Below, one piece after another: positions 1 through 33,224 of a stretch of 33,224 bases of DNA. The notes under the pieces are model-generated. The model worked only from the letters and a program-made list of their open reading frames with translations, searched no databases and was not told the origin of the DNA. The position numbers and the translations under genes were made by a program. Origin of the DNA: an uncultured candidatus Brocadiaceae bacterium (GTDB lineage Bacteria > Planctomycetota > UBA1135 > UBA2386); the NCBI GenBank assembly GCA_964392555.1, contig CAYMRG010000001.1, positions 19,842 to 53,065 of the forward strand. The letters run 5' to 3'. Each line of letters starts with the position of its first letter. The first letter of the stretch is position 1.

Positions 1-2
1 TG

Positions 3-338
3 CTCGGCGACGCGGAGCTGCGCGCGGCGCTGGTCGCCTTCGCGCGCGCGCCGGATCACCTCGCCGAATACGGGGCGCGGCTGATGCTGACGATCTACGG
101 CTCGGCCGACGGCACGCTGACCCGCGCGCAGGCCGTGACCGCGCTCGACGAGTCGGTGATCGAGCTGCGCTTCATGGCGCACGAACGCTTTCCGCCGCCC
201 GGCTACGTCGAGCGCCTCCAGCCGAACGTGACCGTGCGCGACGGCGTCGCCATGGCCGCGCCGCGCAGTGCGCCGCTGACCGGCGAGGACATCCGCCGCA
301 TCGAGGCCGACGCGCGACGGCAGCTCAGCGCGCGGTGA
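3..338 (+). CDS. C-terminal fragment of a hypothetical protein (5' end lies outside the window)
   Basis: Frame 3 is open from base 3 (LGDAELRAALVAF...) to TGA 336-338. Track ORF 84..338 is only its first internal Met. The translation is not the Arg/Pro-rich junk of off-frames. I recognise no motif. Confidence 0.45.
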   Translation, partial: LGDAELRAALVAFARAPDHLAEYGARLMLTIYGSADGTLTRAQAVTALDESVIELRFMAHERFPPPGYVERLQPNVTVRDGVAMAAPRSAPLTGEDIRRIEADARRQLSAR

Positions 339-2121
339 CGACGACGCGGCCGAGGCCGAACACGCGCTGCTGCCCGTCGCCGTTCGCGAGGTGCAGTTCG
401 ACCGCGACCTCGCGGCCCTCGGGCACGTCGTCGGGGATCGGCGCGCGCAACGCGACCGCAGTCGGATCCGGCGTCCCGGCCGCCGCGACCATCGCCCCGC
501 GCCACGTCCCTTCGCCGTCGGTGGCGACCGCCTGCAGCGTCACCGGCCCGCGCGTCTCGAGCAGCACGTGGACCGGCAGCTCGTCGCCGGCGAACGGATT
601 GGTGCGCGCGATCCGCGCGTAGCCGACGCGCGCGCCGGACCACGCCGCCGCGGGCCATCGACGATCGAGCTCGAGCGGCACCAGCGAACCGTCGTTCCAG
701 CGCACGGTGAACCAATCGACGAGCGCTTCGCCGCGCTGCGCCGCGCCGGCGAGTTCGCGCAACACGGCGTCCCACTCCTGCGTGCTGGCGACCCCGCCGC
801 GCAGGTCCGTTCCGGCCGGAGCGACCGCCTGCAGAAAGCGGAACTCGGTGAAGCCGTTGAGCCACGCGAACGCGCCCTCGTAGACGCCCGGCGCGTCGAT
901 GACGCGCAACGGCCGCTGGCTAGCGCGCGCGACGCCGACGACGTCGGCCGACAGCCGCTGGTAAACCGCGGACGCACGCAGCCACGATTGGCGATTGTGG
1001 TCCAGCACGGTCGCGTGCACGACGACGAATCCGGCGATCACGAGGCCGCGCCATTCGCCGGGCAACGCGGCGATCGCGATGCCGCCGAGCGCGCACAGCG
1101 CGAGCGTCGGCTCGTAGCCGTAGCGGATGTTCTCCAGCGTCGCGGGGTCGAGCGGTTCGAGCCCGATGCAGGCCACGTAGCCGCACACGAGCAGCACGGC
1201 GGCCAGCCCGCAGAGGCCGCGCACCGTCGGCGCACGCCACGCCGCCCGCAGCGCGCCGAACAGCAGCGCGAGGTGCGCGACGAGCAGAACCGGCAGCCAC
1301 GCGAACGGCGTGTAGTCCCGGTGTCGCGGCGCCAACAGCGCACCGAGCCAATCGAGGCACGAACGAACGGTGACGCGCTCGAGGTGCCAGCCGTAGTGCG
1401 TGCCGGAGCCCCACGTGCCGAGACAATGCGCGCGCCACGCCAGCCACGCGGCGGCCGCGATCGCCATCGGCGCCCACGCGAGCAGTGCGCTCGCCAGCCG
1501 GCGCGTTCGCAGCCAGCTCAGCAGGGCCGCGAGCGGCAACACGAACACGGCCGACTCCTTGGTGCCGATCGCCAGCACCGCGAACACCGCCGCCGTCGCG
1601 CGGCCGGCTGCGCACACCAGGCGCCCGCGCCCCGTCAGCGCGCCGTCGAGCGTGACCAGCGCCGCGCTCAGCAGCAACGTCGACTGGACGTTGGTCCGCG
1701 CCGCGATCCAGTGCAGCGCCTCGCTGTGCCCCGGAAAGCCGACGAACAGCAGCGCGGCCGCGAGCCCGGCGGACAGCGAGCGCGTCAGGCGCTGCACGAG
1801 CAGCAGCCACAGCAGGGCGGTGGCGCAGTGCATCGCCGAGTTGACGACGTGGTAGCCGAGCGGATCGAAGCCGAACCACGGCTGCTCGAGCCAGAACACC
1901 AGGTCGAGGAACGGCCGGTAGAGCGCGACCGCGGGCGCGGCGCCGCCGACCGGCACGTCGCGCACGAACATGCTGGCGAACGACCACGTGCCGGTGTGCC
2001 GCAGGACCGCGCCCCCCACCATGTGCGTGTCGTCGGCCAGGAACCCGACCTGCTGCCACGCGGTCAAGGCCACCGCCAGGTGCACGGCGACGACGAGCAG
2101 GAGCGCGGCGAGACGGGGCAT
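325..2121 (-). CDS. Polytopic membrane protein, GT-C fold glycosyltransferase-like (PMT_2/TMTC/ArnT-like N-terminal half) with a ~230-aa soluble C-terminal domain
   Basis: 598-aa ORF with many hydrophobic helices. The N-terminal pattern FLADD...YRPFLDLVFWLE..FGFDPLGYHVVNSAMHCATALLWLLL is typical of PMT_2/TMTC-like mannosyltransferase-type membrane proteins. Its 3' end overlaps the convergent upstream gene by 14 nt. Confidence 0.55.
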   Translation of the reverse strand: MPRLAALLLVVAVHLAVALTAWQQVGFLADDTHMVGGAVLRHTGTWSFASMFVRDVPVGGAAPAVALYRPFLDLVFWLEQPWFGFDPLGYHVVNSAMHCATALLWLLLVQRLTRSLSAGLAAALLFVGFPGHSEALHWIAARTNVQSTLLLSAALVTLDGALTGRGRLVCAAGRATAAVFAVLAIGTKESAVFVLPLAALLSWLRTRRLASALLAWAPMAIAAAAWLAWRAHCLGTWGSGTHYGWHLERVTVRSCLDWLGALLAPRHRDYTPFAWLPVLLVAHLALLFGALRAAWRAPTVRGLCGLAAVLLVCGYVACIGLEPLDPATLENIRYGYEPTLALCALGGIAIAALPGEWRGLVIAGFVVVHATVLDHNRQSWLRASAVYQRLSADVVGVARASQRPLRVIDAPGVYEGAFAWLNGFTEFRFLQAVAPAGTDLRGGVASTQEWDAVLRELAGAAQRGEALVDWFTVRWNDGSLVPLELDRRWPAAAWSGARVGYARIARTNPFAGDELPVHVLLETRGPVTLQAVATDGEGTWRGAMVAAAGTPDPTAVALRAPIPDDVPEGREVAVELHLANGDGQQRVFGLGRVVVTAR

Positions 2122-2147
2122 CGGGCGGCCACTCTACGCCTCGCCCG

Positions 2148-2173
2148 GGAATCCTGAATAGCTCGGCCTCGCC
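2148..2173 (+). promoter_or_regulatory. Candidate ECF-type promoter upstream of sigma factor 1 (GGAAT-N16-TCGCC)
   Basis: GGAAT at 2148-2152, a 16-nt spacer, then TCGCC at 2169-2173, about 18 nt upstream of the GTG start at 2191. It has the same architecture as the candidate at 5013-5039. Confidence 0.25.
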
Positions 2174-2190
2174 ACGGTCATTGAACCTCG

Positions 2191-2772
2191 GTGACCGCCT
2201 TGCTGCCGAACCCCGACTCCGGGCACGCTGTCGCCGTGTCCAGTCCGCGAACCGTCGAGGCAGCCATCCGCACGCACCTGCAGGGTCTCTGGCGCTACCT
2301 GCGCGCGCACGGCGTGTCGGCGGAGACCGCCGAGGAACTCGCCCAGGAGACGTTCGCGATCGCGGTGCAGAAGGGCGCCCTGGCCTTCGACCCGCCGGCG
2401 ACGGCCGTGTTCCTGCGGCGGACCGCCCGCTTCCTGCTGCTGGCCCACCGCCGCAAGCAGCGCGGCGCCAGGCACCTCGCCGACGCCGTCGACGAGCTGT
2501 GGCAGCGCGACTGCGCGCTCGACGAAGGCAACGCCGCGGTCGAGGCGCTGCGTCGCTGCGTCGGCGAACTGACCGACCGCGCGCAGCGGGCGATCCGCGC
2601 CACGTATGGTCTCGGCAGTGGCCTCGGCAGCGGCTTCGGCAGCGAGGGCGACGAGGTCACCCGCCACGACGCACTCGCAGCCGAGCTCGGCCTGCAACCC
2701 AACGGCCTCAAGACCCTGCTCCAGCGCGCACGCCGGCAACTGCGGGAGTGCGTCGAGCGGAGGCATCGATGA
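2191..2772 (+). CDS. ECF-family RNA polymerase sigma factor (paralog 1)
   Basis: 193 aa with a GTG start. Region 2-like GLWRYLRAHGVSAETAEELAQETF and region 4 HTH LAAELGLQPNGLKTLLQRARRQLRE. Its stop overlaps the next gene's start (ATGA at 2769-2772). Confidence 0.85.
   Translation: MTALLPNPDSGHAVAVSSPRTVEAAIRTHLQGLWRYLRAHGVSAETAEELAQETFAIAVQKGALAFDPPATAVFLRRTARFLLLAHRRKQRGARHLADAVDELWQRDCALDEGNAAVEALRRCVGELTDRAQRAIRATYGLGSGLGSGFGSEGDEVTRHDALAAELGLQPNGLKTLLQRARRQLRECVERRHR
2608..2643 (+). repeat. In-frame 12-nt tandem repeat x3 encoding (GLGS)(GLGS)(GFGS) inside sigma factor 1
   Basis: ggtctcggcagt / ggcctcggcagc / ggcttcggcagc, read directly from the sequence. Confidence 0.85.
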
Positions 2773-3899
2773 ACGACCCCGATCCCGACGACGACCACGA
2801 CCCGCGCCAACGCGCGCAGGAGTTGCAGATGGACGCCTTCCTCACCGAGATCGCCGGCCAGGTGCCGGGCGATGACCTCGTCTCCCGCATCGTCGACCGC
2901 GTGCTGACGACGCAGCCGGTTGCAGGTCGCGTCGCCCTGCGCGGTGCCCGCAGTGCCACCCGCAGCACGCGCGGCCTGGCCTCCCGGCCGTGGCTCGCGG
3001 CCGCCGCGATCGTGCTCGGCATCGGCGCGGTCACCGCGACCGCCCTGCTGCGGCGCAACGATCGACCGGCCGAACACCAGGCGGTCGCACCCGTGACCCA
3101 GGATCCGCAACCGAAACCGCAGGAGCCAGCGCCACAACCCCCCGCCAAGCCGAAGGCGAGCTACACGCTGGTCGCCGACTACTCCGAGAACAAGGTCTAC
3201 GAAGTCGACGCCGACGGCCGGATCGTCTTCCAGCTCGACGACCTGTTCGGCGCCTGGGACGCCGAAGAGCTCGCCAACGGCAACCTGCTCATCACCCTGT
3301 TCTCGGTCAGCCGCGTCGTCGAGATGACGCGCAAAGGCGAGGAGGTCTGGGCGTTCGAAGACGGCCTCAGGAACCCCTACGACGCCGATCGACTGCCGAA
3401 CGGCAACACGCTGATCGCGGATACGTTCGGCGATCGCGTGATCGAGGTCGACGCCAAGGGCAACATCGTCTGGCAGCTCGACCGGCTCGTCGACGGCGAC
3501 GAGAAGAAGCCCTTCCGACCGTTCGACTGCGATCGCCTGGCCAACGGCAACACGCTGATCGCGGATGTCATGGGCAACCGGGTCGTCGAGGTCGATCGCG
3601 ACGGCAAGGTCGTCTGGCAGGTTCGCGACCTGCAGCAGGTGCACGACGCCGACCGACTGGCCAACGGCAACACCCTGATCACGCTGCGCAACCTCGGCAA
3701 GGTGATCGAGGTCGACGGCACCGGCAAGGTCGTCTGGCAGAAGAAGGGGCTCAGCACCCCGTTCGACGCCGATCGCCTCGCCAACGGCAACACCCTGATC
3801 ACGGAGAACGTCCGCGTCTGCGAGGTCGACCCCGACGGCAAGGTGGTCTGGTCCCGCGAAACCACCTGGTCGGTCGAGGCGAATCGCTACGAACGGTGA
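2769..3899 (+). CDS. Single-pass membrane anti-sigma-like protein with an extracytoplasmic six-bladed beta-propeller (NGNTLI repeats)
   Basis: The ATG at 2769 overlaps the sigma stop. Acidic N-terminus, TM helix WLAAAAIVLGIGAVTATALL, Pro/Lys-rich linker. Six repeats follow of the type D(A/C)DRLxNGNTLI....V(I/V)EVDxxGxVVWQ (about 3159-3896). Confidence 0.7.
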   Translation: MNDPDPDDDHDPRQRAQELQMDAFLTEIAGQVPGDDLVSRIVDRVLTTQPVAGRVALRGARSATRSTRGLASRPWLAAAAIVLGIGAVTATALLRRNDRPAEHQAVAPVTQDPQPKPQEPAPQPPAKPKASYTLVADYSENKVYEVDADGRIVFQLDDLFGAWDAEELANGNLLITLFSVSRVVEMTRKGEEVWAFEDGLRNPYDADRLPNGNTLIADTFGDRVIEVDAKGNIVWQLDRLVDGDEKKPFRPFDCDRLANGNTLIADVMGNRVVEVDRDGKVVWQVRDLQQVHDADRLANGNTLITLRNLGKVIEVDGTGKVVWQKKGLSTPFDADRLANGNTLITENVRVCEVDPDGKVVWSRETTWSVEANRYER

Positions 3900-3954
3900 G
3901 CCGCGGCCGGCACGCCGACAGGATCGGCGCCGCTTCGGCTACGCTCGCCACCGC

Positions 3955-4956
3955 ATGCCACACCTCACCCGCATCGTCACGTTCGCCGCCATCGCAGCAT
4001 TCGGCCTCCCGATCGCCGCTCAAGACCAGCCCGGCCGCAAAGCGCCGCCGGTCTACGACGAGGCGGCCGATGCCAAGCAGCTCGTCGCCGACGCGCTCGC
4101 CAAGGCGAAGCACGAGAACCAGCGCGTCCTGATCCAGTGGGGCGCCAACTGGTGCGGCTGGTGTGTTCGCCTCGCCGACGTGATGAAGAAGGACCGCACC
4201 GTCGCGCACGAGCTGCTCTACGAATATCGGCTCGTGCACGTCGACGTCGGCCACTTCGACAAGCACAAGGACCTCGCCAAGTCGCTCGGTGCGGAGTTCC
4301 AGGCGATCCCGTTCCTGACGATCCTCGACGCCGACGGCAAGCCGTTGGCGCAGCAGAACACCGAGCCGTTCGAGAACGGCAACGATGCGAAGGTCAGCCA
4401 CGACGCGACCAAGCTGCTCGCCTTCCTGAAGCAGTACGAGGCAAAGCCGCTGGTTGCCGAGGAGGTCCACGCCGCCGGCCTCGCCGCGGCGAAGGAACAG
4501 CAGAAGCGCCTGTTCCTGCACTTCGGCGCGCCGTGGTGCGGCTGGTGCCACCGCCTCGAGGACTGGATGGCGCGCCCCGAGATCGCGGCGCTGCTGGCGA
4601 AGGACTTCGTCGACGTCAAGGTCGACATCGACCGCATGACCGGCGGCAAGGAGCTCTACAACAAGCTGCTCGCGGCCGCGGGCGCCAAGGAGAGTGGCAT
4701 CCCGTGGTTCGTGTTCGAGGGCAAGGACGGCAAGCTGCTCGCGCACAGTGACGGCAAGGACGGCACGATCGGCTTCCCCTACCAACCCGATGAGGTCGCG
4801 GGTTTCGTCGAGATGCTGCAGGCCGCGCGCGTGAACCTCACCGACGCGGACATCGCGGCGCTGCGCAAGTCGCTCGACGACAACCGCGAGCAGACCGAGG
4901 CGCAGAAGCAGGCAGCTCGGCCCGCGGCGGCCAAGCCCGCCGAAGCCACGCGGTGA
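3955..4956 (+). CDS. Secreted tandem thioredoxin-fold protein (two WCGWC domains)
   Basis: Signal peptide MPHLTRIVTFAAIAAFGLPIAAQ. Two thioredoxin-like halves, each with WCGWC (nt 4150-4164 and 4534-4548). Confidence 0.85.
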   Translation: MPHLTRIVTFAAIAAFGLPIAAQDQPGRKAPPVYDEAADAKQLVADALAKAKHENQRVLIQWGANWCGWCVRLADVMKKDRTVAHELLYEYRLVHVDVGHFDKHKDLAKSLGAEFQAIPFLTILDADGKPLAQQNTEPFENGNDAKVSHDATKLLAFLKQYEAKPLVAEEVHAAGLAAAKEQQKRLFLHFGAPWCGWCHRLEDWMARPEIAALLAKDFVDVKVDIDRMTGGKELYNKLLAAAGAKESGIPWFVFEGKDGKLLAHSDGKDGTIGFPYQPDEVAGFVEMLQAARVNLTDADIAALRKSLDDNREQTEAQKQAARPAAAKPAEATR

Positions 4957-4986
4957 GGCGGCTCGCCCGGAGGGCGACCCGCCTCA
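4954..4986 (+). terminator. Strong GC-rich hairpin starting at the stop codon of the thioredoxin gene (no U-tract)
   Basis: TGAGGCGG-C-TCGCCC-GGA-GGGCGA-C-CCGCCTCA gives 8 + 6 bp interrupted by one C/C mismatch. Confidence 0.45.
4957..4979 (+). repeat. Copy 1 of a 23-nt direct repeat GGCGGCTCGCCCGRAGGGCGRCC (hairpin-forming, REP-like)
   Basis: ggcggctcgcccggagggcgacc matches 5065-5087 at 21/23 positions. Both copies lie in the same 179-nt intergenic region. Confidence 0.6.
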
Positions 4987-5012
4987 GCCATCTTCACGAC
5001 GCCGCTACGCGG

Positions 5013-5039
5013 GGAACTTCATCCGCGGGGATCATCGCA
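5013..5039 (+). promoter_or_regulatory. Candidate ECF (sigmaE-like) promoter upstream of the HtrA-type protease gene (GGAACTT-N15-TCGCA)
   Basis: GGAAC at 5013-5017 (GGAACTT through 5019), a 17-nt spacer after the pentamer, then TCGCA at 5035-5039, about 97 nt upstream of ATG 5136. It lies between two CGCGGGGA direct repeats (5008-5015 and 5024-5031). Confidence 0.3.
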
Positions 5040-5064
5040 GCCAGCCCCGCGGCGGCGTCTGTTG

Positions 5065-5087
5065 GGCGGCTCGCCCGAAGGGCGGCC
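5065..5087 (+). repeat. Copy 2 of the 23-nt direct repeat GGCGGCTCGCCCGRAGGGCGRCC
   Basis: ggcggctcgcccgaagggcggcc. Contains a CGCCC-GAA-GGGCG hairpin. Confidence 0.6.
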
Positions 5088-5135
5088 AGGCGCGCCCCTT
5101 TCGCGACCGCGGCGCCCGGCCTAGAGCGCTCGGCC

Positions 5136-6068
5136 ATGAGCATGCTGAGGTCGCTGTCCGATGAGATCGCTGCCGTCGTCGCGCGCGTTCGCCCCGCCGT
5201 CTTGCACCTGCGCGCCGTGCAGCGCGGCACCGGTCGCAACGGCACCGGTTCGGGCTTCGTGATCGCCGGCGACCTCGCGCTGACCAACAGCCACGTCGTC
5301 CACGACACGGTCGCGGTCGAGGCGACGTTCCACGACGGCCGCACCGCCTATGTCGACGTGCTCGGCACGGACCCGACGACCGACCTCGCGTTGCTGCGCG
5401 TGCCCGAGCCGGGCACCGAACCGCTCGAACTGGTCGACGCCAACGACCTGCGCGTCGGCGACTTCGCGCTCGCGGTCGGCTGTCCGCACGGCCTGTCGCA
5501 CTCGGTGACCGCTGGCATCATCAGCGGCCTCGGTCGCGCGCTGCCGGGCCCCGGCGGGCGGTCGATCGAAGACGTCATCCAGACCGACGCGCCGCTGAAC
5601 CCCGGCAACTCAGGTGGTCCGCTGCTCGACGCCGACGGCCGCGTCGTCGGCATCGCGACCGCGATCGTGCCGATGGCCCAGGGACTGTGCTTCGCCGTGC
5701 CGGCGAACACCGCACAGGTGGTCGTGCCCGAGCTGCGCGACCACGGCCGCGTCGTGCGCGGCTGGCTCGGCGTCGGCGTGCACGGCGTCGAGATCGCGCC
5801 GACGATCGCCCGCCGCCTCGGCCTGCCGTCGCCGCGCGCTCTGGCCGTCGCCGAGGTCACGCCGGGCTCGCCCGCGCAGCGCGCCGGCGTGCAGCAGGGC
5901 GACCTGCTGCTGTCGCTCGACGAACGCACGATCCGCGGTGCCGGCGACCTGATGGCCGGCCTGCTGCGCCACGCGATCGGCCGCGAACTGCAGCTGCGGC
6001 TGCTTCGGCACAACGAGATCCTGCGCACGGTGGTGACGCCAGCGGCGGCGCCGCGCGCGGCGGCGTGA
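5136..6068 (+). CDS. HtrA/DegP-family trypsin-like serine protease with one C-terminal PDZ domain
   Basis: Catalytic triad context TNSHVV, DLALLRV, GNSGGPLLD. PDZ-like EVTPGSPAQRAGVQQGDLLLSLD. I chose ATG 5136 (MSMLRSLSDEIA...) rather than the GTG at 4953, because that extension runs through the hairpin/repeat region and is Arg/Ala-rich. Confidence 0.85.
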   Translation: MSMLRSLSDEIAAVVARVRPAVLHLRAVQRGTGRNGTGSGFVIAGDLALTNSHVVHDTVAVEATFHDGRTAYVDVLGTDPTTDLALLRVPEPGTEPLELVDANDLRVGDFALAVGCPHGLSHSVTAGIISGLGRALPGPGGRSIEDVIQTDAPLNPGNSGGPLLDADGRVVGIATAIVPMAQGLCFAVPANTAQVVVPELRDHGRVVRGWLGVGVHGVEIAPTIARRLGLPSPRALAVAEVTPGSPAQRAGVQQGDLLLSLDERTIRGAGDLMAGLLRHAIGRELQLRLLRHNEILRTVVTPAAAPRAAA

Positions 6069-6072
6069 AGTC

Positions 6073-6096
6073 GTGGCTGACCCGAAGGCGAGCCGC
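6073..6096. terminator. Hairpin in the 28-nt gap between the convergent htrA-like and fic genes (possible bidirectional terminator)
   Basis: GTGGCT-GA-CC-CGAA-GG-CG-AGCCGC gives a 6-bp outer stem (one G-U pair), a 2x2 internal loop and a 2-bp inner stem. Confidence 0.3.
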
Positions 6097-7560
6097 TCAG
6101 ATCGAGTCCCGCCACTCGCGAACGAGTTGCTCCACGGTCTGCTCGAGCCACGACTCGAACTCGACCCCGACCTCGGCATAGGACTGGGCCAAGGTCATCA
6201 AGAATGGCCGCTTGCACGCGATACGTGCAGCAACCGGTCGATCCGTCGAATCGGGGCCGAGCAGCACGAAGAAGGCATTGACTGCGATGACTGGATTGCG
6301 CACCACGAAATGGACGGACACAGCCATTTCCGCTGTGTTGCCAGCGGATGCCGCAAGATCGACCCTACGGATCTTCAGTACCGAATGGATCGCCGGCCGC
6401 GAGACGTCGACCTCGTAGCCCAAGGTTCTGGCCACAGCGACAACCTCCGAGATGCGCCCGCTCGCTTCGACATGTGAATGGACGGGCAGCCCGCTTTGGT
6501 CGAAGTCCCTCTTGAGGCTCTCGAACCGGGAATGCACGCGGTTGCCAATCGCGTGAGCGTAGCCATGAAGATCCTCTGGCAAGCCTGACTGGCTTGCCAG
6601 ACGCCACCTTGCCTCTTCGATGATCGAAGAAACCCCACTCATCGAACCCTGGGACCGCAGGGGAAGCTGAAGGACACGCAAGATGTGGAGTCGTTGCAGG
6701 TCGCGAAACAGCTCAACCAATGGTCGCAAGTTGCCGGCGTCTGCATTCTCCAGAGCTTGTATGTAGGCAACGCGGTTGTCGCGAGACACGATGAGCGGAA
6801 GAGACCCGGCCCGTAGAAACACCAACGTTGCGAGAGCTCTGGCGACCCTGCCGTTTCCGTCCTGGAACGGATGGATCTGCGTGAACCGGTGGTGAAGCCA
6901 CGCGGCCTCGATGTCGAACGGCACACCGGCGCCCATGTGCTGCGAGTGCATCTCCAGCAGCCTCTCCATTTCCTGCGCAACGTGGACTGGTGGGCAGTAC
7001 TCATGCACTGCGCGGCCCGTTCCAACGTCGGCGGGATCGTTTGGCAGCGTCTTCCAGTCGCCCTTCACAACCGAAACCATGACGCAGTTTCCCTGACTGT
7101 CGATCGCCTCGGCGGCATCCTGGTGGCGCAGCAGCACCTGGTGCAACTCCTTCACGTAGGATGAGGTCAGCACGCGCTTGCGCGAAACGAACGCAAACAG
7201 CCCTTCCGCGGCTTCCTTGTGGTCATCGAGGATCGTCAGCAACTTCCCCGCTGGAAGGTCGCTGTCGCCGTGACCGATCATCGCAGCGTCGAAGCCCTGT
7301 TCCACCAAGGTCCGAGTTACGCCTTCGTCCAAGGTGTAGATCCGCTCGAGAATCCCCGTCTCGATGCTCCAACTGCGAACGAGCCGGGCGATGAACTCCG
7401 CCACCAACGCCTGCCCTTCCTGGGTGGACTCCAATTCGTGGCGCTTCAGCAACCACTGGTCGAGAAGTGCCTGGGTCTCGGTGGAGTGCCACTGCCGCCA
7501 ACCTGACGGCAGGTCTTCGATGGGAGTCCAACGGTGACCACGCTTCCTAGCCGCGCTCAT
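6097..7560 (-). CDS. fic: Fic/DOC-family protein (AMPylase-type active site) with an uncharacterised ~190-aa C-terminal extension
   Basis: Canonical Fic motif HPFQDGNGRVAR at nt 6838-6873. Fic_N-like SWSIETGILERIY at the N-terminus. GC and codon usage are clearly lower than in the neighbouring genes. Confidence 0.9.
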   Translation of the reverse strand: MSAARKRGHRWTPIEDLPSGWRQWHSTETQALLDQWLLKRHELESTQEGQALVAEFIARLVRSWSIETGILERIYTLDEGVTRTLVEQGFDAAMIGHGDSDLPAGKLLTILDDHKEAAEGLFAFVSRKRVLTSSYVKELHQVLLRHQDAAEAIDSQGNCVMVSVVKGDWKTLPNDPADVGTGRAVHEYCPPVHVAQEMERLLEMHSQHMGAGVPFDIEAAWLHHRFTQIHPFQDGNGRVARALATLVFLRAGSLPLIVSRDNRVAYIQALENADAGNLRPLVELFRDLQRLHILRVLQLPLRSQGSMSGVSSIIEEARWRLASQSGLPEDLHGYAHAIGNRVHSRFESLKRDFDQSGLPVHSHVEASGRISEVVAVARTLGYEVDVSRPAIHSVLKIRRVDLAASAGNTAEMAVSVHFVVRNPVIAVNAFFVLLGPDSTDRPVAARIACKRPFLMTLAQSYAEVGVEFESWLEQTVEQLVREWRDSI

Positions 7561-7706
7561 GCCACAACAAGCCTACCCAGAACTGCTATGGACGAAATGG
7601 CACTGCGGATCGACCGTTCGCGACATGTGCCATTCGCGTCCCGCCGGGCCGCGCAGCGATGCGGCCGCGTAGGGCCCGTGGTATCCCTTCCGCCCGGAGA
7701 TCGAAC

Positions 7707-8519
7707 ATGAAGCTCGCCACATCCCTCACGCTGCTCGCCGCGTTCGCGAACAACGCCTTCGCCCAGGAACCCGCGAAGGAGCCGCCGAAGCCGGCTCCCG
7801 CCGAGAAGCCGGCCGACCCGACGACGGGCAAGCCGACCGGTGACAAACCAGCCACCGACCAGCCCAAGCCCGACCAGGGCGCGCCGAAGGTGCTGCAGCT
7901 CGGCCAGCGCCTCGACGGCAACGTGACGCTGCTCGACATCGACGGCAAGTCGCAGAAGGCCCACGACCTGATGGGCACGGTCACCGTCGTCAGCTTCTAC
8001 TCGATCCAGTGCCCGGTCCAGGCCGCCTGGGATCGCCGCCTCGCCGACATCCAGAAGGATTTCGCGGCGCAGGGCGTGACCTTCCTGCACATCGACAGCA
8101 ACGTCACCGAGATCGGTGCCGAGCCGACGAAGGCCGAGGGCGACGCGAAGCCGTATGCGAACATCCGCGACCACCTGAAGGCGAAGGATCTGCCGTTCCG
8201 CGTATTCGTCGACCACGGCAACAAGGTGGCGGACCTGTTCGACGCGAAGACCACGCCGCATGTCTACGTGTTCGGCAAGGATGGTCGGCTCGTCTACCGG
8301 GGCCTCGTCGACGACGACCAGAAGGACCGCAACCAGGAAGGCCGCACCAACCACCTGCGCGACGTGCTCGGCAAGCTGCTGAAGGACGAGAAGGTCGAGC
8401 CGTTCGCGACCAAGGAGCAAGGCTGCTCGATCAAGCGCGTCGACGCCGGCGGGCGCGGCCAGGGTCGCCGCAACGGCGGACCCGGTCGTCGACCGCGCGG
8501 CGAGGGCAATGGCCAGTAG
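7707..8519 (+). CDS. Secreted redoxin/AhpC-TSA-like thioredoxin-fold protein (1-Cys CPVQ variant) with a Pro/Lys-rich N-terminal linker
   Basis: GGAGA lies 6 nt upstream of ATG 7707. Signal peptide MKLATSLTLLAAFANNAFAQ. VVSFYSIQCPVQAAW sits at the CxxC position, and the C-terminal GCSIKR is typical of this redoxin subgroup. Confidence 0.75.
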   Translation: MKLATSLTLLAAFANNAFAQEPAKEPPKPAPAEKPADPTTGKPTGDKPATDQPKPDQGAPKVLQLGQRLDGNVTLLDIDGKSQKAHDLMGTVTVVSFYSIQCPVQAAWDRRLADIQKDFAAQGVTFLHIDSNVTEIGAEPTKAEGDAKPYANIRDHLKAKDLPFRVFVDHGNKVADLFDAKTTPHVYVFGKDGRLVYRGLVDDDQKDRNQEGRTNHLRDVLGKLLKDEKVEPFATKEQGCSIKRVDAGGRGQGRRNGGPGRRPRGEGNGQ

Positions 8520-9066
8520 CGGCGCGCGCCGCGGCGCAGCCGCGCTGCTGCTCGCGCTGGGTGGCTGCGGCGGTGCCGAGCCGGCGATGGTTGCGTCGAC
8601 ATCGGCCGCGCCGACGCTCGACCGCCTGACGGTCACGCCCACCGACACCGAGGGCATCATCGACTGGCTGCGCCAGCAGCACGGCAAGCCGGTGTTGAGC
8701 AACTACTGGGCGACCTGGTGCGCGCCGTGCCTCGCCGAGCTGCCGGATCTGCTCGCCGGCACGCGCGAGTTCCGCCGCAGCGGTGGCGTCGTCGTCGGCA
8801 TCGCGATGGAACGCATGGTCGAGGATCTCGACGTCGCCACGGCGCTCGCCAAGGCGCGTGCCAAGGCCGAAGAACTGCACCTCGACTTCCCGGTGCTCGT
8901 CTGCACCGACGACGACATGAACCGGATCCGCAAGGTGCTCGGCGTCGAGCTCGGGGGCTTTCCGCAGACGCTCACCTACGACCGCACCGGCAAGCTCGTT
9001 GCCCAGCACGAAGGCATCGCCGACGCCGGCGAGTTCTCGGCCCTGGCCAGCGACGCCGAGCGCTGA
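8509..9066 (+). CDS. TlpA/ResA-like thiol:disulfide oxidoreductase lipoprotein
   Basis: Lipobox LALGGC. Thioredoxin motif NYWATWCAPCLAELP. Overlaps the upstream redoxin gene by 11 nt. Confidence 0.85.
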   Translation: MASSGARRGAAALLLALGGCGGAEPAMVASTSAAPTLDRLTVTPTDTEGIIDWLRQQHGKPVLSNYWATWCAPCLAELPDLLAGTREFRRSGGVVVGIAMERMVEDLDVATALAKARAKAEELHLDFPVLVCTDDDMNRIRKVLGVELGGFPQTLTYDRTGKLVAQHEGIADAGEFSALASDAER

Positions 9067-9123
9067 CCCGGGAGGTCGCCGAATCGCCCAAGGCAAGGCC
9101 GGTTCCGCGCCGATAGCCGGCGC

Positions 9124-11802
9124 ATGCACGCCAGGTCGAACTCGCCCAGGATCACCGTTCCCGCCGCGCTCGCGACCGCGCTGGTCGCGCTGCTGACCTT
9201 CGCCGCCTGCGGCGGCAGCGGCGGCAACGTGTCGGTCGGGCCGCGCGCGCCGACGTCGGTGCAGTATTCGACCAACCCGGTGGTCTACACGGTCGACGTG
9301 GCGATCCCCGCCAACGTGCCGACGGTGTCGGGCGCGGCGGCGACGTCGTTCACGGTCGACCCGTCGCTGCCGGCCGGGCTCGCGCTCGATCCGACGACCG
9401 GCAACGTGTCGGGCACACCCACGCAGGTGTCGACCGCGACGAACTACACGGTGACCGCCGCCAACGACCACGGCAGCGCTTCGGTCCAGCTCGAGATCCG
9501 CGTCGCGCCGCTCGCGATCGCGATCACCACGCAGCCGACCGCCCAGAACGTCCACGTCGGTGACACCGCGACCTTCCACGTCGTGGTCGCCGCCACCGGC
9601 ACGATCACCTACCAGTGGCAGCGCAACGGCCTGCCGATCCCCGGCGCGAACCTCGCCGACTACACGACGCCGGTGCTCGCGCACGGCGACGACGCGGTCT
9701 ACTCGGTCGCGGCCAACGATGCCTACGGTGGCTCGGTGACCAGCGACCACGTGCAGCTCGTGGTGACCGTCGGCTCGTTCACGGCCGGCCCGAGCCTGCA
9801 GCACGGTCGCTTCGACCACTCGGCGTCGCCGCTGCCGAACGGCCGGATCCTGCTGGCCGGCGGCACCGACGTCGTCGCGCTGGCGACTGCCGAGATCCTC
9901 GATCCGTTCACCGCGACGACCGCGGCGACGGCGAGCATGACCGAGGCACGCACGCAACATCGCGCGACGGCGCTCGCCGACGGCGCCGTGCTGGTGACCG
10001 GTGGCGGCACCAACGTGCTGTTCTCACTGCCGCTGACGATCTCGGCGACCGCCGAGACGTTCGACGCGGCGACCGGCGCGTGGACCGCGACGACCGGCGT
10101 CATGACGAGCCCGCGCGCGCAGCACTCGGCGACGCGCCTGCCGAACGGCAAGGTGTTGATCGCCGGCGGCACCAACGGCAGCGGCGCGGTCGCGACCGCC
10201 GAACTGTTCGATCCGGCGACGCGCACGTTCACGGCGACGGGCGCCATGGCGAGCGCCCGCCAGGCCCACACGGCCACGCTGCTGCCGAACGGCAAGGTGC
10301 TGGTCACCGGCGGCCTGTTGGGCCTGACGTCGGTCGCCAGCGCCGAGCTCTACGACCCCGCCTCGGGCACGTTCACCACCGCCGCGGCGATGACCACGGC
10401 GCGCAGCCGCCACGCCGCCGCCATGCTGCCCGACGGCCGCGTGCTGATCGCCGGCGGCAGCGACCTGATCGCCCCGGGCATCGCGTCGGCCGAGACCTTC
10501 GACCCGGCGACGGCGACGTTCACGGCCACCGATTCGCTCGGCGCCGGCCACGCGCAACCGATCCTCGCGGCGATGCCCAACGGCAAGCTGCTGCTCGCCG
10601 GCGGCACGCTGAACGGCACGCCGGTGGTGCAGGCGGAGGTCTACGACGCGGCCAGCGCGACGTTCGGCCGCACCGGCGACACCCTCGTCGCGCGCACCGG
10701 CACGACCGCGTCGCTGCTGCCCGACGGCAAGGTCCTGCTCGTCGGCGGCGCGAACGGCAACGTCGGCATCGCCACGACCGAGATCTACGACGCCGAGGAC
10801 GTCGTGCCCGAGCAGTTCACGGCGACCGGCAGCATGGCGACCGCGCGCGTGTCGGCCACGTTCACGTTGCTGCCCGACGGCCGCGTGCTCGCGGTCGGCG
10901 GTGCGGGTTCGGCCTCGGCCGAGGTGTACTCGCCCGCGAACGGCACCTGGAGCGCAACCACCGGTGCGCCGACGACCGCGCGCAGCGAACACACCGCGAC
11001 GCTGCTGCCGAACGGCAAGGTCCTGCTCGTCGGCGGCACCAACGGCACCACGGAGCTGGCGACCGCCGAACTGTTCGATCCGGCGACCGGTTCGTTCACC
11101 GCGACCACCGGCAGCCTCGGCGCCGCACGCCGCGGCCACACCGCGACGCTGCTCGGCAACGGCCAGGTGCTGGTCGCCGGCGGCGTCGCCAGTGCGACCG
11201 GCCTCGCGTCGGCCGAACTCTACGACCCGACGACCCAGACCTTCGCCGCGACGGGCGCGCTCAACGCGGCGCGGTCCGCGTTCACGGCGACGCTGCTCGG
11301 CAACGGCCAGGTGCTCGTCGTCGGCGGCTACGCCAGCGGCATCGTCGCCTCGGCCGAACTCTACGACCCGACGAGCGGCACGTTCGCGACCACTGGCGCG
11401 CCGACGACCGATGTCTACACGCACGCCGCGGTGCGGTTGCCCGACGGCCGCGTGCTGATCGTCGGCGGGCTCGCCGGTTCGGGCCCCTCGTCCGACGCAT
11501 TCACCTTCGACCCCGCGACCGGCACGTTCAGCGCGAGCGGCGGCATGAGCCATGCCCGCACCTACCCGCAGGCGTGCCTGCTGCCCGACGGCCGCGTGCT
11601 CGCCTCCGGCGGCTTCGCTTCACCGACCGAGCACCTGGTCGGCGAGCTGTTCGATCCGGCGGCCGGGACCTGGTCCGACACCGGCGCGGCGACCGCGGTG
11701 CACATCCGCACCGGCGCCGTGCTGCTCCGGACCGGCGCGGTGCTGATCGCGGGCGGCGTTTCGGGCGTGACGGCGCTCGCGAGCTGCGATCTCTACCGCT
11801 GA
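9124..11802 (+). CDS. Lipoprotein with two N-terminal Ig-like domains and 14 Kelch-type beta-propeller repeats
   Basis: Lipobox LTFAAC. Ig-like segments (...LPAGLALDPTTGNVSGTP...; TYQWQRNGLPIPGA). Then 14 repeats of aRxxHTATLLPNGKVLvaGG. Confidence 0.85.
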   Translation: MHARSNSPRITVPAALATALVALLTFAACGGSGGNVSVGPRAPTSVQYSTNPVVYTVDVAIPANVPTVSGAAATSFTVDPSLPAGLALDPTTGNVSGTPTQVSTATNYTVTAANDHGSASVQLEIRVAPLAIAITTQPTAQNVHVGDTATFHVVVAATGTITYQWQRNGLPIPGANLADYTTPVLAHGDDAVYSVAANDAYGGSVTSDHVQLVVTVGSFTAGPSLQHGRFDHSASPLPNGRILLAGGTDVVALATAEILDPFTATTAATASMTEARTQHRATALADGAVLVTGGGTNVLFSLPLTISATAETFDAATGAWTATTGVMTSPRAQHSATRLPNGKVLIAGGTNGSGAVATAELFDPATRTFTATGAMASARQAHTATLLPNGKVLVTGGLLGLTSVASAELYDPASGTFTTAAAMTTARSRHAAAMLPDGRVLIAGGSDLIAPGIASAETFDPATATFTATDSLGAGHAQPILAAMPNGKLLLAGGTLNGTPVVQAEVYDAASATFGRTGDTLVARTGTTASLLPDGKVLLVGGANGNVGIATTEIYDAEDVVPEQFTATGSMATARVSATFTLLPDGRVLAVGGAGSASAEVYSPANGTWSATTGAPTTARSEHTATLLPNGKVLLVGGTNGTTELATAELFDPATGSFTATTGSLGAARRGHTATLLGNGQVLVAGGVASATGLASAELYDPTTQTFAATGALNAARSAFTATLLGNGQVLVVGGYASGIVASAELYDPTSGTFATTGAPTTDVYTHAAVRLPDGRVLIVGGLAGSGPSSDAFTFDPATGTFSASGGMSHARTYPQACLLPDGRVLASGGFASPTEHLVGELFDPAAGTWSDTGAATAVHIRTGAVLLRTGAVLIAGGVSGVTALASCDLYR
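9775..11799 (+). repeat. Array of 14 Kelch-like coding repeats (about 47-50 codons each)
   Basis: I counted 14 occurrences of the LLP(N/D)G(K/R)VL..GG core in the translation. Confidence 0.8.
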
Positions 11803-14675
11803 GCGCCGGGGCGATCGGCGGCAGCCTTCGGCTTCGGGAGCGACTCGAGGAACTTGACGAAGTTGTCGGTCAGGGCCGAAGGCGTATAGCCATCGGGGAT
11901 CGCCTCACCGAGCTTGTCGCCCGTCTTCGGATCGACGACCACGAACGTCGGCATGCCGCGGCTGACCGCGAGCTGCTTGAACAGCGCCTTGTTGCCCGCG
12001 AACCGCTCCGCGGTGAGGTACTTCTGCAGATCGACGTGCAACCGCACCTCGACGAACCCTTGCTTCAGGATCCCGGCGACCGCCGGGCGCAGGAAGACGT
12101 CGTCTTCCATCGCACGACAGTTCACTCAATTGAACCCGGTGAAGTTGTAGAGCAGCAGCTTGTCCTCGGCCTTCGCGAGCACGAGCGCGCGATCGGGGTC
12201 GTCCTCGACGAGCGTGTGGCCCGCCGCGTGCTCGCTGCCGCCGGCCTTGTCGCCGGTGCCTGCCTGCGCGACCGCGCGCGCGCCGACCATCGGCGCCGAG
12301 TAGGGCGGCGCGAACGCCGTCATGTAGAAGTCGAGCTTGTAGCCGAGCGCGCCGAACAGCAGGTAGGTGGCCAGCAGCACCACCGCCATGCCGGTCGCCA
12401 TGCGCCCGCCGCCGACGCCTTCGTTGGCCGTTCCCGCCTTGCGCAGGATGCCGAACAGGTACATCGCCCACATCACGAAGATCGCTGCGATCAGCAGCAG
12501 GAACAGCTCGCGCGGCAGCGCATTCCAGTCGAGCGCGATGTCGACCATCGACACGAACTTCAGCGTCGCGGCGATCTCGACGAACCCGAGCGAGACCTTC
12601 AGCGTGTCCATCCACTGACCCGAGCGCGGCAGCGCCTTGACCTTGGACGGGGCCAGCGACAGGAACACGAACGGCAGCGCCATCACGAGGCCGAACACGG
12701 TCATGCCGATCGCGACGCGCGCAACTCCTTGCGTCGCGACGCTGCTGATCAGCGTGCCGACGATCGGCGCCGTGCAGGTGAAGGAGGTGATCACCAGCGC
12801 CGCGCCCATGAAGAACACGCCGAGCACACCACCGCTGCCGCTCGCCGTGGTCGCGACGTCCTGGAGGAATCGCGGCGGCTGCAGATCGATCCAACCGAAC
12901 AGCGAGAACGCGAACAGCAGGAAGACGATTCCGATCACCGCATTGGTGATCCAGTGGTTGGCGACGGCGAGGATCACCCCCGACATCAGCACGCCGACGA
13001 TCACGAACATCAGCACGATGCCGAAGCCGTAGACCAGCGCCAGCGACATCACGTTGCCGCCGCGCTTCTCGGCCTGCTTCGTGAAGAAGCTGAACGTGAT
13101 CGGAATCATCGGGTAGGTGCACGGCATCGCGAGGGCGAACAGCGCGCCGCCGACACACGCGAGGATCAGCCCCCACAGCGACAGCCCAGCGGGGTTGCCG
13201 GCCGTGCCGCCGCCGGCGACGACCACCGCTTCGTTCGCCTTCGGCCCGCCGCCCATCGGGGCGGCACCTTCGCGAACCCCCTTCTCGACCGCGACCTTCG
13301 CCGCGAACGCGACGTCCTCCGGTGGCTGGCACTGGAACTTCTCGTCGCACACCTGCACGCGCAGCGTGCCCTTGACCTCGACCTCGCCCGGCGCGTGGCC
13401 GACCGGCGCGCGCAGCCGCTGCGTCACCTGGAACTTGTCCGGCAGCGGATACGAGGTGCCGACGATGCCTTCGCGCGCGGTGCCAGGCGGCACGTTCGCG
13501 TCGCCGTCGGTCTCGAGTCCACCGAGCGTCAGCTTCTTCGCATCCAGCAGGACCGGCAGGTTGATCGGCTCGCGGCTGCCGTAGGCGTGGTAGCCCTTGG
13601 CGATCTCGACGTCCAGCACGAGCGTCGCGCTCTCGCCTTCGTGGACGTTCGCCGGCTCGAAGCTCGCTTTGACGGTGATCGTCTTGCCCTTCGTGTCGGG
13701 CAGCAGATTCGCGTCGGGTAAGAGCTTGAGGCCGGGCTTGGTCTCGCCGCCACCCGCGACGATCTCGAACGTCGCCGTGAACGGTGCGCCGTCCGGCGGC
13801 AGGCACGATGACTCGTCGCAGATCTGGTAGTCGAGCGCGCCGCTGAGTTCGACCTTGCCGGGCTTCGCGCCGGCGGGCACGCGCAGCTTCTGCGTCACCT
13901 CGAAGCGGTTCGGCAGCGGATACTGCGTCATGCCCATGTGCTCGTGCGGCTCGCCGGGCGGCACCATCGCGCCGCCGTCGGCCTCGAGCCCGCCCAGCTT
14001 GGCCTTGCCGGCGTCGAACGCGACCGGAATGTTGGTCGTCTCGCTGCTGCCGTAGGCGTGGAACGCGTCGTCGACGACCGCCTCGATGTGCAGCACGACG
14101 GTCTCGCCGGGCTTGCCGACCTTCGGCACGCACGTCGCGCGCACCGAGACCTTCTCGCCTTGCTTCAGCTGCAGCGGCTCGGCGCGCGCCGGGCCCGCGC
14201 CCGCGACCTTCAGCACGACCGCGAACTTCGCATCGTCGGGCGGCAGGCACATGTTCGCGTCGCAGATCTGGTAGCGCAGCGCCCCCTCGATCTTGACGTC
14301 GCCGGCCGCGGCACCGGCCGGCACGCGCAGCGACTGCGTCACGACGAACGTCTCGGGCAGTGGATACTGCGTGCCCAGCGGGCCGCTCTTGGCGTTGCCG
14401 GGCGGGATCACCGGATCGCCGTCGAGCACGAGCGGCGCCACCTTCAGCGTGTCCGCCGGCAGTTCGATCGGGATGTTGACCGTCTCCTTGGTGCCGTAGG
14501 CGTGCCAGCCTTCGCTGACGGTCGCCGTCAGCACGAGCTTGACGGTGTCGCCGGGTTTGGCCGTCGACGGTTCGAGCGTCGCCTGCAGCGACAGCGAACC
14601 GTCCTGCGCGCGCAGGCCGCAGATGGCCGCGCACAGGGCGATCAGGAACGTGAGCCAGCGGGATCGGGCTTCCAT
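11793..14675 (-). CDS. dsbD: DsbD-family thiol:disulfide electron transporter: signal peptide, 3 x DsbD-alpha-like domains, CcdA/DsbD-beta membrane core, and a thioredoxin-like gamma domain. It is read through an in-frame TGA (predicted selenocysteine, UxxC).
   Basis: Track ORFs 12126..14813 and 11793..12125 are in the same frame and separated only by TGA 12126-12128. The junction reads LLLYNFTGFN-TGA-VNCRAMEDDVF, where a DsbD gamma domain has ..WCxxC. A cis-Pro GMPTFVVVD lies downstream. Membrane-core Cys motifs are AMPCTYPMIP and SFTCTAPIVG. I chose start M47 (MEARSRWLTFLIALCAAICGLRAQ, ATG 14675-14673). A conventional annotation would split this into 12126..14675 plus 11793..12125. Confidence 0.7.
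12092..12108 (-). promoter_or_regulatory. Candidate bacterial SECIS hairpin (GGAAGAC-GAC-GUCUUCC)
   Basis: Perfect 7-bp stem starting 18 nt after the UGA. The apical loop starts with G, 24 nt after the UGA, inside the usual SECIS distance range. A second hairpin, CCCGGC-GGUC-GCCGGG, lies at 12072-12087. Confidence 0.45.
12126..12128 (-). other. In-frame TGA, predicted selenocysteine codon (first position of the UVNC redox motif)
   Basis: Minus-strand reading: AAT(N) TGA GTG(V) AAC(N) TGT(C). Confidence 0.6.
13287..14594 (-). repeat. Three tandem DsbD-alpha-like domain-coding repeats (about 130 codons each: 14205-14594, 13758-14153, 13287-13682)
   Basis: Each unit has (W/F/Y)HAYG....N(I/L)P......PPG....G(T)(Q/S)YPLP..F.VTQ.LR.P.G...G.V...G.L..Q(I/V)CD...C(L/Q)PP. 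Confidence 0.8.
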
Positions 14676-14827
14676 CGGGGCGGGGATGATACGAGGCCGC
14701 GGCCATTCGGCACGCGGGCCGGCGAATTGTCCCGCGGGCCGTCCGGGCGCGACCGGTCCGGCGCGACGGCGGAAATCGCGCCGGGTCAGTACCCTTTCCC
14801 GAACCCACGGCACTCACCCACCAGCCC

Positions 14828-15373
14828 ATGAGCGCCACCGCATTGCCCCACCAGGAGCCGGAGCCTTCGCTCGCCGACGCCTTCGTTCGCCGCCATCAGG
14901 TCGGACTGTGGCGCTGGCTGCGCGTCCTCGGCTGCACGGCCGACCGGGCCGAAGAGCACTGCCAGGACGCCTTCCTCGCCGCGCTGCACCTCGGGGTCGA
15001 TCGCTGGGCAGCCGGGGCCGCGAGTGCCTGGCTGCGCACGGCCGCGAAGAACCTGTTCCTGATGCAGCTGCGCGCCGAGCGCCGCCGGCCGCGCTGGACC
15101 TCGCTCGACGACGTCGAGGCGAGCTGGACGGCGGCCGGCGGCGAGACGGACGGCGGCGACGCGGCGCTGCGCGCGCTCGACGAGTGCCTGCGTGCGCTGC
15201 CGCCGCGCGACCACGACCTCGTGATGCGTCGCTACCGCGACCGCGAACCGCGCGCCGTGACGGCGCAGCAGCTCGGCCTTGGCGAGGCAGGGGTCAAGCA
15301 GGCGCTGCGCCGCGCGCGCGAGCGGCTGCGGATCTGCCTCGGCATCCGCATTCGGCCCACGACCCATCCATGA
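14828..15373 (+). CDS. ECF-family RNA polymerase sigma factor (paralog 2)
   Basis: 181 aa. GLWRWLRVLGCTADRAEEHCQDAF parallels sigma 1. Region 4 HTH is TAQQLGLGEAGVKQALRRARERLRICL. Divergent from the dsbD-like gene. Confidence 0.85.
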   Translation: MSATALPHQEPEPSLADAFVRRHQVGLWRWLRVLGCTADRAEEHCQDAFLAALHLGVDRWAAGAASAWLRTAAKNLFLMQLRAERRRPRWTSLDDVEASWTAAGGETDGGDAALRALDECLRALPPRDHDLVMRRYRDREPRAVTAQQLGLGEAGVKQALRRARERLRICLGIRIRPTTHP

Positions 15374-15385
15374 CATGAGGGAACG

Positions 15386-16654
15386 ATGATCGACGACGCC
15401 AACCAGGACGAGTTCACGGACGCCCACGCGGTGGTCGACGCCTTGCTGCAGGAGCGGCTCGGCGGCGAACTGCCGCACGATCTCGCCACCGCGATTGCCA
15501 CCCGCCGGCTGCGCGGCGAAGGCAAGGCGGCCGCCCGCGCCTGCACGGTGGCGGCGCGGCCCGCGGCCAGCGGCCAGCGCTGGCTGGTCGCGGCGATCAT
15601 GCTGCTGGCGATCGGCGCCGTCGTCGGCGCGCAGTGGTGGCGTCGCGCCGAGGCGACCGCGGGCGCGACGGCGCCAACGCTGCCGGTCACCGCGCCGGAG
15701 CAAGATCCCCAGCCGGCCGGCGAGAACGGCGTGCTGCAGCTGCGCGTGCTCGACGACCACGGTGCGCCGGTGCCTTCGTTCACGCTGACGATGTTGCGCG
15801 TGTTCGACGCCGCGCCGGGCCGCTACGGCCGCGTCCCCGAGGTGCCCGACCGCACTGTGCGATTCTACGACGACGCCGGGGGCTTCGTGCGGGTCCGCGA
15901 CCTGCCGGCCGGCCGCTACGCAGTGCGGGTGCAGTCGGATGACTACGCGGGCACACTCTCCGAGCCGTTCACGATGCCGGCGGCGGACCAGCCTGGCCCC
16001 GTCATCACGGTGCGGCTCACGCTCGGCAGCGAACTGGCGGGCATCGTCACCGGTCCCGGCGGCAAACCCGTGGCCGGCGCCGAGGTCCGCACGGTCGACA
16101 GCGCGATGATCGGCACGCCGCCGGGTTCCCTGTTCGCGAAACTGCGCGAGGCGATGCCCGTCGTCGTGACCCAGACCAGCGCGCGCACCGACGCCGAGGG
16201 GCGCTACCGCCTGCGCCGCCTGAGCAAGGGCAGCTACGGCCTCGTCGTCGACCATCCCGACTTCTGCCGCTTCGAACGCAAGGACCTCGCGATCCCTGCC
16301 GACCCGGCGAAGCTCGACGTCGCGCTAGCCGACGGCACCCGCATCTCGGGCACCCTGCGAGATGGCGACGGCCCCGTGGCCGATGTCGACGTCACGCTGA
16401 TGCTCGCCGGCGAACCGACCGTGACAGGCCCCATCAGCTTCCCGCCGACCTGGATCGCGCGAACGGACGCCCAGGGGCGCTTCACGTTCGCGGTGCGCAT
16501 CCCGCCCGGCAAATACCGCATGTCGAGCACCGGCAAGGTCACCGGCAAGGAAGCGCCGTTCGACCTGATGCGGCGGGCGAAGAGCAGCGAGGTCGAGTTC
16601 GTCGTCGAGCCCGGCAAGAAGGAGCTCGAGCAGGCGATGACGATCCAGCAGTGA
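15386..16654 (+). CDS. Single-pass membrane anti-sigma-like protein with CarboxypepD_reg-like (carboxypeptidase regulatory-like) extracytoplasmic domains
   Basis: GAGGGA lies upstream of ATG 15386, 12 nt after the sigma stop. TM helix WLVAAIMLLAIGAVVGAQWW. Repeated segments such as LAGIVTGPGGKPVAGAEVRT...TDAEGRYRLRRLSKGSYGL and ISGTLRDGDGPVADVDVTL...TDAQGRFTF. Confidence 0.65.
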   Translation: MIDDANQDEFTDAHAVVDALLQERLGGELPHDLATAIATRRLRGEGKAAARACTVAARPAASGQRWLVAAIMLLAIGAVVGAQWWRRAEATAGATAPTLPVTAPEQDPQPAGENGVLQLRVLDDHGAPVPSFTLTMLRVFDAAPGRYGRVPEVPDRTVRFYDDAGGFVRVRDLPAGRYAVRVQSDDYAGTLSEPFTMPAADQPGPVITVRLTLGSELAGIVTGPGGKPVAGAEVRTVDSAMIGTPPGSLFAKLREAMPVVVTQTSARTDAEGRYRLRRLSKGSYGLVVDHPDFCRFERKDLAIPADPAKLDVALADGTRISGTLRDGDGPVADVDVTLMLAGEPTVTGPISFPPTWIARTDAQGRFTFAVRIPPGKYRMSSTGKVTGKEAPFDLMRRAKSSEVEFVVEPGKKELEQAMTIQQ

Positions 16655-16661
16655 GCGCGGC

Positions 16662-17999
16662 TCAGCGCACGCCGAGCAACTGCACCGCGTCGACCTGGTG
16701 CCAGCCGGGAACCATCGCGAGATCGAACGTCAGCCGGATCCTGGCGACCCGGTAGGCCGTCGCCGGCACGTCGACGCCGAACCAGACGATCGCGCGGATC
16801 GCCGGCGGCACCAGCGGATCGGTGCCGCGCCACCAGAGGTGCACGCTGCCGTCGTCGGCGATCGCCTCGACCTGCGTGATCCCGCCGGGCGCGTCGTTCT
16901 GGCGCACACGCACGCCAGTCGCCGAGACCGGCGTCGCGAACGTCAGCTCCAGCCACGTCGTGCCGGCGTTCTGGCTGGCTGGACACCAGGCGAGCGGACT
17001 GCCGCCGACGGCCGGCACGTCCGGCGCACCGACCGCACGGGCCGCAGCGTAGTCCGAGGCGCTGTACTGCGATCCGGCGCTCGCCTCGCTCGCCCACTGC
17101 GCGTGCGGCGCGGCCAGGACCGCGGCGTCGTCCAGCGACGCAGCGGCGACGATCGTGCCGGGTGCGGCGCCTTCGGGCGCGGATGCAGCGGGTGCGGTAG
17201 CGCGCGACGCGGGCTCGGCGGGCTGCGGCGCCGTCACAGCACCTTCCCCGCCGGCCGCCTTCGCCGTCAGGTCGCGCCACACAGAGCCGAGCCGACGGTG
17301 CAGGCTTGCCGGCGGCAAGGCCCCCGGCGGCACGTTGGCGAGCGCGTCGGCGAATGCGGCCATCGCGCCGGTGCTGTCGCCACCCGCCAGCAGCACGTCG
17401 CCGCGGGCCGCGAGCCCCGCGACCGAGTGTGGCGCTTCGGCGAGCCACGCATCGACCGCAGCGCGCGCGGCGGCGGCGTCGTTCTGCGCCAGCGCGAGCG
17501 CCGTGACCAGTCGCTGCTTCGCTTCGACCTGCCGCGCCGTCGGTGTGCGCGGGGCATCGACGACGCGCACTTCGACCTGTTCGTCGCCAGCGACGAAACG
17601 CACGTTCGGTGCGTTCACGGACGCACTCGCCGAGGGCGGGACGTACCACGCACCGTCTGCTGCAACCAGTGACGGAATGCCCTCGCAGTGCACTTCCGTG
17701 GGCGCCGCGCCCCGGAGCACGATCGCCTGCACGCGCCACGGCCAGCCGCGGAACACGACCCCTTCTTCGTCGGCGCCCTCGACCGCGAGCAACAACGCCG
17801 GCCGCTCCGGCTCGGCGTCGCGCCACGCTTCGGACACCGGCTCGGGCGATGGTGTCGGTGCCTGCGTCGGCAAGGACGGTGACGGCTGTGGCGTCGCCGT
17901 CCCGGTCGCCGCAGGTGCCACCGGCTCGCCGCCACACCCCACCGCGAACAGCAAGACGACCGCCGCAGCGATCCGCCGTTGGCCACGCTTCCTGCTCAT
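16662..17999 (-). CDS. Lipoprotein of unknown function (Pro/Ala-rich linkers, helical middle, ~140-aa C-terminal beta-rich domain)
   Basis: Start MSRKRGQRRIAAAVVLLFAVGCGG (lipobox) at 17999-17997. It overlaps the stop of the upstream metalloprotease gene (ATGA at 17996-17999). Confidence 0.6.
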   Translation of the reverse strand: MSRKRGQRRIAAAVVLLFAVGCGGEPVAPAATGTATPQPSPSLPTQAPTPSPEPVSEAWRDAEPERPALLLAVEGADEEGVVFRGWPWRVQAIVLRGAAPTEVHCEGIPSLVAADGAWYVPPSASASVNAPNVRFVAGDEQVEVRVVDAPRTPTARQVEAKQRLVTALALAQNDAAAARAAVDAWLAEAPHSVAGLAARGDVLLAGGDSTGAMAAFADALANVPPGALPPASLHRRLGSVWRDLTAKAAGGEGAVTAPQPAEPASRATAPAASAPEGAAPGTIVAAASLDDAAVLAAPHAQWASEASAGSQYSASDYAAARAVGAPDVPAVGGSPLAWCPASQNAGTTWLELTFATPVSATGVRVRQNDAPGGITQVEAIADDGSVHLWWRGTDPLVPPAIRAIVWFGVDVPATAYRVARIRLTFDLAMVPGWHQVDAVQLLGVR

Positions 18000-20182
18000 C
18001 GCTCCCTCACCGGCGCGTCGTCGCGCACACACAGTTGCTGCCGACAGCGCCCGCACGTGGCATCGCCGTAGCGCGGTTTCGGCAAGGTCGGCGCGTTGAA
18101 CTCCGTGCCCGTCGCCGCATCGCAGATTCCCAGGCCACTCGGCTCACCCGGCGACACCTGCCGGCAATCGGGCTGCCCCGCGACGACGAACGCCTCGGCC
18201 GCGACGTAGCGCATGAAGCAACCGACGTCGCCCGAGTGCTGGCCGCCCTGATGGCCGAGGAACAGCACCCTCGGCTGCGTCAGGAACTCGGCGTTCGCCG
18301 GCAGGACCTCGCGCCCGTCGGCGGCGAAGATGCGGATGTGCGGACCCGGCGTCGACGGGAACTCGAACTGCCCGCCGTGGCTGCGTGCGGGTCGCTCTTC
18401 GAACCACTGCTCCGGCTTGCCGTCGACGATGCGCTGCTTGCGCAGCCAGACGACGTAGTCGTCGCCTTCGCCGTGGTGCGGCACGCCGACCGAGTGAGCC
18501 ATTTCGTGCGCCACCGTCGAACGCAGCTCCTCCGCGCGGTCGGGCGCCAGCAGGTCGGCGTTGATGACGATGCGGTCGATGTCCTTGGGCCGGATGCCGA
18601 CCAGCGTCTCGCGCTGCGTCATCGCCACCGACGCATCGCCGCCTTCGACGAGTTCGAGGTAGAGACCGTGCTGCGGCTGGTCGCTGCTGCGCGGCGCGCG
18701 CGACGAGCGGTTGGCGTTCATGACGCGCGACGTCGGCATCTCGCCCTCGCGCAGCTCGTACCGGACGCGGATCCCGGTCACGTCGGCGAACAGGAAGATC
18801 CCCGGCAACAGGCGCCGACCGACGCGGTTGCGCACGAACAGGTCCTTCTGCTTCGGCGAGGTGCGGATGTGGCCGCCGTTCATCACGAAGCCGCGATACT
18901 CCTCGTAGTTGGCGAAGCCGTCGCCGAGGTTGCCGTCGCCGACGGGTCGCGCGTCCTCGTCGAGCGCGTCGGCGCCGCAGCCGGTCCGTTCGCGGAAGAC
19001 GTCGGCGATCTTGCTGTCCGGCGCGCGCTTGGGGATCCGCAGGCCGCTGTCCTCGGCGCCGCGCAGCCGGCCGAGCACGCGTCGCCCGTCGCCGGTGACC
19101 GCGGTGACGCGCAACGTCGTCCAGCCGCCCCAGTCGAACGGCACGACCTTGACCGTGTCCTGGTGGCCGGCCTGCACCGCGCGCACCAGCCGCTGGTTCT
19201 CGTCTTCGCGCTGGAAGAAGCCGCCGTCGGCGTCGAGGTCGAGGTCGCAGCGCTGGTCGTTCGCCTCGCACGGCCAGTTGAGCGCCACGCCCGGCTCGCG
19301 CGAGGTCTTGATCAGCTCCCACTCGAAACTCGTCACCGAGACCTTCGGTGTGTTGCCGTCCGCGGTCACCAGCCGCGCGGTCACCGCGAGCGGGCGCCCT
19401 GGCCCGCATTCGGGCGTCGTCTCCGGCAGCCATGTCGCGTAGCCCTTGGGCTCGTCGATCTCGAGCCGCAGTTCGTCGAACGCCAGCGGCTCGAGGTACA
19501 CCGCGTACTGCCAGACGACCGGCGGCGTCATGCCGTACTGACCGTCGATGCCGCGGAAACGGGTCTTCGTCGAGTCCGACGCGAACAGCACCGCACCGCC
19601 CGTCGGGAAGCGATGGTGCTGCGTGCCCCCCATGCCGTAGCAGACGCCGTCCTGCTGGTTGCGGAAGGTCTGCCCTTCGCGGAACGTCACGCGCTCGCGC
19701 AACTGCGTCGGCACCTTGCCCGATGGCAGGTTCACCGACCACGTGTCGTCGTGGTGGAACTCGAGCCGCACCTCGTGGTCCGCGTCGAACGCGAGCGCGC
19801 CGTTGGCTTCGAACGCCGACTCCTGGTCGCCGCCGTCGTGCTTCGCCGTCGAGCGGTAGCCGCTCTCGTAGCGCGAACGCGTCACCTTGCCGGTCCACAC
19901 CCACGGCTCGGTCGTCAGGTCGGTCAGCTCGAACTCGACCTCGCTGTAGATCGTGTAGTCGATGCCGAGCTGCACCTTGCCCGCCCCCATGGTCGCCTGC
20001 AGCTGCGCCCACGCCGCCGGGTCGACCGTGGCGCTCGCGACCAGCGTGCCGCGCCACGCCTTGCAGTCGTGGAAGTGCGTCGCGAGGGATTCCTGCGCGG
20101 GCAGCGCCGTGGCAAGGGCGGTGACGGCGATCAGGGCGGCCGGCAACCAGCGGCCGGATCCTGGCTGGGGAAGGTGGTTCAT
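17996..20182 (-). CDS. Secreted zinc metalloprotease, metzincin-type HExxHxxGxxH
   Basis: Signal peptide MNHLPQPGSGRWLPAALIAVTALATALPAQ at ATG 20182. HEMAHSVGVPHH at nt 18473-18508. One TSP3-like Ca-binding motif GDGNLGDGFANYEEYRG. The track ORF continues upstream to 21622, but that part is antisense to the ATPase gene and Arg-rich. Confidence 0.7.
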   Translation of the reverse strand: MNHLPQPGSGRWLPAALIAVTALATALPAQESLATHFHDCKAWRGTLVASATVDPAAWAQLQATMGAGKVQLGIDYTIYSEVEFELTDLTTEPWVWTGKVTRSRYESGYRSTAKHDGGDQESAFEANGALAFDADHEVRLEFHHDDTWSVNLPSGKVPTQLRERVTFREGQTFRNQQDGVCYGMGGTQHHRFPTGGAVLFASDSTKTRFRGIDGQYGMTPPVVWQYAVYLEPLAFDELRLEIDEPKGYATWLPETTPECGPGRPLAVTARLVTADGNTPKVSVTSFEWELIKTSREPGVALNWPCEANDQRCDLDLDADGGFFQREDENQRLVRAVQAGHQDTVKVVPFDWGGWTTLRVTAVTGDGRRVLGRLRGAEDSGLRIPKRAPDSKIADVFRERTGCGADALDEDARPVGDGNLGDGFANYEEYRGFVMNGGHIRTSPKQKDLFVRNRVGRRLLPGIFLFADVTGIRVRYELREGEMPTSRVMNANRSSRAPRSSDQPQHGLYLELVEGGDASVAMTQRETLVGIRPKDIDRIVINADLLAPDRAEELRSTVAHEMAHSVGVPHHGEGDDYVVWLRKQRIVDGKPEQWFEERPARSHGGQFEFPSTPGPHIRIFAADGREVLPANAEFLTQPRVLFLGHQGGQHSGDVGCFMRYVAAEAFVVAGQPDCRQVSPGEPSGLGICDAATGTEFNAPTLPKPRYGDATCGRCRQQLCVRDDAPVRER

Positions 20183-20265
20183 GGGCGGACCGTGGTCGTG
20201 TATCGGCAGCGGCAGGGCGGCGAGAACAACACGGGGAGGAGCAGGCCCCAAGTCCCGGGCAAAGA

Positions 20266-20294
20266 TTGCAATTTGGAACTCTACCTTCCATATT
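20266..20294 (+). promoter_or_regulatory. Candidate sigma70-type promoter (TTGCAA-N17-CATATT) in the only AT-rich patch of this intergenic region
   Basis: TTGCAA at 20266-20271, a 17-nt spacer, CATATT at 20289-20294. The predicted transcription start lies roughly at the ATG at 20302. Confidence 0.3.
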
Positions 20295-20356
20295 TCACAC
20301 CATGAACCGGCCGGTCCACCTCGCACGACTCGCCGATCTGGCGGCGCACGACGGCT

Positions 20357-21484
20357 ATGTGCTGCATTACGCCGGCGAGGTTCCCGGTGGTGGCGATCCT
20401 GGGCCCACGCCAGGTCGGCAAGACGACGCTCTCCCGCCAGTATGCGGACACCGTCGCCGGGGCGGTCCACACCTTCGACCTCCAGCGCGCCGCCGACCTG
20501 CGCGCGCTGCAGGACCCGATGCTCGCGCTCGAAGACCTGCGGGGCCTGGTGATCCTCGACGAGGTGCAGCGCCTGCCCGACGTGTTCTCGACCTTGCGCG
20601 TGCTCGCCGACCGGCCACGTCGTCCTGCCCGCTTCCTCGTGCTCGGCAGCGCTTCCGCCGAATTGCTGCGCCAGAGTTCGGAGACCCTCGCCGGTCGCAT
20701 CGCCTACCTGCACCTGACGGGCTTCCTGCCGGTCGAGGTCCCGCCGGCGCAGTTCGATCGCCTGTGGCTGCGCGGCGGCTTTCCCCGCTCGTTCCTGGCC
20801 CGCTCCGACGCCGCCAGCTTCACCTGGCGCGAAGAGTTCGTGACGACCTTCCTCGAACGCGATCTGCCCCAGCTCGGCTTTCGCACGCCGGCCGCGACGC
20901 TGCGCCGCTTCTGGAGCATGTTGGCGCATGCGCATGGCCAGATCTGGAACGCGTCGGATTTCGCACGCTCGCTGTCGGTCAGCAACCACACCACGCGTCA
21001 CTACCTCGACCTGCTGGCCTCGACGCTCGTCGTGCGCGTACTGCCCCCCTTCCACGAGAACCTGCAGAAGCGCCAGGTGAAGTCGCCCAAGGCCTACCTG
21101 GCCGACACGGGGCTGCTGCACACGCTGCTCGGCATCGCCACCGTTCGCGACCTGCGCGGCCACAGCAAGGCGGGCGCCTCGTTCGAGGGACTCGGCATCC
21201 AGGCCGTCGTCGAGCACCTGGGCGCAAGGCCGCACGAATGCCACTTCTGGGCCACGCACTCGGGCGCCGAGCTCGATCTCCTGGTGGTGCGCGGTCGCCG
21301 ACGCCTCGGCTTCGAGTTCAAGCTCGGCTCGGCCCCGGACGCCACCGCGTCGATGCACACGGCGTTGCGCGACCTGAAGCTGCAGAAGCTCTGGGTGATC
21401 CACGCCGGCAAGGACCGCTACAAGCTGACGCCCGGCATCGAAGCGATCCCGATCCACCGCCTGCGGGACATTCCCGGGCTGTGA
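20357..21484 (+). CDS. AAA-type ATPase with a DUF4143-like C-terminal domain (COG1373-like)
   Basis: Walker A GPRQVGKTTL. C-terminal FWATHSGAELDLLVVRGRRRLGFEFK pattern. The start is uncertain (see findings). Confidence 0.8.
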   Translation: MCCITPARFPVVAILGPRQVGKTTLSRQYADTVAGAVHTFDLQRAADLRALQDPMLALEDLRGLVILDEVQRLPDVFSTLRVLADRPRRPARFLVLGSASAELLRQSSETLAGRIAYLHLTGFLPVEVPPAQFDRLWLRGGFPRSFLARSDAASFTWREEFVTTFLERDLPQLGFRTPAATLRRFWSMLAHAHGQIWNASDFARSLSVSNHTTRHYLDLLASTLVVRVLPPFHENLQKRQVKSPKAYLADTGLLHTLLGIATVRDLRGHSKAGASFEGLGIQAVVEHLGARPHECHFWATHSGAELDLLVVRGRRRLGFEFKLGSAPDATASMHTALRDLKLQKLWVIHAGKDRYKLTPGIEAIPIHRLRDIPGL

Positions 21485-21540
21485 TCGTCTACCCTCGACG
21501 CCACGCGCAGCCTCCGCGCCGCCGTTCCGCGAGCCTTCCC

Positions 21541-22611
21541 ATGAACCACCGCTACCCCCTGCTGGCCGTTCTGCCGTTCGCCGTCGTCCTCGCCGCCCAG
21601 GACACACCTGCTGGCGCGACACCCAGTCCGAAGACCGCCGAACACGAACGGCTGGCGGCGTTCGTCGGCACCTGGCGCGTCGAAGGGTCGATGGCGGCGA
21701 TGCCGGGCGTGCCGGGCATGGAGAAGCCGACGCAGTGGCTCGCCACCGCGCACGCCGAGCTGGTCTGCGGCGGGCTTTGGCTGAAGGTCATCGAGGACGC
21801 CACCTGGCGCGGCGAGAGCTCGCACGGCGTGTGGCTGCTCGGCTACGACCCGCGGGCGAAGACCTACCAGTGCATCGCCGTGTCCGAGATGGACACCGAG
21901 CTGTGCTGCATCGAGGCGGACTACGACGCGACGGCGAAGACGTGGAACTTCCACGGCAAGACGTCGCGCGGCGCGATGCGCAGCGTGTTCGTGCTGGACG
22001 GCGACCGCGCCGAGGAAACCTGCTACGGCGTCGGCCCGGACGGCAAGGAGGTGCAGTTCCTGCACAGCGTGCGCACGCGGCTGAAGGACGCGCCGCCGCC
22101 TGTTCCGACCGAGGCTCTGGCTGCGGCTGCGCCGGTCGCCGCAAAGGGCGCCGCTCCCTCGCCCGCGCTCGCCGCGCTGCTCGCCGACTGCGGCATCTGG
22201 GACGGCGAGGTCGAGCTGCGGATGGGCGGACGGCCGACGAAGGCGAAGTGTCGCGACGTCGTCGTGCCGGTCTGCGGCGGTCATTGGACGTGGTCCGACC
22301 ACACCGGCTCGCTGATGGGCACGCCCTACGAGGCCCACGTGCTGACCGGCATCGACGGCGTGAGCGGACGCATCAACGCCATCTGGATCGACTCGACCGA
22401 CGGCGCGTTCCTGCGCACCGAGGGTGCCTTCGACGAGCAGCAGCAGACGCTGACGATGCTCGGCACGACCTTCGACCCGCGCGGCCAGCAGTCCGCGGTC
22501 GCCGTCACGGCGACGCACGCGGACAAGGACACGCGCCAGGTGCGCATGGTGTTCGGCGACGGCAAGCGGCCGCTGGTCCTGACGACCGACTACCGCCGCG
22601 CGGCGAAGTGA
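21541..22611 (+). CDS. Secreted protein with two tandem DUF1579-like domains
   Basis: Signal peptide MNHRYPLLAVLPFAVVLAAQ. Both halves show the L..F.G.W.(V/G)E...pattern followed by GG.W...... and ...GYD/IDS... segments. Confidence 0.6.
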   Translation: MNHRYPLLAVLPFAVVLAAQDTPAGATPSPKTAEHERLAAFVGTWRVEGSMAAMPGVPGMEKPTQWLATAHAELVCGGLWLKVIEDATWRGESSHGVWLLGYDPRAKTYQCIAVSEMDTELCCIEADYDATAKTWNFHGKTSRGAMRSVFVLDGDRAEETCYGVGPDGKEVQFLHSVRTRLKDAPPPVPTEALAAAAPVAAKGAAPSPALAALLADCGIWDGEVELRMGGRPTKAKCRDVVVPVCGGHWTWSDHTGSLMGTPYEAHVLTGIDGVSGRINAIWIDSTDGAFLRTEGAFDEQQQTLTMLGTTFDPRGQQSAVAVTATHADKDTRQVRMVFGDGKRPLVLTTDYRRAAK

Positions 22612-22620
22612 CCGCGCCGT

Positions 22621-25242
22621 TCAGCGGCGCGGGTTGAGGTGGATCTGCTGGATCGCCTCGCGCGCCTTCTGCGCGACCTCGGCGTCACCGTCGCTCGTCC
22701 ACTCGATCAGGAACGGCAGCGCTTCGGGCACGCCGAGCAGCCCCAGCGACGCGATCGCCAGAAGGCGCTGCGGCTTCGGCGCGCCGGGCTTCGCCTGCAG
22801 CAGCAGCTTTTCGGCGGCCGACGCGGGGCTCGCGTCGAGGCCCTTCAGCACGCGATCCCAGTGCGCCTGCTGCTCGTGGAAGAAGCGGATGCGCGTCAGC
22901 GCTTCGGTCGCGGCGGTGCGCACGTTCTCCTCGGGATCGCGCAGCAGTTCGAGCAAGCCGGGGACGGCTTCCTTGTCGACCTTGCCGCCGAGGTACTTCG
23001 CGGCGGCGGCACGTGTACTCGATGACTTGGCCTTCAGCAGCGGACGCAGGAGATCGGCGGCGGGCAGGAGCCTGCCTTCGACCGCCTGCTCGACGACCCA
23101 CTCGTCGATGTCCGCGTTGGCTCGACGCAGAAGCGCGTCCGCGTCGACCGCGATCTCACGCCGCAGCAGCTGTTCGGCAACGAATGTCACGATGCCCGGG
23201 TCGTCGCTCGCCAGCCGCTGTTCGAACTGCGGTCGGATGGCGGCGAACGCCTCGTCGTTGAGCCCGTAGATGTCGTCGAACTGCGCGCGACCGGCGTCGA
23301 GGCGGGCGAGCAGCCAGGCAGCGAAGGGGCCTTCGCCGTTGGCCCGGTTCAGTCGCCGGATGGCGACGGTCGACCACCGGCGGTCACCGTTTTCACCGAA
23401 GTGGTAGGAAACGCTCGTCGCAAGGACCTGCAGCAGCCGGTCGCCGATCAGATCACTGGTGAATCCGGCAGGGTTCCAGGACGAATCGCTCGTATGCGCC
23501 GCTGCGACGAACGCCTCGAGCTGCGCCTCGCTGTAGTGGTGCTCCACCGGATCGTGCGTCTCGAGCAGCAGCCGCAGCGCCGCCGTGCATGGCTTCTTCG
23601 CCAGCAAGGCCAGCACGGGTTCATCCGTGGCGCGCACCAGCGCGGTCGTGATCCGGGCGTAGAGCTGTGAGTTGGCCGGCTCGTTGGCGATGATGGCACG
23701 CAGCGCCGCGCGCACCGGTTCGTCCTGCGTGCGCGTGAACAAGTCCAACAGCAGGAGGATCGCGTTGGTCTGCACGTCCGAGCGGTGCGGACTCTCCGAC
23801 CAGCGCGCCAGCAGCCACTCGGCCGCGGCAGGGTTGCCGGTGTTCGCGATCGGCTTGCCGAACCGATCGAGCGCAATCTGCGGGTCCTTGACCGCCGCAG
23901 CCGCATCGCGCAACACCGGCCAGAGGCTCGGCGGCAGCTCGATCTTGGCAATGGCACCGAGGAATTGATCCCTCGCCGCGGAGCGTTCGGGGAGTCGTGG
24001 AAAGACGGCGAACACGGCCTCGGCGTTGTCGGTCGTCAGGCAGGTCGGCAAAACGCCAACGGGCGTGCACCCGAGTTCGAACCAGTGCACCAGTCGCTCG
24101 ACCTGCTCCGGCCCAATGCCGCTGTGATCCATCGCGACGGTGATCCAGTTTCGCGCCAGGTCGACGCCCTCACGGGGAAGCGCCTCGGCGCAGGCGTCGA
24201 TATTCGGCAACAGGGCTCGCCAGTCCGTCGCGTCGACCTTGCTCCAGAATTTGAGGTCGAACCGCAACTCGCCGCGCGTGCGAGTCAATTCGTCCAGAAT
24301 CAGCGCGACGCCGCTCCGAGTGCTCTGCAGGAGCGGACTCTGCAGGGACTCTCTCGCTGCGAGACCGATCTGCGGATCCGTGCACCTCAGCGCATCGCGC
24401 GCGATCTCGACGAATCGCTCGCGTTGTTCGGGGCGCAGCCGATCCTGATCGAGAGAACCCGCATGGCTCAGCAACCAGGCCTTTCGCTCGTTGTCGCCTT
24501 CGGCGCATGCGTCGACGACCGCATTCGGGTCGAACCGCTTGGCGATCTCATTCACCTCCAGGATGCCGCGCAGGGTATCGAACGGTGTGGGCAGCAGGTA
24601 CGCCTCGGCCACCTTCCACATCGCCGCGTGACGAATCGCAGGGATGCCGAGGACCACGTATGGGTTCAGCTCTGGCGACTGCGCCGCGCGCAGCAGGAAC
24701 TTCTCGGCCTCCTCGCCGCCGATCGCGAACAACACCGCAGCCAACCGCCCGCTGACCTGCGGCATGACGTTGTTGCGCGCCTGCTCCTCGATCGCCGCGA
24801 TCACGACCGGCACCGCGGGTTCGCCGATCCACAACAGCTTCTCGATGTCGACCTGGCCGTTCTGGCTCTTCTTGACCAGCGCCTCGGCCTGCTTGCGCAG
24901 CTCCGCGACGCGCGCCGCATCCTGCGCGACCTGCTCGGTGACGTCGTCCAGCGTCGCGACCTGCCCCTTGCCCCCCGCGGCGAGGAACGCCTTCGCCTCG
25001 TCGACGCGGCCCAGCTTCTGCAGCAGCGCACCGAGCCGCAGGTTGGTCGCCGCGCGGTCGGCGGCAGCGAGCTTCGCCCCGGCCAGCAGCTCGCGGTAGA
25101 GCCGTTCGGCGCGGGCGAGGTCGTGTTCCTGCTCCTCGACTGCGATCGCCTGGGCGAGCGTCGATTCGCTCCGGGGAGCCTCCTGGGCCGCGAGAACCGC
25201 GGCGAACGTCCACACGATGGCGGTTGCTTTCATGATGTTCAT
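22621..25242 (-). CDS. Large secreted HEAT/TPR-repeat protein
   Basis: Signal peptide MNIMKATAIVWTFAAVLAAQ. N-terminal TPR-like helices. C-terminal HEAT-like LLELLRDPEENVRTAATEAL and LIEWTSDGDAEVAQKAREAI. Confidence 0.7.
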   Translation of the reverse strand: MNIMKATAIVWTFAAVLAAQEAPRSESTLAQAIAVEEQEHDLARAERLYRELLAGAKLAAADRAATNLRLGALLQKLGRVDEAKAFLAAGGKGQVATLDDVTEQVAQDAARVAELRKQAEALVKKSQNGQVDIEKLLWIGEPAVPVVIAAIEEQARNNVMPQVSGRLAAVLFAIGGEEAEKFLLRAAQSPELNPYVVLGIPAIRHAAMWKVAEAYLLPTPFDTLRGILEVNEIAKRFDPNAVVDACAEGDNERKAWLLSHAGSLDQDRLRPEQRERFVEIARDALRCTDPQIGLAARESLQSPLLQSTRSGVALILDELTRTRGELRFDLKFWSKVDATDWRALLPNIDACAEALPREGVDLARNWITVAMDHSGIGPEQVERLVHWFELGCTPVGVLPTCLTTDNAEAVFAVFPRLPERSAARDQFLGAIAKIELPPSLWPVLRDAAAAVKDPQIALDRFGKPIANTGNPAAAEWLLARWSESPHRSDVQTNAILLLLDLFTRTQDEPVRAALRAIIANEPANSQLYARITTALVRATDEPVLALLAKKPCTAALRLLLETHDPVEHHYSEAQLEAFVAAAHTSDSSWNPAGFTSDLIGDRLLQVLATSVSYHFGENGDRRWSTVAIRRLNRANGEGPFAAWLLARLDAGRAQFDDIYGLNDEAFAAIRPQFEQRLASDDPGIVTFVAEQLLRREIAVDADALLRRANADIDEWVVEQAVEGRLLPAADLLRPLLKAKSSSTRAAAAKYLGGKVDKEAVPGLLELLRDPEENVRTAATEALTRIRFFHEQQAHWDRVLKGLDASPASAAEKLLLQAKPGAPKPQRLLAIASLGLLGVPEALPFLIEWTSDGDAEVAQKAREAIQQIHLNPRR

Positions 25243-25288
25243 GAGAGGCCCGACCCGGCATCGGCCGGTCCGGCGCAGGTCAGTTCGG

Positions 25289-25306
25289 TGTCAAGGAAGG
25301 GTCAAG
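25289..25306 (+). promoter_or_regulatory. Candidate OmpR-family response-regulator operator, site A (TGTCAAGGAAGGGTCAAG)
   Basis: GTCAAG half-sites at 25290-25295 and 25301-25306, 11 bp centre to centre. 75 nt upstream of ATG 25381. Matches site B at 17/18 positions. Confidence 0.5.
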
Positions 25307-25380
25307 CCGGGCCGTTCCGGCCACGAACGGCGGGAAGAAGCCCGCGCGGGCGGCGTCCGAGGGGCCCCAAGGAGACCACG

Positions 25381-26148
25381 ATGAAGTCCACGTTCGCCCT
25401 GTTGTCGCTGCTGACGTTCCTGCCATTCGCCACCGCCCAAGAGGGCCAGCAATCGCGCCCCGCGGGCTCGCGGCATGCGGCCGCCCAGGTGCAGGAACAG
25501 CAGCTCGTGCTCGAACCGGGCACGATCAAGCTGACCGACCTGATCGACCGCAGCGCGCGCTTCCTCGGCTGGAACATCCTCGCGCAGGAACAGGAGCTCG
25601 CCTCCAGCGGCGGCCAGTCGTCCGTGCAGCTGCAGAACCAGATCTCGGTCGATCACGACGGCTGCCTGGAGCTCGTGACGAGCCTGCTCTATCGCAGTGG
25701 CCTCGCGCTCGTGCCGCTCGACGAGGGCAAGAACCTCTACGAGGTCATCTCGCTGATGGGACCGCGCCAACGCGACATCAGCGCGCGAGCCAAGGCGACT
25801 ACCGTCGCCGACATCCTCGCACGGCCCAACCTCAAGGTCATGGTGACCACGGTCGTGCCGCTGCAGCACATCAACGCCCCGATCGCCACGAACGCGCTGC
25901 GTCCGTTCTTCGCCAGCACCGGCGGGCCGAGCGGCGGCTCGCTGACGCTCGGCAATGTCGGCAGCAACACCTCCCTGCTGCTGAGCGGCATGCAGGACCA
26001 GGTCGCCGCGGCCCTGCGCCTGATCCAGGCCTGCGACGTCGCGCCGCCGGCCGACCAGTTGCCGCCGTCGCTCGCCGACCGCGTCGAAGCGCTCGAACGC
26101 CGCATCGCCGAGCTGGAGCGCAAGCTGGCGAAGCCGCAGGACCGCTGA
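25381..26148 (+). CDS. Secreted stand-alone secretin N-domain (GspD N0/N1-like) protein ending in a coiled coil
   Basis: AAGGAGA lies upstream of the ATG. Signal peptide MKSTFALLSLLTFLPFATAQ. N0-like IKLTDLIDRSARFLGWNIL...LVTSLLYRSGLALVPL..GKNLYEVISL. N1-like VVPLQHINAPIATNALRPF....SNTSLLLSGMQDQVAAALRLIQACD. There is no secretin beta-barrel. Confidence 0.5.
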   Translation: MKSTFALLSLLTFLPFATAQEGQQSRPAGSRHAAAQVQEQQLVLEPGTIKLTDLIDRSARFLGWNILAQEQELASSGGQSSVQLQNQISVDHDGCLELVTSLLYRSGLALVPLDEGKNLYEVISLMGPRQRDISARAKATTVADILARPNLKVMVTTVVPLQHINAPIATNALRPFFASTGGPSGGSLTLGNVGSNTSLLLSGMQDQVAAALRLIQACDVAPPADQLPPSLADRVEALERRIAELERKLAKPQDR

Positions 26149-26169
26149 GGCTGGCCGCGCGCAGGCCAT

Positions 26170-26868
26170 TCACGCCTCCGCACGCTCGACGAGCCGGTAG
26201 CCGACGCCGTGCACCGTCAGCAGGTGCTGCGGCTGGCGCGCGTCGTCCTCGACCTTCTGCCGCAGGTTGAGCATGTGCGTGTCGATCGTGCGGTCGCCGA
26301 CGAACTGGTCGCCGCCCCACACCTCGCGCAGGAACTGCGCGCGCGACACGGCACGGCCCGCGTGCCGCCGCAGCAGTTGCAGCATGCCGGCCTCCTTCGG
26401 TGACAGCGTGTGCGTCAGACCACCGCGGACGACCGTGAACGCAGCGAGGTCGACCTGCGCCGCGCCGAGCGCAAACTGCTGGACGAACGCCGCATTCGTC
26501 CGTTCGCGGCGGCGCAGCATCGCCTTCGTCCGCGCCAGCAGCTCGCGCAGCGAGAACGGCTTGCTGACGTAGTCGTCGGCGCCGAGCTCGAGGCCGAGCA
26601 CCTTGTCGCTCTCCTCGCCGCGCGCGGTCAGCAGCAGCACCGGCGTATCGCCGTCGCGCGCGCGCAGCTCGCGCAGCAGCTCGAGCCCGCTCGGTCCGGG
26701 CAGCATGACGTCGAGCACGACGAGGTCGAAGCGCTGCTCGCGCAGCACGGCGCGCGCCTCGTGGCCGTCGGCGGCGGCCAGACACTCGTAGCCCTCGCCG
26801 GTGAATGCGTCGCGCAGGGCCGTGCGCAGGGTCGGGTCGTCTTCGACGAGCAGCAGGCGGAAGGTCAT
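26170..26868 (-). CDS. OmpR/PhoB-family response regulator (receiver domain plus winged-helix domain)
   Basis: MTFRLLLVEDDPTLR..., DLVVLDVMLPG, ADDYVSKPFSLRELLAR, and C-terminal TIDTHMLNLRQKVE...TVHGVGYRL. The start overlaps the kinase stop (ATGA at 26865-26868). Confidence 0.9.
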   Translation of the reverse strand: MTFRLLLVEDDPTLRTALRDAFTGEGYECLAAADGHEARAVLREQRFDLVVLDVMLPGPSGLELLRELRARDGDTPVLLLTARGEESDKVLGLELGADDYVSKPFSLRELLARTKAMLRRRERTNAAFVQQFALGAAQVDLAAFTVVRGGLTHTLSPKEAGMLQLLRRHAGRAVSRAQFLREVWGGDQFVGDRTIDTHMLNLRQKVEDDARQPQHLLTVHGVGYRLVERAEA

Positions 26869-28628
26869 GACGCGGTCTCCGCGGCGATCGGGAAAGTGAA
26901 CGTGAAGCATGCGCCCGCGGCCCCGTCGGCGCGTGCACAGCAGACGAGGTCGCCGCCGAGGCGGCGGGCGATCGTCCGCGCGAGGTAGAGGCCGATGCCG
27001 ACGCCGGGTTGGCCGCCGTGGGCGTGGTCGCGGCCGCGCACGAACCGCGCGAAGATCCGTTCGCGCTCGTCGGCCGGCACGCCGGGGCCGTGGTCGGCGA
27101 TCGCGATCTGCAGGTCGCCGTCGCGGCGCTTCGTCGCAAGCTCGAGCGGCGCCTTGCCGTACTTGCGCGCGTTGTCGAGCACCGACACCAGCGCCTGCAC
27201 CAGCGCGCCGCGATCGAGCCGCGCCGTCGCCGGCCCGCCGAACGCGTCGTCCCAGACGACCCGCACGCCGGCCTGCACGGCGACCGGCTCGAACAGCCGC
27301 AGCGTCTCGGCGACCACCTCGCCGACGTCGACCGCGCGCAGGTCGTAGGCGCGTTCGCCGCGCTCGAGGCGACCGAGGTCGAGCACGTTCTCGATCAACA
27401 TCGACAGCCGCCCCGCCTCGCCGGCGAGCATGCGGTAGTAGTCGCCTTCGCGGCCCTTGGCGCGGCCTTCGGCGAGCATCTCGCCGAGCAGGCGGATCGA
27501 AGCGAGCGGCGTCTTGAGTTCGTGCGTGACCGTGGTCAGGAACTCGGCCTGCGTGCGCACGGCGACCGCCTCGCGGCGCATCGCGCGCAGGTGCTGCCAC
27601 AGCGCACCCGCGAACGCGAGCAGCAGCGCACCGGTGAGCGCCGGCAGCAGCCATGGACGATCGCCGAGCGCCAGCGCTTCGCCGGCGACGACGCCGCGCA
27701 GACCCGGGACGTCGGCGAACGCGGCATCGCCTTCGCCTGCGGCCGCAAAGCTAGGCTCGACCAGCCACGGCCACTCCGGCAGCGCGCCCTCGTGCCCCGC
27801 GGCGCGTGCGGCCGCGACGAACCCGCGCGCATCGACGAACGCCGCCTCGCCGACCGCGGGGCCGGCCTCCGCCGGGTCGCGCACCATCACCCACAGCAGG
27901 CGCCCGTCGCCCGCCGCGCGCAGCTCCGTGCCGGTCGCGAGCCGCGCGCGCAGCGCCGCGTCGATCGCCTGCAGGCGCGCGCGCCGTTCGGCGATCGCGC
28001 TGGCCGTCGCGCGCCCCGGCACGCCCTCGGGCAGACCGGCCGCGATCGATGCCGGCAGGGCGCCGACCAGCGTCGCCAGCGACGCCGGCATCGGCGCGGT
28101 GCGCGGCAGGCGCGCCGCGGCGGCGACCGCGTTGGCGAGCAGGCGATGGCCGAGTTCGCGCGTCGTCACCCCGGCGAGCAGCGAGTCGAGCTCGTCGCGC
28201 AGGGTGGCGCAGCGCTCGACACCGCCGGCGCGCTGCGCCTGCCACGCCGCCGCCGCGAGCACCACGATGCGCTGCCGCGTCGGCAGGCTCGCGGCCAGCA
28301 GCGTGGCGAACTCGCGTTCGGCGGCGCCCGCATCGCGATCGGCGAACTCCGCGCGCGCGGCGCGGTCGAGGCGATCGGTCACGACCAGGTCCTCGTCCTC
28401 GCGCGCCGGCACTTCGTCGAGCCAGCCGATCTGGTCGTCGACCAGCACGCCGTCGCGGCCGAAGCCGACGCGCTGCTCGGCCGGCAGCGTCGCGAACGCG
28501 CGCGCCGAGCCGGCCGATTCGCGCAGGATCCGCTCGGCCAGCGCCGTGGCCCGCTCGAGCTCGAGTTCGCGCGCCTGCGCCTCGAGCCGCAGCGACCGCG
28601 CGAGCTGCAGCGTGAGCGCGACCGCCAC
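26865..28628 (-). CDS. Sensor histidine kinase with a ~330-aa periplasmic sensor domain
   Basis: H-box FLTTVTHELKTPLASI. N-box DNARKYG. G-boxes DHGPGVP and GVGIGLYLA. TM2 is PWLLPALTGALLLAFAGALW. The first canonical start is GTG 28628, but the reading frame and a TM1-like helix continue upstream (see findings). Confidence 0.85.
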   Translation of the reverse strand: MAVALTLQLARSLRLEAQARELELERATALAERILRESAGSARAFATLPAEQRVGFGRDGVLVDDQIGWLDEVPAREDEDLVVTDRLDRAARAEFADRDAGAAEREFATLLAASLPTRQRIVVLAAAAWQAQRAGGVERCATLRDELDSLLAGVTTRELGHRLLANAVAAAARLPRTAPMPASLATLVGALPASIAAGLPEGVPGRATASAIAERRARLQAIDAALRARLATGTELRAAGDGRLLWVMVRDPAEAGPAVGEAAFVDARGFVAAARAAGHEGALPEWPWLVEPSFAAAGEGDAAFADVPGLRGVVAGEALALGDRPWLLPALTGALLLAFAGALWQHLRAMRREAVAVRTQAEFLTTVTHELKTPLASIRLLGEMLAEGRAKGREGDYYRMLAGEAGRLSMLIENVLDLGRLERGERAYDLRAVDVGEVVAETLRLFEPVAVQAGVRVVWDDAFGGPATARLDRGALVQALVSVLDNARKYGKAPLELATKRRDGDLQIAIADHGPGVPADERERIFARFVRGRDHAHGGQPGVGIGLYLARTIARRLGGDLVCCARADGAAGACFTFTFPIAAETAS

Positions 28629-28722
28629 CGCGGCCCCGAGCAGGAGCAGCAGCGCCGTGATGCGGCCGGGTTGGCGCGGCGGAGTGGCGATGAACCGACG
28701 ATAGGTGGCCGCGCGCCGACCC

Positions 28723-28740
28723 TGTCAAGAAAGGGTCAAG
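28723..28740 (+). promoter_or_regulatory. Candidate OmpR-family response-regulator operator, site B (TGTCAAGAAAGGGTCAAG)
   Basis: GTCAAG half-sites at 28724-28729 and 28735-28740, 11 bp apart. It lies in the divergent region between the kinase/regulator operon and the GGCT-like gene. Confidence 0.5.
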
Positions 28741-28776
28741 GTGGACAGGCGCGGGGCGCCCACGGACCATCGCAGC

Positions 28777-29208
28777 GTGCCCGCACCCCTCCACGACCTC
28801 GCCTGCGCCAACGCCGCGCGGCGCGCCGGCCGGCCCGACCCGGCCCTCGAACGCGCACTCGCGACGGCGACCGGCTGCGACCGGCGCCTCGCGGCCTACG
28901 GCACGCTGCGGCCCGGCGAAGCGAACCACCGCGAAGTCGCCGACCTGTGCGGTGCGTGGCGCCCGGCGTGGCTGACGGGCCGCGTCGAGCAGCGCGAATA
29001 CCCGTTCCTGACCTTCGATCCGGGCGCGCCGCCGATCGCGGTGGCGCTGCTGGTCAGCGCCGAGCTGCCGCGGCATTGGCCGCGGCTCGACGCGTTCGAA
29101 GGCGCCGACTACGTCCGCATCCTCGTGCCGGTACACACCGAGGACGGTGCGACCGTGCTGGCGAACGTCTACGTGGCCGCCGACGCAGCCGACGGCATCA
29201 GAACGTGA
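28777..29208 (+). CDS. Gamma-glutamylcyclotransferase-like (AIG2/GGACT fold) protein
   Basis: AAYGTLRPGEANH...YPFL...LVSAELPRHWPRLDAFEGADYVRILVPV...ANVYV. The longest ORF starts at GTG 28705, with in-frame GTGs at 28741 and 28777. I prefer 28777 because operator site B lies inside the 28705 extension. The start is uncertain. Confidence 0.6.
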   Translation: MPAPLHDLACANAARRAGRPDPALERALATATGCDRRLAAYGTLRPGEANHREVADLCGAWRPAWLTGRVEQREYPFLTFDPGAPPIAVALLVSAELPRHWPRLDAFEGADYVRILVPVHTEDGATVLANVYVAADAADGIRT

Positions 29209-29962
29209 ACCCGCCGCCGGCGAGGAAGCCGCTGATCGTGATGTCGGCGTTGAAGGTGTCGCTGTCGATGACGCCGTCGAGGTTCAGACCGAGCGACCGA
29301 TAGCCGACGAACAGGTCGAGCCAGGGCTTCGGCCGCACCGTGACCAGCGCCTCGATGTCGAGGAACTTGCCCTTGACGTCCTCGACGTCGGCCTCCACGT
29401 AACCGACCTCGGCGGTCGCGGCGACGATGCCGAGATCGACCTGGCCGCGCAGGAAGCCGATCGGCACCGGCCCCTTGAGCTGGACGTTCTCGTTGGCGAT
29501 GCCGATCAGATCGTTGACCGTGAGGTCGAGGTTGAAGTAGTCGACGCCGACGCCCGGCGAGATCGTCACCGGGCCGAGCCCGATGTCGAAGGCGAGCGTC
29601 GTCTTGGCGTTCCACATGTCGAGTTCGCTGTGGACCGGCGTGCCCGCGATCAGGATCGGGCTGTCGCCGAAGTTCGCCTCGAGCACGCCATCGCCGGAGT
29701 CGGCGAACGAGAAGCCGGACACGGCGAGCACCGGCACGCCGAAGTCGACCATCGCGCGGCCGTACGGTGAACCCTGCTTGTCGCCGAGGCCGAACGCGCT
29801 CTCGATGTCCTGGTCGACCGAAGTCGCCGAGCTGCCGTTGACGTAGCCGAGGCGCCCGTCGATCGACATGCGCGCGTAACCGGCCGCCGCCGAGACGGAC
29901 GGCACCGAGCACGCCGAAGTCGCGATCAGCGCGAGGGCGGAGAGGAGGAAGGTGGTGCGCAT
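29198..29962 (-). CDS. Outer-membrane beta-barrel protein
   Basis: Signal peptide MRTTFLLSALALIATSA. Alternating hydrophobic beta-strand pattern. C-terminal ...GFLAGGGFTF with a terminal Phe. Confidence 0.7.
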   Translation of the reverse strand: MRTTFLLSALALIATSACSVPSVSAAAGYARMSIDGRLGYVNGSSATSVDQDIESAFGLGDKQGSPYGRAMVDFGVPVLAVSGFSFADSGDGVLEANFGDSPILIAGTPVHSELDMWNAKTTLAFDIGLGPVTISPGVGVDYFNLDLTVNDLIGIANENVQLKGPVPIGFLRGQVDLGIVAATAEVGYVEADVEDVKGKFLDIEALVTVRPKPWLDLFVGYRSLGLNLDGVIDSDTFNADITISGFLAGGGFTF

Positions 29963-29973
29963 GGAGTCCGGCC

Positions 29974-30777
29974 TCATTGGTGGTATGCGACGCTGCGCGC
30001 GACGATGTCGAAGGCGAACGTGCCGTTGATGCCGTCGATCGCGATCACGGCGGTGGACGTGCCGTCGAAGGTGACGCTGCCCGAGACCGTCCGCTGGCCG
30101 ACGACGGTGATGTCGACGGTGCCGATCGGGTAGCTCTGCGCCGGATCCGTGTCGAGCTGCAGGCTCTGCGTGTTGAACGTCAGCGAGCACGACGTCGACG
30201 TCTCGCTGATCGTCGCGTCCGCGTTCGGCGGCGGGCCGCCCGCCGGCGTCGCGGTGGTCGTGCGCAGCTCGAGCAGTTCGTCCTGGCTGCCCGAGCCGCC
30301 GAGGATGCCGGTGAACGCGCCCGCGCCGGTGACGCCGGAACCCGAAAGCGTCCAGTCACCGACCAGGAACTGGCCGGTCGTGCCGTAGAGGTTGCGCAGT
30401 TCGGTGGCCGCGATCGCGACCGCTTCGCCGAGCGTCGTCGCCGCGCTGAGGTCGAAGTCCTGCAGCGTGCCGGTCGGGCTGTAGAAGCCGACGGTCATGG
30501 CGATCGTGACGCCGGAGACGATGTAGGTGACGTCGACCGTACCGTTGTTCTGTTCCGCCCACGTCAGGCCGGTCGGGTCGGCCGGCGTCGTCGACGTGTT
30601 GAGCCGCCACGAATCGGTGATCTCCAGCAGCGCGTCGAGGCGCTGGTAGAGGTCGGGGAAGCAGGTGGTGACCGTCTCGACCCGCGCCTGCAGGTCGGAG
30701 TCGATCGTCGAGGTAACCTTGCTGGAACAAGCCGTGGCGACCAGCGCGGTCAGCCAGAGAGAGTAGCGAACGGACAT
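29974..30777 (-). CDS. Lipoprotein of unknown function (Thr/Gly-rich)
   Basis: Lipobox LVATAC in MSVRYSLWLTALVATACSS. Lies 11 nt upstream of the OMP gene on the same strand. Confidence 0.6.
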   Translation of the reverse strand: MSVRYSLWLTALVATACSSKVTSTIDSDLQARVETVTTCFPDLYQRLDALLEITDSWRLNTSTTPADPTGLTWAEQNNGTVDVTYIVSGVTIAMTVGFYSPTGTLQDFDLSAATTLGEAVAIAATELRNLYGTTGQFLVGDWTLSGSGVTGAGAFTGILGGSGSQDELLELRTTTATPAGGPPPNADATISETSTSCSLTFNTQSLQLDTDPAQSYPIGTVDITVVGQRTVSGSVTFDGTSTAVIAIDGINGTFAFDIVARSVAYHQ

Positions 30778-30779
30778 CA

Positions 30780-30835
30780 GGGCCTCCGCGAGGAAAGGGG
30801 AACAGCCGATGGCATCGGCAGTTTGCCGGAGGCCC
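30780..30835 (-). promoter_or_regulatory. Structured 5' UTR / intergenic element: a 9-bp long-range helix that sequesters the GGAGG Shine-Dalgarno of the lipoprotein gene and encloses a 6-bp hairpin
   Basis: GGGCCTCCG (30780-30788) pairs with CGGAGGCCC (30827-30835). The inner hairpin is GCCGAT-GGC-ATCGGC (30805-30819). On the minus strand the 3' arm reads CGGAGGCCCUGAUG. Confidence 0.4.
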
Positions 30836-30861
30836 CTTGAGTCGCGCTGCTGAAAAATCGA

Positions 30862-32154
30862 TCAGTTGCCACCCGATGTCGCGGGAACCCGCACCGCGAA
30901 CTGCAGCCCGGGGTCGGGGTGGTCGCTGGTCAGCAGCAGCGTGCCCAGGTCGGCGGTCGGCGTACCGCGGAACACGGTCGCGCCGTTCACGGTGACGGTG
31001 ACCTCGCGCCCGAGGTCGAGCACGCGACCGTCGAGCAGCACCTGCAGCCCGTTCGCCGGCTTGTCGCACGTGACGGTGATCGTGTTGGCCTTCCGGTCGA
31101 GGTCGGCGACGACCAGCGCGCCGAGCACCGGCTTGTCCCAGTAGAGCCACGCGAACTGGCGCTTCCACGGCAGCGCCGGCTGCCAGACGATTCGCTCCGG
31201 TATCACCGAGCGCGCCTTGCCCGCGATCCGCCGCAGCAGCGCGATCGGGCCGCCGGGCGGGTCGTCGTGGCCCTTGCCGGCGACCTCCCAGTAGTCGTGC
31301 GTGTAGCCGCCCCACTTCTGCGCCGCTTCGGCGAGCCGCTGCACCGCGAACCGGTTGCCATCGGGCGTCACCTGCGGGTCGGCGCCACCCTGGTAGATCG
31401 CGGCGAAGACGTTGCGCAGCGACGGCACGACGCCGTCCTGCAGATCGACGATCGGTCCACCGGGCGCGTTGCGGATCGGCGTCGGCGCGCCCGAACTCGC
31501 CGCCAGCGCCGCGGTGCGATCGGCGTGGTGCGCGCCGAGCACCCAGGCGCCGTGGCCGCCCATCGAGAAGCCGGCGAGGTAGACGTGGTCCGGGTCGATC
31601 TGCCACGTGCGCAGTGCCGCGTCGACGAGGTCGATCACGAATTCCTCGGTGCCCGAATCGGTCCAGCCGCACTCGGTCTGCGCGAGCACGCCGGGCGCGA
31701 TCATCAGGTAGCCGAGCTGCTGCAGGGCCGGGCCGTACGAACCGGCGAGCCCGACCGGATCGCCGAACCCGACGCCGCCGCCGTGCATCGCGATCACGAG
31801 GCCCTTCGGCTTCTTGGTCTCGCCGCCGACGAGGTAGCGGCCGCGCTGCTCGCCACCTTTGCCGTCCGCGGGCCAGAACCAGTTGTCGCCGCTCTTGGTG
31901 AGCGTCCGGCCCTTCGCCCACAGCTTCGCGATCTTCTGCTGCCACGCCTTCTGCTGCTTGCCGTCGAGCGCCGGCAGCGCCGCGAGCCGCGCGAGGATCG
32001 CCAGCCGCGCTGTGTGACCGGCTTCGGTCTTGTCGTCGGCGGCGAAGAACGCACCCACCGCCTGGTCCACTTCCTTGGCCGAAGGAGCCTGTTGGGCCGT
32101 GGCGACGGCGGCGAGCAGCGCTGCGAGCGGCGACGAACGAAGCGCGAGGTGCAT
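30862..32154 (-). CDS. Secreted alpha/beta-hydrolase (esterase/peptidase-like, GxSxG)
   Basis: Signal peptide MHLALRSSPLAALLAAVATAQQ at ATG 32154. Oxyanion-type IAMHGGG and nucleophile elbow LAGFSMGGHGAW. The upstream part of track ORF 30862..33195 is antisense to the methyltransferase gene. Confidence 0.7.
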   Translation of the reverse strand: MHLALRSSPLAALLAAVATAQQAPSAKEVDQAVGAFFAADDKTEAGHTARLAILARLAALPALDGKQQKAWQQKIAKLWAKGRTLTKSGDNWFWPADGKGGEQRGRYLVGGETKKPKGLVIAMHGGGVGFGDPVGLAGSYGPALQQLGYLMIAPGVLAQTECGWTDSGTEEFVIDLVDAALRTWQIDPDHVYLAGFSMGGHGAWVLGAHHADRTAALAASSGAPTPIRNAPGGPIVDLQDGVVPSLRNVFAAIYQGGADPQVTPDGNRFAVQRLAEAAQKWGGYTHDYWEVAGKGHDDPPGGPIALLRRIAGKARSVIPERIVWQPALPWKRQFAWLYWDKPVLGALVVADLDRKANTITVTCDKPANGLQVLLDGRVLDLGREVTVTVNGATVFRGTPTADLGTLLLTSDHPDPGLQFAVRVPATSGGN

Positions 32155-32374
32155 GCTGGTGGTGTGCCCGGCGGGGTGCGGGTGCGCAACGGTTCTCGTC
32201 GATTCCTCTCGGTGTTGACGCCGTGCTCGTCGGCGGGCGTCGTCGCGCGGATGCGGCTCGGCCCATCGCCCGCCGCCGGCGATAGAGTGTTCGCCATGTC
32301 GCGCCGATCGATTTCGCCGGGGGCTGCCGGCCGGTTCGTGGTCGGGCCGCGCGCCGGGCGCTGAGCGGGTTGCG

Positions 32375-33199
32375 ATGGTCACCCCCGAAGAGTTCTGGAG
32401 TCGCCACGACGCGATCGAGGCCCGGCTCTCGGCGCCGCTGAGCGAACGGATGCTCGACCTCGCGAGGCTGCGGCCGGGCATGCGCGTACTCGACCTCGCC
32501 ACCGGCCGCGGCGAGCCGGCGTGGCGCGCGGCCCAGCGCGTGGCACCCGGGGGCACGGTGCTCGGCGTCGACCCCGACCCCGGCGTGTTGCGCCTCGCGC
32601 AGCAGGCCGCGGAGCAACGGAACGTGCTCAATCTCCAGCTGCGCGTCGCCCGCGCCGAGGCGCTCGACGATGTTCGTGAGCGGTCGTTCGACGCCGTCAC
32701 CTGCCGTTGGGGCCTCATGTACATGGCCGAGCCCACGGCGGCGCTACGGCATGTCGCACGCGCACTGACCGACGACGGCAGGTTCGTCGCGGCCCTGTGG
32801 GCCCGGCCCGAGCAGGTCGCCTGGCACACGTTGCCGAGAACGCTGCTCGCCTCGCACCGACCTCTGCCGCCACGGGTGCCCGACGCACCCGGACCGTTCC
32901 GCTTCGCCGACCCGGAGCGTACCGCACACGAGTTCGCCGCCTGCGACCTCGCCATCGAGCACACCGAGGATCTGCACGTCGACGTGTTCGAGGCCGCGAC
33001 GATGCCCGAGGTGCTGGCCTGGGTGCGCGCGCTCGGCCTGCAGACTCTGCTGCAGGAATTGCCCGACGACGCGGTGCGGAGCTGGGAAGGGGCGCTCGCG
33101 ACGACGCTCGAACGAGGTCGCACCGACGGTATGCTCCGGCTGGGTGGCACGACGCGGCTCGTCGTGGCGCGGCGCGCCACGGTGAGCCCTGCCACGTGA
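32375..33199 (+). CDS. Class I SAM-dependent methyltransferase
   Basis: Motif I VLDLATGRGEPA, motif II-like VLGVDPD, and FDAVTCRWGLMYM. Confidence 0.8.
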   Translation: MVTPEEFWSRHDAIEARLSAPLSERMLDLARLRPGMRVLDLATGRGEPAWRAAQRVAPGGTVLGVDPDPGVLRLAQQAAEQRNVLNLQLRVARAEALDDVRERSFDAVTCRWGLMYMAEPTAALRHVARALTDDGRFVAALWARPEQVAWHTLPRTLLASHRPLPPRVPDAPGPFRFADPERTAHEFAACDLAIEHTEDLHVDVFEAATMPEVLAWVRALGLQTLLQELPDDAVRSWEGALATTLERGRTDGMLRLGGTTRLVVARRATVSPAT

Positions 33200-33224
33200 C
33201 CGACCTCGGTCCTGTCGCCGCGCG

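Follow-up and report, generated by a model that had tools for sequence, protein, structure and literature searches.

The stretch of DNA analysed here (the window) comprises 33,224 nucleotides from a member of the Planctomycetota. On its minus strand lies a predicted gene of the DsbD family, whose single reading frame, from the ATG at 14675 to the TAG at 11793, is interrupted solely by a TGA at 12126-12128 (Table 1). The upstream part belongs to an 895-codon open reading frame (ORF; 12126..14813) that ends in KLLLYNFTGFN and the TGA; past this codon, the frame carries on as VNCRAMEDDVFLRPAVAG...GMPTFVVVD... up to the TAG. A preliminary description of this DNA had placed the 895-aa and 110-aa ORFs in one frame parted only by the TGA, and translation of the minus strand confirmed both this arrangement and the read-through sequence given there. 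The true start is likely the ATG at 14675, to judge from the signal-peptide-like N-terminus that follows it (MEARSRW...). Counted from this codon, the product has 849 + 1 + 110 = 960 aa, in agreement with the length of about 960 aa given earlier for one recoded protein. The 849-aa part is identical to an 849-aa gene call in another assembly (protein P0001).

Domain architecture of the predicted read-through protein

When the TGA is read through, Pfam gives the domain order as three copies of PF11412 behind the predicted signal peptide, PF02683, and PF13899 lying across the TGA. The three PF11412 stretches are matched with E = 1.1e-23 and PF02683 with E = 3.1e-22; the membrane domain has about eight hydrophobic segments, counted by eye, and both of its conserved cysteines are present (Cys519 in PC and Cys634 in TC). 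PF13899 (Thioredoxin_7) scores 27.0 bits across the TGA, which is exactly at its cut-off. DsbD_N domains with a Cys pair, a DsbD/CcdA membrane domain and a C-terminal thioredoxin fold, with its motif in the form UxxC, are thus all found in one frame. For the NCBIfam model of protein-disulfide reductase DsbD (NF001419), the score is 118 bits and the cut-off 330, so that the 960-aa protein is, by its sequence, a member of the DsbD family at the level of domains and no equivalog of E. coli DsbD.

Table 1. Features of the predicted recoded gene and of the RNA elements around its in-frame TGA.
Feature	Position	Strand	Basis or remark
Complete recoded gene, predicted 960-aa DsbD-family selenoprotein	11793..14675	-	Frame continuous but for one TGA
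Landmarks of the gene	ATG 14675-14673; predicted Sec codon 12128-12126; TAG 11795-11793	-	
Predicted signal peptide (MEARSRWLTFLIALCAAICGLRA)	14607..14675	-	Inferred by reading the sequence
DsbD_N (alpha) domain 1, Cys138/Cys143 (YQICDANMCLPP)	14196..14606, approximate	-	PF11412
DsbD_N (alpha) domain 2, Cys286/Cys291 (YQICDESSCLPP)	13686..14153, approximate	-	PF11412
DsbD_N (alpha) domain 3, Cys443/Cys449 (VQVCDEKFQCQPP)	13266..13649	-	PF11412, best stretch, residues 343-455
DsbD transmembrane (beta) domain, Cys519 (MPCTYP) and Cys634 (FTCTAP)	12231..13208	-	PF02683, residues 503-709
Thioredoxin-like gamma domain, spanning the predicted Sec codon, cis-Pro motif GMPTF	11796..12230	-	PF13899, residues 825-916
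AAT codon directly 5' of the UGA	12129..12131	-	Family prefers an A/U-ending codon here
In-frame TGA, predicted selenocysteine residue 850, first position of U-V-N-C	12126..12128	-	TGA or Cys column in relatives
Cys853, second residue of UxxC	12117..12119	-	Invariant in alignment
Alternative extended stem-loop, spanning nt 9-49 as counted from the U of UGA	12080..12120	-	Minimum-free-energy fold, -27.5 kcal/mol, z = -2.4
Hairpin 1, GGAAGAC-GAC-GUCUUCC, candidate SECIS at the canonical distance	12092..12108	-	Loop 24 nt after UGA
Hairpin 2, CCCGGC-GGUC-GCCGGG	12072..12087	-	GGUC apical loop 44 nt after UGA

The TGA had been assigned to the first Cys of the CxxC motif by alignment with the gamma domain of E. 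coli DsbD, in which the cis-Pro lined up as well. The Thioredoxin_7 match agrees with this assignment, as do two pairwise comparisons. In the first, the Bacteroides structure PDB 3f9u aligns DFTGYGCVNCRKME with NFTGFN-U-VNCRAME (E = 1.5e-8); in the second, a gammaproteobacterial DsbD (P0115) aligns WCVDC with U-VNC and its GPP with GMP of the cis-Pro motif. Cys853 is likely to serve as the resolving Cys of the UxxC motif.

The TGA column in homologues

In 97 of 117 homologues, the called protein ends exactly one residue before the TGA codon (in NFTGFN, NFTGFT or DFTGYN). TGA occupies the same codon in 30 related loci, which come from independent metagenomes and metagenome-assembled genomes (MAGs) with 45-66% protein identity, and in all of them the frame continues through a conserved thioredoxin domain, with 85-121 stop-free codons 3' of the TGA and residues that are invariant through the cis-Pro motif. 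The same column, in which the preliminary description had proposed to look for Cys or Sec, holds TGC or TGT in 64 loci of Bacteroidota type and in four relatives from the Planctomycetota. An in-frame UGA is therefore aligned with Cys of homologues and coding conservation continues on its 3' side, as is required of a selenoprotein gene.

A first alternative explanation is a pseudogene or an assembly or sequencing error, with TGC or TGT misread as TGA, for which a difference of one base from a Cys codon would be enough. The recurrence of the TGA in 30 loci from different assemblies excludes a sequencing error, and the identical call P0001, together with a downstream frame that is intact and coding-like in composition (GC3 of 0.88-0.90), also speaks against this alternative. 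This explanation is effectively refuted and its probability is negligible.

According to a second explanation, there are two genes: a DsbD devoid of the gamma domain would stop at the TGA, and a small thioredoxin-like protein would have a start of its own, either the adjacent GTG or a Met six codons further on. Gene callers give exactly this split (the ORFs after the stop have 93 aa in L093 and 80-94 aa in L094-L096), and in the window GTG does follow the TGA directly. However, the codon after the TGA is GTG in some sequences only and is a non-start codon (ATC, GGC, AAC, ACT, GCG or AAG) in most orthologues. As the preliminary description had noted for the 110-aa ORF, a product starting there has one half of the redox motif (xxC), and from the Met it has none; furthermore, it would be devoid of a signal peptide, although the domain must work in the periplasm. 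Close homologues that end at this position beside a separate thioredoxin with a complete CxxC had been named among the outcomes that would refute a recoded gene. The homologues do end there in gene calls, but the sequence downstream is in every case the rest of the same domain, with the second Cys only, and in no case a thioredoxin gene complete in itself. The 30 loci do not vary in frame or in position relative to the stop, a constancy which is not required of independent genes, and the full-length Cys forms have the fused architecture. Two separate genes are thus extremely unlikely, and one gene read through the TGA is the preferred reading.

Hairpins, codon choice and decoding of the UGA

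Two hairpins follow the UGA within the coding sequence, and both were found where they had been described, with the loop of the second at 44 nt for an earlier estimate of about 45 nt. Hairpin 1 lies within the extended stem-loop of the minimum-free-energy fold, and hairpin 2 is in competition with this stem-loop. In the bSECISearch model of bacterial SECIS elements, the apical loop lies about 16-37 nt downstream of the UGA and has a G near its start; the GAC loop of hairpin 1, at 24 nt, agrees with this geometry. Rfam gave no SECIS or other credible family for the whole window at gathering thresholds or for positions 11950-12200 at E <= 10, where a match to Ms_AS-1 (E = 4.4) was regarded as spurious.

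In each of the 26 distinct Sec forms, a hairpin has its loop starting 17-26 nt past the UGA. The divergent members show compensatory changes: the stem of hairpin 1 is GGAAAAG/CUUUUCC in L093 and GGAGGAGC/GUUCCUCC in L007, and three compensated pairs distinguish L095 from L096. Hairpin 2 (CCGGC-GGUC-GCCGG) occurs in 21 of the 26 and is absent from the Cys forms, and the four Cys forms from the Planctomycetota have neither hairpin. An apical loop with GGU is found in 24/26 Sec forms versus 0/4 of these Cys forms, and the lineages that are devoid of hairpin 2 carry the GGU in hairpin 1 instead. Over the 60 nt after the codon, the mean folding z-score is -1.76 for Sec forms, as compared with +0.12 for the Planctomycetota Cys forms, at equal GC content. 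RNAalifold on 24 codon-aligned sequences gave a weak consensus, and pair counting in a fixed register gave modest covariation because the region varies little. Since the divergent members, in addition, shift the register of the hairpin, use was made of folding of each sequence, the Cys-form control and synonymous-codon statistics.

Synonymous identity is elevated in codons +7 to +19. By binomial tests that count related sequences as independent, codon +7 in hairpin 1 is GAA in 16/24 (background 26-27%), and hairpin 2 favors CGT (10/14 versus 7%), GCG (20/21 versus 55%), GTC (21/23 versus 51%) and GCC (22/22 versus 35%). The codon before the UGA is A/U-ending in 21 of 24 sequences versus 9% elsewhere in the same genes, and the Cys forms have ACG or ACC at this place. 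The synonymous constraint is stronger in hairpin 2 than in hairpin 1. The proposal that hairpin 1 is the SECIS element holds as regards its canonical distance and its presence in 26/26 sequences, but its claim to be the sole element is weakened by the constraint on hairpin 2 and by the fdhF-like loop of the latter.

TGA is the terminator of most coding-like ORFs in the window, so that the code is not reassigned and a genome-wide reassignment of TGA is ruled out. In-frame TGAs with coding-like composition on both flanks are limited in the window to the one described here and to one ordinary gene junction, and a scan of the window and of 15 related loci gave no convincing second recoded gene. 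Neither the window (33 kb) nor the related loci, about 0.6 Mb in all, were found to contain selA, selB, selD or tRNA-Sec in searches with ARAGORN (window and all loci) and by tblastn with E. coli SelA and SelB; a 95-nt "tRNA-Thr(cgt)" reported by ARAGORN in L006 is devoid of Rfam support and was dismissed. For this reason, the Sec-decoding trait of the source organism is assumed. Complete Sec machinery has been documented in several Planctomycetes (PMC4807772).

The absence of Sec genes from the DNA searched is one argument for a third explanation. In this, no selenocysteine is inserted and read-through of the UGA relies, for example, on near-cognate insertion of Cys or Trp; alternatively, the UGA serves mainly as a selenium-dependent switch, so that the protein is limited to its alpha and beta domains under selenium scarcity and is complete when the element can be had. 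The A/U-ending bias before the UGA also points to a context tuned between termination and read-through. On the other hand, the UGA stands where a thioredoxin fold has its catalytic Cys, and homologues have Cys at this place, a pairing of Sec and Cys that is a classic mark of selenoproteins. The downstream hairpins have a GGUC loop like that of fdhF, and elsewhere in the window TGA acts as an ordinary stop. The making of two products would come on top of Sec insertion and would be no substitute for it. This explanation is considered highly unlikely.

Proposed function and comparison with known systems

The locus is very probably one gene for a periplasm-facing transmembrane disulfide reductase of DsbD type, in which a selenocysteine of the gamma domain replaces the first, attacking cysteine of CxxC. 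The UGA at 12128-12126 would be decoded by Sec-tRNA(Sec) delivered by SelB, which may be recruited by the mRNA structure directly downstream in the coding sequence, that is, by hairpin 1 at the canonical distance together with, or alternatively by, the GGUC-loop hairpin 2. By analogy with E. coli DsbD, electrons from cytoplasmic thioredoxin would pass to the Cys519/Cys634 pair of the membrane domain and from this pair to the gamma domain, whose selenenylsulfide between Sec850 and Cys853 would be reduced. Sec850, now a selenolate, would attack the disulfide in each of the three DsbD_N domains at the N-terminus, and these would hand the reducing equivalents to clients in the envelope. A secreted double-thioredoxin protein (3955-4956) and an AhpC/TSA-like protein (7659-8519), both encoded nearby, are the likely clients.

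The recoded gene most likely occurs, mis-annotated as truncated, in many Planctomycetota. About 100 database entries of the family, including those named "protein-disulfide reductase DsbD family protein" by NCBI, stop at the Sec codon and are devoid of the catalytic domain, and no NCBIfam selenoprotein model covers them. A family-based model would correct these annotations and would provide a marker of selenium use in Planctomycetota. Moreover, both hairpins are conserved and lineages differ in which of the two bears the GGU loop, which offers a testable case for the maximal distance between SECIS and UGA in bacteria. A broader proposal of two linked claims is put forward tentatively and is rather doubtful. 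In the first, a large and as yet undescribed clade of Planctomycetota would use a selenium-dependent DsbD as its central envelope hub, and a selenolate that is ionised at all times would stand in place of the pKa-gated Cys and supply two or three alpha domains in tandem. In the second, the SECIS would consist of two hairpins, a conserved one that serves as spacer and, beyond it, the one whose GGUC loop, at a distance of about 44 nt from the UGA, binds SelB; a selected A/U-ending P-site codon would belong to the same signal.

The kind of protein is already known. Selenoproteins of thiol:disulfide interchange type with a UxxC motif had been mentioned at the outset as an established class and are indeed catalogued, and the protein predicted here would be an un-annotated addition to this kind. 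The "thiol:disulfide interchange protein" family, reportedly defined by Kryukov and Gladyshev in 2004, shares with it a thioredoxin-like domain, UxxC and Cys homologues. The model of that family, PF13098, scores 25.7 bits here, just under its cut-off of 27. The gamma domain would be of the same kind as that of these selenoproteins if cd02953 is, as we take it to be, the DsbD-gamma model of CDD. Their published entries (reference WP_011366075.1) are from Deltaproteobacteria (Geobacter, Syntrophus) and from short marine reads, whereas the present gene is from the Planctomycetota; a search of the literature found no description of a full-length alpha-beta-gamma Sec-DsbD or of a Planctomycetota clade.

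TsoB (NCBIfam NF045694, rhodanese/DsbD fusion-like) also combines a DsbD transmembrane domain with selenoprotein character. It is marked by UxxxxU and by a rhodanese domain, both absent here, where the motif is UxxC; on these grounds, and on a score of 110 bits where the cut-off is 805, membership was rejected. Among solved proteins with a thioredoxin fold, the nearest relative of the gamma domain is PDB 3f9u, a Bacteroides "putative exported cytochrome c biogenesis-related protein"; in this protein and in the Bacteroidota DsbD-like proteins of L008-L012, Cys stands in place of Sec and the Cys codon is not followed by a hairpin.

In E. coli fdhF, the SECIS is a hairpin that follows the UGA closely within the coding sequence. 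Its GGUC apical loop is identical to that of hairpin 2, while its distance is comparable to that of hairpin 1: from the UGA to the start of the GGUC loop there are 18 nt in fdhF and 44 nt here, where another conserved hairpin comes in between.

E. coli DsbD is likewise built of alpha, beta and gamma domains in this order, with a redox pair in each. It differs in having one DsbD_N domain instead of three in tandem, W-C-VAC instead of FN-U-VNC as gamma motif, and Cys instead of the predicted Sec as attacking residue; Sec850 corresponds to its Cys461, as aligned via P0115. The pKa of a selenol is about 5, and gating by pKa in the E. coli manner would therefore be impossible for a Sec version. In E. 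coli, Cys461 of cDsbD attacks the Cys103-Cys109 disulfide of nDsbD; this Cys has a pKa of 10.5 and is unreactive until docked on nDsbD, and its abnormally high pKa is thought to guard DsbD against non-specific reoxidation (PMC2631958). With Sec in place of the high-pKa Cys461, the natural Sec version would be a ready-made test of this gating model, and also of the reasons for using selenium in a membrane electron hub.

The in-frame TGA codon and its conservation

On the minus strand, ORF 12126..14813 ends in ...KLLLYNFTGFN and TGA (12128-12126), beyond which the same frame continues as VNCRAMEDDVFLRPAVAG...GMPTFVVVD... and stays open up to TAG 11795-11793, as the preliminary description had proposed. 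The start codon is probably ATG 14675, judging from the signal-peptide look of the N-terminus (MEARSRWLTFLIALCAAICGLRA); with this start, the read-through product measures 849 + 1 + 110 = 960 aa. An identical 849-aa gene call is found in another assembly (P0001). Third-position G+C on the two flanks of the TGA is 0.94 and 0.90, as expected for genuine coding sequence, and, one ordinary two-gene junction excepted, this is the sole in-frame TGA of the window with coding-like composition on both sides.

The convergent gene at 9124-11802 (+) codes for a Kelch-repeat protein of 892 aa that also has a He_PIG domain; the gene's final codons share 11793-11802 with the end of the DsbD frame. Because the G+C content of the window is 71%, spurious very long ORFs (up to 1368 aa), which are not genes, lie antisense to the DsbD and Kelch genes, e.g., 9615-13721 (+).

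The 117 homologues compared are almost all from Planctomycetota MAGs (45-62% identity), and DNA was taken from species-representative genomes, metagenomes, and the surroundings of chosen proteins. Gene calls stop at ...NFTGFN, NFTGFT, NLTGFN, DFTGYN, or similar, one residue short of the predicted Sec codon, in 97/117. TGA occupies this codon in 30 loci, each with 85-121 more in-frame codons forming the remainder of the conserved thioredoxin domain, and the motif across them is U-[VIGNATK]-[NSTV]-C-R. The same codon is TGC or TGT in 64 Bacteroidota-type loci (DFTGF[NS]CVNCR) and TGC in full-length Planctomycetota relatives (NFTGFTCTNCR). A TGA/Cys column of this kind, with in-frame continuation, is how selenoproteins are ordinarily recognised in silico. 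It rules out sequencing error and a pseudogene and, in practice, two separate genes, which would leave a separately made fragment without the first redox residue. This fragment would also lack a signal peptide, although the gamma domain has to face the periplasm because it is placed after the last of about 8 membrane helices. The codon 3' of the TGA is a non-start codon in most Sec forms, and gene callers split the gene, leaving an orphan ORF of 80-94 aa. The TGA in 30 loci, the Cys forms, and the conserved downstream domain support the earlier reading of a single recoded protein of about 960 aa.

Reassignment of TGA is excluded, since TGA is a normal stop in the window. No tRNA-Sec, selA, selB, or selD was found in the window or in the related loci; several Planctomycetes are documented to have the complete Sec machinery (PMC4807772). 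From the normal TGA stops and this documented machinery, we strongly infer Sec insertion at residue 850. At 5783-5877 of one related locus (L006), 4.4 kb upstream of the Sec-DsbD gene, ARAGORN predicts a 95-nt "tRNA-Thr (cgt)"; since Rfam detects no tRNA at that place, the prediction is probably false and not a tRNA-Sec.

Features of the predicted Sec-DsbD gene, its downstream RNA, and neighboring genes
Feature	Position	Strand	Detail
Secreted protein, two thioredoxin-like domains	3955-4956	+	each WCGWC
HtrA/DegP-like protease	4953-6068	+	PDZ domain
AhpC/TSA- or ResA-like protein	7659-8519	+	single Cys (IQCPVQ)
DsbD_N Cys pairs	residues 138/143, 286/291, 443/449		one per domain
Membrane-domain Cys	residues 519, 634		two, as expected
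TGA	residue 850		followed by V-N-C853
Hairpin 1	12108-12092	minus	loop GAC, begins 24 nt 3' of UGA
Hairpin 2	12087-12072	minus	CCCGGC-GGUC-GCCGGG; in 21/26 Sec-form sequences
GAA	codon +7		16/24 at site; 26-27% in same genes
CGT	codon +13		10/14 at site; 7% in same genes
GCG	codon +15		20/21 at site; 55% in same genes
GTC	codon +16		21/23 at site; 51% in same genes
GCC	codon +17		22/22 at site; 35% in same genes

RNA structure downstream of the UGA

Both hairpins suggested in the preliminary description were found at the positions given there. In 26/26 distinct Sec-form sequences, a hairpin of 6-9 bp is possible whose loop begins 17-26 nt 3' of the UGA, and compensatory variants of hairpin 1 occur in divergent members (GGAAAAG/CUUUUCC in L093; GGAGGAGC/GUUCCUCC in L007). 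The outer pair of hairpin 2 is C-G, U-A, or U-G among sequences. When the 60 nt past the codon were folded against shuffles, mean z was -1.76 for Sec forms versus +0.12 for Planctomycetota Cys forms of equal G+C. In the minimum-free-energy fold, hairpin 1 is lengthened by a lower stem, in competition with hairpin 2. The region scarcely varies, so that covariation in a fixed register is weak, and an Rfam search gave no family matching the downstream RNA. Synonymous sites of Sec forms are constrained in the hairpin region (see table); the codon-choice tests ignore kinship of sequences, so that their p-values are merely a guide.

Codon -1 (12129-12131, minus) is A/U-ending (AAT, ACA, ACT, GTT) in 21/24 Sec forms among L001-L094 versus 9% elsewhere in the same genes; it is ACG or ACC in Planctomycetota Cys forms. 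This bias may reflect P-site context acting on the choice between termination and Sec insertion.

A distinct DsbD subfamily of longer proteins, with TGA at 13001-13003 in L095 and 13424-13426 in L096, looks like a second Sec-containing lineage. It has 1000-1141 aa called and about 98 aa past the stop, an internal Cys-type thioredoxin domain, a C-terminal DFTGYN-TGA-KNC, and AAC at codon -1. Its own hairpin carries a GGA loop 17 nt 3' of the UGA, and pairing is kept by compensation at three pairs between the two loci (GGACCGU/ACGGUCC in L095 versus GUCUCGU/ACGAGAC in L096).

In the E. coli genome sequence, fdhF has an apical GGUC loop that begins 18 nt past its UGA, which bears out the likeness drawn in the preliminary description; in the window, hairpin 2 carries this loop, 44 nt beyond the UGA. 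In the three lineages without hairpin 2 (L007, L035, L093), the hairpin 1 loop contains AGGU, GGUC, or GGUCA, whereas no such loop is on hairpin 1 in lineages with hairpin 2, and no hairpin with a GGU loop was found among Cys forms. This alternation by lineage suggests that the GGU(C) loop is the feature recognised by SelB, placed in most members, window included, behind a conserved first hairpin.

Redox domains and likely clients

Pfam matches in the read-through protein comprise three DsbD_N stretches, the DsbD transmembrane domain, and, across the TGA, Thioredoxin_7. The TGA had been assigned to the first Cys of the gamma CxxC, and two alignments agree: DFTGYGCVNCRKME of the solved thioredoxin-fold protein 3f9u aligns to NFTGFN-U-VNCRAME (E = 1.5e-8), and WCVDC and the cis-Pro region of a gammaproteobacterial DsbD fall in the same columns as UxxC and cis-Pro here. 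Against the NCBIfam DsbD model, residues 430-918 align with 118 bits, below the cut-off of 330.

The double-thioredoxin, HtrA-like, and AhpC/TSA-like genes recur as a set beside the Cys-form DsbD genes of L097 and L098, and the three products are therefore likely clients of the DsbD pathway. Divergent from the DsbD gene is an ECF-type sigma factor (14828-15373, +), directly followed by a CarboxypepD_reg-domain protein (15386-16654, +); the two may be a regulatory pair for envelope-stress or redox genes. A Fic/DOC-domain protein (6097-7560, -) and an AAA_14/DUF4143 ATPase (20357-21484, +) are unrelated to Sec-DsbD.

Comparison with E. coli DsbD and known selenoproteins

If the protein works like E. 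coli DsbD, cytoplasmic thioredoxin would supply electrons to the membrane Cys pair, from which they would reach the gamma domain and then the N-terminal domain. In the last step of the E. coli enzyme, gamma-domain Cys461 attacks the Cys103-Cys109 disulfide, and its pKa of 10.5 in the free gamma domain is thought to prevent non-specific reoxidation (PMC2631958). Sec850 is the counterpart of Cys461. Since selenols are already ionised at neutral pH, Sec-DsbD would be unable to use pKa gating of this type.

None of the NCBIfam selenoprotein models fits, and Sec-DsbD lies far below the TsoB cut-off (110 versus 805 bits); no curated NCBI model captures it. A literature search found no description of a Sec-DsbD in full length, of one with several alpha domains, or of a clade in Planctomycetota. 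The finding is useful for annotation, with moderate specialist interest in the SECIS geometry and the predicted loss of pKa gating. Thioredoxin-fold UxxC selenoproteins are, as previously noted, long established; among them, the selenoprotein named "thiol:disulfide interchange protein" (PF13098/cd02953, UxxC) has been listed for Geobacter and Syntrophus since 2004, and we take cd02953 to be the DsbD-gamma model. The finding is real and rightly interpreted, and Sec-DsbD is placed as an addition to the already known class of thioredoxin-fold UxxC selenoproteins.
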